Origin: an uncultured Haloferula sp.
GTDB taxonomy: Bacteria > Verrucomicrobiota > Verrucomicrobiia > Verrucomicrobiales > Akkermansiaceae
Reading direction: 5' to 3'
NCBI GenBank assembly: GCA_965652295.1
Contig: CBFGTS010000003.1
Span: 32,001-96,000 of the forward strand
DNA length: 64,000 nucleotides
Positions within the stretch are counted from its first letter, which is position 1, and the number at the start of each line of letters is the position of its first letter. This document shows, one piece after another, positions 1-64,000 of the stretch. The position numbers and the translations under genes were made by a program. A model generated the notes under the pieces. That model did not search any database. It was not told the origin of the DNA and saw nothing but the letters and a program-made list of their open reading frames with translations.

Positions 1-859
1 GGCGTTCGGCGATTTCCTCCGAGGCATAGGCTTCCTCAAGGGCTTTGGCCTCGGCCACCTTTTCGGCGGCAGTGGCCAGGCGCTGCGCCTCGGCCTCGCG
101 TTCGCGGCGGGCGGCATTGGAATTCGCGATCTGCACCGCGGCTTCGTTCTCGCCCTCGACGGCGTTGGCCTGCGCGGCGGCCACGGAGATCCGCTTTTCA
201 CGATCCGCCTCGGCTGCGCCGATGTCGCCGTCGCGCTCCTGTTGGGAGACCTTGACCTTGGCGTCATTGATCGCCCTTGCGGCGGCCTCGCGACCCAGCG
301 CGTCGATGTAGCCGGACTCATCGGTGATGTCCTGGACGTTGACGTTGATGAGCCGCAGACCGACCTTGCGCAGCTCGACCTCCACGCCGTTCGCGATGTT
401 GGCGATCAGTTTGTCGCGGTCCGCGTTGATCTCCTCGATCGGCATGGTGGCAATGACCACCCGCATCTGACCGAAGATGATGTCTTTCGCGAGTTCCTGG
501 ATCTGCACCATGGTCTGACCGAGGAGGCGCTCGGCGGCATTCTCCATGACGCCCGGCTCGGTGCTGATGCCGACGGTGAAGGTCGATGGCGTGTTGACCC
601 GGATGTTCTGCTGCGAGAGCGCGCCGCGGAGCTGGATATCGATCGGGATCGGCGTCAGGCTCAGATAAGCGTAGTCCTGGATCACCGGCCATACGAAGGA
701 CGCCCCGCCGTGATAACAGCGCGCCGATTTCTGACCGCCGACTTTACCGTAGACCACGAGGATCCGGTCCGACGGGCAGCGGCGGTAGCGGCTGGCGATG
801 AAGAACATCGTCCCGAAAACCAGGACGGCCAGAATGACGATGGGGATGATGATTTCCAT
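1..859 (-). CDS. Flotillin/SPFH (band 7) family membrane protein; 3' end runs off the window
   Basis: Own translation from ATG at 859: MEIIIPIVILAVLVFGTMFFIASRYRRCPSDRILVVYGKVGG...GGASFVWPVIQDY...EEINADRDK...GLRLINVNVQDITDESGYIDALG, then Ala/Glu-rich coiled coil; downstream of an NfeD-like gene. Confidence 0.92.
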   Translation of the reverse strand, partial: MEIIIPIVILAVLVFGTMFFIASRYRRCPSDRILVVYGKVGGQKSARCYHGGASFVWPVIQDYAYLSLTPIPIDIQLRGALSQQNIRVNTPSTFTVGISTEPGVMENAAERLLGQTMVQIQELAKDIIFGQMRVVIATMPIEEINADRDKLIANIANGVEVELRKVGLRLINVNVQDITDESGYIDALGREAAARAINDAKVKVSQQERDGDIGAAEADREKRISVAAAQANAVEGENEAAVQIANSNAARREREAEAQRLATAAEKVAEAKALEEAYASEEIAER

Positions 860-880
860 GACGGAAGCAGGGTGGATGAG

Positions 881-5355
<4,475 letters not shown>

Positions 5356-5449
5356 TCCTGGAGCGCCGACGGTGGAATCGGCACCGCCCGGTCCTTCCCT
5401 GAACTTCCCCCCCGGGGTAAGCAGTTTCACCCTCCACCCATCCCTCTCG

Positions 5450-5484
5450 AACCCGGACCGATTCGTCGGTCCGGGTTTCTTTTT
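5450..5484 (+). terminator. Rho-independent terminator
   Basis: AACCCGGACCGA-TTCG-TCGGTCCGGGTT hairpin followed by TCTTTTT. Confidence 0.85.
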
Positions 5485-5517
5485 GCTCTCATTCCCCAGT
5501 GGAGCTTCACTGCCACC

Positions 5518-6222
5518 GTGCGCCACCTCGTCGTCCTGCTCGGCATCCTGCTTTTTTCCTCCTGCTTCGAGGTTCGCGAAGAGGTTTGGATCCACCGCGA
5601 CGGCTCGGGCCGGTTGGAGATCGACCTCACGGTCCCCGCTCGCGCGATCGCGCTCGCCGGCGGTGAGGCGGAACTGCGCCGCTCGGTGGACGCCTGGTTC
5701 GCCGCTAATCCTCAGGTCGTCTTGGAAAACTTCGCCCTACGTCCCTCGGGGAGTGACGGCGACCGAACGATCTCTCTCGCTGCTTCCGCGCCTTCGCTCC
5801 CGGACCTTGTCGAGCTCCCGGCCGACTCCACCTCCGAGGGAGCCATTCCCAGCGTGGAACATATCGCCGGCACCTTCAACGTGAACGTCTCACCCACAGG
5901 CATCGATTTCCACCGCCGCATCGATCTCGGGGACGCGTTCGGCCTCGCGGCTTTTGCCATCTCGCCCGCTCAGCGACGCGAGCGGAAACTCGAATACACC
6001 GTCCACCTGCCAACCGCATCGACATCCCACAACGCCGACGAGGTTCTCGACGGCGGAAGAACCCTCATTTGGCGACGGAACCTCGGCCAAGCCCTCACGG
6101 GCCCGGTCGAAATGCGTTTCCAGGCTCCCCTGCCCTATCCTGCCGGGGTCCTCGTTGCAGGTGGTCTGCTCCTCGCCATCGCGGGCGTTTTCGTCGTCCG
6201 GCACCTGCGCCGTCGACGCTAG
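5518..6222 (+). CDS. Hypothetical lipoprotein with C-terminal membrane anchor (LppM-like)
   Basis: Lipobox LFSSC; IHRDGSGRL motif; C-terminal TM helix plus RRRR. Confidence 0.6.
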   Translation: MRHLVVLLGILLFSSCFEVREEVWIHRDGSGRLEIDLTVPARAIALAGGEAELRRSVDAWFAANPQVVLENFALRPSGSDGDRTISLAASAPSLPDLVELPADSTSEGAIPSVEHIAGTFNVNVSPTGIDFHRRIDLGDAFGLAAFAISPAQRRERKLEYTVHLPTASTSHNADEVLDGGRTLIWRRNLGQALTGPVEMRFQAPLPYPAGVLVAGGLLLAIAGVFVVRHLRRRR

Positions 6223-7235
6223 TCCGGCACCACGACCACCGTCTCTTCCTCCATCTTGCGAATCTCGCTCATCGCCGCCCGCCCGCCGGTGTGCATGAAA
6301 AGCAGCGCTCCGGGAATCGCCCAAACCAAGGTGAACACAAAGCCCACCAGCGAGGCGACCACCGCCACATCCGGCTCCATGCCCGTGAGGTCCTGCATCA
6401 GGATCTGTAACGATTTCTCGCGCACACCCAGCCCGGCGACCGAGAGCGGCAGCGCGCTGAGCATGTCCACCACCGGCATCGCCGTCAGCACCGGCCCGGC
6501 GTCAACGTCCGAGCCCGCGACCCGCGCACCGCACCAGAAAGTGGCGTAGTAAACCGGCAGCATCACCACCGCAGCGACCAGCGCGGCCAGGCCGTGACGC
6601 CAGCGCTTACGGTAGACGTCGTACACCAACGGAAGCTGTCTCATGAAGGCGATCTTCCAGTGTCGCCCGCGGGCATGGATGCGGTCGTGGATCGGCGGAT
6701 AGGAAACCACGAACATCACCGCCACCATCACCAGCCCGCCGGTGAAGAACATCCACGCGAACCGCAGGATGTTTTTGGTTTCCAGGCTCTGGCTCGCCAA
6801 CGCGTCGAAGCGTCCGGCCGTGAGCGCGAAGAACACCAGAGACATCGCCACCAGGCCCACCAGGTGGTCGAAGAGCACCGTGATCGTCACCGCCAGCTTG
6901 CGCTCGGGGTGATCGCGGATGAGCAGGAAGATCCGCACCGCGTCACCACCGATCCCACCGACCGCGGCGAGATTGAAAAGGTTGCCGATCAGCGTCAGCT
7001 CGACCGCCCTCGCCATGGAAATCCGGATCCCCTGGGCCCGCAGCAGCAGCCACAGCCGCACCGCGGTGAGGACCACGGTCAGGCCCGCCAGCAGCACCCC
7101 GGGCAGCGCCCATTCCCAAGCCATGCCGGCGGGGTTGGTGAAAACCGAGCTGTTCCAATCGACCCCGCTCAGCGCCCACCACAGGCAGGCGGCGGTGAGG
7201 CAGAGTTTGAGAAAGAAAAGGAGCGCCTTCTTCAT
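6219..7235 (-). CDS. Lysylphosphatidylglycerol-synthase-TM / UPF0104 flippase-like membrane protein
   Basis: Multi-TM; R.WLLL, GNLFN...GGIGGDAVR, LPLSVAGLGVRE motifs; start chosen at MKKALLFF (7235). Confidence 0.85.
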   Translation of the reverse strand: MKKALLFFLKLCLTAACLWWALSGVDWNSSVFTNPAGMAWEWALPGVLLAGLTVVLTAVRLWLLLRAQGIRISMARAVELTLIGNLFNLAAVGGIGGDAVRIFLLIRDHPERKLAVTITVLFDHLVGLVAMSLVFFALTAGRFDALASQSLETKNILRFAWMFFTGGLVMVAVMFVVSYPPIHDRIHARGRHWKIAFMRQLPLVYDVYRKRWRHGLAALVAAVVMLPVYYATFWCGARVAGSDVDAGPVLTAMPVVDMLSALPLSVAGLGVREKSLQILMQDLTGMEPDVAVVASLVGFVFTLVWAIPGALLFMHTGGRAAMSEIRKMEEETVVVVPD

Positions 7236-7263
7236 CGCGTCGCTCCCGTCCGGGGCAGGCGGA

Positions 7264-7521
7264 TCACTGGGCCTCGATGGCTTGGGCGATCGTTTCGACG
7301 CTTCGCAGCACCGCCTTCGCCTTCTCCGCATCGCCCACCTTGAGGCCGAAGTGCTTTTCAATGGCCACCACCAGTTGCAGCGCGTCCACCGAATCCAGCC
7401 CCAGACCCTCGGCACCGAAAATCGGCGTCTCGTTTTCGATCTCCGACGGCTCGAAATCCAGCATCAGCTCATCGACCATCACTTCCTTGATCCGGGTCCG
7501 CAGTTCCTCTCCTTGAGCCAT
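7264..7521 (-). CDS. Acyl carrier protein (aryl-polyene/type II PKS-like)
   Basis: IFGAEGLGLDSVDALQLVVAIEKHFG phosphopantetheine-attachment motif; 85 aa acidic protein. Confidence 0.9.
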   Translation of the reverse strand: MAQGEELRTRIKEVMVDELMLDFEPSEIENETPIFGAEGLGLDSVDALQLVVAIEKHFGLKVGDAEKAKAVLRSVETIAQAIEAQ

Positions 7522-7545
7522 GTTTCCAAGAATCAATGTGTTTGG

Positions 7546-8271
7546 TCAGAAGATGCCGCCATCGATCTTCACGGCGGAACCTGTGACGTAGCCCGCATCC
7601 TGACAAGCGAGAAAGAAGACCGCGGCAGCCACCTCCTCGGGCCTGCCGAAGCGCCTCATGGGGATTCCCCGTTTCGCCTGCTTCGCCGCCTCCTCGTCCA
7701 TGTGGGACAGCGCCTCGGTCTCGATGTAGCCGGGCAACAACGCATTCACCGTGATGCCCGCGCGCGCCACCTCCTTCGCCAGCGTTTGCGTCAGCGCCAC
7801 CACGCCGGCCTTGGCCGCGGCGTAGTTCGTCTGTCCGAGCGGCGGCAGGATCGCGCTGAGCGAGGCGATGTTGACGATCCGGCCGAAACGCTGCCGCATC
7901 ATCGCCGGGATCACCGCGCGGCAGCCGTAGAAGACGGAATCGAGATTCGAGGAAACAACGGAGCGCCAAGCCTCGTCGTCCATGGTTGCCAGCAACGCGT
8001 CGCGGTGCATGCCGGCGTTGTTGACCAGCACATCGAGCCGGCCATCGGCCCCGGTGATCGAGGAAACGGCCGCCTCCCAGGCTTCGCGGGAGGTCACTTC
8101 CAGATTCACCAAGCGGCAGCGACCCTCGAACTCCTCCGCCAGCGCGGTGGCGGAACCGCGGTTCGAGCGCACGCCGAGCCACACCCGGGCCTCCGCGTCC
8201 TTTTCGAGGAAATAGCGGCCGATGCCGAGACCAAGCCCGCCATTCCCTCCTGTGATCAGAATGCTTCGCAC
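7546..8271 (-). CDS. fabG: 3-oxoacyl-ACP reductase (SDR)
   Basis: TGGNGGLG, LVNNAG, YAAAK, GQTNY, VKIDGG; next to ACP; start GTG 8271 (ATG 8310 possible). Confidence 0.88.
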   Translation of the reverse strand: MRSILITGGNGGLGLGIGRYFLEKDAEARVWLGVRSNRGSATALAEEFEGRCRLVNLEVTSREAWEAAVSSITGADGRLDVLVNNAGMHRDALLATMDDEAWRSVVSSNLDSVFYGCRAVIPAMMRQRFGRIVNIASLSAILPPLGQTNYAAAKAGVVALTQTLAKEVARAGITVNALLPGYIETEALSHMDEEAAKQAKRGIPMRRFGRPEEVAAAVFFLACQDAGYVTGSAVKIDGGIF

Positions 8272-8363
8272 CTGCCCATCCTCGACACCCGTTTCGTCAT
8301 GGCAACCCATTCTGGAGCCGCGGAAAGGCAGCGGCACGAATGCCGCCGCTCCGAAAGGGACCG

Positions 8364-10640
8364 CTACCGGCCTTGAAGCGTGATGACGGCCGGATCCAAA
8401 CCTTCGGATGACGCAGTCACCCGGATCTCGCCTTCACCGGTGGCCCGGACGATCCCGAAGCAGCGGCCCTGGAAAGCACTCCTTTCCGATGCTTGGAACG
8501 GCTCGTGGCTGGTGATCGATCCGTTGTCCACGGCGATCAGTTCAGCCGGGCCCTCGATCGCGAACTTCACCCGGTTCGAAGCGCGCGGCACCAGCGTGCC
8601 TTCAGCATCGGCGACCTCGATCTCCAGGTGCGCGACCGAGTCGAACCTGCACGGCAGCGTTTCGCGATCGCAACGCGCCACCAGTTTCGCCGGCTCGCCC
8701 GCCGTGCGCAGCGTGTCGCTGGCGACCTCCTCGCCCCCGACCCGCGCCACCGCCCTGAGTTCTCCCTTTTCAAACGGCACCTCCCAGTTCAGCGCGATGT
8801 CCTTCTTGACCTTCTTCGCGCCGAGCGAGCGCCCGTTGAGGAAAAGCTCCACTTCGTCCGCGATGGCATAGATCTCGACGTTCTGCGGGTTCTCATTTTC
8901 CGGCGTCCAGTCCGGGAAAAGCACCTGCTGGCGCTTCCACTCGATCTGCTCGTAGCCCGGATCCGGCGGTGTGGCTTCGGTCCGCCCGAGGCGGCGGAAG
9001 ACCTTCACCATCGGCCCCTCCGACCACCAACTCCTACGCTCCCAGCCTCGCGGCTGCACCCAGCCGGTGCGGTCCAGCAGACCGGCATTGAAGGTCGTGA
9101 TCGGCCAGCTGCTGGCCTCCCCCAGATAATCGATGCCCACCCACAGGAACTGCCCCGCATGCTGTGGGTTGTCGCGGCACTCGAACCACGTGCTGCGCTC
9201 GTGTCCCTGCTCGGTGCCGATGATCTTGCGGTCCTTGTCGGCTTTCCACGCATCGAGCAGCTCGTTGTCTCGGTAGTTCGTGCCGATCACGTCCAGCATG
9301 TCCGCCAGACCGTTGTCGTAGTCGTGGGTCACGTTGGGGCGGAAAAGTGCCTGCGTCACCGGCCGGGTCGGATCGTTCTCGTGGCACACCCGCACCAATC
9401 CCTCGAGCACCCGCTTGGCCAGCGCCTCGTCATGGGTGTCGCGGATCTCGTTGCCCACGCTGTAGAGCACCACGCTCGGGTGGTTGCGATCGCGCCGCAC
9501 GATCGCCGTCAGGTCCTTCTCCCACCACTCCGGGAAATCCTTGTGATAGTCCTGGCGGTTCTTGCCCTTCGTCCAGCAGTCGAAGGCCTCGTCCATGACC
9601 AGGAAACCCAGTCGGTCGCAGAGATCGAGAAAGCCCGGGTCGACCGGGTTGTGCGCGGTCCGGATCGCGTTCACGCCCAGCTCCTTGAGTTTCACCAGCC
9701 GGCGTTTCCACACATCCAAGGGCACCGCGGCACCCACCCCGCCCGCGCAATGATGCAGGCACACGCCCTTGAGCTTGAAGTTCTTCCCGTTGAGCCAGAA
9801 GCCCGTATCGGAGCGGAATTCCGCGGACCGAATGCCAAAAGGCACGCTGACCTCGTCCACCTCGTGGCCGTCGCGCGTCACCTCCACCTTCAAGGTATGA
9901 AGCTCCGGCGTTTCCAGGCTCCACAGCCGCGGATTCGCGACCTCGATCCGCACGACTCCGTCCTTCACCGCACCGCTGCCCAGTTCGGTCCCGTCTGGAG
10001 AAATCACGGTCGCCTTCACCTCCGCCGCCTCGTCCTTCGAAAGTTCCACCGTGGCCTCCACCACCGCTTTGTCCTCCGCGACCTGCGGGGTTTTCACGAA
10101 AACCCCTTCCGGCACGACGTGCAGCCGATCCGCTGATACCAACCGCACCTTGCGATAGATCCCGGAGCCCGCGTACCAGCGCGATGCGGGCTGCGCCGAG
10201 GTGTCCGCCTTCACCGCCAGGACGTTCTTTCCGTCCTTCAGCTTCCCACTGAGGTCGCAGCGGAAACTCACGTAACCATTCGGCCGACCGCCCACCTTCT
10301 CGCCGTTCAGCCAGACCTCGCTGTGGGCCATCACCCCGTCGAACTCGATCCACACCACTCCGTCCTTCGGGCCCTCGATCTCCCGGCGGTACCAAGCCAC
10401 GCCGGTCGGCAGCCATCCGCCCGCGCCACCGGCGGCCGCGTCCTTTTCGAAGCTGCCGCCGATGCTCCAGTCGTGAGGGGTATCGACCACCTGCCAGGCG
10501 TCATCGTCGAACCCCGCCGCCATGGCTCCGTCCGCCTCGCCCTGGAAAAACCGCCAACCCTCGTTCAACGACACCACCTCCCGGGCGGACACCCATCCGC
10601 CCGCCAGCAACAACAACAACCAGCCTTTCATTTCCCGCAT
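8364..10640 (-). CDS. Secreted GH2 glycoside hydrolase (DUF4982-type)
   Basis: Signal peptide; PHDWSI, SRWYAGSGIYR, GVCLHH, NAIRTAHNP, RDRNHPSVVLYSVGNE, WVGIDYLGE, AVDNG. Confidence 0.92.
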   Translation of the reverse strand: MREMKGWLLLLLAGGWVSAREVVSLNEGWRFFQGEADGAMAAGFDDDAWQVVDTPHDWSIGGSFEKDAAAGGAGGWLPTGVAWYRREIEGPKDGVVWIEFDGVMAHSEVWLNGEKVGGRPNGYVSFRCDLSGKLKDGKNVLAVKADTSAQPASRWYAGSGIYRKVRLVSADRLHVVPEGVFVKTPQVAEDKAVVEATVELSKDEAAEVKATVISPDGTELGSGAVKDGVVRIEVANPRLWSLETPELHTLKVEVTRDGHEVDEVSVPFGIRSAEFRSDTGFWLNGKNFKLKGVCLHHCAGGVGAAVPLDVWKRRLVKLKELGVNAIRTAHNPVDPGFLDLCDRLGFLVMDEAFDCWTKGKNRQDYHKDFPEWWEKDLTAIVRRDRNHPSVVLYSVGNEIRDTHDEALAKRVLEGLVRVCHENDPTRPVTQALFRPNVTHDYDNGLADMLDVIGTNYRDNELLDAWKADKDRKIIGTEQGHERSTWFECRDNPQHAGQFLWVGIDYLGEASSWPITTFNAGLLDRTGWVQPRGWERRSWWSEGPMVKVFRRLGRTEATPPDPGYEQIEWKRQQVLFPDWTPENENPQNVEIYAIADEVELFLNGRSLGAKKVKKDIALNWEVPFEKGELRAVARVGGEEVASDTLRTAGEPAKLVARCDRETLPCRFDSVAHLEIEVADAEGTLVPRASNRVKFAIEGPAELIAVDNGSITSHEPFQASERSAFQGRCFGIVRATGEGEIRVTASSEGLDPAVITLQGR

Positions 10641-10747
10641 TGGAGCCCGCCCCGCCCCCCGAAGCAACTTCCCCCATCGGGGGATGCAGGCGTTTTCCCG
10701 CGCATTTCCCGCTTGGCAGCTTTGCGCCGCGTCCCGGAGGCTGCGGC

Positions 10748-11320
10748 ATGTTCATCGTCCTCGAAGGCATCGACGGCACCGGAAAATCCACCCAGACCCA
10801 GTTGCTCGCCGACTGGTTCGCCGAGCAGGGCAGAGAGGTCGTTACCAGCCGCGAGCCGACCGATGGTCCGTGGGGGCGAAAACTCCGCGAATCCGCCGCC
10901 ACCGGGCGACTCACCGTGGAGGAGGAACTCGATCTTTTTCTCCGCGACCGCCGCCAGCACCTCGAGGAACTCATCTCTCCCGCGCTCAATTCGGGGAAGG
11001 TGGTCATCCTCGACCGCTACTATTTCTCCACCATGGCCTACCAGGGTGCGCGCGGGTTGGACATCGCCGGGATCCGGGAAAAGAACGAAGCCTTCGCGCC
11101 CTTTCCCGACCATCTCTTCATCCTCGATCTCGACGTGGATCTCGCGCTGCAACGCATCGGTGCCCGCGGCGACATCGCGAACGAGTTCGAGAAACGCGAC
11201 GCCCTCGCCAAATGTCGTGAGATCTTCCTCACCCTGACGACCGAGCCCTTCGCCCATCTCATCGATGCCAGCGTCCCGTTGGAAATGGTCCAACAGCAGA
11301 TGCGCGCGGTGTTGACCTGA
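10748..11320 (+). CDS. tmk: Thymidylate (dTMP) kinase
   Basis: FIVLEGIDGTGKSTQ P-loop, REP, DRYYFSTMAYQG. Confidence 0.95.
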   Translation: MFIVLEGIDGTGKSTQTQLLADWFAEQGREVVTSREPTDGPWGRKLRESAATGRLTVEEELDLFLRDRRQHLEELISPALNSGKVVILDRYYFSTMAYQGARGLDIAGIREKNEAFAPFPDHLFILDLDVDLALQRIGARGDIANEFEKRDALAKCREIFLTLTTEPFAHLIDASVPLEMVQQQMRAVLT

Positions 11321-11371
11321 TCCCGTGCCCACGGGTAGCTGCCTCACTGGATCTCCAAGACGCGACCTCCC

Positions 11372-11462
11372 GGACGCCGGAGGCGTCCCATCCGGGTAGC
11401 CGGTGGTCGCAGACCACCGGATCCACGACGGAAGAAGAACCGCACCCCGCAGGGGTGCCATG
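11372..11462 (+). repeat. Left REP-like multi-hairpin element (inverted copy at 11969-12060)
   Basis: Three hairpins: GGACGCC-GGA-GGCGTCC, GTAG+CCGGTGGTC-GCA-GACCACCGG, GCACCCC-GCA-GGGGTGC. Confidence 0.85.
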
Positions 11463-11512
11463 CAAGTGGCTCGCCCAACACTCGCCTTTCCGCTTTTGTG
11501 AAGGAGCTTGCC

Positions 11513-11956
11513 ATGCCCTCGACCTATACCTCCCTCCACTATCACATCACCTTCTCCACGAAACATCGCGAACCCTCGATCGCCAAAGCTTGGAGAGACG
11601 AGCTTCATCGCTACCTCCACGGCACGGCCGAAGGACTCGGGGCGTTTCCCCGGCTCATCGGCGGAGTGGCCGACCATGTCCATCTCTTGATTTCGCTGAG
11701 GCCGAATACCTGCCTTTCTGATTTCATGCGTGAGCTGAAAAAAGCATCCACCGCTTGGGTCATGGAAAATCGCCTTCCCGCCTTCCGCTGGCAGGAGGGC
11801 TATGCCGCCTTCACCGTGAGCCCCTCGGCACGGATCGAAGTGGAGAAATACATTTCGCGCCAGGAGGAGCATCACCGAAAACGAACCTTCCGGGATGAGT
11901 TGCTGGAGTTCCTCGAAAAATCGGGAGTGTCGTACGACGAGCGCTACCTCGATTAA
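11513..11956 (+). mobile_element. tnpA: IS200/IS605-family (Y1 HUH) transposase, REP-associated (TnpA-REP-like)
   Basis: YHITFSTKHR, DHVHLL (HUH), WQEGY, YISRQ (catalytic YxxxQ); AAGGAG RBS; flanked by inverted REP-like elements; no tnpB. Confidence 0.9.
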
Positions 11957-11968
11957 CCCGGCTCCCTC

Positions 11969-12060
11969 CATGGCACCCCTCCGGGGTGCACTCCCTTCGC
12001 GAGACCCGGATCCGGTGGTCTTCGACCACCGGCTACCTGCGTGGGACGCCGGCGGCGTCC
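11969..12060 (-). repeat. Right REP-like multi-hairpin element
   Basis: Reverse complement of 11372-11462 with conserved stems, varied loops/spacers, and GTAG preceding the central palindrome on the minus strand. Confidence 0.85.
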
Positions 12061-12087
12061 ATGGGAAACCCGAACCTCTCCCGCGCT

Positions 12088-14523
12088 CTATTTCACATAC
12101 ACCTCACGCGCCTTGGCTCCATCTCCCGGGCCGACGATGCCGCGTTGCTCGAGGATATCCACCATTCGTGCGGCCCGGGTGTAGCCGAGGCGCAGACGAC
12201 GCTGGAGCAGGCTGGTGCTGCATTTCTGCTCCTGCCTCACCACGTCGATGCACTTGATGATCATGTCCTCGTCCGCGTCGGAAATGTCTTCGTCGCCATC
12301 CATGCCCCCGGCGTTCTCGATCGATTGCTGGATGTCCTCGGCGAAGTTCGGTTCCGCCTGCCCGGAGCAGTGCATGACCAGCCTTTCCACCTCCTCATCG
12401 GAAACGAAGGCTCCTTGGGCGCGCTCCAACTTCGCCGATCCAGGCGGGAGATAAAGCATGTCGCCCTTGCCGACGAGTTTCTCGGCACCCTTGGTATCGA
12501 GGATGACCCGCGAATCGAGCTGCGAGGAAACCTGGAATGCGACCCGGCACGGGATGTTCGCCTTGATGATCCCCGTCACGACGTCCGCCCGCGGCGTCTG
12601 CGTGGCGATGATCAGATGAATCCCCGCCGCCCGCGCCTTCTGCGCGATCCGGGCGATGTTCATCTCGACCTCCGCCGGCGCGGTCTGCATCAGGTCGGCC
12701 AGCTCATCGACGATCACCACGATGTAGGGATACCGGTCGGGAATCTCGTCATCCTCTGGAATCAGCTCGTCCTCGTCCGCCTCCGGACCCAATTCGCCGC
12801 TTTCCAGTGCGGCGGCGATCGACTCGATCTCCTCCTGGTCGACTTCCTCGTCCTCCTCAGCAGGAACCGGCTCGGGTACGACGGGCTTTTCCTCCCGCAC
12901 GCGGCTGTTGAATCCATCGAAGTTCCGGACGCCGCACTTCGCGAACACGCGGTAGCGCTTCTCCATCTCGTTGACCACCCACTTGAGCGCGGCCACGACC
13001 TTCTTCGGGTCGGTCACCACCGGCACCACGAGGTGCGGCAGTTTGTTGTACATCTGCATCTCGACCACTTTCGGATCGACCATGATGAAGCGCAGCTCGT
13101 CGGGCCCGAACTTGAACAGCATCGAGGCGATGATCGAGTTGATGCACACCGACTTTCCCGATCCGGTCGCGCCCGCAACGAGCAGGTGGGGCATGGCGGC
13201 GAGGTCGCCGATGACCGTCTTGCCGTAGACGTCCTTGCCGAGGGCGAGCGGGATCTTCTTCTTCGCCGAACGGAACTCCTGGTCCTGAAGGAGTTCGCGC
13301 AGAGGCACCGCGACTTTGTTCGAGTTCGCAAGTTCGATCCCCACGGTGTCCTTGCCGGGAATCGGTGCCAGGATGTTGATCCGCTCGGCTTTGGTCGCGC
13401 GGGCAATATCGGCCTCGAGTTGGGAGATTCGTGAAACCCGCAACCCGACGCTCGGGTAGATCTCGTAGCGGGTGATCGTGGGGCCGCGGGTGATGTCGCC
13501 CGGCGTGGTCTCGATGCCGAAAGAACGCAAGGTATCGACGATCGTCTTCTGGACCTGAAGCAACTCGTCGCGGTTCGCCTCGGTCGAATCCTCGACTTCC
13601 TCCACCACATCCAACAGATCGAACCCGGGCAGGTCGTAGTCCTCGAACCCGACCGTTTGCAGTGAGGTGTGGCCTTTTTTGCGGTCGAAAGGTTTGTCGC
13701 CCGGCTTCGGCGGCTCGATCCGGCGCTGCGAAGCGTCGATGATCTGCGGCGGGGGGATTTCGCGCAGCGCCAGTTCCGTCTGCGGAGCCTCCTCCGACGC
13801 CGGCTTCGCGGGGCCCGGCTGCCGGCGCTCCTGGCGCCGCTTTTCCTTCTCCCGCTCGCGCTCCGACTTGAGACGGAACTCCTTTTCACCCCGTTCCCGA
13901 CGCTCCGCGAGCATCTCGGAGACCTTGCCAACACCCTCGGCTGAAAGCGCCGCGGTGCCGCGGATGAAACGCAACGGCCGCTGACCCACGACGAGGATCA
14001 GCGCGATCAGATAAACCAGCGCGGCGATGATCACCGTGCCGGTTTTGCCGACGATCGGGCGCATGAGCTGGTCGGAAACCAAACGTCCCAGCACCCCGCC
14101 ATCGCCCGGTAATTCGCCCGGTTCCGACCATCCGGCATGAAGGAAAACCGCGCCGCTGAGGATCATCACCACAAAGCCGATGCCCGTCCGCGGCCACAAC
14201 CGCCCGTTGAAAACCAGCTTGATGACGCCGAACCAGATCAGCGCCACCGGAATCAGGAAGCCCGCCTTCCCCATCAGGAACGCGTGGGCCAGCCCGAACA
14301 CCGTGCCCAGCGGGCCGATGAAATTGCCGCGCGGCTTCTGTGCCTCCGCCTGGGTGGCGAGCGTATCGCCCATGCCCCATACCGGCAGATCCTCGTGGGA
14401 AAACGAAACCACCGAAAGGAACAACACCAATCCCACTCCGATCAGCGCGATGCCAATCAGCTCATTCGACCATTTGGGAGCATCCGGTGCCTCGCCCCGC
14501 TTGCGGTTGTCTTTTTTCGCCAT
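12088..14523 (-). CDS. ftsK: DNA translocase FtsK/SpoIIIE
   Basis: N-terminal TM domain, PHLLVAGATGSGKS, VDPKVVE, VDELADLM, RAAGIHLIIATQ, gamma domain STSLLQRRLRLGYTRAAR. Confidence 0.96.
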   Translation of the reverse strand: MAKKDNRKRGEAPDAPKWSNELIGIALIGVGLVLFLSVVSFSHEDLPVWGMGDTLATQAEAQKPRGNFIGPLGTVFGLAHAFLMGKAGFLIPVALIWFGVIKLVFNGRLWPRTGIGFVVMILSGAVFLHAGWSEPGELPGDGGVLGRLVSDQLMRPIVGKTGTVIIAALVYLIALILVVGQRPLRFIRGTAALSAEGVGKVSEMLAERRERGEKEFRLKSEREREKEKRRQERRQPGPAKPASEEAPQTELALREIPPPQIIDASQRRIEPPKPGDKPFDRKKGHTSLQTVGFEDYDLPGFDLLDVVEEVEDSTEANRDELLQVQKTIVDTLRSFGIETTPGDITRGPTITRYEIYPSVGLRVSRISQLEADIARATKAERINILAPIPGKDTVGIELANSNKVAVPLRELLQDQEFRSAKKKIPLALGKDVYGKTVIGDLAAMPHLLVAGATGSGKSVCINSIIASMLFKFGPDELRFIMVDPKVVEMQMYNKLPHLVVPVVTDPKKVVAALKWVVNEMEKRYRVFAKCGVRNFDGFNSRVREEKPVVPEPVPAEEDEEVDQEEIESIAAALESGELGPEADEDELIPEDDEIPDRYPYIVVIVDELADLMQTAPAEVEMNIARIAQKARAAGIHLIIATQTPRADVVTGIIKANIPCRVAFQVSSQLDSRVILDTKGAEKLVGKGDMLYLPPGSAKLERAQGAFVSDEEVERLVMHCSGQAEPNFAEDIQQSIENAGGMDGDEDISDADEDMIIKCIDVVRQEQKCSTSLLQRRLRLGYTRAARMVDILEQRGIVGPGDGAKAREVYVK

Positions 14524-14657
14524 CCGTGCCGGCTCCAGCATCCCCCGCCCGATCCCGCCCCGCAAGATTGTTTTCCCCGGCCGGAAAATCAGGAAAACTT
14601 AGACAACAGACCGAATTTCCCCTTTCTCCCCCGGCCCCCGCGGGGCACTTTCCGGCC

Positions 14658-15590
14658 ATGGAACCGATCACCTTCAAGCCCCTCTACATGCAGCGCGTCT
14701 GGGGCGGCCGGATGCTGGAATCCGCCTACAAGCGCACCCTGCCGGACGACGCACCTTACGGCGAGTCCTGGGAAGTGGTGGATCGCGAGAAGGAACAATC
14801 GGTGGTGCGCGGCGGTCCGCTCGCCGGCAGCACGCTGCACGAGTTGTGGACCACGCAGCGTGAGGAGATCTTTGGCCACGATTTGCCGGATTCGCCCCGT
14901 TTCCCGCTGCTGATCAAGGTTCTCGACGCCCGTGACGATCTCTCGATCCAGGTCCACCCGCCCGTCGATCTCGCCCCCTCTCTCGGCGGCGAGCCGAAGA
15001 CGGAGATGTGGTACATCGCCGAGGCCGACCCGGGGGCGAAACTTTACGTGGGTCTGAAAAACGGCGTCACCCGCGAGGACTTCGACCGGGCGCTGGCCGA
15101 TGGCAGCGTGGCGGATGTGGTCCACGCGATCGAGCCGAAGACGGGCGACTCCATCTTCATCCCCTCCGGCCGGCTGCACGCCATCGGCGCGGGGTTCCTG
15201 ATCCACGAAATCCAGCAGAACTCCGACACCACCTACCGCGTCTTCGACTGGAACCGCGTGGGGCTCGATGGCAAGCCGCGCGATCTCCACGTCGAGGAGT
15301 CGCTCAAGAGCATCGACTTCGACGACTTCGAGCCCGGCATGGACGAACCGGACGGCTCCGTGATCGCCAGCTGCGACTATTTCCGCGTCGAGAAACTGGC
15401 ACTGGCACCCGGAGCCTCCGCAGGCAATGCCACCGAAAGCCGTTTCTCGATCTTCTCCGTGGCGGAAGGCCAGGTCACCTCGCACGACGGACGCATTTTC
15501 AAAAAAGGGGCCTTCCTGCTCATGCCCCGCGGCACCGGCAAGCTCACTGCCAGCGGTCGCGCCACGCTGCTACGCACGACGCTGCCTTGA
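14658..15590 (+). CDS. manA: Mannose-6-phosphate isomerase, class I
   Basis: RVWGG, GESWE, FPLLIKVLDA, LSIQVHP, KTEMWY, HAIG, EIQQNSDTTYRVFDW. Confidence 0.93.
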   Translation: MEPITFKPLYMQRVWGGRMLESAYKRTLPDDAPYGESWEVVDREKEQSVVRGGPLAGSTLHELWTTQREEIFGHDLPDSPRFPLLIKVLDARDDLSIQVHPPVDLAPSLGGEPKTEMWYIAEADPGAKLYVGLKNGVTREDFDRALADGSVADVVHAIEPKTGDSIFIPSGRLHAIGAGFLIHEIQQNSDTTYRVFDWNRVGLDGKPRDLHVEESLKSIDFDDFEPGMDEPDGSVIASCDYFRVEKLALAPGASAGNATESRFSIFSVAEGQVTSHDGRIFKKGAFLLMPRGTGKLTASGRATLLRTTLP

Positions 15591-15616
15591 CCAGCCCGGT
15601 GACGTGACCTCCCGAG

Positions 15617-16081
15617 TCACACCTTCACGCCCGCCATCGAACAAACCTTCTTGAAGTGCTTCGGCTCAACCGGGGTGATCGACAGCCGCGTGCCGCGCTT
15701 CGTCACCAGCATCCCGTCGAGGGCCGGCTCGGCCTTGAGCTGATCGAGGGTCACCATCTCGGGGAACTTCTTCACGAACTCGAAATCGACCATCAGCCAG
15801 CGCGGCTCGCCGGGGTCCGATTTCGGGTCGTGGTAGTCGGACTTGGGGTCGAACTGGAGCGGATCGGGATAGGCCCCGCTGACCACCCGGGCGATCCCGA
15901 CCACGCCGGGCGGCTTGGCATTCGAGTGATAAAACAGAGCGAGATCGCCGAGATCCATCCCGTCGCGCATGAAATTCCGGGCCTGGTAGTTGCGGATGCC
16001 GTTCCACGGCTCGCGCCCGACACGTTCGAGGTCGTCGATGCCGAACACGTCGGGCTCCGATTTGATCAGCCAATAGCGCAT
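15617..16081 (-). CDS. EVE domain protein
   Basis: YWLIKSEP, WNGIRNYQARNFMR, FYHSN, RLSITPV. Confidence 0.93.
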   Translation of the reverse strand: MRYWLIKSEPDVFGIDDLERVGREPWNGIRNYQARNFMRDGMDLGDLALFYHSNAKPPGVVGIARVVSGAYPDPLQFDPKSDYHDPKSDPGEPRWLMVDFEFVKKFPEMVTLDQLKAEPALDGMLVTKRGTRLSITPVEPKHFKKVCSMAGVKV

Positions 16082-16131
16082 GCCGACCCATCCCGCGTGA
16101 CGCGATTTCCGGCAAGCACAATGGAGCGTCT

Positions 16132-16791
16132 GTGATAGCTTCGGACGTGAATGTGATCGCCGAAAGAGAACTGATGATCCGCCGGCAGCTCGCCGACCGG
16201 GGCATCCGGGATTCTCGGGTGCTGGACGCGTTCCGCGCGGTGCCGCGGGAGGACTTTTTACCTGAAGACGAGCGCGGGCTCGCCTATGAAGACCGGCCGC
16301 TGCCGTTACTTCACGGCCAGACGATCTCGCAGCCTTACATTGTTGCCAAGATGGCCGATCTGCTGCGTTTGCCGGAAAACGCCCACGTGCTTGAGATTGG
16401 TGCCGGCTGCGGTTTCCAGACCGCCATCCTCGCCCACATCGCACGCGACGTCTGCGCCATCGAGTGGTTTCGCGACCTCGCCACCATCGCCACGCGAAAC
16501 CTGCTGAGCTTGGGTTTCACCCACATCGAGGTGATCCATGGCGATGGCCTCCAGGGGTGGCCGGATCATGAACGGACCTTCGATGGCGTCGTGATTTCCT
16601 TCGCCGTTCCGGAGGTTCCGCAGGTCCTGCTCGATTCGCTGGCTCCACAAGGTCGGCTGGTCGCGCCGGTGGGCAATGAAAACCTCCAGACCTTGAGGGT
16701 TTACCAGCGCCGGGCGGAGGGCGGCTTCGACGTCAGCGAGCACGACTCCGTGCGCTTCGTCCGCCGCCAGCTTGACGATCCCTCAGAATAG
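16132..16791 (+). CDS. pcm: Protein-L-isoaspartate O-methyltransferase
   Basis: VPREDF, AYEDRPLP, GQTISQPY, VLEIGAGCGFQTA, GRLVAPVG. Confidence 0.92.
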   Translation: MIASDVNVIAERELMIRRQLADRGIRDSRVLDAFRAVPREDFLPEDERGLAYEDRPLPLLHGQTISQPYIVAKMADLLRLPENAHVLEIGAGCGFQTAILAHIARDVCAIEWFRDLATIATRNLLSLGFTHIEVIHGDGLQGWPDHERTFDGVVISFAVPEVPQVLLDSLAPQGRLVAPVGNENLQTLRVYQRRAEGGFDVSEHDSVRFVRRQLDDPSE

Positions 16792-17832
16792 CTCGGCCTG
16801 CCCCGGCATCCGGCGGCGGAAATGCTCGCAGGTCACGTCCGGCACCGTCGTCGGCAGCTCAAGCCTGCGACAGGTCGCGTGAAAAAGCGCCCGCATTTGC
16901 TCCGCGGCGAGGCCACTCCCACGCATCCGCTCGCCGGCCACGGTGCTGTTGAGGCGTCCCTCACGCGCCGCACGGATGCGACCGAGAATCTTCTCCTTTG
17001 ATCCCGGCCGATGGCGGTCGAGCCAGTCGCCGAAAATCCCCGCCACCGCACCCGGCAGGCGGACCATCGAATAGGCCGCGAAGTCCCCCCCGATCTCCTT
17101 GACCGCATTCAAGATGGCGGGCAGTTCGTGGTCGTTCAGCCCGGGAATCATCGGTGCCGCGCTGACACCACAAGGCACTCCGGCGGCTGCCAGCGTCCGC
17201 ACCGCCTCCAGCCGCGCGCGAGGCGAGGAAGCCCGGGGTTCCAGGATTCGCGCCAGGGCGGGATCGAGCGTCGTGATCGAAAGGTACACCGCCACCGCCT
17301 TCCATTTCGCCAGCTCGGCCAGGTGATCGAGGTCGCGCGTCACCAGGGCATTTTTCGTGATGAGGACCACCGGCTGACGAAACGCCGCCATGACCCGGAG
17401 GCAGCCGCGGGTCAGCTCCAGCTTGCGTTCGACCGGCTGATAGCAATCCGTCACGCCGCTCATCGAGATCTTCCCCGGCCTGTATCCCCGCCGCGCCAAG
17501 GCCACTTCCAGCAGCCGGGGTGCCTCAGGCTTCACCACGATGCGTGATTCGAAATCCAGCCCCGCGGAAAACCCGAGATACTCGTGGTAAGTACGAGCGT
17601 AGCAGTAGCTGCACCCATGTTCGCAGCCGCGGTAGGGATTCACGCCGTAGTCGAACGAGAGGTCCGTCGCTGAATTGCGGGCAAGGATTTCCTGCGAATC
17701 ATCGCGGAGGAAAAGCGTCCGCAACGGCCGCGGGTCCTCCTCCACCCACGCGTCCTCGTCCACCTCGACGCGCATCGCCTCGAACCGGTTCGCCGGGTTG
17801 CCGCCCGCCCCTCTTCCCCGAAATGCGTTCAC
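16783..17832 (-). CDS. PA0069/Rv2578c-family radical SAM protein (SplB-like)
   Basis: NPYRGCEHGCSYCYAR (CxxxCxxC), GLDFESRI, TDCYQPVER, LEPRAS; start chosen at GTG 17832. Confidence 0.9.
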   Translation of the reverse strand: MNAFRGRGAGGNPANRFEAMRVEVDEDAWVEEDPRPLRTLFLRDDSQEILARNSATDLSFDYGVNPYRGCEHGCSYCYARTYHEYLGFSAGLDFESRIVVKPEAPRLLEVALARRGYRPGKISMSGVTDCYQPVERKLELTRGCLRVMAAFRQPVVLITKNALVTRDLDHLAELAKWKAVAVYLSITTLDPALARILEPRASSPRARLEAVRTLAAAGVPCGVSAAPMIPGLNDHELPAILNAVKEIGGDFAAYSMVRLPGAVAGIFGDWLDRHRPGSKEKILGRIRAAREGRLNSTVAGERMRGSGLAAEQMRALFHATCRRLELPTTVPDVTCEHFRRRMPGQAELF

Positions 17833-17957
17833 TTGAACACATTCAGAGAAGACCAGGCAGAGAACAAGTGGTTTCTTTCCGCGCGTCGCAGGAAAGCAAC
17901 GCGTGCTTGTCCGAGTGGTCACGTTCAGGGATCAGCTCCCGGTCGCGCCACTCCCGG

Positions 17958-18965
17958 TCATGAATCCTCAGGAAAGGATGAGGTTACTTTCAGCGTGTCC
18001 CCGGTGTCCTCGATTTCGAACAGACGGATGCGGGTCTGCGGGCCGCCGTTCGGGGTGTGGAGGGTCATCATGAGCTGCCCGTCGAAGCGCTTGAAAAGCA
18101 TGCTGTGGCCCCCGTCGGCGGTGTAGAGCGGCTCCGGGCGCTGGACCCACGGGCCGGCAAGCTTGCCGGACTCAGAGACGGCCACGCCCACGCTGTAACC
18201 GGTCTCGCTGAAGCTCGACCATGGCATCATCAGCGCACCGGACTTGCTGCGGTGGATCCACGGCCCGTCGGTGACGTAGCAGCCGTGCTCGGGCGAGGCG
18301 CGGTTCCACCCGGCCTCGCTGCCGCGGAAAAGGAGCTTCGGCTCTCCGATAACGGCGGAGAGGTCGTCCTTGAGTTGGATCATCTCGACGGTGCCATTGG
18401 AAACCTGGACCCACTCGTGGCAGTAGATCATGTAGGGCACGCCGTTCTCCTCCCACAAAGTGCCGTCGAGGGTCATCATGTCGGCGGGCAGGGTCGGTTC
18501 GTTCGAGAAGGCCCGGTAGGGGCCGAGCGGGGAATCGGCGACCACCACCTGGCTGGCGCGGCGGACCTGTGGCGGCCAGTTTTCCCAGCCATCGCCCCAC
18601 TCGTTCCACTGCGGGCCGAACTCCGCGGTGCTGTCGAATGTGAGGAAAAGGTAGTATTTCCCGCGGTAGGCGTGGATCTCCGGTGCCCAGATGCCGCGGA
18701 TCTCGACGTTTTCTCCCCACATCTCCTTCGGCGTCTCGTAAACGATGTGCGGGCCCTCCCACTCCACGAGGTCCTTGCTGGTGTAGGCGCGCACCGCGGC
18801 CCCGCGGGCGGAGGCGACGAGATAATAGGTCTGGGTTTCAGGGTCCGGCAGGATGCAGGCATCCCGCATGTGGATGTCCGAGAGCTTTTCGGTGCGGATC
18901 TCCGGTCCCTCCTGGGCGCGGAGGACGGAGAGGGAGGCGAGAGCCGCCAGGAGAAATCGGATCAT
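17958..18965 (-). CDS. Secreted GH43 glycoside hydrolase
   Basis: Signal peptide; MRDACI, WAPEIH, TLDGTL, CHEW, VTDGP, DGGHSMLF beta-propeller motifs. Confidence 0.9.
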   Translation of the reverse strand: MIRFLLAALASLSVLRAQEGPEIRTEKLSDIHMRDACILPDPETQTYYLVASARGAAVRAYTSKDLVEWEGPHIVYETPKEMWGENVEIRGIWAPEIHAYRGKYYLFLTFDSTAEFGPQWNEWGDGWENWPPQVRRASQVVVADSPLGPYRAFSNEPTLPADMMTLDGTLWEENGVPYMIYCHEWVQVSNGTVEMIQLKDDLSAVIGEPKLLFRGSEAGWNRASPEHGCYVTDGPWIHRSKSGALMMPWSSFSETGYSVGVAVSESGKLAGPWVQRPEPLYTADGGHSMLFKRFDGQLMMTLHTPNGGPQTRIRLFEIEDTGDTLKVTSSFPEDS

Positions 18966-19072
18966 GAGCGATGCTGGGGTTTTGGGTTGGATGGAACCAC
19001 GGGTGACCGGGAACTACGCGGATGGAGCCGTCCGTTTTGCAGGCATTCGAGGCCCGGAGGGACTTTCCCCCG

Positions 19073-19963
19073 TCACGGCTTGGCGAAATCGACGAGCGCG
19101 GCGAGCAGGTCGGCCGGCGTGCCGAAATCGAAGCGGCGGGCTTCGGTCATTTCCATGGCCACGTAGCCCTCGCGCTCACGCTGGATCTCCTGCGCGCGGG
19201 TGAGCTGGAACTCGTTCTTGTCGCGGATGTCATCGCGGATCATCCCGCCGAGCACATCGAAGATCGAGGGCCCGAGCAGGTGCATGCCGAACCAGCCGAG
19301 AAATTCGTCGTCGCCGAGGCCATCGACACGCAACTCACGACGCGCGGTTTCGACGTCGGGTTTCTCGATGATCTTCGTAACATCGATCAGCCGGGGATCA
19401 TCAGTGAAGCGCCGGCCCGCGATGGTGCCGTAGCCCTTGAGCTGGTCGGGCGCGATGCGGTTGACGGCGGAAACCGATCGACCGCCGCTGCGGCTCCATG
19501 CCTCGGCGAGTTCGGCGGAGGGGGGCACGGATCTGCCACGGAAAAGATGATCGCCGAGACACAACAGGAACGGCTCGCCCGCGACGAAATCACGGGCCTG
19601 ATAGACGGCGTGACCGTAGCCTTCCTGCTCGTGCTGCACGGCGAAGGTCACGCGTTTCCCCAGCTCGCGCATGCGCAGGGCCTCGGCATGAAGCTCGGGA
19701 TTCTTTTCGAGCCGCTTGAGGTAGGCATCGTCCGGCCCATCGGTGTAGGCGCGCACGGTGGCTTCCTCGCCGGGCTGGACGATGATGCAGATTTCCTCGA
19801 AGCCGGCGGCGTCGAGATCCAGCAGGTGGTAGTGAAGCAGCGCGCGGGCGATGCCATCCGGCCCGACCACCGGAAAGAGTTCCTTTTTCACCGCGTGCGA
19901 GGCGGGAAAAAGCCGGGTGCCGAGACCGGCAACGGGAACGACGGCTTTGCGAACGGAAGACAT
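19073..19963 (-). CDS. Sugar-1-phosphate nucleotidyltransferase (GalU-like)
   Basis: KAVVPVAGLGTRLFPAS..VKKEL, Q..QEGYGHAV, LGDH, IIEKP, FDFGTP. Confidence 0.88.
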   Translation of the reverse strand: MSSVRKAVVPVAGLGTRLFPASHAVKKELFPVVGPDGIARALLHYHLLDLDAAGFEEICIIVQPGEEATVRAYTDGPDDAYLKRLEKNPELHAEALRMRELGKRVTFAVQHEQEGYGHAVYQARDFVAGEPFLLCLGDHLFRGRSVPPSAELAEAWSRSGGRSVSAVNRIAPDQLKGYGTIAGRRFTDDPRLIDVTKIIEKPDVETARRELRVDGLGDDEFLGWFGMHLLGPSIFDVLGGMIRDDIRDKNEFQLTRAQEIQREREGYVAMEMTEARRFDFGTPADLLAALVDFAKP

Positions 19964-19965
19964 GG

Positions 19966-21417
19966 TTAGAGAATGGTGCAGCCCCAGCCGGCAGCATCGA
20001 AGGAGTAGCGGCGGGCGCGGAACTCGACCGCGCCCTCGGAAGTGCCGGTAAAGATGTCGGGCAGGGTGCCGATACGCTTGGAGTATGCCTCGGCGATCTT
20101 CGGAACGTGTTCCTGGAGTGCTTCCTTTTTCCCGAAGACCGCCACCGTGCCGCCCGCGCCGCCACCGGTGATCTTCGCGCCGTAGAGCCCGGACGCCGCG
20201 CCGCGCTTGCGGACGGCCTCGACCAAGGCATCGACATCGGGAACGGAAAGGTGGCAGTTGTCACGGTAGCTCGCGTGGGCCTCGTACATGCACCGGCCGG
20301 CCTCGATCAGCGCCGCCTCGTCGCCCGTCCGCGCCGCGCGCAGGGCCTCCATGAAGCGCAGGACCCGCGCGTTTTCCAGGATGGGATGCTCGGTGGTCCC
20401 GCGGACCAGATAGGTCGCCCCGGTTTGGACGGTGGTCACCGTATCTTCGTGGGAGCCGTAGCGTTCGAGAAATTCGGCCCCCTCCAATGTCTCGGGGAGC
20501 TGCGGGCGGTATCGGGCGGTCCACTCTTCCGGAGTGATCTCGGCGAGGTAGTCGACCGGCGGCTCGCCGGCTTGCTTGCGGATCTCATTGATCATCCGGC
20601 GGCCCATGAAGGCGCCGACACGGACGCTGCCGTATTCCTGGCCGCCGACCGAGTGCCGGACCATCGAATTGATCCCGACGAAAGCGGTGCCAGCCGGGAT
20701 TTCCACCGTGCCCTCGACCGATCCGGGCCGGCAGAGGATGTGGGTAAGGCAGTCCTTCTTGCCGGAGGCCACCGCGATCTGATCCATCGACCCGCAGGGA
20801 GCGCCGACCACGTGGTTCTCGGCGATCTGGGCGAGACGGGCGATGCGCGAAGCGCTGAGGTCGAGGCCGAGGTAGGCGTTGAGGCAACAGATCGTGCCGA
20901 CCTCGGTAGCGGCGGACGAGCCGATCCCGACGTTCATCGGCACGCCGCTCAGAAACAGCATGCTGAAGCCGTAGGGCAGCTCGATGTTCTCCTCACGCAG
21001 CACGGTGAAGATCGATCCACCGATGTAGGCGGCCCAGTTGGCGAGCGGATTGCGTCGGCAGGTACTGCGGACCTCGTCGTAATCGGCGGTGCCATCGCCA
21101 TTGCGGAAGTAGTCGAGCGGGATGCGCGTTTCCACCGGCAGGTTCCTCTCGCCCATCTGGGCGGTGCGGATCCGCAGGGTGCGGTCGGTGCGGGGCTGGA
21201 GCGCGATCAGATTCCCGCTGCCGAGCACCGCTTCGCACACGTTGGCTCCAGAGTAGTCGGCGATCCCGCCCATCACATCGAGCCGCGCAGGGACCCGCGC
21301 CACCCAGATCTGGCCGGGGTTGAAAAAACCGGCGAGGCCGGTGGGGTCGCTATTAGGCAGGGCCAGGAGCCGCTCGAACTCCAACAACTCGGGGGGCAAA
21401 TCGGGGATTACACTCAT
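19966..21417 (-). CDS. GHMP sugar kinase resembling the kinase domain of plant L-arabinokinase (ARA1)
   Basis: PARLDVMGGIADYSG, PMNVGIGSSAA, CGSMDQ, HSVGG.EYGSVRVGAFMG, HPILENARV, GAKITGGGAGG. Confidence 0.8.
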   Translation of the reverse strand: MSVIPDLPPELLEFERLLALPNSDPTGLAGFFNPGQIWVARVPARLDVMGGIADYSGANVCEAVLGSGNLIALQPRTDRTLRIRTAQMGERNLPVETRIPLDYFRNGDGTADYDEVRSTCRRNPLANWAAYIGGSIFTVLREENIELPYGFSMLFLSGVPMNVGIGSSAATEVGTICCLNAYLGLDLSASRIARLAQIAENHVVGAPCGSMDQIAVASGKKDCLTHILCRPGSVEGTVEIPAGTAFVGINSMVRHSVGGQEYGSVRVGAFMGRRMINEIRKQAGEPPVDYLAEITPEEWTARYRPQLPETLEGAEFLERYGSHEDTVTTVQTGATYLVRGTTEHPILENARVLRFMEALRAARTGDEAALIEAGRCMYEAHASYRDNCHLSVPDVDALVEAVRKRGAASGLYGAKITGGGAGGTVAVFGKKEALQEHVPKIAEAYSKRIGTLPDIFTGTSEGAVEFRARRYSFDAAGWGCTIL

Positions 21418-21531
21418 CCTTCCGGGGCAACACGCGACGCCCGGCCCCATAAGTCAAGACAGCAGCCGGATTCCGAACGACATCCGCGACAAACTCTTGA
21501 CCCTCCTTCCGCTCAATCGAGGATCACGTTC

Positions 21532-23454
21532 ATGAAACGCTTCTTCATCCTGGTCGGCTGCGCGGCACCGGCCCTCGCCGCCGATCTTTCCCTCACCAGC
21601 CCCGACCAGAAGCTTCAGGTGGAGGTTTCCCTCACCGAAGCCGGCGAACCTCGATACACCGTCACGCGCGAGGGCACCCCTGTTCTTCGGGAATCCAAGC
21701 TGGGTTTGGTCCGCGAGGACGCCGACTTCACCCGCGGACTGAAGCTGGCAGGAAAAGCCATCACCTCGCAGGTCACCGACCACTACACGATCTCGAATGC
21801 GAAGCGCCGTGAAAACCGCTACGAGGCCAACCGCGGGGTGCTCCCGCTGGTCGATGCCGAGGGCCGGAAAATGGAGATCGTGTTCCAGGTCTCCAACGAC
21901 GGCCTCGGCTTCCGCTACCGTTTCCCGGAAACCGACGCCAGCGTGCGGAAAATGGAGTCCGAGGCGACCACCTTCCATTTCCCCGACGAGACCCGCGCCT
22001 GGCTCCAGCCGATGTCCGTGGCCAAGACCGGCTGGGCGAAAACGAACCCCTCCTACGAAGAACACTATCAGATGGACATCCCGGCGGGCACGCCCTCGAC
22101 CCTCGGAGCCGGCTGGGTTTATCCTGCTCTCTTCCGCACCGGCGAGACCTGGGTGCTGCTCAGCGAGGCCGCGCCGAACCGACAATACTGCAACACCCGC
22201 CTCGCCCACGAATCGCCCGGCGGCGAATACGGCGTCGCCTTCCCCGATCCGCGGGAAGTCATCACCGGCGGCGTCAGCCACCCGCAGGGCAAACTGCCCT
22301 GGGTCACCCCGTGGCGCGTGGTCGCGGTCGGCAGCTTGAAGACGATCACCGAATCGATGCTCGGCGTCGATCTCGCCGACAAGCCGGCCGACGGCGCGAA
22401 GCCCGCTACTCCGGGCATCGCTTCGTGGTCGTGGCCGCTGCTCGGCGACAGAAGCTGCAATTTCGAGACCCAGAAGCAGTTCATCGATTACGCCGCCGAG
22501 ATGGGCTGGCGCTACACGCTTATTGATGCCCTGTGGGACAAGCAGATCGGCACGCCGAAACTCAAACAGCTGCTCCGCCATGCCCGCAGCAAGAACGTCG
22601 AGATCCTGCTCTGGTACAACTCCGTCGGCGATTGGAACGAAGCCCCGCAGACCCCGAAAGACCGGATGCTCACCCAGGAAAGCCGGAAGAAGGAATTCGA
22701 ATGGCTCAAGGAGCTCGGCGTGGCGGGAATCAAAGTCGATTTCTTTGCAGGCGACGGGCAGTCGGTCGTGAACTACCAGCTCGACATCCTCGAAGAGTCG
22801 GCACCCTACGGCCTCGCCATCAATTTCCACGGCACCACCCTGCCCCGCGGCCTCCAGCGGACCTACCCGCATTTCATGACCGCCGAGGCGATCAAAGGCC
22901 AGGAGTTCATCACCTTCGGGCAGGGAAACGCCGACCAGCAACCCACCCACTGCACCGTCATCCCGTTCACCCGCAACGTCTTCGATCCGATGGACTTCAC
23001 CCCGATGGTCCTCGACAAACTCAACGATCGCGTCACGCGTCGCACGACCGCCGCCTACGAGCTGGCGCTGCCCGTCCTCTTCACCTCCGGCATCCAGCAC
23101 ATGGCCGAGGTCCCGACCGGCCTCGCCAAGGCACCGGAGTATGTGAAAAACTTCCTCAAGAAACTCCCGGAATCCTGGGACGACTCGCGCTTCATCGACG
23201 GCTTTCCCGGGAAATATGTCGTGATGGCCCGCCGCTCGGGCAAGCACTGGTTCGTCTGCGGCATCAACGGCCTCGATGATCCCCGCAAGCTCCAGCTCGA
23301 TCTCTCCGAACTCGGCGTCAGCCAGGGCCGCATCATCACCAACGGCAGCGACAGCGAACTGGGCTTCTCCATGCAGGACGTCAGCGTCGCGGAAAACGGC
23401 GGCCTGCCCGTGGAAATCGCGCCGAAGGGCGGATTTGTCATCGTGCTGCAATGA
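21532..23454 (+). CDS. Secreted GH97 alpha-glucosidase/alpha-galactosidase
   Basis: Signal peptide; SPD.KL, NDGLGFRY, TPWRV, LIDALW, GIKVDFF, NFHG, MDFTP. Confidence 0.92.
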   Translation: MKRFFILVGCAAPALAADLSLTSPDQKLQVEVSLTEAGEPRYTVTREGTPVLRESKLGLVREDADFTRGLKLAGKAITSQVTDHYTISNAKRRENRYEANRGVLPLVDAEGRKMEIVFQVSNDGLGFRYRFPETDASVRKMESEATTFHFPDETRAWLQPMSVAKTGWAKTNPSYEEHYQMDIPAGTPSTLGAGWVYPALFRTGETWVLLSEAAPNRQYCNTRLAHESPGGEYGVAFPDPREVITGGVSHPQGKLPWVTPWRVVAVGSLKTITESMLGVDLADKPADGAKPATPGIASWSWPLLGDRSCNFETQKQFIDYAAEMGWRYTLIDALWDKQIGTPKLKQLLRHARSKNVEILLWYNSVGDWNEAPQTPKDRMLTQESRKKEFEWLKELGVAGIKVDFFAGDGQSVVNYQLDILEESAPYGLAINFHGTTLPRGLQRTYPHFMTAEAIKGQEFITFGQGNADQQPTHCTVIPFTRNVFDPMDFTPMVLDKLNDRVTRRTTAAYELALPVLFTSGIQHMAEVPTGLAKAPEYVKNFLKKLPESWDDSRFIDGFPGKYVVMARRSGKHWFVCGINGLDDPRKLQLDLSELGVSQGRIITNGSDSELGFSMQDVSVAENGGLPVEIAPKGGFVIVLQ

Positions 23455-23515
23455 TCGGGCTCCGGCATCCGCCGTGCTCCGCAAATCCTTTGACCCCCGC
23501 GGCCCGTTTCCCTAA

Positions 23516-25747
<2,232 letters not shown>

Positions 25748-25762
25748 GGTATTTTTCGGACT

Positions 25763-25843
25763 GCTCCGACATGTCGGAGCTTTCTCCTCCGAGCCGCTCC
25801 CCGCTCGCGACCGTCACCCCGGAGCCAACATGTCGGCTCCGGG
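25763..25843. repeat. Pair of ACATGT-centred palindromes (REP-like)
   Basis: Perfect 18-bp GCTCCGACATGTCGGAGC (25763-25780) and near-perfect 26-bp CCCGGAGCCAACATGTCGGCTCCGGG (25818-25843). Confidence 0.7.
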
Positions 25844-25926
25844 ACAGCTCACCCGGCAACTCCCGGCCCCACCCTCAAAGCCCGCCCACCCTTGCGTCGC
25901 TCGTCCCTGGGTCCTACTTTCTGCCG

Positions 25927-26586
25927 GTGCTCCGCCCCCACATCAGCCTCAATTTCGCCCTCTCCGCCGACGGCAGGATCACCTCCGTCGCAGGCATTTC
26001 CTCGGGCTGGACTTCGCAAGCCGACAAGGACCGCCTGCTCCATCTCCGCCGATCCGCCGACGCCATCCTCGTCGGCCGGGGCACGCTCGAAGCCGACCGC
26101 ATGACCATGACCGCGCCGCAAAACCCGCTGCGCTGCGTGGTCTCCGGAAAGGGCCGCTTCGATCCCACTCACCCGCTCTTCCACACACCCGGCGGGCCGA
26201 TCCATCTTCTCGGAATCGAAAACCCGCCCGAGCCGGTGGGCGAAGCGACGCTCCACCACGCCAGCCTCGCGGACTTCCTCGGATCGCTCCACCGCGACCA
26301 CGGCATCCGCCACCTCCACTGCGAGGGCGGCGGCACGCTCGTCCGGGCCCTTGCGGAAATGGACGCCATCGATGAAATCCACCTCACCTGGGCGGCCCAC
26401 ACCCTCTTCGGCGGGCGCAGCGCCCCCGGACTCGCCGGCCCCCCCGGCGATTTCCTGCCCGCATCCCGCCGCTTCGAACTCACCGACTTCGATCCCCGCT
26501 CGGAGCTCGGTGAATGCTTCCTGACCTACCGACGCGTCTCCGCAGCCGCCGACTCATCCGATCCGCCCTCTCAAGGGCCGTCGTGA
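25927..26586 (+). CDS. RibD C-terminal / DHFR-like reductase
   Basis: RPHISLNFALSADGRI, RRSADAILVGRGT, CEGGGTL, IDEIHL; start chosen at GTG 25927. Confidence 0.85.
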   Translation: MLRPHISLNFALSADGRITSVAGISSGWTSQADKDRLLHLRRSADAILVGRGTLEADRMTMTAPQNPLRCVVSGKGRFDPTHPLFHTPGGPIHLLGIENPPEPVGEATLHHASLADFLGSLHRDHGIRHLHCEGGGTLVRALAEMDAIDEIHLTWAAHTLFGGRSAPGLAGPPGDFLPASRRFELTDFDPRSELGECFLTYRRVSAAADSSDPPSQGPS

Positions 26587-26655
26587 TTCCGGGGGCGAAA
26601 AACGGATGCATCACAATTCTTGCGACTCCGTTTCAGAAGAAGCAGCATCCGCTTC

Positions 26656-26889
26656 ATGGAAACCTTCGAGAAGGCCTTCATCGAGCAGCATGCCGCCCTG
26701 GACCAGGTCATCGAGAAGGGGCTCGCCCTTCAGCAGTTCCGGTCGCGCCACGCCGAGGACGAATGGTCGCCCGAGATCGGGACCGAGCTCCAGCAGCTTC
26801 TTGAAGGAGTCACCGCCGCCGCGGAAACACTCAGCGTCCGGACCCGGCGGGTTTCCTCGATGCACCGCGAAAAACTCAGCGGGTGCTGA
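26656..26889 (+). CDS. Small hypothetical helical protein (77 aa)
   Basis: Host-like codon usage, ATG start, followed by a hairpin with T tract. Confidence 0.55.
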   Translation: METFEKAFIEQHAALDQVIEKGLALQQFRSRHAEDEWSPEIGTELQQLLEGVTAAAETLSVRTRRVSSMHREKLSGC

Positions 26890-26904
26890 CCCTCCTTCCC
26901 CGCA

Positions 26905-27005
26905 ACAGAAAGCCCCGGTCTCTGGGGGGAGGAAGACCGGGGCCTTTTCGGGGGGGGGTAAGACAGCGTGGGGGACGCTTGCGGGGGGATGGTGCGCTCG
27001 CTTGA
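26905..27005 (-). ncRNA. Putative C-loop small RNA, copy A
   Basis: Minus-strand hairpins with CCCCC(A) loops; ACGCTGTCTT..CCCCCGAA core and upstream GGATCTACGCAG box shared with copy B; boundaries and strand inferred. Confidence 0.4.
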
Positions 27006-27119
27006 CGCGCCGGTAGATTCCCATGATTCCAGCGATTCGCAATCCCCCCAATTGGAGGCTGCGTAGATCCCCGCGGAGGAAAATTGACAACGCGGCCCGA
27101 TGTTCCCGATTCCTAAGAT

Positions 27120-27288
27120 ATCGAGGTGGTCGCAGAGCTTCTGCACCGCCTTGGATCGTGGATCGTAGGAACTTGTTGTCTGGGTCAGCCTGGGGGGCTG
27201 GCTCCCAACTTCAGAGCCCCTCGCGGGCTCGTTTCAGCGATCCGCGTGGGTGCCTGGCTTCTGGGGGGAAGCCGGGCACCCTTCTTTT
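27120..27288 (+). ncRNA. Putative G-loop small RNA ending in an intrinsic terminator
   Basis: TTGACA at 27084; hairpin GTCAGCC-TGGGG-GGCTGGC; terminator GGGTGCCTGGCTTC-TGGGGG-GAAGCCGGGCACCC-TTCTTTT (27248-27288); 5' end inferred. Confidence 0.4.
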
Positions 27289-27504
27289 CGACAAACGGAA
27301 TCTCCCAACCCCCGGCCACCACTGAGGTGATGGCTCCGGGGGCTGGGATCCGGCCCTAGAAGCCGGGTCACCCACACAGTGACGAGACCAAGTCTCCACC
27401 ATTCCCCCGTTCTAACAATCACGTCATGGAGGATACGTCTTCACGCGGGCGAACGGCCTCGGGCTGGAGGTCCTCTTGGCCAACTTGGCGATCCTGAGGC
27501 CGTT

Positions 27505-27610
27505 GAAAGAAAAAGGGAACGGCCCCACCCTCAGGGGAGAGGTGCGGAGCCGTTCGGGGGAAGACAGCGTTGAGTTCTGGGGGAACTGAGCCAAGCGATG
27601 CCCGCTCGCA
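27505..27610 (-). ncRNA. Putative C-loop small RNA, copy B
   Basis: Paralogous to copy A; minus-strand AGTTC-CCCCA-GAACT hairpin, ACGCTGTCTTCCCCCGAA core, terminal hairpin plus CCCTTTTTCTTTC. Confidence 0.45.
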
Positions 27611-27956
27611 AAATTGCAGGAATTCACCTCCCGGCAATCTCCTTCGAAGGAAATCTGCGTAGATCCCGCTGCCCGGATCGGAAACCACCCTCAGAAGATT
27701 CGGTTTCTGAGGTAGCGCTGGATTCTGGGACTTCGGTCCCTCCAATGATCGCGAATCATTGGGATCGGGCACTCCTTCTTTCAGAGCGAAGGGGGATGAT
27801 GGGCTAAAACCGAGATCCTCCCGCGAGGAACCGGGTCACTGACACTCCACAGTGTTTACGGCCGAATTTCCAGCCGAGAGACGCGAGACCGTCGGCCAAT
27901 TTCGGGTGAGGTATTTCCTTGAAATCGGACATCCGTCCGCCACATTGCCAAATATC

Positions 27957-28355
27957 ATGAACCCTTCCGTCCTAATCTCAGCATTATTCTTGGCGGGCAC
28001 CAGCGCTCACTCTCAAGATGCTTATGAAGGAGCAGCTGAAGACCTTGCGCTTCTCCGAGACACGCAGCAAATCGCTTCAGAGGGCGACTCTGGAAAAACC
28101 ATTCGAGCCTCAACTTCAAAGGCTATTGAAGCAGCGGAACGAGTTTTCTCCCACATTCCTATGCTCTTCAAGACGAAGAGTGAGGTGCTGCAGATCCTCG
28201 GCGATCCCGCCACGATCAGTGATTACGCAGCGCCTGCAAAGGCAGATGACAAGACCTTGATCTATCGCTTCGATTCCGGATACGGCGGGCTTCAATTTTC
28301 GATCAGCTTCCGCAACGACATTGCCCATACCGTGCAGATCGACGAATTTGAGTGA
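27957..28355 (+). CDS. Hypothetical secreted protein, lower GC than host
   Basis: Signal peptide MNPSVLISALFLAGTSAHS; KTKSEVLQILGDP resembles SmpA/OmlA (BamE)-like motif; many A/T-ending codons. Confidence 0.6.
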   Translation: MNPSVLISALFLAGTSAHSQDAYEGAAEDLALLRDTQQIASEGDSGKTIRASTSKAIEAAERVFSHIPMLFKTKSEVLQILGDPATISDYAAPAKADDKTLIYRFDSGYGGLQFSISFRNDIAHTVQIDEFE

Positions 28356-28531
28356 GGTATTGAATGAATGATTACTTCGGCTCCTCATTCTTCCGCCATG
28401 GATCACGCTTTTCTGATGATTTGACAGTTCAATTCTCCAATTACATCTGCTCTGGAGGTCGCGCTTCCCGGGGTGAATCGAGAATGTGGAATTGAGCGTC
28501 ATCGGTTCCCCCTCCCTTCCTCAAGGATGAA

Positions 28532-28606
28532 TGGTGCGCGGTGCAGGGTTCGAACCTGCGACCCCATCGGTGTGAACGATGTGCTCTACCACTGAGCTAA
28601 CCGCGC
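28532..28606 (-). tRNA. tRNA-Val(CAC)
   Basis: GCGCGGTTAGCTCAGTGGTAGAGCACATCG-TTCACAC-CGATGGGGTCGCAGGTTCGAACCCTGCACCGCGCACCA; 75 nt, encoded CCA. Confidence 0.97.
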
Positions 28607-28707
28607 TTTCACGCTGCCCTTTCGGGCGGGGCCGCAGTCTCTAGGGTACTCGCCCGGGCTTGGCAAGCGGCTTTGCAAAAAAGCCACGCTCGGGTATTCC
28701 AAGGGCC

Positions 28708-29598
28708 TTGAAGGCTTTCCACCACCTCCATTTCGCGGACATCGCCGCGCTCGCCGCGGACAAGCAAGCGGCGGGCCTCACCGCCAGCCTCTGCATCCCC
28801 ACGCTCAACGAGGAAGGCACCATCGCCCGCATCGTCGAAACCCTCCGCACCGCCCTGATCGACGCCCATCCGCTGCTCGACGAGCTGGTGGTGATCGATT
28901 CCGGCTCGACCGATCGCACCCGCGAACTCGCCGCCGACGCCGGAGCGGAAGTCGTGCTGGCTTCCGACCTCCTTCCCTTCCAAGGCACCCGCGCCGGCAA
29001 GGGCGAGAACCTGTGGAAGGCCGTCCATCATTGCCGCGGCAACCTCATCGCCTTCGTCGACGGCGACATCGGCAACATCCACCCGCGCTTCGTCACCGGC
29101 ACCCTCGGCCCGCTGATCCGCCATCCGGAAATCGGCTACGTGAAGGGCTTCTACGAGCGGCCTTTCCTCGCCACCGAGGGCGTCGATCCCCGCGGCGGCG
29201 GACGCGTCACGGAGATCCTCGTCCGACCGCTTTTCGATCGCTTCTGCCCGGAACTCGCCGGCCTCCACCAGCCGCTCGCCGGGGAATACGCCGCCCGCCG
29301 GGAAATCCTCGAGAGCATCCCCTTTCCCACCGGATACGGCGTGGAAACCGCCCACCTCATCGATGTCTGGCGGGCTCACGGGATTTCCGCGATCGCCCAG
29401 ACCGATCTCGACGAGCGTATCCACCGCAACCGCTCGCTGGCCGACCTCGGCCGCATGTCGGACCAGATCCTCGACGCCTTCCTGCCGCGCTTCCTCGACC
29501 AGCGGCCTGCCACCGACGAGCGACCGCCGATGATTTCGCTGCCCGACTATCGCGCGCGCTTTCCTGCCGCCGCCGCACGGTTTAGGAAGCTGGCGTGA
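28708..29598 (+). CDS. gpgS: Glucosyl-3-phosphoglycerate synthase (GT81)
   Basis: IPTLNEE, IDSGSTD, GKGENLWK, FVDGD, KGFYERP, GGGRVTEILVRP, QPLAGEYA, GYGVE, RIHRN; start approximate (TTG 28708). Confidence 0.9.
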   Translation: MKAFHHLHFADIAALAADKQAAGLTASLCIPTLNEEGTIARIVETLRTALIDAHPLLDELVVIDSGSTDRTRELAADAGAEVVLASDLLPFQGTRAGKGENLWKAVHHCRGNLIAFVDGDIGNIHPRFVTGTLGPLIRHPEIGYVKGFYERPFLATEGVDPRGGGRVTEILVRPLFDRFCPELAGLHQPLAGEYAARREILESIPFPTGYGVETAHLIDVWRAHGISAIAQTDLDERIHRNRSLADLGRMSDQILDAFLPRFLDQRPATDERPPMISLPDYRARFPAAAARFRKLA

Positions 29599-30041
29599 GC
29601 GATCTCCAAATCCGGCTGCTCGAACCCTCCGACCACCTCGCCGCCACCGGCCTGCTGGTCCATCTGAACCCCGACTGCCCGACCGATGTCCTGCTGCGGC
29701 GTTTCCGCACGATCATTGAGGAGCACCCCCACTATTTCCCCGTCGGGGCTTTTTCCGAAGACAAGCTGGTGGGTTTTGCAGGCGTCTGGATCGCCACCAA
29801 GATCTGGTGCGGGAAATACCTGGAGATCGACAACTTCATCGTCCACCCCGGGCATCGCTCCGAGGGCATCGGCACCTCGCTCATGGACTACCTCGAGGCC
29901 ATGGCCCAAGAGCACGGCTGCAACCTCCAGACGCTCGACGCCTGGACCACCAACCACGCATCGCACCGCCTCTACCTCCGTCGCGGCTTCGAAATCTGGG
30001 GCTTCCACTTCGTGAAACCGCTGGGATCGCTGGATCGGTGA
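29595..30041 (+). CDS. GNAT N-acetyltransferase
   Basis: LEIDNFIVHPGHRSEGIG acetyl-CoA motif, N..SHRLY.R.GF; overlaps gpgS stop (GTGA). Confidence 0.88.
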   Translation: MSDLQIRLLEPSDHLAATGLLVHLNPDCPTDVLLRRFRTIIEEHPHYFPVGAFSEDKLVGFAGVWIATKIWCGKYLEIDNFIVHPGHRSEGIGTSLMDYLEAMAQEHGCNLQTLDAWTTNHASHRLYLRRGFEIWGFHFVKPLGSLDR

Positions 30042-30066
30042 CCTGGCTCCGCGATCCCACGTCTCC

Positions 30067-31293
30067 GTGAACGTCCTCACCGTCCACTACCACCTGCGGC
30101 CCGGCGGCGTCACCGAGGTGATCCGCCAGAACCATCGCATCCTCACCGCTGCGGGCATCAATCACGAGATCCTCTGCGGCGACAACCCGTCCGAACTCCC
30201 CGCCGCCGTCGATCCGGCGTTCGACTACTCTTCCTCGGCAGCGGCGACCGGCTTTCCCGGATCACGGCTCCCGGATCACGAGGGACTTCTCCATTTCCAC
30301 AACCCCTGCCTCGGTAAAAACCCGGCTCTCACCGCCTCTCTCGCCAGCCTCGCCAACAGCGGCCGCGCCCTGCTTCTCCAGCACCACGACTTCGCCGAGG
30401 ACGGACGGCCCGAATTGCTCGCGGCGCTGCGGAAGATCGAGAACCCCTATCCGCTCGCTCCCCGCATCGGCCACGCCTTCATCAACACGCGCGACCGCGA
30501 AATCTTCCTCCGCGCCGGACTGCCCGAGGACCGGGCCTTCCTGCTGCCGAATCCGTTCTCACCGCGCCCGCTGCCACCGGTCGCCACCCACGGCCCCGCC
30601 GTCGTGCTGCACCCGATGCGCGGGCTGCCCCGCAAAAACCTCGGCGAGATGCTCCTCCTCGCCGCCTGCTCACCCCCCGGCACCCGCTTCCTCCAAGGCA
30701 GCGCGCCCGCGAACGAAACCTGGCGGGAGAACTACGAGGGCTGGCGTCGCTTCGCCGCCGAACTCGGCCTGCCGATCGACTTCGACGTCTTTCCGCACGG
30801 TCGCGACGACGCCCTCGCCCGCTCCACCCACCTCCTCACCACCTCCACCCAGGAGGGCTTCGGCATGATCCACCTCGAGGCTGCGGGACACCGCCGGGTC
30901 CTCGGCCGCCGCATCGCCCACCTCGCGGCCGACCTCGCCGGCTTCCCCGCCGACGGGCTCTACGACGCGCTGCTCGTCGCAGGCACCGACTTCGCCGCGC
31001 TCGGTGTGGACGACCAGCGGCGGGCGATTTCATCGGTCGTCTCCGGAAAACTGATCCCGACCGTCATCCACGGCGAACATCGTACTTCGCTGCCCGCCTG
31101 GCTGGCCGACCAGCTGTCGCTCCGCCCACCCGGCGACGCTTCCGCCGCCCTCGCGCGCCACGGCGACGCCGCCCATCTCGGCCGCCTCCTCCACATCGCA
31201 CGCACGCTTCTCGACGCGCCGGCCGGGCCGGTCACGGCGCTCGATCCCCGGAAGATCGCCGAGGCCTGGGCGCGCCATGAGAAGAGCGCCTAG
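30067..31293 (+). CDS. GT4-like glycosyltransferase
   Basis: HYHLRPGGVTEVI, HHDFAEDGR, R..PRKN.GE, EGFGMIHLE (E-x7-E). Confidence 0.72.
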   Translation: MNVLTVHYHLRPGGVTEVIRQNHRILTAAGINHEILCGDNPSELPAAVDPAFDYSSSAAATGFPGSRLPDHEGLLHFHNPCLGKNPALTASLASLANSGRALLLQHHDFAEDGRPELLAALRKIENPYPLAPRIGHAFINTRDREIFLRAGLPEDRAFLLPNPFSPRPLPPVATHGPAVVLHPMRGLPRKNLGEMLLLAACSPPGTRFLQGSAPANETWRENYEGWRRFAAELGLPIDFDVFPHGRDDALARSTHLLTTSTQEGFGMIHLEAAGHRRVLGRRIAHLAADLAGFPADGLYDALLVAGTDFAALGVDDQRRAISSVVSGKLIPTVIHGEHRTSLPAWLADQLSLRPPGDASAALARHGDAAHLGRLLHIARTLLDAPAGPVTALDPRKIAEAWARHEKSA

Positions 31294-31757
31294 TCGCCGC
31301 CTGCCTTGTTCTTCAGAAACGAGAAGATCTTCGAAAAGTTCGCCTTCAGCGAGTCGCCGGGAGCCGCCACGCGGAAGACGATCCGCGACGTCTTGCCCTC
31401 CGCCACGACGTTCGCGAGGTAGGTCCCGGGCGCGAGCGGCTTCTTGTCCATGGTGTCGCTCAACTTCACCTCCGCGGTGTTGTTGGCAAAGATCACCCCC
31501 GCCGCCTGCGCGTCCTCCACCGTTCCGTCCTCCTTGCAGGGAAAGGCGTTCACGATGAGCATCGGCACCTCTTTCTCCAGCTTCAGCGGCGCGTCCGGCG
31601 CGACAGGTTCCGGGATCTGGGCGAACAACTCGTTGCCATGTTCCATCACCGCCTTCTGTCCGCCGAGCGAGAGATCGAAGGGAAGAAAAAGCGGATGCTC
31701 GTCCGCATGGGCGAGCAGCAGCGACGCGAGCCAAAGAACGGAGGCGAGGATTTTCAT
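31290..31757 (-). CDS. Hypothetical secreted protein
   Basis: Signal peptide MKILASVLWLASLLLAHA; LAPGTY beta-sandwich-like motif. Confidence 0.65.
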   Translation of the reverse strand: MKILASVLWLASLLLAHADEHPLFLPFDLSLGGQKAVMEHGNELFAQIPEPVAPDAPLKLEKEVPMLIVNAFPCKEDGTVEDAQAAGVIFANNTAEVKLSDTMDKKPLAPGTYLANVVAEGKTSRIVFRVAAPGDSLKANFSKIFSFLKNKAGGD

Positions 31758-31814
31758 CCCCTCATCCAAGCGCACCGGCGGGATCACCACAAGCCCGCGG
31801 GCCAACCACCGCCG

Positions 31815-32666
31815 TCACACCTTGGCCAGCCCCAGCAGCTCGCGCAGCCGGCCGAGATCGGTCGCCGAGGACTTCGCCACGAAGCCGCGCGCATGGGCGA
31901 AGTGGACATCCGCCTCCGCCTCGATCCGCGTGAAGTCGAAACGCGGATCGTCATTGTGCCGGGACAAACCGTATCCCGCGCCGCGGCGGTCGGGATAGAC
32001 GAGCGCGGCGACCTCCTTGCCAAGCCCCACTTCCTCCAGATACCGCCCGATCCCCGCCGAGGGCTCCGCCGGCATCGGCTCGGTGCGCCGCAAAAACAAC
32101 ACCTTCAGGCCCTCCACCTCCCAGATTTCGGCATGCTCGCCCACGAAGCGCAGCCGCTCGCGCAGTGAGTGGAGATACTCGATCAAATCCGCCCCGACCC
32201 AACGCATCACCTCGTAAAGCGGCTCTCCCGGCTCCAGCCGCTGGCATTTCGCGAAGCGCCGCAAAAGCGTCACGTCCAGCGGCGAGTTCAGCCGCGCCAG
32301 CACGTCGCGTTCCACTCCCAACCATGCCGCCGTCGAGTTCGGCCCGGTCACGTCGAAGCGCTCGGTGGTTTCCAGCCAGTCGCAGAAACTACGAGCATCG
32401 TCGTACACGCCCAGGTCCATCAGCACCAGGCTCAGCGCGCAGCAGGGCGGCGCCTCGACCGGGAACTGGTGGTGATCGAAATTCCGCTTCGCCGGATCGT
32501 GATGTCCGCCCACATCGACGACCGCCACGCTTTCGTCATCGAGATCCTCCTGCGTCGGCTCCCGCCGCACGATGGGCACGCCGTGAACGCCCGCCAGCAC
32601 CGCGCAGGCGAGAAGTTCGTCCTTATGAGCGCTGCCGGGGTGGGTGAGGATCTGTCGAATGGCCAT
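31815..32666 (-). CDS. MYG1/UPF0160 family metal-dependent hydrolase
   Basis: THPGSAHKDE, VDVGG, FDHHQ, FAHARGF. Confidence 0.85.
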   Translation of the reverse strand: MAIRQILTHPGSAHKDELLACAVLAGVHGVPIVRREPTQEDLDDESVAVVDVGGHHDPAKRNFDHHQFPVEAPPCCALSLVLMDLGVYDDARSFCDWLETTERFDVTGPNSTAAWLGVERDVLARLNSPLDVTLLRRFAKCQRLEPGEPLYEVMRWVGADLIEYLHSLRERLRFVGEHAEIWEVEGLKVLFLRRTEPMPAEPSAGIGRYLEEVGLGKEVAALVYPDRRGAGYGLSRHNDDPRFDFTRIEAEADVHFAHARGFVAKSSATDLGRLRELLGLAKV

Positions 32667-32771
32667 GGCCGGGCATCCTTTTCACCCCGCCCCTGCAAGC
32701 AAGCGCCAATGCAAAAGCCCCGGGTCAGGGCTCCTACGTCAGGGAGAAAACGAGGACCACTGGCTGTTGGT

Positions 32772-32875
32772 GGACCAGGATGGATGGGATGGATGGGATA
32801 TTTGAAGCTGCCGGATGCGGTTTCCCTGCATTTCCACCTGCATTTCCATCCTATTCATCCCATCCATCCTGGTCC
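32772..32875. repeat. 28-bp inverted repeat built from GGAT units
   Basis: GGACCAGGATGGATGGGATGGATGGGAT (32772-32799) vs ATCCTATTCATCCCATCCATCCTGGTCC (32848-32875), 2 mismatches; CTGCATTTCC twice in the spacer. Confidence 0.8.
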
Positions 32876-33030
32876 CGAGATCCATTTTGTTCCAAGCAGG
32901 ACCCCGATGGCTCCCCAATGGAGGAGCACCGCCCCGGGTGCCGTGGCACTCCTCTTCGCGCCACCTTTGCTCAAGCTTTGCGAAAGACTCGGCCCGCACC
33001 GCCGTAAGCACGCAGGTGAAGGTCTGCTTC

Positions 33031-34143
33031 ATGACATCCATCGGGCTGGGAGCCGTGCTGGCCGCCGGTTGCGCCCAACAACAGGTGGCCGAGTCGGTCG
33101 CCGGTCATGCCATGGTCGAAGGCCGCCGCTACGCCGATGAGGTCAAGGCGCAGTCGCCCTTCGAGACGGTGCAGCTCCAGTGGAGCGAGGCCGAGAGCCT
33201 GATGGAAAAACGCAACCCCGATTTCCTCGCCGCCCGTGCGGAATACCATGCCGCTCTCGATCAGAAGCCCGTCGTCCGCGAACTCACCGACGAGGTTGCG
33301 GCGGCCGTGGACCTGTCGTTCGACGTGCTCAAGCCGGACGTCCTGCTCGAGTCCTTCCGTACCCCGGCCATGCAACTGCCGCGGCAGCTCGCCTCCTTGG
33401 GCAAGCTTAAGGACCTTTCCCACAGCATCGAACAGAACGCCTGGGAAAACACCGCACGCACCGTCGATGCCGAGATGCGGATGCGGAAGGAGAAGGTCGA
33501 ACTCCACCGGCTGCTGCGCCTCGGCGAACTCATCGACGACGAGATGGAACGCGTCACCGCCGCACCGCCTCCGCCATCCGACGCCGATCCGAAGCTGACC
33601 TCCGCCATCGATGCCTGGCGGGTGAAACTGCGCGACGAGCGGAAAAAGTGGCTCGGTGACGTGCGGAATTTCTTCGATGCCGAGTATCACGACGTGCGTT
33701 TCGTCAAGGACGAGGCCGGCCTGCCGACGTATCAGGACACCGTCCGTCCCGACCTCACCGAGTGGAAGCGGTGGTGCCGCCTCCGCCGCTCGCAGGAGCT
33801 GGTGGACGTGCTCAAGAAGGCTCACGAATCGAGCAAGCCCGCGATCCCCGGAACCCGCCTGGTAAAAAGCACGCTCAACGAAATCGTCCATCCCGACGAG
33901 CCCGCCATCGCGCCGACCCTCGATCAGGAATCCGTGCGCAAGGAAGTCCGCGAACTCATCCAGCATTGGCGGGAGATGAAGCAGGCCCAGGTCACGGCCG
34001 ATGGCCTGGAGAACGCCGATCCGCAGCCCGCCTTTGACGACATCGCCCGCGTCAACCGCCGCCAGGAAATCTTCAAGCTGCGCCAGCAGGAGATCCAACA
34101 CGCCGGCGAGGTCTGGATCGCCGACGAGCTTTGCTGGCGCTGA
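33031..34143 (+). CDS. Hypothetical alpha-helical lipoprotein
   Basis: Lipobox LAAGC; LQWSEAESLMEKRNPDFLAARA weakly TolC-N-like; start uncertain. Confidence 0.6.
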   Translation: MTSIGLGAVLAAGCAQQQVAESVAGHAMVEGRRYADEVKAQSPFETVQLQWSEAESLMEKRNPDFLAARAEYHAALDQKPVVRELTDEVAAAVDLSFDVLKPDVLLESFRTPAMQLPRQLASLGKLKDLSHSIEQNAWENTARTVDAEMRMRKEKVELHRLLRLGELIDDEMERVTAAPPPPSDADPKLTSAIDAWRVKLRDERKKWLGDVRNFFDAEYHDVRFVKDEAGLPTYQDTVRPDLTEWKRWCRLRRSQELVDVLKKAHESSKPAIPGTRLVKSTLNEIVHPDEPAIAPTLDQESVRKEVRELIQHWREMKQAQVTADGLENADPQPAFDDIARVNRRQEIFKLRQQEIQHAGEVWIADELCWR

Positions 34144-34272
34144 AGAACCGCCGCGGTCCGCGGGTTCACCGGCCATCGCCTGCGCTCCCGGCCGTTGCGG
34201 CTTTCGAAGGCTGGCTGATGATTTTTCCCACGCCCTCATCTCCCCGTCATCTTCACGGGATAGAGATCGGGC

Positions 34273-35253
34273 GTGAACCTCATCCATCCCATCGCCGCCC
34301 TCGCCTTCGGCACCTCCGCCCTCGCCGCGCCGGATTTCCGCATGGAGATCACCGACGAGCCCTGGCACCTCGCCGGATTCGAGAATCCGCTCGACCTCAG
34401 CGCGATCGCCGCCGCCACACCTACGACGGTCCTCGTAGGTAGCGACGAGCTCTTCCACGTCCAGCCGGGCGTGATGGAGGCGGGCAAGTTCCGCATCGAG
34501 TCCCGCCGGCCGATCCCCCTTCCGGTCGAGTCCGCGGACGACAAGACGGAGGTCGACATCGAGGGCATCGCCTGGTCGCCCGAAACCTCCGCCTACTACG
34601 TCACCGGCTCCCACGGCGTGGGAAAAAAGAAGGGGGATCGACAACCCGACCGCCTCACGATCTTCCGCGTGCCGGTGCGACCGGATGGCTCGATCCGGGA
34701 AAAGGACATCGACCGCGCTTCGCTCCAGCCGTGGATCCGCCGGACCAAGGTCCTCGAGCCATTCCTGAACGAACCTTTGCAGAAAAACGGGCTCAACATC
34801 GAGGGGCTCACCGCCCGCAACGGCCTGCTCTTCATCGGTCTGCGCGCACCGAACATCGATGGCGACGGGATCGTTCTCGAAATCCCCGCCGACGCTGCTT
34901 TCACCGACTCCCCCGCGGCGATGAGGCTCCACCGCATCCCTATCGGCGAAGGCCGCGGGATCCGCGAAATCGTCGCCGTGAAGGACGGCTTCGTCCTGGT
35001 CACCGGAAACGCAAGCGCACCGCCCACCAAGAAGATTCCCGTGAGTGAGGTGGACAGCCCGGACACGCGCTTCGACCTGCTCTTCTGGAATGGCCGCGAC
35101 CCCCGCGCCAAGACCCTCGGCACGCTGCCGGAAAACGGCGGCAAGGCGGAAGGCCTGCTGGTGCTCGAGGATACCCCGGAGCACGTCAAGCTGCTGGTCG
35201 TCTTCGACAGCCTCCTCGCCGGCCAACCGACGAGTGTCCTGCTGCACCGCTGA
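34273..35253 (+). CDS. Secreted DUF3616-like beta-propeller protein
   Basis: DLSAI, VGSDE, DIEGIA, YVTGSH, GLNIEGL, IGLRAP, GIREI, KAEGL. Confidence 0.8.
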   Translation: MNLIHPIAALAFGTSALAAPDFRMEITDEPWHLAGFENPLDLSAIAAATPTTVLVGSDELFHVQPGVMEAGKFRIESRRPIPLPVESADDKTEVDIEGIAWSPETSAYYVTGSHGVGKKKGDRQPDRLTIFRVPVRPDGSIREKDIDRASLQPWIRRTKVLEPFLNEPLQKNGLNIEGLTARNGLLFIGLRAPNIDGDGIVLEIPADAAFTDSPAAMRLHRIPIGEGRGIREIVAVKDGFVLVTGNASAPPTKKIPVSEVDSPDTRFDLLFWNGRDPRAKTLGTLPENGGKAEGLLVLEDTPEHVKLLVVFDSLLAGQPTSVLLHR

Positions 35254-35298
35254 GATTTTCTCCAACCCCAACTCCAACCACGAAACCAAAGAGATATC

Positions 35299-35769
35299 AT
35301 GAAACCGACACCCGCCATTCTGGCCCTGACCCTGACCACCGGATTCGCCCTCGCCGATGACGACGGCCGCGAACTCCGCCTCGAAGATTGCCCGGCTCCG
35401 GTCCGCTCCACCATCGAATCGAACGCCCGCGGCGGCCACGTCGAGGAAGTCGAGCACATCGCCATCGGCGATCGCGAAATCTACCTCGCCGAAATCGACC
35501 TCCCCGGCGATCTCGACCTCACCGTGCATGTCCTCGGAAACGGCTCGCTTGTGAAGACCCGCGAGGACGTGGCGAAGGAGGCCATCCCCGCCTTCGCTTC
35601 CAGCCTCGCCAGTGACCGCGGCGGCCACCTGGACGACGTGGACAAGGAGGTCGCCTCCGGGAAGACCACCTATCACATCGAGATCGACCGCCGAGGCCAG
35701 CCCGACCTCGACCTCATCACCGACGAAGCCGGCAAGATCCTGCGCGAGACCGAGGAGCACGACGATTGA
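35299..35769 (+). CDS. Secreted PepSY-like / BLIP-like (DUF2874-type) repeat protein
   Basis: Signal peptide; two repeats (CPAPVRSTI...YLAEI...GSLVK; IPAFAS...YHIEI...GKIL). Confidence 0.72.
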   Translation: MKPTPAILALTLTTGFALADDDGRELRLEDCPAPVRSTIESNARGGHVEEVEHIAIGDREIYLAEIDLPGDLDLTVHVLGNGSLVKTREDVAKEAIPAFASSLASDRGGHLDDVDKEVASGKTTYHIEIDRRGQPDLDLITDEAGKILRETEEHDD

Positions 35770-35838
35770 TCGCCGGGAGATCGCGCAAGCCGGAGGTGGA
35801 CGGGTTCCACCTCCGGTTTCATCTTGGAGCCCCACCGC

Positions 35839-36507
35839 ATGAAACTCCTGATCGTCGAAGACGCCGCGCGCCTGCGCGAGACGCTCGAAAAAGCCCTGTC
35901 CCGCATGGGTCATGCCGTCGATACCGCGGCCGATGGCATCGAGGGCGACGCAATGGGCCGCGGCTCGAACTATGACGCGGTGGTGCTCGATCGCATGCTG
36001 CCGGGAAAGGACGGCATCACCGTGCTGCGTGATTGGCGGCGGGATGGCATCGCGACTCCCGTGCTGCTGCTCACCGCATTGGACGGCGTGGAGGAAAAGG
36101 TGCGCGGCCTCGGCCAGGGTGCCGATGACTACCTTACCAAGCCGTTTGCACTGGCCGAGCTCGTCGCCCGGCTCGAAGCCCTCGTCCGCCGCCGCTACGA
36201 CCAGCCGGCACCGGTTTTGAAAATCGGCCCGCTGGAGATCGACACCCCGGCCAAGTCCGTGAAGCGGGACGGAGAAACGATCCCGCTCACCGCGCGGGAG
36301 TTCTCTCTCCTGGAGCTTCTCGCCCGCCGCCCCGGGCAGGTGATGAGCCGCGAACGGATCGAGTCCCACCTCTACGCCGAGCTCAGCGGGCCGCTCAGCA
36401 ACGCCGTCGACGCCGCCGTTTACTCGCTGCGCCGGAAACTCTGTCCGCCGGGCACGCCGGCTTTGATTCACACCCGCCGCGGGCTCGGCTACGTTCTTGA
36501 GGCATGA
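35839..36507 (+). CDS. OmpR-family response regulator
   Basis: LLIVED, VLDRMLPGKDG, GADDYLTKPF, LTAREF, IHTRRGLGY. Confidence 0.95.
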   Translation: MKLLIVEDAARLRETLEKALSRMGHAVDTAADGIEGDAMGRGSNYDAVVLDRMLPGKDGITVLRDWRRDGIATPVLLLTALDGVEEKVRGLGQGADDYLTKPFALAELVARLEALVRRRYDQPAPVLKIGPLEIDTPAKSVKRDGETIPLTAREFSLLELLARRPGQVMSRERIESHLYAELSGPLSNAVDAAVYSLRRKLCPPGTPALIHTRRGLGYVLEA

Positions 36508-37889
36508 TCTCGATCCGCCGCCGGCTCACCTTTCTCCTCTGTCTCGCGGTCGGCGCGCTGTTCATCGCCACCGGTCTCGGCGTCTTCCTCGCCATGCGCG
36601 GCCTGCTCCAGAAGCAGTTCGATGAAACACTGACCGCCAAGGCACGGGCGTTGATCACCGCCTCGGAGATCGACGACGGCGACTTCGAGATCGACCTCAC
36701 CGTGCAGGACTTCGCCGGCTTCGGACCGGGCGGCGAGGACTACTTCGAGATCCGTCGGGAAAGCGGAAAGCTGTTCCTGATGTCCCCCTCTCTTGAAAAT
36801 GACGGCTTCCGCATCTCCGACGACCCGCGCGCCCGCGCCCCGCGGGACGACGCGCCGCGGATCTTCGCCACCGGGCTGGGCGATGGCCGTTCCGCCCGTG
36901 TCTACGTCCAGCACTTCCAACCGAAGGACGACAAGAAGGAGCGCTTCCAAGACCTTTATCTGATTGTCGCCAGTCCCACGCGCGGCATGCACCTCCAGCT
37001 CGTGCTGCTTGCTACGGTGCTTGGCGTAGCCGGCGCGGCCGCATTGGTCGCCATGGTGCCGGTCATCCGCCTCGGTCTTGCCGCCGGGTTGAAGCCGCTC
37101 GACCGGCTCGCCTCGGACGTCGGCTCGATCCGTCCCGAATCGCTCCACCAACGGCTCGATGTCTCAAGCCTCCCCGCCGAGCTGGTGCCTGTCGCCACCC
37201 GCCTTAACGAATGGCTCGGTCGGCTGGAGGCGTCGTTCGAGCGGGAGCGGCGCTTCAGCAGCCACGCCGCGCACGAGCTGCGCACGCCGCTGGCCGAGCT
37301 GAAAACCATGGCCGAGCTGGGCGCGATGTGGCCGGAGGAAGCGACCTCCGACCGCTGCGCGGAAATGGTCAAGGTGACCGACGAACTGGAGGGGCTGCTC
37401 GACAAGCTCGCCCTGCTCGCCCGCGCCGATGCCGGTCGCCAGCCGGTCTCGCGCGAACCGGTTTCCCTCACCGCCACGATCGACGCGGCACTTTCCCGAA
37501 TGGCACCGCTGACGGCGGAAAAGCAGCTCCGCATCGAGTCGGAAATCGACGACCGGCCCTTTGTCACCGACCCCATCCTCTGGTCCACCATCCTCCAGAA
37601 CCTCCTCGGCAATGCCGTTTCTCACGCGCCCGAAGGCAGCACCATCCGCATCGAAGCCTCCCCGCGTGCGCTGCACGTCACCAACCCGGCTCCGGACCTT
37701 TCACCCGGCGATCTCGAGCACGTCTTCGATCGCTTTTGGCGCAAGGATCCCTCGCGCACCGGTTACGGCCACTCGGGCCTCGGCATGTCCATCGTCAAAG
37801 CCTGCGCAAGCCTGCTCGGCGGGGCTGCCACCGCCACGCTGACGCCCGCCGGGCATTTCCGCGCTCAGGTCGATTGGTCAGCCGAGTGA
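36504..37889 (+). CDS. HAMP-containing sensor histidine kinase
   Basis: Two TMs, AAHELRTPL, NLLGNA, FDRFWR, GLGMSIV; overlaps regulator stop. Confidence 0.94.
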   Translation: MISIRRRLTFLLCLAVGALFIATGLGVFLAMRGLLQKQFDETLTAKARALITASEIDDGDFEIDLTVQDFAGFGPGGEDYFEIRRESGKLFLMSPSLENDGFRISDDPRARAPRDDAPRIFATGLGDGRSARVYVQHFQPKDDKKERFQDLYLIVASPTRGMHLQLVLLATVLGVAGAAALVAMVPVIRLGLAAGLKPLDRLASDVGSIRPESLHQRLDVSSLPAELVPVATRLNEWLGRLEASFERERRFSSHAAHELRTPLAELKTMAELGAMWPEEATSDRCAEMVKVTDELEGLLDKLALLARADAGRQPVSREPVSLTATIDAALSRMAPLTAEKQLRIESEIDDRPFVTDPILWSTILQNLLGNAVSHAPEGSTIRIEASPRALHVTNPAPDLSPGDLEHVFDRFWRKDPSRTGYGHSGLGMSIVKACASLLGGAATATLTPAGHFRAQVDWSAE

Positions 37890-37951
37890 TCTGCCGGCAC
37901 CTCCGGAAACCGAAGCTTTCCCCCGCCCCGGCGACCCGCTTGGCTCGCACC

Positions 37952-39028
37952 ATGATCCGCGGATGCCTCGCTGTCGTGCTTGCCACCTCCCCTCTCCTCG
38001 CCGAGGAAATGCCCATGACTCGGGAGCAGGCGGAGGATTTCGTGAAACTCGCGCTGTCGGGGATCGACCGCGAGTTTCCCAACAAGACCGGCCACGTCAC
38101 CACGGGCCCGGACGATCTGCGCACACCACGCCAGATGCACCCGGTCTTCTACGGTCACTTCGACTGGCACTCCTCCGTCCACGGCCACTGGACCCTGGCC
38201 CGCCTGCTGAAGCTGCACCCGCAGGCTCCCTTCGCGGAAGACGTCCGCACGCTACTCGACGATAGGCTCACCCGACCCGCGCTGGAGAAGGAAGCCGCCT
38301 ATTTCCGGGAAAAGGACAACCGCAGCTTCGAACGCATGTACGGCTGGGCCTGGACCTTGCGCCTGGCCACCGAGCTGCGGACCTGGGACGACCCCGACGC
38401 CCGGCGCTGGGCGGAAAATTTCGCGCCGCTCGAAAGCGAGATCGTTTCCCTGGCCAAGGACTACCTCCCGAAGCTCGACTGGCCGGTGCGCTGCGGTTTT
38501 CACCCCGAAACGGCGTTTCCTCTCGCCCAGATGCTCGACTACGCCCGGGCGGTCGGCGATGCTGGCCTGGAAAGGCTGATCATCGACAAAGCCACCGGCT
38601 TTTACGGCAAGGACCGTAGCTACCCCACCGGTTACGAACCCTCGGGAAACGACTTCTTTTCCCCCGGCCTCAACGTCGCCGACCTGATGCGCCGCGTCCT
38701 GCCGGCGGACGCGTTCTCCACCTGGTTGACGGGATATTTCCCCGATCTCGCCGAGGGCCGGGCCGGAAATCTCCTGACACCCGTGGACGTCAGCGATCCG
38801 ACCGATGGTCAGCTCATCCACCTCGCCGGACTGAATCTCAGCCGCGCCTGGGCCATGGACGGAATCGCCTCCACTCTGCCCCGGGACGATCCCCGGCGCG
38901 CCGTGTTGGAAACGTCCGCCGCCGGCCACACCCGGGCCGGCCTGCGTTGGATCGGCAGCGGCCACTACGAGGGCGACCACTGGCTCGGTTCCTTCGCGGT
39001 CTATCGCCTGACCGGTGTCGGGCGATGA
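37952..39028 (+). CDS. Secreted DUF2891 family protein
   Basis: HPVFYGHFDWHSSVHGHW, FERMYGWAW, EPSGNDFFSP, HLAGLNLSRAW, Y.GDHWLGSFA. Confidence 0.88.
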   Translation: MIRGCLAVVLATSPLLAEEMPMTREQAEDFVKLALSGIDREFPNKTGHVTTGPDDLRTPRQMHPVFYGHFDWHSSVHGHWTLARLLKLHPQAPFAEDVRTLLDDRLTRPALEKEAAYFREKDNRSFERMYGWAWTLRLATELRTWDDPDARRWAENFAPLESEIVSLAKDYLPKLDWPVRCGFHPETAFPLAQMLDYARAVGDAGLERLIIDKATGFYGKDRSYPTGYEPSGNDFFSPGLNVADLMRRVLPADAFSTWLTGYFPDLAEGRAGNLLTPVDVSDPTDGQLIHLAGLNLSRAWAMDGIASTLPRDDPRRAVLETSAAGHTRAGLRWIGSGHYEGDHWLGSFAVYRLTGVGR

Positions 39029-39079
39029 TGCCCATCCTTCGTGCTTGGCGGCGGCCCCGGAAACGCGTCCCTTGAGAAG

Positions 39080-40723
39080 GTGAACCACCCGGAATACCTC
39101 GCCGCCATCCTCCTCGCCCTCACGCCCGTCCACGCGGCGGAGTGGAACCGCCTCTTCAACGGCGAGGACCTCCAGGGATGGAGTATCACTCTGGAAAACC
39201 AGCAGCCCGGCGAGGACCCCGAAAAACTCGTCCAGATCCACGACGGCACCGTCCACATGTATCGCGACGTGCCCGCCGGGAAGAAAGTTCCCTTCGGAGT
39301 CATCACCACCGACGAGAGCTACTCCGACTACCACCTGCGCTTCGAATACCGCTGGATCGGAAAGCGCTTCGAGCCCCGCGCCAAGGAGCTGCGCGATGCC
39401 GGCGTGATCTATCACGTGCAGGATGCGTCCAAGGTCTGGCCCTCCGGCCCGGAGTGCCAGGTGCAGGAGGGAGACACGGGCGACGTGGTTTTCATCCGCA
39501 CCGGCGGCCTCACCTGGATGCGCCCGGCCGACTCTCCCGCGCCCGATGGTCAGGGCGAGCCCGGCTTGCTCCCGGAAAACGGCGGCATCCCGCGCTTCTT
39601 CGAGCCGAGCTGGCCCTACATCGGCCGCTTCGAGGAAGCGGACTCGCCCTCCGGCTGGAACCGTGTCGACATCCTCGTGCGCGGCGATGAAGCCGTCCAC
39701 GTCGTCAACGGCCGCGTCATCGCCCGGATCATCGGCATGGTCGGCGAGGACGGAGAGCCGCTCACCTCCGGGCGGATCAGTTTTCAGCTCGAAGCGGCCG
39801 AGGTCCAATACCGGAACATCGAACTCCGCCCCTTGAACGAATCGGGCCCCGAGCCCTCAGCGCGGCTCCTCAGCCTGAGCGCTGTCAAGGGCCACCCCTC
39901 CCGCACCGCGACGGTGAAGGTATCCACGCCGGACGAATCCCTTCCGCAGCCGATCGCCCTCCGCGGTGCCGATGCGGACTCGTTCGAGATTCTGGACAGG
40001 CCCGCATCGCTCGATCAGCCCGAGGGAGAATGGACCGTCGGCTTCCGCCCGCAACGCGGTCGTGGCCGCTACAGCGCCAGTCTGGAACTCGGCTCGCCCG
40101 AAACGGGAGAGGGCACCACCGTTCTGCTCCAGGGCATCGCGCTTGATGCCTTCGAGGGCGAAAACGAGCCGCCGCTCCAGGACATCGTCCACGCGCTCGG
40201 CATCCCGCTCGATGTCGGCGGCGGCAAGCTGGAGCTCGACAAGGATGCCGCCAGCATCGGCGACGGCATCGACGCCTCCTATTTCACCGCTGCCGGAGTG
40301 GAGAAAATCCGCATCACCCCCCTGGCCCGTTTTTCCCCGCCCGGGGCCACGCCGGTCGGCCTCATGGTCCGCGGAAACGAGGCACTGACCGAAATCGGCC
40401 GCCTGTCGGATTCGAACGATCCCATCGATGCCCACCAGACCCTGCTTCCGCCCTGGGAAGGCGGAAAAGCCGCGATCGAAATCGCCCCGCCCGACGAGCC
40501 GTTCGGTTTCTACATGGAGGGGCATCACTACACCTCCTTCACCGATCGCGAGCGCCCCAGCAAAGCTTCCATCGCCCACACCGCACGGATCTATCCTGTC
40601 CGCTTCTTTCAGGGAAAAAGGATGACCGACACCTGGATCGTCGCCTTCGAAGAAGCGAGCAACGGCGATTATCAAGACCTCGTCCTCATGGTCGAAGGCA
40701 TCGAGCCGCTTCCGAGCGAGTGA
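39080..40723 (+). CDS. Secreted DUF1080 (3-keto-disaccharide hydrolase-like) protein with C-terminal accessory domains
   Basis: LFNGEDLQGW, YSDYHLRFEY, RDAGV, ECQVQEGDTGD, WNRVDI, GRISFQLE..EVQYRNIEL. Confidence 0.85.
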   Translation: MNHPEYLAAILLALTPVHAAEWNRLFNGEDLQGWSITLENQQPGEDPEKLVQIHDGTVHMYRDVPAGKKVPFGVITTDESYSDYHLRFEYRWIGKRFEPRAKELRDAGVIYHVQDASKVWPSGPECQVQEGDTGDVVFIRTGGLTWMRPADSPAPDGQGEPGLLPENGGIPRFFEPSWPYIGRFEEADSPSGWNRVDILVRGDEAVHVVNGRVIARIIGMVGEDGEPLTSGRISFQLEAAEVQYRNIELRPLNESGPEPSARLLSLSAVKGHPSRTATVKVSTPDESLPQPIALRGADADSFEILDRPASLDQPEGEWTVGFRPQRGRGRYSASLELGSPETGEGTTVLLQGIALDAFEGENEPPLQDIVHALGIPLDVGGGKLELDKDAASIGDGIDASYFTAAGVEKIRITPLARFSPPGATPVGLMVRGNEALTEIGRLSDSNDPIDAHQTLLPPWEGGKAAIEIAPPDEPFGFYMEGHHYTSFTDRERPSKASIAHTARIYPVRFFQGKRMTDTWIVAFEEASNGDYQDLVLMVEGIEPLPSE

Positions 40724-40813
40724 TGAGGGAACTCGTCCGGCTGCCATCCCTCAAGGCCGGGTAGAAACCCTCGACGACCACCCGAGCATGGTTCAAGCGA
40801 TGAACGAACGGCC

Positions 40814-41779
40814 TCAGCCGATCACCTCCGCCGGATCCTGATGCTGGGGCAGGCCGCGGGTGAAGGTGAGGTCGCGGATGGGTGCGAGAATGTCGAGGAT
40901 TTCAGCGAGCAGCTCCTCGTTCATCGGCTCGTTGGCGTAGGCGATGTTGGCGCGGATGTTGGCCGGCCGGGCCGTGCCAACGAGCGTGGTGGCGATGTCC
41001 GGGTGGGCGAGACAGAACTGGACGGCCAGCTTCACGATGTCCTCCCCCTTCGCCTGGCAATGCTGAACCGCCTTCCGGCAGCCGTCCTGAATCCTGCTGC
41101 TGGCGGGATGCCATCCCGGCACGCCACGCTCGGTGAGGAGCCCCATGCCGGTCGGCGAGGCGTTGATCACGCCCACTCCTTTTTCCTTCAGATAGGGCAT
41201 CAGACCATCCAGCGAGGTGTCGTTGAGCTCGTAATGGCAGAAGGAAAGAACCGTCTCGACGACGCCGGGCTCAACGCGGTCGAGAATCGAGCGGAAGGTG
41301 CCGAGCGGCAGCGCGGTGATCCCGACGTGGCGGACGAGGCCCTGCTCCTTGAGCCGGTGCAGGGCGGGCAGGGTCTCATTGACGATCTGCTCGTGGTCGG
41401 CGAACTCGATGTCGTGGCACTGGATCAGATCGAGGTAATCGACTCCGAGCCTCACCAAACTGTGTTCGACGCTGCGTTCCGTGCTCGCGCGGGAGTAGTC
41501 GTAATCGCCGCGGGCCTCGCTGTAGCTGCCGATCTTGGTGGCGAGGTGGTAGGAATCCCGAGGCACGCCTTCAAGCGCCCGGCCGAGGTTCAGTTCCGCC
41601 CGGGTCCCACCGTAGGCGGGTGAGACATCGATGAAGTTGATCCCGCCTTCGAGGGCGGCGTGGACCGTCTCCACGCAGTCATCGAGGCTGACATCGTGAA
41701 AAACGGCGCCCAGCGACGACGCGCCGAAGCTAAGGACGGAGACTTCCATCCCGGTATGGCCGAGTGTGCGGTAGTTCAT
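40814..41779 (-). CDS. Aldo/keto reductase, L-galactose dehydrogenase-like
   Basis: FGASSLG, GINFIDVSPAYG, ATKIG, LGVDYLDLIQCHDIEF, GVGVINASP. Confidence 0.85.
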   Translation of the reverse strand: MNYRTLGHTGMEVSVLSFGASSLGAVFHDVSLDDCVETVHAALEGGINFIDVSPAYGGTRAELNLGRALEGVPRDSYHLATKIGSYSEARGDYDYSRASTERSVEHSLVRLGVDYLDLIQCHDIEFADHEQIVNETLPALHRLKEQGLVRHVGITALPLGTFRSILDRVEPGVVETVLSFCHYELNDTSLDGLMPYLKEKGVGVINASPTGMGLLTERGVPGWHPASSRIQDGCRKAVQHCQAKGEDIVKLAVQFCLAHPDIATTLVGTARPANIRANIAYANEPMNEELLAEILDILAPIRDLTFTRGLPQHQDPAEVIG

Positions 41780-41978
41780 GGGATTCGGGACGCCGGGGAT
41801 CCAATGGCGAACCACCAAAACTAGCGGATGGCGGACGTTTCTAGAATGACTCGAATTGACGAACGCATGGATATTTCTGTCGTGTCAGGGGGATCGAAAC
41901 CCTCGGAACGTCGTCTCCTTCGCACCGGCTCCCGCCGGGAGACCCGGGATGGCTTCGGCTTTCCCGATGAGAAAGTGC

Positions 41979-42008
41979 GTCGGGATTTTTGGCGAAAACA
42001 CGCATCTC
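41979..42008 (+). promoter_or_regulatory. Putative ECF promoter, copy 1
   Basis: GTCGG-GATTTTTGGCGAAAACA-CGCATCTC (17-nt spacer), ~100 nt upstream of 42107. Confidence 0.7.
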
Positions 42009-42106
42009 GATGACGAGGCCCCATCGATCCGGCTCCGGCTCCGCAGACGAGGTCTGCCCGGCCTCACGACGCCGCGATCCGATTCGCGGGAAATCTCTCC
42101 AAACCC

Positions 42107-45100
42107 ATGCCCATTCCAGCTGTCATCCAACCCGCGGGACTCCTCCGGATCCTGGCTTTCGAACTCTTGATCGGTTCCGTCGGCGCTCAGGTCGTCCAAA
42201 CCGTGAATTCCACCGGTTCGGCCACCGCTTGGAACGGTGCCATCTGGGGAACCCCGGCGACAACGCCGACGAGTGGCAACGGCTACGCCACCGCAGCCGG
42301 TCTGATATCGCCCTCCGCCACCAACCTCGGCACGGGAACCGACGTCACCGGACGGGTGCGGGCCTACGATGAAAGCCCTGGATTCAACGGCGATGCGCTC
42401 ACCCTCGTTTCCGCGACCGAGCTGCTGCTCAAGGGAGCCGGCACGACCTACACGGCGAACCTCGTCCTGAACGGCGGCATCCTCCGCTTTTCTCCGGATG
42501 CCGGTGGCAACGTGACCTTGGCCGGCACCCTCGATGTCGCCTCGGATTCGGTGCTCGGATTGGTGCAGAGCGGCATCAGCACGTTGACGATCGGTTCCAC
42601 CCTCACCGGAAATGGCGTACTGCGCCTCGCTGCCGGTCAGAACAACGGCAACTCGCTCATTTTTGATGACGGTGCCGGGCTTTCCTTGAACGGCTTCGAA
42701 GGCACTCTCGAAATCGGCGGCGGAGCCAGCGCGGTCGTCGTTGGCTTCAACCAACCCTACGACATGAGCCTCGCCGAGGTGGCGATGGGCAGCCACTCGA
42801 CGGCCGACGTCCTGGCGCTGAACGCAGACATCACGGTGAAGTCGTTCACCTTCGGTGCCAGTGTGGTGGCACCGGGCACCTACAGCGTGGCGACGCTGAA
42901 TGCGACCTACGGAAGCGGCTCACGATTCACCGGGACCGGCTCGTTGACGGTGGGTGAGGGTGATGTCGACCCCGGGGGCGACAGCGATGGCGACGGATTG
43001 CCCAACTCGTTCGAGGATCAGATCATCAACGCGGATCCGCACGATGCGGTGGATGGCTATGAGGATGTGGCGGGACCGGAGGACGCCCCGGCCACGACCG
43101 ATTTCGACAAAGACGGACTGAGCGATGCCGATGAGTTCGTTCTGGGAACCAAGCCGGCTGATCCGGACAGCGACATGGACGGCTACGGCGATGCGGTCGA
43201 AGTCGCCGGCGCGACCGACCCGAACTCATCGATGAGCATGCCGCCGCAGGTCGCCGGCAATCCGCGCTCGCTGCCGGTGCTTTCGGCGGATGCGGTCGCG
43301 GGTGGCTTTTCCCTCGTGACGGGTGGAAACGCGGTGCCGGTGGTGTACGACGCCGCGGATGCGACGGTGGTGGAAAAGGCCGTGCTTTTGTATGCCGATG
43401 ACGTGGAGGCCGTCGGTGGCGTGCGGCCCGCGGTTTTGAACTCGGCCGACGGACTCAGCGGACCCGCGGTCCTCGTCGGCACCCTCGGCCAGAGCGCGCT
43501 GATCGACGGGTTGGTGGCTTCGGAAAAACTCGACGTTTCCGGGATCCGGGGAAGCTGGGAATCGTATCGCCTTGCCCGGGTGATCGAGCCCGTGCCGGGC
43601 ATCACCGAAGCTCTGGTCGTGGTCGGCAGCGACCGCCGGGGGACCGCCTACGGACTCGGTGCGATCAGCGAAGTCATGGGGGTTTCGCCCTGGACCTGGT
43701 GGGCCGATGTGCCACCGCCGGTGCGCCCGGAGATTCACCTGGCGGGCCTGCCGCTGGATTCGATGCCGCCCAGCGTCCGTTTCCGCGGCATCTTTATCAA
43801 CGACGAGGACTGGGGGCTGCAGGAATGGGCGGAGAAGAACTATGAGTCGGGGCCGGGCGAAGTGAAGGACATCGGGCCGAAGACCCATGCCAAGATCTTC
43901 GAGCTGCTGCTCCGCCTGCGCGCGAACTACTGTTGGCCGGGAATGCACCCGAGCACCCGCGCGTTCCACTATTACCCGGACAACAAGCAGGTGGCCGACG
44001 ATTACGCCATCGTCATGGGCAGCTCGCACGCCGAGCCGATGCTCCGCAACAACGTGGACGAGTGGGATCGATTCACCGACGACAACGGCTACTCGGACAA
44101 CTGGAACTACTCCCAAAACAAGCCCGTGATTTACGAATACTGGGATGTCAGGGCGCAGGAGGCCGGGCCGTTTGAAAATGTCTACACCATCGGCAAGCGC
44201 GGCATTCACGACTCCGGCATGGTGGAGGGCTCGAACAACACCGACAAGGCCGCCTGGCTCAACACCATCTTCGCCGACCAGCGCCAGATCCTCGCCAACC
44301 GGGTGAATGCGAACCCGGCCCGGGTGCCGCAGATTTTCGTCCCCTACAAGGAGGTGCTGAGCATCTACGACACGGGTCTGGTCAACGTTCCGGATGACGT
44401 CACGCTGGTGTGGCCGGATGACAATCACGGCTACATCCGGCGGCTTTCCAATAGCGCCGAGCAGCAGCGCTCCGGAGGCGGCGGCGTTTACTACCACCTG
44501 TCTTACTGGGGTGCACCGCAGGATTACCTCTGGCTCTCGACGATTCCGCCGTCGCTGATCTGGGAGGAAATGATGAAGGCTTATGAAAACGACTGCCACC
44601 GCTTGTGGGTCTTCAACGTCGGCGACATCAAACCGGCCGAGGTCAACATGGAGTATGCCCTGCGCCTCGCATGGAACGTTCACAGCCATGGTCCGGATTC
44701 CCAGATGAAATGGTTGAATGAATGGGCGACGCGCGAATTCGGAGCGGAGAGCGCCGGTGCCATCGCCTCGGTGATGAACGACTACTATCAACTCAACCAC
44801 GCCCGCAAACCCGAACACATGAACTGGAAGGACAGCGATGCGGGCAGCTCGGCACCTTCGGGCGCGACCTCTTACCCCTTGTTCAGCCAGGTCCACGAGG
44901 GCGATGAACTGGCGCACCGCCTCGCGGAGTTCGATGTGCTGCGGGAGCGCGCCGACCTCATTTTCGATGCGATCCCCTCTGACAAGCGCGACGCGTTCTA
45001 TCAACTCGTGGTCTATCCCGTTCGCGGGTCCGAAGCGATGAACCGCAAGGTCCTCCACACCGCGAGGGCCTACCGTGCGGTCGCCCAGAAACGCACCACC

Positions 45101-47131
45101 GCCACGCAGCATTCGTCCGCGGCGACCAGCGCCTACAACGAAATCGCCAGCGAGACCGCCTACTACAACACCACGCTGGCCTCCGGGAAATGGAACGAAA
45201 TGATGGACTGGAAGCCACGCGGACTGGCGGTCTTCAACATGCCGTCCCAGCCAACCGACCCCGGTGCGCAGTCGCTCGGACTGGGTGTGGCGGTCGAGGG
45301 CCGGCTGGAGCCGGTCTTCACCACTCCTTCGGACGGAACCTCGTCCAGCATGGAGCTTCATGCCGTGGATGATGCGGTTTCCATCCTCGCGCCGATGCAG
45401 GAGGCGACTCTGGACGGCCGCCGCTGCCTGTGGACTCCGGGAACCGGCGGTGCCGCCGCCGCTGGAGCCGGTGGACGGGCCAGCTATTCCTTCACCATCG
45501 CGGAAAGCGAAACCTACTCGATCCGCTTCGAGGTCCGCACGCCGACGGCCGACGACGACTCCTGGCATATCTCGCTCGATGGAGCCACGCCGGAAGTTTG
45601 GAACAACATCGGCATCGGCAACCCGGCTGGCTGGCGCTGGCTGACGTGGAAATCGGCGACGCTGACGGCCGGCACCCACACCCTTGTGGTCCACGAACGC
45701 GAGGACGGTGCCGCCTTCGCCGCGATCGAGATTTCAAATGCCTCCACGACGGCGGAAATGGGCGAGGACAAGCGTTTCAGCGATTTCCGCCTTCCCGAGT
45801 TCAACTCGATCACCCGCCGCGATTTCTTCATCGACCTCATCAATACCGAAGCTGGAGATCTCTCGTGGAGCGCGACGGCGGACGATCCATGGGTCGTGCT
45901 CTCCGCCACCTCCGGTTTGCTCGATACCGAGCAGCGGCTCACCGTTTCCATCGACTGGGACCAGCTTCCCGCCGACGAGTCCCTCACCTCCACGATCCAT
46001 GTGACGACGGGAGACGACACGGTGGAGATCCCCGTCACCGTCTGGAATCCGCCTTCACCGCCCGCCGTTGATTTCATCGAGGAAAATGGAGCCGTGGTCA
46101 TGGAAGCGGAACATCCCTCGGCGTCCCATGCGGGGACCGACGCCTCGTGGGTGGAGGTCCCGGATCTGGGCCGTGGAGACGGCGCGATGATCGTTCAGCC
46201 GACCACCGCCCCGAGCCTGACGACGCCCGCCGAGATCGTGGCCGACGCGCCTTCGCTGGAATTCTCGTTCCACCTCCGGACGCCCGGCACGCACTCGATC
46301 GAGGCGTTGTTCCTGCCCGCACTCTCACTGAACAACGACCGCGGCCGCCGCTATGCGGTCTCGGTGGACGGAGAAACGCCGACGATCGTCTCCCTGTCGT
46401 CCGAATCCGGCAGCGGCAACACCTGGTCGCGCTCCGTGGTGCGGTCGGCCATTTCAGGAAAATCCACCCATACGATGGCGAGTGAGGGGAACCACACCTT
46501 GAAGATTTGGATGGTTGATCCCGGCCTGGTCCTCGACCGCATCGCCGTTCTCACCAGCAGCACGCCCTATACCTACGGCGGCCTCCGTGAAACCGCGGTC
46601 GATACCACGGAAACCCTCTACGTGGCGGCAGGTGAAACCTACGTGCTGGATGGCGACAGCCGGACGTTCAAGCGGATCGTCAACCATGGGACGCTCGAAC
46701 TCCGGTCCTCGTCGCTCGTCGTGGAAGGCGAACTGATCAACTTCGGCACCCTGCGGGTGACCGGCGACTCCACGATCACGACCGGTGGCAACGTCTCGAA
46801 CTTCGGGATTCTGGATTCGATGTCGTGGCATCCGCGCGGCGTGGACGCTCTTCCCGACTATTCCGATTTCGGATCGATGATGGACAGCAGCTTCTTCCAC
46901 CTCGAAAGCCACTGGATGGCGGACGGACAGTTCCACCTCCAAGTGCCCGGATACGAGGGCCACCAGTATGCCTTGCTGCGGAATGAAACGCTGACCGCAT
47001 CCGGCTGGATGCCGGCAGGCCCGGCCAAGACCGGAAGCGGGGTTCACGGGAATCCGTCCCCCCTCACCTTCAACTGGCCGGCCGACAGTTCGCGGATGTT
47101 TTTCCGGGTGGAACTGGACGGTGACGAGTGA
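42107..47131 (+). CDS. Large secreted multidomain GH115 alpha-glucuronidase-like protein
   Basis: Passenger-like N-domain, DSDGDGL Ca-binding repeats, GSDRRGTAYG, RGIFINDEDWG, WPGMHP, GSSHAEPM, WPDDNHGY, GVYYHLSYWG, VGDIKP, MVDPGLVLDRI; ends RMFFRVE. Confidence 0.9.
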   Translation: MPIPAVIQPAGLLRILAFELLIGSVGAQVVQTVNSTGSATAWNGAIWGTPATTPTSGNGYATAAGLISPSATNLGTGTDVTGRVRAYDESPGFNGDALTLVSATELLLKGAGTTYTANLVLNGGILRFSPDAGGNVTLAGTLDVASDSVLGLVQSGISTLTIGSTLTGNGVLRLAAGQNNGNSLIFDDGAGLSLNGFEGTLEIGGGASAVVVGFNQPYDMSLAEVAMGSHSTADVLALNADITVKSFTFGASVVAPGTYSVATLNATYGSGSRFTGTGSLTVGEGDVDPGGDSDGDGLPNSFEDQIINADPHDAVDGYEDVAGPEDAPATTDFDKDGLSDADEFVLGTKPADPDSDMDGYGDAVEVAGATDPNSSMSMPPQVAGNPRSLPVLSADAVAGGFSLVTGGNAVPVVYDAADATVVEKAVLLYADDVEAVGGVRPAVLNSADGLSGPAVLVGTLGQSALIDGLVASEKLDVSGIRGSWESYRLARVIEPVPGITEALVVVGSDRRGTAYGLGAISEVMGVSPWTWWADVPPPVRPEIHLAGLPLDSMPPSVRFRGIFINDEDWGLQEWAEKNYESGPGEVKDIGPKTHAKIFELLLRLRANYCWPGMHPSTRAFHYYPDNKQVADDYAIVMGSSHAEPMLRNNVDEWDRFTDDNGYSDNWNYSQNKPVIYEYWDVRAQEAGPFENVYTIGKRGIHDSGMVEGSNNTDKAAWLNTIFADQRQILANRVNANPARVPQIFVPYKEVLSIYDTGLVNVPDDVTLVWPDDNHGYIRRLSNSAEQQRSGGGGVYYHLSYWGAPQDYLWLSTIPPSLIWEEMMKAYENDCHRLWVFNVGDIKPAEVNMEYALRLAWNVHSHGPDSQMKWLNEWATREFGAESAGAIASVMNDYYQLNHARKPEHMNWKDSDAGSSAPSGATSYPLFSQVHEGDELAHRLAEFDVLRERADLIFDAIPSDKRDAFYQLVVYPVRGSEAMNRKVLHTARAYRAVAQKRTTATQHSSAATSAYNEIASETAYYNTTLASGKWNEMMDWKPRGLAVFNMPSQPTDPGAQSLGLGVAVEGRLEPVFTTPSDGTSSSMELHAVDDAVSILAPMQEATLDGRRCLWTPGTGGAAAAGAGGRASYSFTIAESETYSIRFEVRTPTADDDSWHISLDGATPEVWNNIGIGNPAGWRWLTWKSATLTAGTHTLVVHEREDGAAFAAIEISNASTTAEMGEDKRFSDFRLPEFNSITRRDFFIDLINTEAGDLSWSATADDPWVVLSATSGLLDTEQRLTVSIDWDQLPADESLTSTIHVTTGDDTVEIPVTVWNPPSPPAVDFIEENGAVVMEAEHPSASHAGTDASWVEVPDLGRGDGAMIVQPTTAPSLTTPAEIVADAPSLEFSFHLRTPGTHSIEALFLPALSLNNDRGRRYAVSVDGETPTIVSLSSESGSGNTWSRSVVRSAISGKSTHTMASEGNHTLKIWMVDPGLVLDRIAVLTSSTPYTYGGLRETAVDTTETLYVAAGETYVLDGDSRTFKRIVNHGTLELRSSSLVVEGELINFGTLRVTGDSTITTGGNVSNFGILDSMSWHPRGVDALPDYSDFGSMMDSSFFHLESHWMADGQFHLQVPGYEGHQYALLRNETLTASGWMPAGPAKTGSGVHGNPSPLTFNWPADSSRMFFRVELDGDE

Positions 47132-47200
47132 GGGACGCTTCACCCGCCCTCCTGCTACCGTGAGCAAGCATCTGCCTCGCCGGGCGGCTTGAGAAACCGT

Positions 47201-47230
47201 GTCGGGATCTTTGCTCAAAATCCGCCCCTC
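47201..47230 (+). promoter_or_regulatory. Putative ECF promoter, copy 2
   Basis: GTCGG-GATCTTTGCTCAAAATC-CGCCCCTC (17-nt spacer). Confidence 0.72.
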
Positions 47231-47360
47231 GAATTGGGGGGTATGGCTTTTTGGTCGCCCTCTCCAGATCCGACAACGACGTCGGGAATCACCGAGATAT
47301 GCCGCCGGTGCCATCCGTGCCGGCGTCGAGCTTATTACAAACCCCAATACGAAAATCATC

Positions 47361-50126
47361 GTGGACAACCGACACCCGATTCATCTCAAGGGAGGCGTCG
47401 CCGCTTTCCTCACCACCGGTCTGCTGGCCTTCCCTGTGGCTCACGCCGCAGAGGTCGTCCAAACCGTGAACGACACCGGCACCGGCTGGAACAGCGCCCT
47501 CTGGGGTTCCCCTGCCGCGGCCCCCACGGCCGGAAACGGCTACGTGACGGCGGCCTTTGCACTCAATGACCCCAGCCGCCTGGGCACTCCCAATCTCACC
47601 GGCCGGATCCGCGCCATCACCGGCCAGGAAACTTTCACCGGCGATGCCCTCGACATCGTGCCCACCACGGAACTGCTGATCAAGAACGGGGGGACCTACA
47701 CCGCGAACATCACCCTGAATGGCGGCCTCATTCGCCATTCCCCCAATGCGGCGGCCGCCGCCACACTCACCGGCACGCTCCATGTCGCCGCAGATTCCGT
47801 TCTCGGTTCGGTGCAAAGCGGCACCCAGGTTTTCACCATCGCTTCCACCATCACCGGCAACAGCACGCTGCGCCTGGCAGGCGGGACCGCGGCCAACCAA
47901 ACGATCACCTTCGACGACGGCGCCGGAACGTCCCTCAGCGGCTTTGCCGGGACTCTGGATATCGGAGGCGGGCTGACCAATGCCGGAGCCGCCAACCTGG
48001 TCACGGTGGACTTCAACCAGCCCTATGACATGAGCGGCACCGCCGTCGTGATGGGTGGATACGCCACCGCCGACGTGCTCAATCTCGACGCGAACATCAC
48101 GGTCGAAAGTTTCACCTTCGCCGGGGCTCCGCTCGCAGGAGGCATCTACGATGTCGCGACGCTGAACGCGACCTTCGGCACCGGGACCCAATTCACCGGG
48201 ACCGGCACGCTGACGGTGACGGGTGCCATCGATTCCGATGACGACGGACTGCCCGACACGTGGGAAACGTCCTATGCCGGAAACCTGACCGATCTCGACG
48301 GCACGCTCCCCGCCGGCTCGGGGCCCGGTGCCGGGACCGGCGACTTCGACGGCGACGGCCTGAGCGACGCCGACGAACTGGCGGAATCCACGAGCCCGAT
48401 CGACCCGGACAGCGACGACGATGGACTGAACGATGGTCCGGAAATCGCTGGCACCGACAACAACGATGTCTCCCACGGCTTCGGCCCGACCGATCCGAAC
48501 CTGTTCGACAGCGATGGTGATGGGCTCGGCGACGGCGCGGAACTCGCAGGGACCGACAACGATGACGTCTCCCACGGCTTCGGTCCCACCGATCCGCTGT
48601 TCGCCGATAGTGACAACGATACGCTTGAAGACGGTGCCGAAGTGGCGGGAACCGACAACGATGGCTTCTCTCACGGCTTCGGTCCCACCAACCCCAACGA
48701 TGCCTTCAGCGACGACGACGATCTGCCGGACGACTGGGAGATCACCTTTTTTCTCAATCCGAACAGCTCCGCCGGAGACGACGGAAACGAGGGAGATCTG
48801 GATGCCGACGGACTGGACAACTTCGGCGAGTATGTCGCTTTCACCGATCCCGGGATTTCCGATACGGACGGTGACGGTTTGGAAGACGGGCCGGAAGTCA
48901 ATGGCACCCGGAATGACGGCACGGACCATGGATTCGGGCCGACCAATCCCCTGGCGATCGACACCGACGGTGACGGCTTCGATGACTGGTTCGAGCTTGA
49001 GCTGGCGACCGATCCGAATGACTCCAACAGCCTGCCCGGAACCGCCGCACCCATCGTCAACGGTGGCTTTGAAAGCCCGCCGGTGGCGGTCTCGACCGAG
49101 GCCGTCCCGGTCTCCAGCGGCACCGTGCCCGGTTGGACGGTGGTGACGAACGACTTCTACGTGACCGATTTTCTCCCCGCCGGTTTGGGTACCGGAAACC
49201 CGGGGGCTCCGAGCGAGGGTGCCCAGTTCGCGACCGCCGAGCGCCGCGCGCCCAATCCTCCTGTGGAGGCCGCATCGTTGGACGGAGGCACCGCCGCGAC
49301 CATGAGCATGCGCCAGGACATCGACATGTCCTCGCTCTCCACCGAAATTGATGCCGGCGCCCGCAGCCTGCTGTTGAGTTTCGATTTTTTCGACAACGAC
49401 GCGGCCGACGAGGGTGTCGTGACGATGCAGTTCCTTGATGGATCGAACAACGATCTGGGCCGGCGGGTCGTCTACCGCTCCCCCGCCACGACCAGCGCGG
49501 CCTGGCAGGCGGGCAATCTCACAGGCTATCCTCCCGTCGGAACCCGGACCGTCCGTTTGACTGTCGAAACGATCCTCGTCGGCGAAGGTTCGGCACGGAA
49601 CTTCGCGATCGATAACATGCGGGCCCGTTTGTTCCACTTCGACGCCGACAACGATGACATGCCCGACGACTGGGAGTTGGCGAACGGGCTCGACACGACC
49701 GTCGATGATTCCGGTGACCATTGGGATGGCGACACGCTGACCAATCTGGAGGAGTTTCAGAACGGCACCGATCCGAACTGGGAGGACACCGATGGAGATG
49801 GTCACAACGACGATGTGGAAATCGCGGCGGGCTCCGATCCACTGGACGCTTCGAGCATCCCGGGCGGGGCCTCCGCCGGTGTCAGTGTCGTCAGCACGGA
49901 CGTCACCACGAACGGCAGCGGTCAGGTCACCCAGGTCCAGATCACCTTCAGTGGCCTGGATACCAGCAAGAGCTACACCCTCCTGCGCGGCATCGACCTC
50001 GTCACCTTTCCGGACACCGTGGACACCCACCAGCCCTCTGCCGAAACAGAGGCATTCACCGACTCCTCGCCGGTGCCGCAGGCGACCTCCGGCAAGGCAT
50101 TCTACATCCTCGAAGAGACGCCATAA
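47361..50126 (+). CDS. Secreted acidic surface protein with TSP3-like Ca-binding repeats and a galactose-binding-like domain
   Basis: Signal peptide to AHA-A; N-domain paralogous to the 42107 protein; many DxDxDGLxD repeats; VNGGFE...GWTV...IDN domain; start chosen at GTG 47361. Confidence 0.85.
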   Translation: MDNRHPIHLKGGVAAFLTTGLLAFPVAHAAEVVQTVNDTGTGWNSALWGSPAAAPTAGNGYVTAAFALNDPSRLGTPNLTGRIRAITGQETFTGDALDIVPTTELLIKNGGTYTANITLNGGLIRHSPNAAAAATLTGTLHVAADSVLGSVQSGTQVFTIASTITGNSTLRLAGGTAANQTITFDDGAGTSLSGFAGTLDIGGGLTNAGAANLVTVDFNQPYDMSGTAVVMGGYATADVLNLDANITVESFTFAGAPLAGGIYDVATLNATFGTGTQFTGTGTLTVTGAIDSDDDGLPDTWETSYAGNLTDLDGTLPAGSGPGAGTGDFDGDGLSDADELAESTSPIDPDSDDDGLNDGPEIAGTDNNDVSHGFGPTDPNLFDSDGDGLGDGAELAGTDNDDVSHGFGPTDPLFADSDNDTLEDGAEVAGTDNDGFSHGFGPTNPNDAFSDDDDLPDDWEITFFLNPNSSAGDDGNEGDLDADGLDNFGEYVAFTDPGISDTDGDGLEDGPEVNGTRNDGTDHGFGPTNPLAIDTDGDGFDDWFELELATDPNDSNSLPGTAAPIVNGGFESPPVAVSTEAVPVSSGTVPGWTVVTNDFYVTDFLPAGLGTGNPGAPSEGAQFATAERRAPNPPVEAASLDGGTAATMSMRQDIDMSSLSTEIDAGARSLLLSFDFFDNDAADEGVVTMQFLDGSNNDLGRRVVYRSPATTSAAWQAGNLTGYPPVGTRTVRLTVETILVGEGSARNFAIDNMRARLFHFDADNDDMPDDWELANGLDTTVDDSGDHWDGDTLTNLEEFQNGTDPNWEDTDGDGHNDDVEIAAGSDPLDASSIPGGASAGVSVVSTDVTTNGSGQVTQVQITFSGLDTSKSYTLLRGIDLVTFPDTVDTHQPSAETEAFTDSSPVPQATSGKAFYILEETP
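48408..48704 (+). repeat. Three in-frame tandem 99-bp (33-aa) repeats
   Basis: DSDxDxLxDGxExAGTDNxxxSHGFGPTxP units starting 48408, 48507, 48606; a fourth related unit at ~48861. Confidence 0.85.
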
Positions 50127-50314
50127 GGTCTCGCGGCCGCAAGGTCTGTTGAATCCAGGGGCGGCTTCGGATTACCGGAGCCGCCCCGATTCTTTGGTCC
50201 AGGATTAGCCGACAAGAGGATCCCGGAAGGCTGGCACCTGCTGGCGGTTGCGAACACGATGCCCCGGCCGGGAGGCACGCCCGAAAGCGCAGCCCCACGG
50301 CCATCCGGCAGAAC

Positions 50315-50346
50315 AAAAACAACGCCACCCAAAAGGGTGGCGTTGT
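50315..50346 (-). terminator. Rho-independent terminator of the PEP-CTERM gene
   Basis: ACAACGCCACCC-AAAA-GGGTGGCGTTGT with A tract on the left (T tract on minus strand). Confidence 0.75.
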
Positions 50347-50393
50347 GGAAAATCGATCATCCGGGAACGCCGGCGGTCCCCGTCGAATGGAGA

Positions 50394-51272
50394 TCAGGCT
50401 CCGCGCCGACGGCGCAGCAGACCGAACATGCCGAGACCGCCGAAAAGGGCGACCGAGGCTTCAGGAACGGCGATGGCGGCAAAATGCGCACCTACCTGAC
50501 TTTCGGTAAGAACCGAATCGTACATCGAGAACTCGTCGATCGTGCCGGGAAAGAAGGAACCGACCGTCCCCCGGACGTTTCGCGCGCCGAGGGTGGGAGC
50601 GAAGCCGAAGTCCGCGAAATTGGTGGGAGCATCGCTATCCACATAGGTGATCGTTTGCGCGACACCGTCGACATACGCCGTGACCCGATTGACGGAATCA
50701 TAGGTCAAAACCAGTTGGTGGAAACCTCCGTCGAACAAGCTGGCGTTCGTGAAGGTGGCGCCAAGGTCGGTGCCAGCTTCGTTTCGGATGTAAAGGCGGA
50801 CGCCGTTGGTCAATGTGGCATTACCCACGCCATTTTCATTGAGAACAATATCGATGGCGGTGGTCGAACCGGTGTTGTAGGTGCCAAAGAGTCTTACGCG
50901 GGCATTCGACGTGGTGCTGAAAACGAACTCGTAGCTCGAACCGTCCAGAGACGATCCGAAGCTCGTGGCATTGGTGGTCGCAACATAGTCGTTGGTCCCG
51001 TCGAAGCCCACGGCGGTATCGCCAAGGATTGCAGCACCGGGCTGCCCGAGCGTCGGGCTGTTGGTGTAGGTGCCCGTCCGGCTGTTTCCCGATGTGTCGG
51101 TAGCGCTCGTGCCTGAGGATTCGCCCAGTCGGTAGTAAAGGTAGGGGTTGTCGGCGAGGACGGCGGTTTGGTAGGCCGTGGTCGCGGCGTGAGCCGCCGG
51201 CAGGGCCAGGAATCCGAGGGTGAGGGCGGTTACGGCACCTCCGAGGCCTCGTTTGTTGCGTGATTTGTCCAT
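50394..51272 (-). CDS. LamG-domain PEP-CTERM surface protein
   Basis: Signal peptide; YYRLGESSG, FDGTNDYV, HQLVLTYD, YVDG, GTIDEFSMY; C-terminal VPEASVALFGGLGMFGLLRRRR. Confidence 0.93.
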   Translation of the reverse strand: MDKSRNKRGLGGAVTALTLGFLALPAAHAATTAYQTAVLADNPYLYYRLGESSGTSATDTSGNSRTGTYTNSPTLGQPGAAILGDTAVGFDGTNDYVATTNATSFGSSLDGSSYEFVFSTTSNARVRLFGTYNTGSTTAIDIVLNENGVGNATLTNGVRLYIRNEAGTDLGATFTNASLFDGGFHQLVLTYDSVNRVTAYVDGVAQTITYVDSDAPTNFADFGFAPTLGARNVRGTVGSFFPGTIDEFSMYDSVLTESQVGAHFAAIAVPEASVALFGGLGMFGLLRRRRGA

Positions 51273-51400
51273 GATGGTTGTGTTGTTTTCAGGTTTGGGT
51301 TTTCGAGCTGGATCGCCCAGACGAGCTGAGGACGGCGACCGATCTCGATCTTCCGGGGGATCGGGAGACATGCTTCGGGGAAACAAGTCTCCTTCAACCT

Positions 51401-51430
51401 GAGGGGCGGATTTTCGCCCGAAATACCGAC
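51401..51430 (-). promoter_or_regulatory. Putative ECF promoter, copy 3
   Basis: Minus strand GTCGG-TATTTCGGGCGAAAATC-CGCCCCTC (17-nt spacer). Confidence 0.72.
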
Positions 51431-51626
51431 GGAGTTTTTTCCGAAAAACCCACGACCGGGGAAACGCGCCGTTGATGGAGGCTCAGGCGGCAGCCCGGAT
51501 CGAGATTCAGGTTGAAAACCCTGCGATCCATCTTCTTCATCCATGCGTGCCGGACGAAAGTTGCCGCGACATGCCACCTGAGAAGAGCATGGGGCGCTGG
51601 CATGAATCCGGTTGCGTTGCCCGTCC

Positions 51627-52192
51627 GTGAACGAAATCCGAAAAATCCTGGAATCCTCCACCCAGTCCAGCAGCCGGGCTTCGGCGGAACTGCTGCCTCT
51701 GGTCTACGATGAATTGCGGGCCTTGGCGGCAAGGCGTCTGAACGACGAGAAGGACCCGCAGAGCCTGCAGGCCACCGCGTTGGTTCACGAGGCATGGCTC
51801 TCGCTCGCAGGCGACGACGAACGGTCATGGGACAACCGCCGTCATTTTTTTCGAGCTGCGGCCAAGGCGATGCGCAACATCATGGTGGATCGGGCCCGGG
51901 CCAAGGACTGCCAGAAGCGGGGAAACCGACCGGAGATCGTCGACATCGAGAAGCTCGACATCGCGGATGCCTCCATCGATGAGCGGGTCCTGTTGGTGGA
52001 CGAAATGTTGACCCGGATGGAATCGACGGACCCCGAGAGCGTGCGGGTGACGACGCTCAAATTTTTCGGCGGTCTCACCAACCGGGAGATCGCGGAAATG
52101 GACGGCGTGACCGAAAGGACGGTCGAACGCAACTGGGCCTACGCGAGAGCAAAACTCCTTCGGATGATCCGCAAGGAAACCGCCGACGAGGA

Positions 52193-52196
<4 letters not shown>
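51627..52196 (+). CDS. ECF sigma factor, TIGR02999/ECF43-like
   Basis: LLPLVYDELRALA, LQATALVHEAWL, FFRAAAKAMRNIMVD, KRG, LKFFGGLT.REIA, TVERNWAYAR. Confidence 0.93.
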
Positions 52197-54430
<2,234 letters not shown>

Positions 54431-54444
54431 TCGTCATTTTTCCT

Positions 54445-54474
54445 GTCGGGAATCCGCCCGGATTTCCGCCCTTT
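54445..54474 (+). promoter_or_regulatory. Putative ECF promoter, copy 4
   Basis: GTCGG-GAATCCGCCCGGATTTC-CGCCCTTT (17-nt spacer), 15 nt after the kinase stop. Confidence 0.65.
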
Positions 54475-54479
54475 GAATG

Positions 54480-54619
54480 TGGAAGGTTCGAGCTCGAACC
54501 TCATCCTGTGTCTTCCCGCTGTGACTGCTGTTCGAACATCGTTTGGGTTTATCGATGGACGACAGGTTGCAACCGGCTCGCGGCTGGAGCGATTTGGGGT
54601 CGCTCCAGCCGCTTTCATT
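54480..54619 (+). ncRNA. Putative ECF-driven G-loop small RNA
   Basis: Between promoter copy 4 and hairpin GCGGCTGGAGCGA-TTTGGGG-TCGCTCCAGCCGC-TTTCATT; internal CATCG-TTTGGGTTTAT-CGATG hairpin; no convincing ORF. Confidence 0.5.
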
Positions 54620-54866
54620 CCGGCGGGTGAAGCCGGATCCCGCTGCCTTTTCCCCAGTCAGAGCCGGCAGGAAACGTTGCGCGTCGAAACTTCCACCGCC
54701 GTCCTCGCATTCGTCGTTAAGTTCGGAGGCCTCCGGGCTATTGTAGGTTGTTTGAACCCATGATGTCTCCGGTTTGCTCTCAGGTGCTCGTGTCACCCCC
54801 CGCCTTGGCTCGTGCCACGGCTCCATCGTCCGAGGTCCGGAGCAGAACCGCCACCCGTCGCCACTC

Positions 54867-55943
54867 ATGAGGCCCAACCCCGAACCGCGGCGCGTCAGCC
54901 TCCGCGACATCGGTCAGAGACTGGGCGTGAGTCACACCACCGTCTCGCTGGCGCTGAAGGATGATCTCCGGATCACCACCAGCGTGCGTCAGCTCGTGAA
55001 AGCCACCGCCGAGGAGATGGGCTACCGGCCGGATCCGATGCTGTCAGCGCTCGCCACCTACCGGCGGAACCGCAGCGGTCTCCCGATGAGTGCCGGCATC
55101 GCATGGATCAACGCGTGGCAGGATCCCGACGCCCTCCGGCGCTACCGGGAGTTCGACTGCTATTGGCGGGGTGCCGAAAGGGCGGCGGAAAAGTTCGGTT
55201 ACCGTCTTGAGGAATTCCGCGCCGGCGCGGATTGTTCGCCCGCCCGTCTCCACCAGATCCTGCACACCCGCGGTATCCGTGGCATCCTGCTCCCCCCTCA
55301 CAGCGATCCGCCGTCGTGGAAGAATTTTCCGTGGGAGCACTACTCGGTGGTCCGCTACGGCCGGTCCATGCCCCACCCGCCATTTCACGTCATCACGGCG
55401 GATCAGGTGCTCAACACGATGCTCGCCTTCCGGAAAATCCGCGAGCGCGGCTACGAAAGGATCGGCTTCGTCGACTGCCGCGAGGCGACCGTGAAGCCCG
55501 GTCACCTGTTCCTGGCCGGTTTCCTGAGCGCCCGGACGGCGTTGGATCAGACGATGAGGGTCCCGGTCCTCAACCTGAGCCTCACGCGAAATTCCGGACG
55601 CGCCGCGCAACTCGCGGCGTGGGTGAAGAAGCATCGAGTCGAGGCCATCCTTACGAGTTTCAACGAACTCCCCGCGATTCTGGCCAAAGCGGGACTCCGC
55701 GTGCCGGACGATGTCGCCCTGGCCGGCACCACCGTCCTCGACACTCCCATTTCAGCGGGCATCGACCAGCATCCGGAAGAAATCGGACGCGTCGGCTTCC
55801 TGCTTCTCCACTCCCTCATCAACGACCGCGACACCGGGATCCCCACGATCTACCGCCAGTCGCTGATCGAGGGCTCATGGGTGGATGGTGACTCGCTTCC
55901 CCATCGAACCCATGCTGGTCACGACGCGGCTTCGGCCGAGTAG
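54867..55943 (+). CDS. LacI-family transcriptional regulator
   Basis: SLRDIGQRLGVSHTTVSLALK, MGYRPDPMLSAL, GYERIGF, VPDDVAL. Confidence 0.92.
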   Translation: MRPNPEPRRVSLRDIGQRLGVSHTTVSLALKDDLRITTSVRQLVKATAEEMGYRPDPMLSALATYRRNRSGLPMSAGIAWINAWQDPDALRRYREFDCYWRGAERAAEKFGYRLEEFRAGADCSPARLHQILHTRGIRGILLPPHSDPPSWKNFPWEHYSVVRYGRSMPHPPFHVITADQVLNTMLAFRKIRERGYERIGFVDCREATVKPGHLFLAGFLSARTALDQTMRVPVLNLSLTRNSGRAAQLAAWVKKHRVEAILTSFNELPAILAKAGLRVPDDVALAGTTVLDTPISAGIDQHPEEIGRVGFLLLHSLINDRDTGIPTIYRQSLIEGSWVDGDSLPHRTHAGHDAASAE

Positions 55944-56094
55944 GCGGAATAGCCGCTGCGGTGGTAGGAACGAAGCCGGTAGCGCTTCACGGGGCAGGTG
56001 TCTCCTCGTCAGCGTCCGCTCCGCTGCGCAGGCCCCTCGAAGGGCATCATCTGCTTCTTCGATCGCCTTTGGAAAGGATCACCCGGCCGGACCT

Positions 56095-59004
56095 CTACCG
56101 CACGTTCACCTGAACCGCGGATTCCAGCCCGTTGTCCGCTGTCACCTTCAGGGTCGCCGCTCCGCTTTCACCGGGCTTGCTGCGCAGGACGGCAACCGCC
56201 TGACCGTAGAACAGGGAGTGCTCGACGTCCGTCAGGGACTCCATGCCCATCGGATCGCCATTGGCCACGCCCATGAACACGGCCGCGCCTTCCGTTTCGA
56301 ACTTGAGCTCGTCCATCGCCAGCGGGCAGAGATTGCCGCTTTCATCGAGCATTCGGATCGTAACGTAACAGAGGTCCATGCCGTCCGCATTCAGCTCGGG
56401 GCGATCGGGCGATACCTCCAGCTTGGCCGCAGCACCGGCGGTGCGCACACGATCCTCGCCGATCTTCGCGCCGTCCTTGTAGGCGACCACTTCCAACTCG
56501 CCCGGCTCGAACGGGATGTCGAAGAAGCGGATGCGGTAGGCATCGACGATGTCGAAGTAGGGATCCTGAGCGCGGATCGCGGTGTCATAAACCTCGAACT
56601 CACGGATGCTCGCCCAGCTCCCTCCTTCGTGGCCCTTGACATTGACCTTCAGATAACGGCCCTCGGTCGGGGCAAGGGTGATCGTCATGCGCTCCCGCAC
56701 GGATTCGCGTTTGCCGGAAAGCTGCTTCCAGTTCCGCTGGTCCGTGGAAACGAGCAGTTCGAAGTCGTAGCGCGTATCGCGAGCTTCCCACTGGATCACC
56801 ACGGTGGAAAACAACCGCTCCTGTCCGAGATCGACCTCCCAAGCCTGGGGAAAGCCGCCACTCTCCGCGCACCAGCGGGTTTCCGGGTTGCCATCGATCG
56901 CCTTGTCGGCCGTGTGGTCGGCCAGCACGTTTCCATCCTTGTCCTGGACGACCTGTGAGCTGGTGGCGTTGACGGTTTTCCCAAATGCGAAGTTCGCCGA
57001 CTCGAGCTTGTCTGGGTCGACCTTGGCCTTGCGGCCGAGGCTTCTGCCGTTGAGGAAGAGCTCGGCTTCATCGCCGTCGGTATAGACGATGACCGGCACG
57101 CGGTCCCCTTCGGACCAGTTCCAGTGCGGCGAGAGATGGACGGTGTGGTCGTCTTTCCTCCAAAGGCCACGATAAAGATAGAATGCATCCTTGGGCAGGC
57201 CCGCCAGATCGATGATGCCGAAGTAGCTGCTTCTCGCGGCATCCTTCAGCTCGGGCGATCCCTTGCCCCGGGCCGGGGTCGGCTCACCCAGATAATCGAA
57301 GCCGGTCCAGACATAATTGCCGCAGAGAAACCGCTCTTTGCGCATGCGCTCGAACTCGTATTCCGGAATGTCCGCCCAGATCGCGGCCGTCAGGCAATAG
57401 TCGCTCTGATAGGGTCCGGGCTGGTAGTCGGTCTTGGCGTCCGGCAGCTCCAGATTGTAGTAGCCACGCGTTCCGAAGGCCGACGCGGTTTCCGAGTAGA
57501 TGATGGGTTTCTCCGGGTAGTTCTTCCGGAAGTTCGTGTAGCGGGCCGAATAGTTCCAGCCGGAGACATCCACCGAGTCGAAGATCTTGGCGGAACGATC
57601 GGCACCCTGCGGCATGTGGCCCACCATGAGCGTCGGCCGGGTGGGGTCGTATTTCTTGAAATAACCGACCACCTGCGAAACGAGTTCTCCGCCCGAGCCA
57701 TCGCGCCGGCCGAGGATGTTGTAGTCTTCATTGGAGATCGACCAGATGACGACCGACGGGCTGTTGCGGTCGCGGAGGACGAAGTTCTTCACCTCCCGTT
57801 CGGCATACTTTTTAACAAACTCGGGAGTTTTCACCCGCACGCCGCCGGTGGCATCCCATTTGTCGTAAAGTTCGTCGAGCACCACGATCCCGAGACGGTC
57901 GCATATCTTCACCACCTCCGGAGCGTCGGGATTGTGAGAAGTGCGCAACGAGTTGATCCCCATCTCCTTGAGGATTCTCAGCTTGCGCTCCATCGCCGCC
58001 GGGTAGAACGCCGCACCCAGCATGCCGTGGGTGTGGTGCTCGCAAACCCCTTGCAGGTCCACACGGCGGCCGTTGAGATGAAAGCCGTCGTTCGCCGTCC
58101 ATTCGTAGGTGCGAATGCCGAAGTTCGTCTCCTCGTGGTCCACCTCGTCGCCATCGACCACCACACGGGTCCGGAGCGAGTAAAGATGCGGATGGTCCAC
58201 GTCCCACCGCATCGGTTCACTCACCGGAAAATCGAAGACGGCTTTGCCGTCCTCCCCGCCGATCTGGAGCGACTGACGCTTGCTGGCGATCTCCCTGCCA
58301 TCCGGATCGACGATCGTGGCCTCGACGCCGACGGTCACCTGCTCGCCGGACCGGTTCGCGATCTCGACCTCGGCCCGGACCTTCGCTTGCGAGTCCTGGA
58401 CGTCGGGCGTGGTCACAAAAACGCCCCACACCGGGATATGGACGGGATCGACCAGTTGCATCGCCACCTTGCGGTAGATCCCGGCGCCGGGGTACCAGCG
58501 CGAGGCCATTTGCCGCGTATCCGCGTGCACCGTCAGCACGTTCTCGCCGCCGAAGTCCGCGGCATCGGTGGCATCGATCCAGAACGAGTTGTAGCCGTAG
58601 ATCCATGAGCCGACTTCCTCGCCATTCAGGTAAACGGTGGGATGGGCCATGACGCCATCGAAGATGAACTGCACGCGCTTGCCTTTCGCATCCGCCGGGA
58701 GCGTGAAGGATTTGCGGTACCAGCCCTCACCTCTCCAAGGCAGCTTGGCGGTATCGGGGTTTCCCTGCGGATCGAACGGTCCCGCGATCGCCCAGTCGTG
58801 CGGCAGATCGACGTGTTCCCATTTCGAATCGTCGAACGACGCTTCCTTGGCCTCCGGATGGGAGCCCTTGGCGAAACGCCAGCCGAAGTTGATCGGATCG
58901 ACCTCGTGGACGGACGCGCGGGATTCCTGGTCCTCGTCAGCCCGGACGGACAGCGGCATCCATAAGAGAATTGATGACAGCAGGAAGACGGAGGACGGGT
59001 TCAT
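56095..59004 (-). CDS. Secreted GH2 glycoside hydrolase with F5/8 type C (CBM32-like) insertion
   Basis: LPHDWAI, SRWYPGAGIYR, GVCEHH, LRTSHNP, RDRNSPSVVIWSISNE, WTGFDYLGEPTP; AIDGNPETRW...VDLG...SIREFEVY. Confidence 0.92.
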   Translation of the reverse strand: MNPSSVFLLSSILLWMPLSVRADEDQESRASVHEVDPINFGWRFAKGSHPEAKEASFDDSKWEHVDLPHDWAIAGPFDPQGNPDTAKLPWRGEGWYRKSFTLPADAKGKRVQFIFDGVMAHPTVYLNGEEVGSWIYGYNSFWIDATDAADFGGENVLTVHADTRQMASRWYPGAGIYRKVAMQLVDPVHIPVWGVFVTTPDVQDSQAKVRAEVEIANRSGEQVTVGVEATIVDPDGREIASKRQSLQIGGEDGKAVFDFPVSEPMRWDVDHPHLYSLRTRVVVDGDEVDHEETNFGIRTYEWTANDGFHLNGRRVDLQGVCEHHTHGMLGAAFYPAAMERKLRILKEMGINSLRTSHNPDAPEVVKICDRLGIVVLDELYDKWDATGGVRVKTPEFVKKYAEREVKNFVLRDRNSPSVVIWSISNEDYNILGRRDGSGGELVSQVVGYFKKYDPTRPTLMVGHMPQGADRSAKIFDSVDVSGWNYSARYTNFRKNYPEKPIIYSETASAFGTRGYYNLELPDAKTDYQPGPYQSDYCLTAAIWADIPEYEFERMRKERFLCGNYVWTGFDYLGEPTPARGKGSPELKDAARSSYFGIIDLAGLPKDAFYLYRGLWRKDDHTVHLSPHWNWSEGDRVPVIVYTDGDEAELFLNGRSLGRKAKVDPDKLESANFAFGKTVNATSSQVVQDKDGNVLADHTADKAIDGNPETRWCAESGGFPQAWEVDLGQERLFSTVVIQWEARDTRYDFELLVSTDQRNWKQLSGKRESVRERMTITLAPTEGRYLKVNVKGHEGGSWASIREFEVYDTAIRAQDPYFDIVDAYRIRFFDIPFEPGELEVVAYKDGAKIGEDRVRTAGAAAKLEVSPDRPELNADGMDLCYVTIRMLDESGNLCPLAMDELKFETEGAAVFMGVANGDPMGMESLTDVEHSLFYGQAVAVLRSKPGESGAATLKVTADNGLESAVQVNVR

Positions 59005-59036
59005 GATGAGACGAAAAATGAGTGGATGGGAAAATC

Positions 59037-62000
59037 TCATTTGCCGGGCTTGATGGCAATGCCTTGCACGACGAGCGCCCGGTCGGCGGACCACAGCTTG
59101 AGGGTCGCCCTCCCTTTCGGGACCTTCAGTTTCGCGGAACCGGACATGACGTGCCGGAGCACGTTCTTCGCCCACAACTTGTCGTGACCGCCGCTGTCGC
59201 GCTCGCCGAAGGAGACGAGAACCGGAGCACCGTCATTGATCGAAACGGCGGCAAGAACCTCGTGCTCGGGCGTGAACGGGTGGGTCGGCAAGGCCTCGAT
59301 CTCGACCGACACCTCGCCCGACTGTTCGGAATCGAAGATGTATTCCGCGACCGGCGCGTGTTTCCGAACCGCCCCGGCCGTTCGCAGGGTGGGCACGTCT
59401 TGAAAGGGCATGACGGTGATGGCGTGGCCGCACGGACTCAGACCATCGATCACCCCCCAATCGGCCCCGTCTTGGCCGCGGGTCCGCACGAAAGAGGTCG
59501 GATCGATCCGGATCACATCCTCTTCAGGGTCCGGCGATGCCGGGTTGGTGCCGGTCGGCGCGGTGGACGGCATGTCGAAGACCGGCAGTCCGCGCGGGCG
59601 ATAGTCCATCATCTCCCGCCACTTGCCGCCTTGGAGGGAGTTGTATTCCTCCGTCAGTTCCTTGATCCGCTCGAAGGCCTTCACGGCCAGGTTCCCCTCG
59701 TCCGATGAACCGGTCCGACGCGCTGCCTCGGCGCGGAGGATCTTCTCGGCCATCGCCGCGGCCCCGAGCGTCGGGTACTCGACGAGCTGGAAGTACGGGG
59801 AACGCAGTTCTTCCGGCAGCTCCGCGGCGAAGGCTTCCGTCCGCTCGGCGAGCCGGAGCCAGCGTTGCAACACCCGCTGCTGTTTCTCCATGGGCCACGG
59901 ACTGTCCTGGATCGGAGTGTTCGGGTAGATCTGGTTGAACCCCATGTGCTCGGGCCGCCGGATGGCGCAGAGGCGGTAATACTCGTCCTTCAGGCTGGCG
60001 ATCACTTCCCCGAACGCCGGACCGAACTGCTGCTTGTAGAAATCGTGCAGGAAGCGGCCTTGCACGTCCGGACCGTAGGCATCGATGTTCCATGCCAAGT
60101 CGAAGGTGATCCCCATGCCCGTCTCCATCGGTTTGATGTCGCCGACGTTGAGCACCCACATCTCATACACGCCCAATTGATAGGCCTTCGTCATTTCCAG
60201 CCAGAGGTGCGCGGGCGGCGTGGAATCCAGCCATAGGAAATCGTGGGAGCCACCCCAGTAGGACAGGTGATAGTAGACGCCGCTGCCGCCGGAACGCTGC
60301 CGTTCTTCGGCATCGGGGAGCTGCCGGATGTAGCCATGGTTGTCATCGGGCCACACCAACGTGATGTCCTCGGGCAGATCCATCCCCATCTGGTAGAGGT
60401 CCAGCACCTCCTTGTAGGGAACGAAGGACTGCGGCACCTTGGAGGCGTCCGGGTTCACATGCTCTTCGATCATCTTGCGCTGGAGCCCGATGAGCTTTTC
60501 CAGGCGATCGCGCTTCTCCTTGGGGGAGCCACCACCGGGCACCCCACTGTCGTGAACGCCACGGACGCCCACGGTGTAGACGTTTTCAAACTCCGCATTC
60601 TCCGCCACACGCGTCTCCCAGTAGTCCAGCATGCTGGGAAGGTTGGTCACCGGATTCCAGTCGCCGAATTTTTTATGGTCCCATTCGTCGACGTTGTTCC
60701 GCAGCATCGGCTCGCAATGCGATGAACCCATGACGATCGCGTAATCGTCGGCCACCTGCTTGTTTTCCGGGTAGTGGTTGAAAGCCTTCGTCGACGGGTG
60801 CATCGCCGGCCAGCAGTGATTGGCCTTCAATCGCAGCAGCAGCTCGAAGATTTTCGCATAGGTCTTCGGGCCCATGTCCTTCACTTCTCCCTGGCCGCTT
60901 TCGAAGTTCTTCTCCGCCCATTCCTGCAGGCCCCAGTCCTCATCGTTGATGAAGATGCCGCGGTAACGGATGCTGGGCTCCTTCGAAGTGAAAGGCTCCG
61001 GGCTGATGTGAATCTCGTCCGTCCGCTTCGCCGGCACATCGGCCCACCAGTACCAGGGTGAAACGCCTATCGCCTCGGACAGGGAAAAGACGCCGAACGC
61101 CGTGCCGCGACGGTCGCTGCCCGCGATCACCAACGCCTGCGGAACGTCCGGTGACGGGTTTTCCACCACTTCGATACGATACCGCTCCCAGCCGCCCTTG
61201 ATGCCGGAGACATCGATCTTGCGGCCAGCCGCCAGTGCGTCGATCACCGGGCTTTTCCCCAGGGTCCCGATGACCACCAGCGGCCCGCTCTGACCGGCGG
61301 CGGTCGTGGTTACCTCTGGGCGGACACCGCTCACCCGCTCGACATCCTCCGCGAACAACTCCGAGGCGATCTCGACAACCTTGGCGTCCTCGCCCGAGTA
61401 CACGATGGTCGCCGCCTTGCCCGCCTCGACCAGGGCGAAGTCGCGCTCCGAGCCGGCCGTTCCGGAAACGGCGGGAGCACCCGCGGGCTTGATCGGCGTC
61501 TCCGGGGCAAGAGCGGCCAAGCCGGCGTTTGGGAGCAGGTGTTGCTTCAACGGGCTGTCGCTTTCCGCGAGACCTCGGCAGACCAGCGCGGCCATGTGGA
61601 TAGCTCCGCTCTTGTTCCAGTGCGTCGTGTCATTCGGCGCGAGCAGATCGACGAGCGCGTCGTTGCCGATTCCCTGCATGAACTCGCCGCTCATGGCGAA
61701 CAGATCGATCAGCGTCACCCCCTTGGATTTGGCAACGTCCCGCATCGCCTTGGCGTACGGTTCGAGATCGTAGCGGGGCGTGCCATCGTCACCGACGAGG
61801 AAGGGCAGCAGGTTGCCTTTCCCGTCGAAACTCCGGCGGTGCATCGGCGTGACCAGGATCGGAGTCGCCCCTTTCGCCCGGGTTTCCTCGATGTATTGCT
61901 CGATGAATTTCCGGTAATCCCCCGACGCATCGGTCGACTCCAGATTGCCGGGTTCATGGGAATCGTTGTGGCCGAATTGGATCAGGACGAAGTCCTCTTC

Positions 62001-62294
62001 CCCGAGACTCTCCAGAACCTTCGCCCAAAGGCCCTCACCGATGAAGGTCTTGGTGCTGCGGGCGGGTTTCGCGTGGTTTTCGAACCGCACGTGACCCTCG
62101 AAAAAATAGGGAATCATCTGTCCCCAGCCACGGTTCGCTTCGTTCTCGCGGTAGGTTGACACGGTCGAGTCGCCGATGATCGCCACGTCAACCTCCGGCG
62201 CGGCGTCGGCTGCAGCAGAGCCCAATAGGAGGGGTATGGCTAAAACGAGTGCGGATCGCGTGATCGTGGAGAGAAGGCGGGCGATTCGGTTCAC
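59037..62294 (-). CDS. Secreted CE12-like SGNH acetylesterase fused to GH115
   Basis: IGDSTV, GWG, ARSTKTF, IQFGHND, DTTH; then GSDRRGTAFG, RGIFINDEDWG, WPAMHP, WPDDNHGY, VYYHLSYWG, VGDIKP. Confidence 0.92.
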   Translation of the reverse strand: MNRIARLLSTITRSALVLAIPLLLGSAAADAAPEVDVAIIGDSTVSTYRENEANRGWGQMIPYFFEGHVRFENHAKPARSTKTFIGEGLWAKVLESLGEEDFVLIQFGHNDSHEPGNLESTDASGDYRKFIEQYIEETRAKGATPILVTPMHRRSFDGKGNLLPFLVGDDGTPRYDLEPYAKAMRDVAKSKGVTLIDLFAMSGEFMQGIGNDALVDLLAPNDTTHWNKSGAIHMAALVCRGLAESDSPLKQHLLPNAGLAALAPETPIKPAGAPAVSGTAGSERDFALVEAGKAATIVYSGEDAKVVEIASELFAEDVERVSGVRPEVTTTAAGQSGPLVVIGTLGKSPVIDALAAGRKIDVSGIKGGWERYRIEVVENPSPDVPQALVIAGSDRRGTAFGVFSLSEAIGVSPWYWWADVPAKRTDEIHISPEPFTSKEPSIRYRGIFINDEDWGLQEWAEKNFESGQGEVKDMGPKTYAKIFELLLRLKANHCWPAMHPSTKAFNHYPENKQVADDYAIVMGSSHCEPMLRNNVDEWDHKKFGDWNPVTNLPSMLDYWETRVAENAEFENVYTVGVRGVHDSGVPGGGSPKEKRDRLEKLIGLQRKMIEEHVNPDASKVPQSFVPYKEVLDLYQMGMDLPEDITLVWPDDNHGYIRQLPDAEERQRSGGSGVYYHLSYWGGSHDFLWLDSTPPAHLWLEMTKAYQLGVYEMWVLNVGDIKPMETGMGITFDLAWNIDAYGPDVQGRFLHDFYKQQFGPAFGEVIASLKDEYYRLCAIRRPEHMGFNQIYPNTPIQDSPWPMEKQQRVLQRWLRLAERTEAFAAELPEELRSPYFQLVEYPTLGAAAMAEKILRAEAARRTGSSDEGNLAVKAFERIKELTEEYNSLQGGKWREMMDYRPRGLPVFDMPSTAPTGTNPASPDPEEDVIRIDPTSFVRTRGQDGADWGVIDGLSPCGHAITVMPFQDVPTLRTAGAVRKHAPVAEYIFDSEQSGEVSVEIEALPTHPFTPEHEVLAAVSINDGAPVLVSFGERDSGGHDKLWAKNVLRHVMSGSAKLKVPKGRATLKLWSADRALVVQGIAIKPGK

Positions 62295-62425
62295 AGAATG
62301 AGGGTGCGGTTTGAAAAATCGTCGGCGTGAGCGTTCGGATTCCGGAAAGCGTGGAAGTGGCGGAGGTCGGCTGCGCTACGGACGACAGGAAACCTTCCTT
62401 GCAGGCATCCGGGCATAGGACGAAC

Positions 62426-62458
62426 AAAAAACCCGCCTCGCCGGAATGGCGGGGAGGG
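62426..62458 (-). terminator. Probable Rho-independent terminator
   Basis: Minus strand CCCTCCCCGCC-ATTCC-GGCGAGGCGGG-TTTTTT. Confidence 0.6.
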
Positions 62459-62632
62459 CATGGCTTTCACGACCATCGGCTCGTGCTGGATCACGGCAGC
62501 TTTTTCATACCGCGCCAAACCAAGGCCAAGACATCACCCCGAACAACCGGGTGCCTCGTTTCCCTGTAAACAGGAAGCAACAGGAAGCGCCGGCACTTCA
62601 AAGGCCGACGCCTCCACTCCCCTCTTCTTGGC

Positions 62633-64000
62633 TCAGGGCGAGTCCTCGGCGGACGCCCTGAGGAACCCGAGCGGACCCCGCGGCGATTCGCCGCCCACAT
62701 CCCCATCGAGCCGGAAAGTCCGGTAACTCCAGCCTTCGTCCAAGGCAGGCAGCTCCGACGAAAGCGCGGGCATGACTTCCGAAACCGCTTGGTCGAAGGT
62801 CGCCAGATCGTTGGATCCTCCAACGCTGTAGGTGAGACCTTCCGCCACAAGCGTGGCAACGGCCGGGGCGGTTTCAGAAAAGACCGCTCCGTCCCTCACC
62901 GGGAAGGTCAACACGAACCCGGTTCCCGGGGCGATGTCCGCCAAACCCGAGCTGAATTTCCCCGAAGCCAGACCGTCCAGAGCGGAGGTCGGATCGGTGT
63001 TGAATGCAAATTCCTCCAAATTCGTGAGGCCGTCACCGTCCGGATCCGCGCCGCGCTCGGCATCGGCACCCATGAGGCTCGGATAGTTGCCGATCCATTC
63101 CACGAACGGGTCCACCACATCGGACACCACGATCAAGCCGACCCCGGTGATGAATGGAGTCTCGTGTTCGGCTCCGGAGCCGATCGGCCCATAGATGCCT
63201 GGATCCTGGGTCACGCCGCCGAGCACCAGACCACCCACGATGTCCTCCTCCGAGCTGGCGAAGAAATCCAGGTTCAGCACGGCGCCTGCGGCCACGGACA
63301 AAGTCGCGGTATCACTGAGCCCGGGCTCCCAAAGAGAGAGGGTTCCCGCCTCCACCGTGGTGTTTCCGCTGTAAGCCGGCACCATCGACACGAACATCGT
63401 CCCTGCCCCGGCTTTGGTGAGGCTTCCCGGGGCCATTCCGAACTCACCGGATTGGTCGATCAAGACCACGGCCACTTCCAAATCGGTTTCATCATCGCCA
63501 GTGACATCCTCGACGGTGAAGACGGTGTCGGGACCAAGGTGGCATCCGCTGCCTCCACTGTCCGCGATGGTGGACGGAGCCGTGCCGGTCACCAAAACGT
63601 CGCCGCGAAACTGGACGCTTTGATTGTCACCCAGATCCGGGGATGCGTTCGCCAGAGTGCCGCCGTTCAACGTGAGATCGCCGAGGATGTTGTAGGCTCC
63701 CACCTGCAGCGTGCCCTGGTTCACCAGAATCGTGGGAAGAAGCTCGGAGTCACCGGTTTGATTGCCGAACACCCGGTTGCTGCCGAAGAGGAGCGTCGCC
63801 CCACTCTCGACATGGATCGTCCGCCCGGCGTGCTGCGCATTGCCGAGGCTGGTAAATGTGGGCACGTCAAACCCCCTCATCTGCGCGGTGAACTGTCCTT
63901 CGGTGATGGTCACGTCGCCGGTGAAATCCCCCCCGCCCGTGCTCACCGCATTGCCGAGTCCGGATTTCACGAGCGAAATCGTGCCATCCACCGAACCGTC
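62633..64000 (-). CDS. Secreted protein with autotransporter-associated beta-strand repeats; 5' end outside window
   Basis: SLVKSGLG...FTGDVTITEG, SLTKAGAGT...YSGNTTVEAGTL, DPDGDGLTNLEEFAFNTDP, C-terminal GFLRA. Confidence 0.88.
   Translation of the reverse strand, partial: DGSVDGTISLVKSGLGNAVSTGGGDFTGDVTITEGQFTAQMRGFDVPTFTSLGNAQHAGRTIHVESGATLLFGSNRVFGNQTGDSELLPTILVNQGTLQVGAYNILGDLTLNGGTLANASPDLGDNQSVQFRGDVLVTGTAPSTIADSGGSGCHLGPDTVFTVEDVTGDDETDLEVAVVLIDQSGEFGMAPGSLTKAGAGTMFVSMVPAYSGNTTVEAGTLSLWEPGLSDTATLSVAAGAVLNLDFFASSEEDIVGGLVLGGVTQDPGIYGPIGSGAEHETPFITGVGLIVVSDVVDPFVEWIGNYPSLMGADAERGADPDGDGLTNLEEFAFNTDPTSALDGLASGKFSSGLADIAPGTGFVLTFPVRDGAVFSETAPAVATLVAEGLTYSVGGSNDLATFDQAVSEVMPALSSELPALDEGWSYRTFRLDGDVGGESPRGPLGFLRASAEDSP

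Follow-up and report, generated by a model that had tools for sequence, protein, structure and literature searches.

The interval between positions 26890 and 27850 of the window (the whole stretch of 64,000 nucleotides of Haloferula DNA analysed here) holds no credible gene; a RibD_C gene and a gene for a 77-aa protein lie on one flank, an unannotated ORF and a tRNA-Val gene on the other. It contains two similar C-rich units, raising the question of what these units are and what they might act on. The initial annotation had described them as paralogous structured RNAs on the minus strand that share an upstream operator box, and all the motifs that it listed for the two units, here called A and B, were found where it had placed them: the 12-mer box, then 16 nt (A) or 17 nt (B) further on a TTGC, followed in order by GCGAGCG, a hairpin with a C loop, ACGCTGTCTT(A)CCCCC..GAA and, at the end, another C-loop hairpin whose T tract is weak in A and clear in B. 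Because the 4.37-Mb genome contains the exact box at just two places, both in this region, and because folding compared with shuffled sequences gave z of −3.35 for A and −3.01 for B, the resemblance is not due to chance. The equivalence of GCGAGCG and ACGCTG between the units did not hold at the structural level, as ACGC forms the 3' arm of the C-loop hairpin in A but lies outside that hairpin in B. The features of the region as we read them, including a plus-strand unit (M) between A and B that had been missed, are as follows.

26656 to 26889, plus strand: gene for a lineage-specific 77-aa helical-hairpin protein, predicted leaderless (TTGCGA at 26620, CAGCAT at 26643)
26905 to 27008, minus strand: predicted RNA A of the C-loop family, its start placed from the position of the −10 element
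27015 to 27042, minus strand: predicted sigma70-type promoter of A (TTGCGA 27042-27037, 16 nt, GAATCT 27020-27015)
27044 to 27058, no strand: imperfect palindrome, consensus CCCYCMA-W-TTGMGGG, directly before the −35 of A, candidate regulator site
27059 to 27070 and 27655 to 27666, plus-strand coordinates: the 12-mer box GGATCTACGCAG
27084 to 27112, plus strand: predicted promoter of M (TTGACA, 17 nt, CGATTC)
27119 to 27290, plus strand: predicted RNA M of the G-loop family, with a presumed start
27297 to 27437, minus strand: third structured unit N, with a GUGUG-loop hairpin and a long terminal hairpin, convergent on M
27506 to 27603, minus strand: predicted RNA B of the C-loop family, with a presumed start
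27610 to 27666, minus strand: promoter region of B (box 27666-27655, palindrome 27653-27638, TTGCCG 27637-27632, AATTTT 27615-27610)
27680 to 27854, no strand: degenerate relics resembling N and M (weak N profile match at 27792-27847, E 0.17)

Units A and B look like copies of an undescribed family of small RNAs with C-rich loops. RNA A would consist of a leader hairpin, a single-stranded C6, a hairpin with a C5 loop (26974-26970), a C9 linker (26958-26950) and a terminal hairpin with a C6 loop and a short U tract, and RNA B of a C5-loop hairpin, a C5 linker and a terminal hairpin with a C loop and a U tract. BLAST and nhmmer detected three copies beyond A and B in the same genome (G000) and covariance models a sixth, so that the two units are paralogues as had been said, but only two of six. 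Each of the two nearest relatives carries six to seven copies, two further ones in G021 having been found with model R3. The plan of these A-type units is a palindrome, a TTG −35, 16-17 nt, an nAnnnT −10 and a purine 7 nt later, followed by a predicted RNA of about 100 nt (on the minus strand for A and B). This RNA would open with a small leader hairpin and a C/A-rich linker; next comes a hairpin whose loop is CCCCC(A/G), joined by a YTTCCCCC linker to the terminal hairpin, which has a C loop and a U tract. The C runs, three to four exposed ones per RNA, are predicted to be unpaired, most of them at p>0.9. In the stems 20 of 25 pairs vary on both sides and 91.8% of the cells are paired, a result reached by 0 of 500 shuffles; the 19 model-aligned hits counted include the five training copies and three weak ones, and their alignment leans to the model. 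The count agrees with the earlier statement that the C-loops are kept while the stems vary. G-U cells outnumber A-C cells by 21 to 12 in the helices, weakly supporting the strand. We found no downstream gene common to the copies, as expected of trans-acting RNAs, and most copies have no M neighbour. That the units are functional small RNAs seems to us highly probable.

With RNA starts predicted near 27008 and 27603, the box, the palindrome and the TTGC would be promoter DNA. A TTG stands at the −35 of 13 of the 16 A-type units and an nAnnnT at 16-17 nt in 15 of 16, both judged by eye. The units had been thought to depend on an activator. At −12, T is not favoured in the promoters of this genome (C 50, T 35, G 34, A 14), so a −10 without it is ordinary and activator dependence does not follow; we rejected that argument. 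What hints at a regulator of the A-type promoters is solely the palindrome adjoining the −35, which is also the best-conserved upstream element; the four best matches of its weight matrix in the genome are family members, themselves in the training set. The box does stand before both A and B, but it appears to be misread as their shared operator. It lies 13 nt before the −35 of M in the window and in the copies of two relatives (L073, L080), whereas its distance to the −35 of A-type units ranges from 16 to about 29 nt, and it precedes only 4 of 16 such units, those backed by M or an M relic (by eye). Because the box is fixed to the −35 of M and not to that of A, it is most likely part of the M promoter.

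Separately, the palindrome TACGC-N4-GCGTA, of which the box holds one half, is over-represented between genes, with 16 intergenic hits at a gap of 4 and 2-8 at other gaps. It precedes several C-rich or G-loop RNA-like units (sites include G000 C7:64052, C26:16482, C2:13068, C12:43987 and C21:24495, and L165, L171 and L298) and is a candidate operator of some regulator.

Unit M and its relatives look like a second undescribed multicopy family, back to back with the A-type family. RNA M is predicted to form a 5' hairpin, a three-way junction with a G6 hairpin (27192-27197) and a terminator hairpin (27248-27281) with a G6 loop (27263-27268) and then a U tract. Four copies fold alike despite their different sequences, with 91.8% of cells paired; 9 of 37 pairs vary on both sides, a value matched by 9 of 500 shuffles on that measure with these four sequences. 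Since G-U cells far exceed A-C cells (24 versus 1) and a U tract follows the last hairpin, we placed M on the G strand. All full copies have two runs of G5-G8, each in a hairpin. The promoter motif TG(A/G)A(A/G)-N16/17-CGAT(A/T) was present in 9 of the 9 full-length copies first examined, from which it was also derived, compared with 0.5% of random intergenic windows; six hits that were partial or weak lacked it. Among four further full-length copies detected afterwards, L188 and L297 carry it and L187 and L296 do not. The motif resembles the recognition sequence of sigma28. Of 24 sigma loci 11 were inspected, none of which looked like FliA, and sigma28 was rejected as the factor for M; a second RpoD-like sigma factor (285 aa) is encoded at G000 C22:40006-40863. 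In one sequencing run that we guess to be of RNA, a 153-nt contig spans 27225-27360, and otherwise only a piece of tRNA was covered; we gave this run no weight. A second G-loop subtype (L087, L089, L295 and L298 in G021; L291 in G008) has an A/C-rich linker before its G-loop terminator and lacks the M promoter motif.

A-type and M units are divergently arranged in the window and at L037 and L046, and an A-like unit and M are convergent at L188. Unit N carries an upstream motif CGTR-N10-CGTR at 27412-27437 and has paralogues on contig C21 of the same genome and at L002, L037 and L046; the cassette including N recurs in loci of two relatives. This part of the window can be read, weakly, as a tandem duplication of an N/M/box/A cassette of which the second N and M have decayed, the likeness to M within 27680-27854 being judged by eye only.

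How widely are these families spread? Covariance model R1, built from five copies of the own genome, gave matches in 7 of 35 genus genomes at E<=0.05, strong ones only in G000 (5), G021 (5) and G041 (6), and model R2 of the M family likewise matched 7 of 35, strongly in the same three. The two fellow carriers are the nearest kin of G000 by IDH identity (89% and 86%), so that the co-occurrence is not independent and shared presence counts as one event; the repeated linkage of A and M is the better argument. In G008, the relative that follows these, there is an M-like unit (E 0.0013) and no A match. BLAST of the whole region found matches in only 2 of 41 genomes. Among family genomes R1 matched 7 of 151 at E<=0.01, strongly only in G000 and G021, and R2 5 of 151; R3 matched 4 of 151 order genomes, strongly only in G000. 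These wider searches do not establish absence, because in each genome just 19-29 candidates are scored, and two M copies that linkage later brought to light had escaped them. A promoter pattern run over 185,579 genomes hit 39 loci, five of them with the RNA, these five all in Haloferula, H. luteola and H. sargassicola being the named carriers; in metagenomes and viruses it hit 49 loci, none better than E 0.016. Two other patterns were discarded: a linker pattern with two mismatches allowed, whose matches across the genus were mostly chance, and a G-hexaloop pattern, which matched 27 times in 16 of 35 genomes against 1 in the control, most of these matches not being M-like on inspection and hence no sign of a wide spread. 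We found no paper on such RNAs in this group, although the motifs might be contained in the supplements to large surveys of RNA motifs.

The translation starts of the host bear on what such RNAs could do. According to extracts from two reports (PMC10798248, PMC10783764), Verrucomicrobiales lack Shine-Dalgarno (SD) sequences. Before 1786 ATG starts, predicted by gene calls made in this analysis, CCACC (116 versus 47) and AACCC (95 versus 50) are enriched and GGAGG is not (38 versus 48); AGGAG is mildly enriched (30 versus 13), so that SD use is not nil. Runs of C5 occur at 1.56 per kb in leaders compared with 0.65 in coding sequence, and runs of G5 at 0.85 per kb in leaders. With leaders that are C/A-rich and not enriched in GGAGG, the C loops are unlikely to be anti-SD elements as in cuckoo RNAs. 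The 3' end of 16S rRNA was not found in the assembly, and in this genome (98% complete) we detected neither a CsrA (PF02599) nor an Hfq match. Many genes here appear to be leaderless or short-leadered behind TTG-16/17-nAnnnT promoters, with a peak 6-7 nt before the start.

We propose, with about as much confidence as doubt, that A and M form an sRNA-sponge pair in which C-loops and G-loops base-pair with each other, with a logic like that of RoxS/RosA. The A-type units would be sigma70-transcribed small RNAs holding several unpaired CCCCC(A/G) runs. M would be a small RNA under separate control that bears two (U/C)GGGGG hairpins, and the families would act on each other without Hfq, as regulator and sponge. 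Opening of the closing G-U pairs would turn the G runs of M into (U/C)GGGGG loops that complement the CCCCC(A/G) loops; in the minimum-energy fold these runs lie half within stems, and they are predicted to be only partly unpaired. Since the start regions are C/A-rich without SD enrichment, the likelier direction would be that M pairs with C-rich mRNA leaders and that the multivalent A-type RNAs, resembling such leaders, titrate it. Together these features suggest a possible regulator-and-decoy RNA pair in a few related Verrucomicrobia without normal ribosome-binding sites.

Predicted pairing, with opening costs included, is in line with this proposal. Unit A pairs with M at −9.2 to −12.2 kcal/mol, which 6-13 of 400 randomly chosen mRNA start regions equal, and unit B more weakly at −5.6 to −8.9, matched by 7-51 of 400. 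The median pairing with start regions is −5.6 and −6.7 for M compared with −2.1 to −2.7 for A-type RNAs, though G-rich RNAs pair more freely through G-U. That M ranks among the best partners of A is suggestive only, as any C run pairs with any G run, making the test partly circular, and the ranking is relative to random start regions and not to shuffled RNAs. No compensatory change between A and M loops was seen across genomes.

The 77-aa gene, convergent on A, is possibly a member of the A/M system. It has eight copies, in the same 3 of 35 genomes as the A-type and M families, with an M-like match at five of the eight loci and an A match at two. Its product has no relatives in Pfam, PDB, Atlas or viral searches and five library matches, one of which, a 1747-aa repeat protein, was judged an artefact. 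It is modelled as a two-helix hairpin (helices 4-32 and 39-74, pLDDT 95.5). In a fold search a lengthened Rop variant ranked 9 (Z 9.6, rmsd 2.2, 74 aligned), a generic match tied among 117 chains at Z>=8, and neither Pfam nor PDB sequences gave a match to Rop. A bolder version of the sponge-pair proposal, which we regard as unlikely, would make of these parts a mirror-image RNA code in an SD-less lineage: the G-loop RNA M, under a non-housekeeping promoter, would act on the C-rich translation starts of many mRNAs, multicopy C-loop RNAs would mimic leaders and neutralise M by hexaloop kissing, and the co-located two-helix protein would be a chromosomal Rop-like adaptor stabilising the kissing complex.

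The main rival, possible though we doubt it, is that the A-type RNAs titrate a protein that binds C-rich RNA, with the logic of CsrB and another motif, and that M is unrelated or a bystander. The exposed C runs, kept in loops while stems vary, are what such a decoy would offer, and the CACAC/ACACC linkers of the A-type RNAs resemble 5-mers of the leaders, so that the RNAs might mimic C/A-rich leaders. Putative binders are RRM proteins, S1 or a Rho paralogue: the genome has four RRM genes and two Rho-domain genes (G000 C11:128642, C10:120495), one RRM gene (G000 C6:125373-126011) being divergent from an M copy, and RNA-like units with many AUCCCCCC repeats exist in G002 (L159). But CsrA has no match in the genome, an M neighbour was seen at just 1 of 13 scanned RRM loci (absent at the other 12), RRM genes also occur in three genomes without strong A matches, and titration leaves the mirrored G-loop family next door unexplained. 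That complementary family would be a more direct partner than a CsrB-like protein target. The L159 unit itself (minus strand, about 1400-1580) places some eight repeats of the AUCCCCCC type ahead of a terminator with a C loop, a very CsrB-like layout; a shorter unit on the minus strand at C12:43900 of the own genome has a similar terminal hairpin, and L040 and L052 hold similar C-run units.

Antisense action of the 6C type on G-rich mRNA sites, with M as an independent regulator and no A-M interaction, seems quite unlikely. The best Rfam match of A is indeed 6C, 6C RNAs act through C-rich loops without chaperones according to extracts from PMC6486639, and for some start regions the predicted pairing with A is strong (minimum −13.8), but G runs are scarcer than C runs in the leaders, the median pairing of A with start regions is low as given above, and A and M are repeatedly linked.

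Still less do we favour duplicated terminators, REP/MITE-like repeats or decaying island cargo in place of functional RNAs. The narrow range, the relic copies in the window and at L192, the C-loop terminators that also end ordinary mRNAs (L038, L054) and the frequency of nearby tRNA genes (10 of 34 loci, compared with 5-7% of intergenic regions) would fit such an origin. The box moreover holds GTAG, the tag of one REP class, which in extracts from PMC3733652 is defined by GTAG followed by a stem of 5-13 bp; a 5-bp stem follows the box only at B (by eye). Yet 0 of 958 14-mers of the region have at least five copies where true repeats reach 25, in agreement with the RNA reading of the initial annotation and against a MITE or REP, while the promoter geometry is conserved, the stems covary, and A-type copies in G000 and G021 occupy orthologous sites next to SLOG, HAD and 77-aa genes. 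In the window the tRNA gene lies at 28535-28606, and the tRNA genes of the 10 loci, orthologous pairs included, lie within about 1.6 kb. That A is an antitoxin-like antisense partner of the convergent 77-aa gene, as in type I toxin-antitoxin pairs, is far-fetched: its terminator abuts the stop of that gene in the window and at L190 and L192 (a relic) and the gene is confined to the same three genomes, but just two of its eight loci have an A match, most A copies lack the gene, and the protein models as a soluble-looking hairpin.

Two complementary, structurally conserved multicopy families with predicted promoters, present in records of cultured Haloferula type strains, make it directly testable how small RNAs control translation in bacteria that use neither SD sequences nor Hfq or CsrA. 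Such work could also reveal whether translation initiation here uses a C-rich signal. General importance is limited by the narrow range unless the diverged analogues (L159, L040, L052, L291) prove to be the same system.

Among known systems, the kissing loops of ColE1 RNA I and RNA II are complementary hairpin loops of about 6 nt, served by the small two-helix protein Rop; A and M resemble them in their complementary loops of about 6 nt and the gene for a small two-helix protein nearby, whereas they are chromosomal and trans-encoded with unlike stems, and the 77-aa protein has no sequence match to Rop. CsrB and RsmZ carry many GGA motifs in loops, with several paralogues and a palindrome before the promoter. 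The A-type RNAs share the repeated single-stranded motif, the paralogues and the palindrome, but their motif is a C run in a genome without a CsrA match; GGA is in no loop of A or B and at most once in those of some paralogues, several of which bear a single AGGAA or GAGAA loop on the leader hairpin. Rfam placed no known family other than tRNA over threshold in this region of the window or the 14 related loci, in support of the initial annotation. For 6C RNA (RF01066), A reached 32.1 bits (gathering threshold 47, E 0.13), and the 14 loci gave no match. The likeness, weak and over the last 60 nt of A, consists of hairpins with C5-C6 loops, the stem-loops with runs of about six C that mark 6C being present in A and B. 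6C belongs to another phylum, and its C loops repress mRNAs with G-rich 5' UTRs (extracts from PMC6486639), while the A-type family is multicopy in Haloferula and adds a leader hairpin, a single-stranded C linker and a G-loop partner family. Cuckoo RNAs of alphaproteobacteria, which according to extracts from PMC4615179 present CCUCCUCCC in each of two to four hairpin loops, are likewise multicopy with variable stems and a constant C-rich loop motif, but the A-type loop is CCCCC(A/G) and not CCUCCUCCC, has no Rfam match and is unlikely to be anti-SD. Closest in logic are RosA with RoxS and FsrA in Bacillus subtilis, where G-rich RosA binds C-rich RoxS, and RsaI with RsaG and RsaE in Staphylococcus aureus; in extracts from PMC8216469, a G-rich RNA and C-rich sRNAs use short G/C tracts to pair in an organism that does not depend on Hfq, as proposed for A and M. 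The same tract complementarity is predicted here, but with the G runs of M partly paired, and none of these RNAs has a sequence or Rfam match in the A/M units or the 14 related loci. Both sides are multicopy here, present hexaloops on hairpins and sometimes share one divergent cassette, and as the host shows no SD enrichment, the C-rich RNA would not be simply anti-SD and the roles may be reversed. The A/M system thus has a logic like that of RosA/RoxS or RsaI and a shape like that of 6C and cuckoo RNAs, stands outside each family tested, and is not a REP.

Follow-up and report, generated by a model that had tools for sequence, protein, structure and literature searches.

Introduction

Fully complementary cis-antisense RNAs that make loop-loop contact through hairpins with weakened upper stems are known from ColE1 (RNA I/RNA II, with the Rop protein) and from CopA/CopT, and the CsrB, RsmY and RsmZ RNAs, which occur as several paralogues, carry repeated hairpin loops that end in GGA (the ANGGA motif). 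Closer to the locus described here are systems in which a G-rich sRNA is complementary to C-rich sRNAs, as reported for RosA with RoxS and FsrA in Bacillus subtilis and for RsaI with RsaE, RsaG and RsaD in Staphylococcus (PMC8216469). RosA/RoxS and 6C RNA are described as systems in which ribosome-binding sites rich in G are blocked by the C-rich RNA (PMC8216469, PMC6486639), and the FopS RNAs are described as multicopy repressors that act near start codons (PMC11697453). In the accessible literature on sRNAs of Verrucomicrobia, Haloferula, Luteolibacter and Akkermansia and on G/C loop sponges, we found no account of the G-loop family considered below, and supplementary motif tables may bear on this point.

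Here we follow up a first-pass annotation of the window, by which we mean the whole stretch of DNA analysed (64,000 nt from the genome of an uncultured Haloferula sp., G000). It had proposed a G-loop sRNA family with C-loop sponge RNAs; comparative evidence bears out a plus-strand G-loop family and a separate C-loop family of opposite polarity, while the element at 54480-54619 drops out as a member.

Results and discussion

The G-loop unit and its surroundings

The locus occupies a non-coding stretch of about 1 kb between an ORF for a 77-aa protein and an unassigned ORF near 27957, with an isocitrate dehydrogenase gene and a RibD-like gene upstream of the stretch (Table 1). A tRNA-Val(CAC) gene lies 1.2 kb downstream of the cassette (28532-28606, minus strand). 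On the plus strand at 27084-27290, a promoter-like site is followed by a hairpin unit of about 170 nt with two G-run loops and by a U-tailed terminator. From 5' to 3', the predicted RNA consists of a 5' hairpin, a junction with the first G-loop stem and a variable hairpin, and the G-loop terminator; covariance model R3, described below, scores 85.2 bits at 27165-27289. Both G-loop hairpins of the first reading are present, that at 27184-27202 as the inner portion of a longer stem and that at 27248-27281 followed by TTCTTTT, and TCTGGGGGGA does occur at both 27260-27269 and 26921-26930. The hairpin at 27248-27281 is the sole plus-strand terminator-like site within 26400-28700. Two ORFs that run across the G-RNA (27126-27359 and 27023-27325) were rejected, as they have no Pfam match, are not called by the codon model and differ from G021 by single-base indels.

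Table 1. Features of the G-loop/C-loop cassette, in window coordinates.
Feature	Position	Strand	Basis or remark
77-aa helical-hairpin protein	26656..26889	+	promoter-like site puts start at ATG
C-loop RNA 1, four C5+ tracts, UCCCCCCAGA in terminal loop	26903..27008	-	covariance model R2, fold
Hairpin, probably a bidirectional terminator	26912..26944		would end plus-strand ORF mRNA and minus-strand C-loop RNA 1
Predicted sigma-70-type promoter, C-loop RNA 1	27015..27042	-	TTGCGA-N16-GAATCT
Conserved spacer between divergent promoters	27044..27071		CCAATTGG palindrome and TGCGTAGA box; alignment with G021 copies
Predicted G-loop RNA promoter	27084..27111	+	TTGACA-N17-CGATT, type YTGAAA-N16/17-CGATW
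G-loop RNA (predicted start ~27119)	27119..27290	+	fold, covariance model R3, covariation
First G-loop stem, CCUGGGGGGC	27182..27204	+	both sides changed in 5/6 pairs
Terminator hairpin, UCUGGGGGGA loop and U tail	27248..27288	+	both sides changed in 12/15 pairs
Third conserved hairpin unit, UGUG-rich loop	27300..27400	- (weakly supported)	common to three G021 loci (L011, L197, L165)
C-loop RNA 2	27503..27600	-	first portion of degenerate tandem duplicate of cassette
Remaining duplicate	27655..27860		TGCGTAGA box, decayed promoter, G-RNA remnant without G loops

Copies of the G-loop RNA across the genus

Covariance models were needed because BLAST of the region against 61 and 151 genomes found little outside G021. 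Model R1, seeded from four copies (the window, C11, C13 and G021), retrieved new copies at up to 69.5 bits, and model R3, built from 17 sequences, was used on 35 genomes of the genus. At E<=0.01, R3 has matches in 22 of the 35, and 21 of these 22 hold a copy with the full layout (5' hairpin, G-loop stem, variable hairpin, G-loop terminator and U tail); further R3 matches (23 and 12) were inspected, and the sole match in G011 was false on inspection. Seven copies at 65 bits or more and one weak match are found in G000, eleven matches in G021 and five in G032; weaker copies occur in G023 and G005, and the G run of the first loop is interrupted in one G027 copy. Outside the genus, 4 of 91 genomes match under stricter filters, two with both loops. 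The lineage-specificity suggested at first is thus too narrow a description, the family being genus-wide with weak matches in other genera. A terminator pattern scan of the genome collection gave five loci (L154-L158). L156, titled Haloferula luteola and excluded from the genome counts, is a full G-RNA copy (69.5 bits); L155:86-205, from a Planctomycetota MAG, scores 41 bits with R1 and 34.6 bits with R3 and by eye has the terminator G loop only; L154 scores 23.5 bits, and the matches at L157 and L158 are weak or absent. In Rfam 15, no family matches the G-loop RNA at or above its gathering threshold, and the whole window gives a tRNA only; at E<=5 over eight loci, the G-RNAs themselves are without a match, the exception being a sub-threshold anti-hemB match on the opposite strand across the G/C junction of C21.

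The copies are few and divergent (mean column identity 55%), and their orthologous positions are kept between genomes. In a MAFFT alignment (A9), pairing holds in 90.4% of cells, and both sides have changed in 17 of the 21 pairs, as compared to 4-7 for slid registers, with the structure having been predicted from A9 itself and the sequences being kin. The consensus fold is -37.6 on the G strand (covariation term -2.75) and -21.65 on the C strand (+1.5), and terminator wobbles in 47 copies number 99 G-U against 38 A-C, which favours the G strand. The two-loop layout is seen in 46 of the 47 tallied copies, a count that is partly circular because rows without that layout, or doubtful ones, were left out beforehand (L173, L184, L191, L196, L198, L201 and L204). 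Judging from these comparisons of copies, the G-loop unit represents a genuine and so far uncatalogued RNA family of several copies, and its strand is the G strand.

The element at 54480-54619, which had been taken to mirror the G-loop unit, resembles it in layout only: BLAST against the cluster gives nothing, and the scores are 6.7 bits with R1 (E 3.2) and 12.1 bits with R3 (E 0.33), the best R3 match outside the cluster yet not a significant one. It folds well (z -4.1), with shorter and different G runs, and is intergenic, lying before a LacI-type regulator gene and containing a perfect terminator-like palindrome. A search of five relatives, run without a positive control, found no match to it.

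The loop motif itself is enriched in this genome. Fifteen of the 16 occurrences of TCTGGGGGGA lie outside called genes, non-coding DNA being ~12.5% of the genome, and a comparison with shuffled controls gave 14 intergenic occurrences against 0-5 across 10 dinucleotide shuffles. Pyrimidine-led G5-7 runs fall in hairpins in 28 of 486 cases, against 5-15 hairpins across 8 shuffles, and purine-led control runs in 4 (2-7 in shuffles). The loop variants TCCGGGGGGA (8 versus 4-9 in shuffles) and TTCGGGGGA (22 versus 5-22) are not enriched in this genome.

Other intergenic hairpin elements are present in the genus. One conserved element (G000 C5:121166, with L050, L054, L058, L062 and L086) has a long 3' hairpin capped by UCUGGGGGGA and occurs once per genome in six genomes, and a further family (L043, L072, L073 and L084) carries a UCUCUGGGGGGAGA hairpin and has tandem copies in G017 and G005 that are spaced by about 1 kb. 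Two-G-loop variants of other layouts are found at G000 C3:225481-225560 (with L060) and at G000 C4:171072-171567 (with L114 and L193); at the C4 locus, a G-loop unit directly follows a CGAT-type promoter, with a full G-RNA 350 nt on, and the locus lies before the same gene in G021.

A predicted promoter class for the G-loop RNAs

The promoter and terminator sequence signals of the G-RNA are present and conserved. Of 21 G-RNA copies in G000, G021 and G032, 13 are preceded within 110 nt by the pattern YTGAAA-N16/17-CGATW, which was derived from those very copies; in three more it sits some 350 nt upstream, and five are without it. In copies from other species it is found in 0 of 23. With a 17-nt spacer, the CGATW-type motif has 10 non-coding matches in G000, compared with 1-4 per spacer at 14-16 and 18-20. 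Its -10 part does not fit sigma-70, a sigma-70 scan gave no promoter at the scan thresholds, and we take the predicted promoter to resemble those of sigma-28 in spacing and of sigma-32 in its -35 box. As a candidate cognate sigma factor, FliA has no match above cut-off in five genomes, and the only second region-3 sigma in the genome is RpoS/RpoD-like and below all cut-offs shown. We infer that the G-RNAs are transcribed from a promoter class of their own. A possible clue to the cognate sigma factor is found at G000 C9:10606-10643, where a CGAT-type promoter-like site precedes a gene by 7 nt and the ORF ahead of that gene is, by eye, ECF-sigma-like.

C-loop RNAs of opposite polarity

C-loop RNA 1 has a predicted length of about 105 nt and has C runs in its hairpin loops. 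Model R2, built from seven sequences, scores 66.2 bits on C-loop RNA 1 (26903-26987) and 69.3 bits on C-loop RNA 2 (27509-27588), both of them training sequences; at E<=0.05 it matches in 15 of the 35 genomes, with several copies at E<1e-3 in G000, G021 and G032 only. Against 6C RNA (RF01066), C-loop RNA 1 scores 32.1 bits (E 0.94), below the gathering score of 47. The opposite polarity originally assigned to the C-loop units holds, because U-rich tails and promoter-like sites sit on the C strand: over 15 copies, U in the 12-nt tails numbers 88 versus 43 and G-U wobbles number 4 versus no A-C, and 9 of 15 family-1 C-RNAs are preceded by a promoter-like TTGC/TTGG-N16/17-xAxxxT (one further match, for unit 2, falls inside the RNA and is not counted). 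The CCAATTGG palindrome and TGCGTAGA box of the spacer are possible regulator sites on sequence grounds, and CCAATT is present upstream of the G032 C-RNAs too. In the rest of the cassette, the third hairpin unit has a consensus fold of -15.8 kcal/mol on the minus and -10.3 kcal/mol on the plus strand, lacking a favourable covariation term, and R3 finds no match at E<=3 in the remaining duplicate. CACAC stretches in several C-RNAs could pair with the UGUG-rich loop of the third unit.

A second C-loop family, searched for with a G012 copy, is present in 19 of the 35 genomes (one by a 20-nt piece only) and in none of G000, G021 and G032. Its RNAs carry several C5-7 tracts, of which 129 of 145 are preceded by U. 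This family (L208-L237) is genus-wide and often tandem, with a conserved upstream palindrome of ACGCGAT-CGCGT type that looks like a regulator site. Separately, at G000 C3:185930 and C3:186380, C-tract stretches directly follow stop codons between co-oriented genes; one has an exact loop complement, and both are possible mRNA-borne partners.

Complementarity of the two loop families

We lean towards G/C loop pairing as the working principle. The loops are complementary as had been claimed, over up to 10 nt (UCUGGGGGGA against UCCCCCCAGA). The further suggestion of a sense/antisense pair does not fit, as the two RNAs are non-overlapping and only their short loops would be available for pairing; the gaps between their model matches measure 178 and 219 nt in the window and 7-755 nt elsewhere in G000, which is not a same-DNA cis-antisense arrangement. 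In G000, the mean best perfect complement is 9.6 nt. Speaking against pairing, C-RNA tracts do not head the genome-wide target ranking, in which the best of them ranks only 49 of 6332 C5+ sites. The tracts of the C-RNAs are accessible at -6 kcal/mol or better in 17 of 18 cases, as compared to 42-50% of coding, antisense, 3' and other intergenic tracts; C tracts in 5' leaders are also fairly accessible (66%). In G000, a C-RNA is found at a distance of 7-571 nt for three of the seven G-RNA copies. G021 also shows clustering, at C22 and with a degenerate copy at C29, and so does G032 at C16 on inspection by eye alone; both divergent and convergent arrangements occur. A possible convergent C-RNA of uncertain polarity at C11:51085-51215 is left out of the linkage count and is included among the G000 C-RNAs for the flank and complement comparisons. 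Also counting against pairing, family-2 C-RNA loci are hardly ever near a G-RNA (one weak match, E 0.026, in 29 loci), and the eight genomes listed below have G-RNAs but no convincing C-RNA match.

Loops and tracts differ together between groups of genomes. We contrasted G000, G021 and G032 with 12 other genomes. Five-G loops make up 14 of 42 in the three and 0 of 32 in the twelve, and five-C tracts 32 of 50 and 21 of 90, respectively; UCCGGGGGGA is found in 8 of 42 loops versus 22 of 32, and its complement in 0 of 17 C-RNAs versus 9 of 20. In the other genomes, the conserved C hairpin closes by a U-G wobble that completes the complement of UCCGGGGGGA, and hairpin closure alone can explain the flanking nucleotides. 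The mean best perfect complement is 8.9 and 9.0 nt within the groups versus 8.3 and 8.5 nt across them. The clade shift is a single contrast among kin with unequal copy sampling. The nearest kin by IDH identity are G021, G032 and G008 (85-89%), and features common to them count as one event because they are nearest relatives. G/C pairs from the same genome are no more complementary than cross-genome pairs (8.7 versus 8.8 nt). Nested co-folding of the G-RNA with C-RNA 1 yields -4.1 kcal/mol, with contact made by the 3' tail instead of the loops, kissing being beyond the reach of this method; since nested co-folding gains nothing by opening the stems, the G/C contact would be of the loop-loop (kissing) kind.

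A tentative mechanism and its direction

Our best account, which we offer tentatively, is that the G-loop element is a likely independently transcribed sRNA that would pair with C runs without Hfq, with the C-loop RNAs as titrating decoys. The loops of the G-RNA would pair with runs of five or six C, the targets would be C runs that are likely located in mRNA start regions, and the C-loop RNAs would titrate the G-RNA away. This would be an Hfq-free G/C pairing circuit like RosA/RoxS, possibly with the roles reversed, a reversal that we propose because the genome lacks a Shine-Dalgarno signal. Hfq (PF17209) has 0 matches in G000, the control having matched in 5 of 14 genomes, and CsrA (PF02599) likewise has 0 matches in G000, which is 98% complete (control, 3 of 14). 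Before start codons, taken from our own gene calls, GGAGG dips and C makes up 33-38% at -30..-3; no 16S 3' end could be located in the assembly to supply the anti-Shine-Dalgarno sequence of the host. The first 30 coding nucleotides contain 13 G5 runs versus 65 C5 runs.

Two considerations led us to take the G-RNA as the regulator. The C-rich leaders and the missing Shine-Dalgarno peak leave few obvious mRNA targets for C loops and many for G loops, and most copies of the C-RNAs bear more than one tract (2-5), which would suit a decoy. The target data tip the balance towards a G-RNA regulator and C-RNA decoys only modestly. Among 72 sites of TCCCCCCGGA in five relatives (from 70 loci, part of 113 matches), 34 are intergenic, many of them the G-RNA and C-RNA loops, 21 are coding with sense C and 17 with G; in 5 of the 72, the 10-nt complement falls between -25 and +10 of a called start on the mRNA strand, versus 0 on the other strand, a small count that C-rich leaders explain in part. 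In G000 leaders the seed complement is not enriched, AG following 1% of 113 leader C runs versus 5% of intergenic runs, and genes with C-tract leaders show no signal-peptide enrichment (13% versus 15%). Extended further, the account becomes a chaperone-free two-family RNA titration network in Verrucomicrobia without Shine-Dalgarno signals, where G-loop sRNAs would silence C-rich start regions, co-evolving C-loop RNAs would titrate them, and a Rop-like helical protein would be clustered with both in one clade; as a whole we hold this to be doubtful.

The strongest competitor, itself somewhat unlikely, makes both RNAs decoys for proteins: the two GGGG hairpin loops of each G-RNA would bind a candidate RNA-binding protein, for example one with an RRM, the C-loop RNAs would bind another, poly-C-binding protein, and complementarity would be incidental to homopolymer loops. 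Each G-RNA does carry two near-identical capped loops, as Csr/Rsm decoys also do, and in the minimum-energy fold the loop is just 3-4 nt. Other intergenic hairpins of the genus, built differently, are capped by this loop too, and eight genomes with G-RNAs have no convincing C-RNA match (G001, G004, G008, G018, G027, G028, G031 and G033). The genome has four RRM genes, one of which adjoins a G-RNA and one of which has a G-loop terminator; however, of the G-RNA loci listed, gene calls place an RRM gene next to just one, in G000, and the RRM link was rejected as not conserved. CsrA is without a match, and neither the parallel change of loop length and flank nor the G/C clustering in different orders would be expected if two unrelated proteins were involved.

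Improbable in our judgement is the classical direction, in which the C-loop RNAs would be regulators of G-rich mRNA sites, in the manner of 6C or RoxS, and the G-loop RNA a sponge like RosA or RsaI. The entire pairing evidence applies to it equally, as does the weak 6C match, and a separate promoter class suits a conditional antagonist. Set against this are the absence of a Shine-Dalgarno peak, the few G runs at start codons, the lack of a common theme, by eye, among the 49 listed genes with G5 leaders, and the fact that C-RNAs offer more sites than G-RNAs.

The cassette could alternatively be a local module around the 77-aa protein, with C-loop RNA 1 as a 3'-overlapping antisense RNA (a type I toxin-antitoxin layout) or the protein as a Rop-like helper of the kissing complex, and with the G-RNA tuning the module. 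The hairpin at 26912-26944, for which simple termination of the upstream small ORF had been offered as an alternative, probably serves that purpose as well: both strands have T-rich tails (5 and 4 T in 12 nt), and it can therefore end the ORF mRNA and C-loop RNA 1, which would thus share one hairpin in a convergent layout. As the ORF mRNA would end in the 3' hairpin of C-RNA 1, it would itself display a G loop. The ORF has eight copies, most with a promoter-like site that would set the start at the first codon, and four of the eight have a G-RNA at about 600 nt or less, the gene order taking three forms; the other four, however, have no G-RNA nearby, and the ORF is confined to 3 of 35 genomes (G000, G021 and G032) as against 21 for the G-RNA. 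The protein is modelled as a two-helix hairpin (helices 4-31 and 39-74, pLDDT 95), and the fold search puts a lengthened Rop variant at rank 8 (Z 9.6, rmsd 2.2, 74 aligned), where it is tied with dozens of unrelated coiled coils. There is no Pfam, NCBIfam or Atlas match, relatives were not found beyond its own set, one search having given four family members and one 1747-aa repeat protein, and by eye the protein has no membrane-spanning stretch. We regard this module as highly unlikely. By eye, two ORF copies (L164 and L165) lie after tRNA-like genes, hinting at movement with integrative elements. That the units are not RNAs at all, only stacked terminators or REP-like DNA palindromes, is barely credible given the strand-biased wobbles and compensatory changes, the promoter-like sites at fixed spacing with U tails, and copies that are few, divergent (55% mean column identity) and kept at orthologous positions.

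Comparison with known systems

A conserved multi-copy family with a complementary partner offers a handle on RNA regulation without the usual chaperones or a Shine-Dalgarno signal, and its short loops, with natural matched variants (UCU/UCC), make pairing testable in vitro; if only the protein-decoy explanation were true, the RNAs would be bait for the missing RNA-binding proteins of the phylum. Like ColE1 and CopA, the system has weakened upper stems and a small helical-hairpin protein nearby, the likeness to Rop being generic, whereas its G-RNA and C-RNA do not overlap. Unlike CsrB, RsmY and RsmZ, it comes without a CsrA match, has two loops only, and carries a G5-6 run in place of ANGGA. 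It resembles FopS/RbpB of Bacteroides in that the host has RRM proteins and the sRNA family has multiple copies (PMC11697453), a likeness drawn from descriptions; the FopS antagonist is a protein, and homopolymer loop pairing is absent from that account (PMC11697453). Both the C-loop RNAs and 6C RNA (RF01066) have C-rich loops, and 6C pairs with G-rich sites without a chaperone (PMC6486639); 6C is actinobacterial, has two loops where several tracts are found here, and is reported without mention, in the portion of the source available, of a G-loop partner family (PMC6486639). The short G-C runs and a predicted separate transcriptional control are shared with RosA and RsaI (PMC8216469). RosA, in contrast, is described as a single gene with single-stranded G regions, whereas here both sides are multi-copy and two conserved hairpins, one of them the terminator, bear the G runs in their loops; the partners of RosA are further said to repress at G-rich ribosome-binding sites, whereas the present host has no Shine-Dalgarno peak. 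Compared by description, the G-loop system thus probably works like G-C pairing of the RosA/RoxS type without being a member of it.

Follow-up and report, generated by a model that had tools for sequence, protein, structure and literature searches.

A candidate small regulatory RNA with a G-rich loop downstream of an ECF sigma factor/kinase gene pair in Verrucomicrobiota

The small RNAs of the sigma-E response depend on Hfq and repress abundant outer-membrane proteins that are not induced by sigma-E itself. In GcvB, the G/U-rich seed is the R1 region, and a 2007 paper is said to have dealt with GcvB and C/A-rich elements. In the Firmicutes, RsaE and LhrC are small RNAs with C-rich (UCCC) loop seeds that do not need Hfq, and the motif is common to several RNAs per genome. 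According to the available portions of the published accounts, small RNAs driven by sigma factors of the extracytoplasmic function (ECF) type have been established in Escherichia coli and Salmonella (MicA, RybB and MicL) and in Vibrio (MicV) (PMC4102768, PMC6694218), and the accessible text on GcvB describes a single-stranded G/U-rich seed whose pairing partners are C/A-rich elements that enhance translation, located within or upstream of ribosome-binding sites in many mRNAs (PMC3879156). Pairs of an ECF sigma factor and a Ser/Thr kinase are known as groups ECF43 and ECF59-62 (PMC7826278) and as EcfK/PknS (PMC13147305); the excerpts available from the literature on these modules make no mention of an RNA gene in their regulons. 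A search of the literature on small RNAs of Akkermansia and Luteolibacter yielded nothing relevant, and no experimentally studied regulatory RNA in Verrucomicrobiota turned up. Akkermansia is counted among the 'SD-scarce' organisms in one paper (PMC10783764), and translation starts that lack Shine-Dalgarno sites are poorly understood in Verrucomicrobiota.

Here we analysed a 64,000-nucleotide stretch of DNA from an uncultured Haloferula sp. (the window), in which the roughly 140 nt 3' of a kinase gene bring together a promoter motif, a terminator and a hairpin that has UUUGGGUUU in its loop, an arrangement that recurs in eight other related genomes or contigs. On a narrow balance of probability, judged from sequence comparison, we favour the reading that this unit encodes a small regulatory RNA pairing by its loop with C/A-rich (AAACCCA-type) leaders. 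An initial annotation of the locus had proposed an RNA of this kind with no described equivalent, a statement that the sigma-E-dependent small RNAs and the GcvB seed, as published analogues, contradict.

The unit follows an ECF/kinase module. The ECF sigma factor gene (51612..52196, plus strand; Pfam PF07638, 7.5e-47; TIGR02999 Sig-70_X6, 187 bits against a cut-off of 126) is followed, with a 4-nt overlap and no anti-sigma gene between, by the gene for a Hanks-type Ser/Thr protein kinase of 745 aa (52193..54430, plus strand; Pkinase, 1.6e-44), of which the window's genome (G000) holds 14 paralogues. On the other side of the sigma gene, a LamG/PEP-CTERM gene (50394..51272, minus strand) encodes a product with a signal peptide, a LamG domain and a C-terminal VPEAS-hydrophobic-RRRR tail resembling a PEP-CTERM sorting signal. 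The next gene 3' of the unit encodes a LacI-type regulator (54867..55943, plus strand).

All the features that the initial annotation described here are present on direct reading of the sequence. A putative ECF-type promoter motif (54444..54469, plus strand) begins 14 nt 3' of the kinase stop codon (TGA, 54428-54430) and consists of TGTCGG as the -35 element (54444-54449), a 17-nt spacer and CGC as the -10 element (54467-54469). From its spacing and from the terminator, we infer a transcript of about 140 nt (54477..54619, plus strand). Its predicted fold opens with a 5' hairpin with a GGUUCGAGCUCGAACC core (54481..54506, plus strand), the sequence of which varies among species. Next comes the G-loop hairpin (54537..54557, plus strand), in which a 5-bp stem, CAUCG/CGAUG (54537-54541 / 54553-54557), presents the 11-nt loop UUUGGGUUUAU (54542-54552), the proposed seed. 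Given these loop limits, the 10-mer singled out in the annotation, GTTTGGGTTT (54541-54550), takes in the G that closes the stem. The terminator hairpin (54580..54619, plus strand) has 13-bp arms (54580-54592 / 54600-54612), a TTTGGGG loop (54593-54599) and a weak tail, TTTCATT (54613-54619); this hairpin, also as originally described, was the top-scoring terminator-like site (54580-54612) in a terminator search. Folding of 54476-54625 gave -63.3 kcal/mol (z = -3.54), and 0 of 200 shuffles were as stable. At the level of sequence, a promoter and a terminator thus flank a short non-coding stretch, as expected of a gene of its own.

The absence of a credible ORF after this promoter motif, the fourth in the annotation, was borne out. 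Four ORFs overlap the element (54473-54763 and 54289-54630 on the plus strand, 54403-54618 and 54434-54910 on the minus strand); per codon, they score -0.12 to -0.31 in coding log-odds at a GC3 of 0.56-0.66, the flanking genes reaching +0.26 to +0.27 per codon with a GC3 near 0.8, and each was rejected as a small protein on its negative score. Pfam searches with the products of 54473-54763(+), 54403-54618(-) and 54434-54910(-) gave zero matches, and the short ATG frames of the unit differ across species, with no ORF common to the relatives. Rfam at E<=10 over 50000-56000 returned nothing overlapping the element, including sequence or structure homology to the MicA, RybB and MicL families, and the other G-loop hairpins likewise gave no Rfam match. 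A search for Hfq (PF17209) found 0 matches in the genome, which is 98% complete, and detected it in control genomes; CsrA and ProQ genes were also not found in this genome.

Promoter motifs of the same kind stand before three other genes of the window, in agreement with the initial annotation: the divergent LamG/PEP-CTERM gene (51406..51430, minus strand), a GH115 gene at 42107-47131 (41979..42003, plus strand) and the gene at 47361-50126 (47201..47225, plus strand). A longer similarity is indeed common to all four sites, and AAAATCCGCCCCTC is identical at those of 47201 and 51430(-), but the bare motif GTCGG-N17-CGC proved not to be enriched in the window (11 observed versus 11.47 expected; at least 11 in 53 of 100 shuffles). 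Genome-wide, TGTCGG-N17-CG[CT] has 28 sites between genes and 67 within coding sequence; the ratio, 0.42 compared with 0.24-0.29 for controls and 0.19 for TGTCGG alone, amounts to only about twofold intergenic enrichment. TGTCGG-N17-CG(C/T) was also found 3' of the stop codon in 6 of the 11 paralogous kinase genes inspected in the same genome, each time before a gene whose product starts with a signal-peptide-like stretch, and so it behaves as the usual output promoter of ECF/kinase modules. At the window locus, no gene follows the motif at that position. Dependence of the 54444 promoter on an ECF sigma factor is suggested by the motif that it has in common with these neighbouring and paralogous promoters.

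BLASTN with the 436-nt intergenic region matched 0 of 40 relatives, and the family was traced by synteny instead. The best kinase homologues in three related genomes (G050, G048 and G023) are followed by the promoter motif, about 140 nt free of ORFs, a hairpin with a U-G-rich loop and a terminator stem. The hairpin loops found in this way are AUUUUGGGUUUU and UUUUGGGUUUCU, with UUGGGUUA plus CGGGUUA in G050, and their terminator stem is GCGGCUGG...CCAGCCGC; the window's own stem, GCGGCUGGAGC...GCUCCAGCCGC, is kept in relatives. The expectation that G-rich loops would recur behind homologous ECF-kinase loci thus held for the loop of the G-loop hairpin (loop 1), kept in all three synteny copies, and failed for the TTTGGGG terminator loop (loop 2). 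We rejected loop 2 as a seed because it is not conserved in relatives and closes to 3 nt in the predicted fold of the element.

Additional copies came from pattern and model searches (G016 and a truncated duplicate in G050) and from scans of sequence collections (loci L075, L077, L083 and L106, and the promoter-less L096). Altogether the unit, in the form TGTCGG-N17-CG(C/T), about 150 nt, a UUGGGUU-loop hairpin and a terminator, is present in 8 further genomes or contigs from Verrucomicrobiota that resemble Luteolibacter and probably belong to it. The pattern TTTGGGTTT-N25-45-GCGGCKGG is by itself unspecific, since in 151 genomes of the family it gave 10 matches, of which those in G000, G023 and G016 alone were real, versus 16 for the reversed control. 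The collection scans returned 33 loci, nine of which are members or duplicates (L075, L077, L079, L083, L089, L095, L096, L102 and L106); the other 24 were judged to be chance matches, with the promoter absent at the family spacing, an unconserved middle region and mostly coding context. The scan patterns put no constraint on the middle region, the promoter motif or the stems of the hairpins, and TGTCGG-N17-CG[CT] was present in 4 of the 5 new scan loci (L075, L077, L083, L096 and L106) even though the pattern did not demand a promoter.

We aligned ten copies (alignment A6). All 9 rows that have a promoter keep TGTCGG and CG[CT] in the same position. TTGGGTT is present in all ten rows, six of which were found with patterns demanding TTGGGTT or TTTGGGTTT, and for the five scan rows most of the terminator stem was specified by the pattern as well; conservation of the loop and terminator in these rows is thus partly by construction. 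A four-helix structure paired 82.3% of cells, compared with 39-55% when partners were slid by 1-3 columns, a comparison that favours the structure because it was taken from a single member (G048). Fifteen pairs changed on both sides, versus 7.9 +/- 1.9 in shuffles, and this number was reached in 0 of 500. The G-loop helix (helix 3) is 88.9% paired, and 4 of its 6 pairs vary on both sides; pairing reaches 96.6% in the terminator helix, where 8 of 13 pairs are invariant, in part because they were fixed by the search pattern; and the 5' helix (helix 1), at 61.6%, is poorly aligned. When the G-loop hairpins were folded alone, 6 of 7 exposed a loop of 10-12 nt.

A covariance model (R2) at E<=0.01, with E-values that are rough, recovered the unit family from 7 of the 35 genomes in the genus, as a stand-alone form in G000, G016, G023, G048 and G050 and as gene-3'-end forms in G010 and G020. 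With stricter filters, 3 of 151 sampled genomes of the family were positive, all from this genus, and 0 of 135 in other genera. A second R2 match in the window's genome (C10:119534) was discarded as an ordinary terminator that follows another gene. In a tree of kinase C-terminal regions (27 rows), the unit-linked kinases occupy two of three sub-clades of one clade (support 100/99), and the presence of the unit requires three gains or losses, a number equalled in 2 of 500 label shuffles; judged by this tree, the link between the unit and the kinase clade is real, yet not strict. Among the nine scan loci, tblastn placed a kinase gene upstream in six (L075, L079, L083, L089, L102 and L106). In L077, the unit lies with its own promoter 3' of a GFO_IDH_MocA oxidoreductase gene and is followed by a convergent integrase gene, and in L096 the promoter-less copy lies in the 3' UTR of a GFO_IDH_MocA-type oxidoreductase gene, immediately after the stop codon. 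These two contexts argue that the unit is a gene by itself and no fixed part of the kinase operon.

The same contexts bear on the strongest alternative, in which the unit is a cis-acting leader or attenuator whose promoter and hairpins regulate a following LamG gene through conditional read-through of the terminator or through pairing of the G-loop with AAACCCA on the same transcript. In G048, G016, L106 and L083, the unit is indeed followed, 40-110 nt downstream, by a second TGTCGG promoter and by a LamG gene with AAACCCA-type leader motifs, and several terminators have weak or absent U-tails (UUUCAUU in G000, none in G016 and G050), so read-through is possible. Against this, such downstream LamG genes possess their own promoters, and a co-oriented LamG gene is missing elsewhere: in G000, the next gene is the LacI-type regulator gene, 245 nt off and with no AAACCCA-type motif; L075 has neither a LamG gene nor a promoter downstream; L077 runs into the convergent integrase gene; and the L096 copy sits in the 3' UTR of the oxidoreductase gene with no promoter at all. 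We therefore regard a cis-acting leader as unlikely.

We ranked the leaders of the window's genome as targets using a crude self-trained gene model (2,977 genes), the error of which carries over into all start-region statistics. Scoring of full-length RNA-RNA duplexes was abandoned because it produced unrealistically long duplexes (-60 kcal/mol); the duplex ranking used a probe of the loop only, with target accessibility for the top 150. The initial annotation had proposed three targets, all with the common promoter motif. The best candidate site, AAACCCAAAC (51293..51302, minus strand), lies in the leader of the LamG/PEP-CTERM gene, 21-30 nt upstream of the ATG, in a stretch that is unpaired and C/A-rich in the predicted leader fold. 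Its 10-nt complementarity is exact, as claimed, and is the only match of that length to the loop-1 probe, the longest among 2,975 start regions. This leader ranks 19th of 2,966 by duplex energy and 4th within the top 150 once accessibility is added. Dinucleotide shuffles of the leader gave P(>=10 nt) = 0.00185, and when the loop was permuted, 1.6% of trials (0.016) gave a 10-nt match to at least one of the three leaders, so this match is only moderately unlikely by chance.

The other two proposed pairings fared less well in the ranking against all leaders that the annotation had suggested. For the GH115 gene, the 7-nt match to AAACCCA at 42101-42107, the last A of which is the A of the ATG, is exact, but it ranks 696th of 2,966 by duplex energy and is at chance level (shuffle P(>=7 nt) = 0.039). 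ACCCCAA upstream of the gene at 47361 is likewise exact at 47341-47347 but likewise at chance level: matches of at least 7 nt to loop 2 occur in 88 of 2,975 start regions, and the duplex ranks 1,547th. Matches of at least 7 nt to loop 1 occur in 109 of 2,975 start regions, and they are not enriched among genes with the promoter motif (4/59 versus 105/2,916 others). In the relatives, the LamG leaders adjacent to the unit have 7-9-nt matches to their own loops that lie within the range of dinucleotide shuffles (P = 0.07-0.42), which leaves specific pairing with co-regulated genes uncorroborated. One of the three proposed pairings stands out, and the loop fits a general class of leaders and not a private regulon.

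That class is prominent in this genome. Predicted start regions are G-poor and Shine-Dalgarno-poor, with C strongly preferred at -1 and -2, and the most enriched hexamer in -30..-1 is AACCCA (73 observed versus 11.1 expected), with related C/A words next in rank; in the same interval, words of the Shine-Dalgarno type are depleted (GGAGGA, 0.47x). AACCC-ATG starts 41 genes, and signal-peptide-like N-termini are found in 56 of 107 genes with AACCCA in their start regions compared with 711 of 2,849 (odds ratio 3.3). The window's genome seems to have this C/A-rich motif as its main start-region signature, and the caution in the initial annotation that C/A-rich leaders are common was well placed. 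Because AACCCA is the word most enriched before start codons genome-wide, the targets are probably broad. A loop that is kept in the three synteny copies, exposed in most of the folded hairpins and complementary to this hexamer has the properties of a conserved single-stranded seed for start regions. TTGGGTT itself is not enriched in the loops of hairpins with 5-bp stems in the window's genome (6.5% compared with about 9% for 7-mers of the same composition) and only about twofold enriched in the loops of stems of at least 7 bp, indicating a small family of such loops and no genome-wide repeat.

While examining other TTTGGGTTT sites of the window's genome, we came across a second RNA candidate with the same loop (G000:C8:18121-18221). 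It comprises a site resembling a promoter (TTGACG-N17-TATAGC), a long stem whose apical loop is UUUUGGGUUUUU, and a U-run (fold z = -4.4; no Rfam match). By BLASTN, 34 of the 35 genomes in the genus have it; across the family, 54 of 151 sampled genomes do, spread over 5 of 20 genera, with as many as 4 copies in a genome. Its GGG-centred core, UGGGUUUUU, is invariant in 12 of 12 and 7 of 7 aligned homologues, the only small differences falling in the U-run 5' of the loop core, and the inner stem covaries. The loop also occurs in two more gene-adjacent hairpins of the window's genome. Since the loop is kept unchanged in the second candidate, the loop, rather than any single RNA, would be the conserved functional element.

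Such constancy is far more than pairing with varied leaders would demand, and it is one reason to consider that the invariant UUGGGUU loop is instead a protein recognition site, or that the RNA titrates another RNA; the identical loop in the family-wide second candidate and in the two gene-adjacent hairpins points the same way. We nevertheless hold a protein-binding or sponge RNA to be improbable, because Hfq, CsrA and ProQ genes were not found in the 98% complete genome, because there is no known candidate binding protein and because a protein site would not explain why the loop is the exact antisense of the top start-region hexamer. It is very unlikely that the G000 copy is a decaying remnant with no present function, either the promoter and leader of a lost LamG gene or a mere terminator of the kinase operon: its middle region is the most diverged in A6, no LamG gene lies downstream and its kinase falls outside the sub-clade of most unit-linked kinases, but the copy retains an intact promoter motif, G-loop hairpin and terminator, it scores 81.8 bits with R2, and G050, the closest genome by kinase, keeps the unit, even in two copies.

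If the unit does act as a small RNA in trans, its regulation could work as follows. The Ser/Thr kinase would activate the TIGR02999-type ECF sigma factor with which it is paired, or a paralogue of that factor, which would then initiate transcription about 7-9 nt past the CGC element, and the terminator hairpin would end it to give the predicted RNA. The 11-nt loop could pair with unstructured leaders devoid of Shine-Dalgarno sites, the LamG site being the best candidate, and pairing would most likely lower translation by covering the C/A-rich initiation element. As no Hfq, ProQ or CsrA gene was found in the genome, pairing would begin at the exposed loop with no help from these chaperones. With the RNA and its target both driven by the sigma factor, the circuit would be an incoherent feed-forward loop.

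A wider role is also conceivable, though we put it forward tentatively and think it rather less than likely. UUGGGUU could be the common seed of an Hfq-independent layer of small RNAs in this family, with a sigma-70-driven core RNA (the second candidate type, in at least 5 genera and often multicopy) and an ECF/kinase-driven inducible copy, both antisense to AACCC-AUG, the main start signature lacking Shine-Dalgarno sites and one enriched on mRNAs of secreted proteins. Such RNAs would be general 'anti-start-site' regulators of the secretome with an input from kinase signalling. If the RNA is real, post-transcriptional control in this phylum becomes approachable for the first time, one of many ECF/Ser-Thr kinase modules gains an output that can be read, and a conserved RNA loop can be tested for a link to the AACCCA start signature of secreted-protein genes.

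In its setting, the locus resembles the ECF43, ECF59-62 and EcfK/PknS modules as far as the available excerpts describe them, with an ECF gene followed by a kinase gene and the anti-sigma gene absent (PMC7826278, PMC13147305), although the sigma factor here is classed only as TIGR02999/PF07638. As a putative RNA gene, the unit is most like MicA, RybB, MicL and MicV, which, in the portions of the papers available, are transcribed from an ECF sigma promoter within the response of that sigma factor; MicL starts inside or behind another gene, as the unit does here, and MicV and RybB have a common seed, like the two G-loop RNAs (PMC4102768, PMC6694218). The sigma-E small RNAs differ in that sigma-E is held by an anti-sigma factor, whereas the partner here is a Ser/Thr kinase, and in that the element has no sequence or Rfam match to them and its genome no Hfq gene that could be found. 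With GcvB, the element has in common a G/U-rich seed directed at C/A-rich leaders, but the GcvB seed is linear, Hfq-dependent and used in a host with Shine-Dalgarno sites, whereas the seed here would be a hairpin loop in an RNA with no homology to GcvB. RsaE and LhrC likewise pair with translation start regions through a short conserved hairpin-loop motif, with mirrored polarity: their C-rich loops face G-rich Shine-Dalgarno sequences, and the G-rich loops described here would face C-rich sites without them. By analogy, then, the element is a candidate that would function like the known ECF-driven small RNAs and GcvB but stands outside their RNA families. Since both an ECF-driven small RNA and a G/U-rich seed against C/A-rich leaders are known kinds of regulator, what it would add is a new family in a new setting and no new principle.

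Outside the window, on contig C8 of the same genome (G000), we identified an unannotated sRNA candidate of ~90 nt (G000:C8:18121-18221, plus strand; L118:222-322 in locus coordinates), in which a promoter-like site of the sigma-70 type precedes a long stem, capped by the loop UUUUGGGUUUUU, and a U-run terminator. The candidate had no match in Rfam. Using BLASTN, it was detected in 34 of 35 genomes of the genus and in 54 of 151 genomes of the family (5 of 20 genera), at no more than four copies per genome. The GGG-centred core of the loop was invariant across all aligned homologues, which also displayed covariation in the inner stem. Two further hairpins with U-rich GGG loops (UUUUUGGGUUUU) were found in G000 (G000:C8:48405-48445 and G000:C11:129868-129925, both plus strand): one is a terminator-like stem 3' of an 809-aa ORF, and the second is located in the interval separating a 609-aa ORF from the following gene.

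In genomes of relatives, related modules combining a G-loop hairpin with a terminator were found immediately 3' of the stop codons of protein genes. Four carry the loop UGAUGGGUUC (G016:C32:479042-479158, minus strand; G020:C45:3219-3332; G007:C91:5787-5876, minus strand; and G050:C217:6281-6367) and appear to be orthologous, while a fifth, with the loop UUUUGGGUUUUU, lies 3' of a PEP-CTERM-like gene (G010:C314:2063-2178). All five look like 3'-UTR forms of one and the same module. Separately, relative G050 contains two copies, on two contigs (L071:3400-4434 and L074:5531), of the window's ~140-nt predicted non-coding RNA gene together with a TGTCGG promoter 3' of it. On one of these contigs, C71, a NarL/FixJ-type response regulator gene comes after this second promoter and is itself followed by a third TGTCGG promoter, which precedes a gene encoding >1,158 aa.

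Across the whole G000 genome, predicted start regions were C/A-rich and depleted of Shine-Dalgarno words (GGAGGA, 0.47x). The most enriched hexamer 5' of start codons was AACCCA, which was 3.3-fold commoner upstream of products with signal-peptide-like N-termini, and 41 genes start with AACCC-ATG.

Ser/Thr kinase genes of the window's type occupy 14 paralogous loci in G000 (4.4 Mb). In 6 of the 11 paralogues inspected, a TGTCGG-N17-CG(C/T) motif comes after the kinase gene and precedes a gene whose product has a signal-peptide-like start, which together suggests that the kinase/ECF modules form a large, modular switch family for surface or secreted proteins. Within the window, the GH115 protein (42107-47131) and a 921-aa protein (47361-50126) are 53% identical over an N-terminal region of ~370 aa, and one promoter motif is common to their genes; the pair may represent paralogous outputs of one shared sigma factor.
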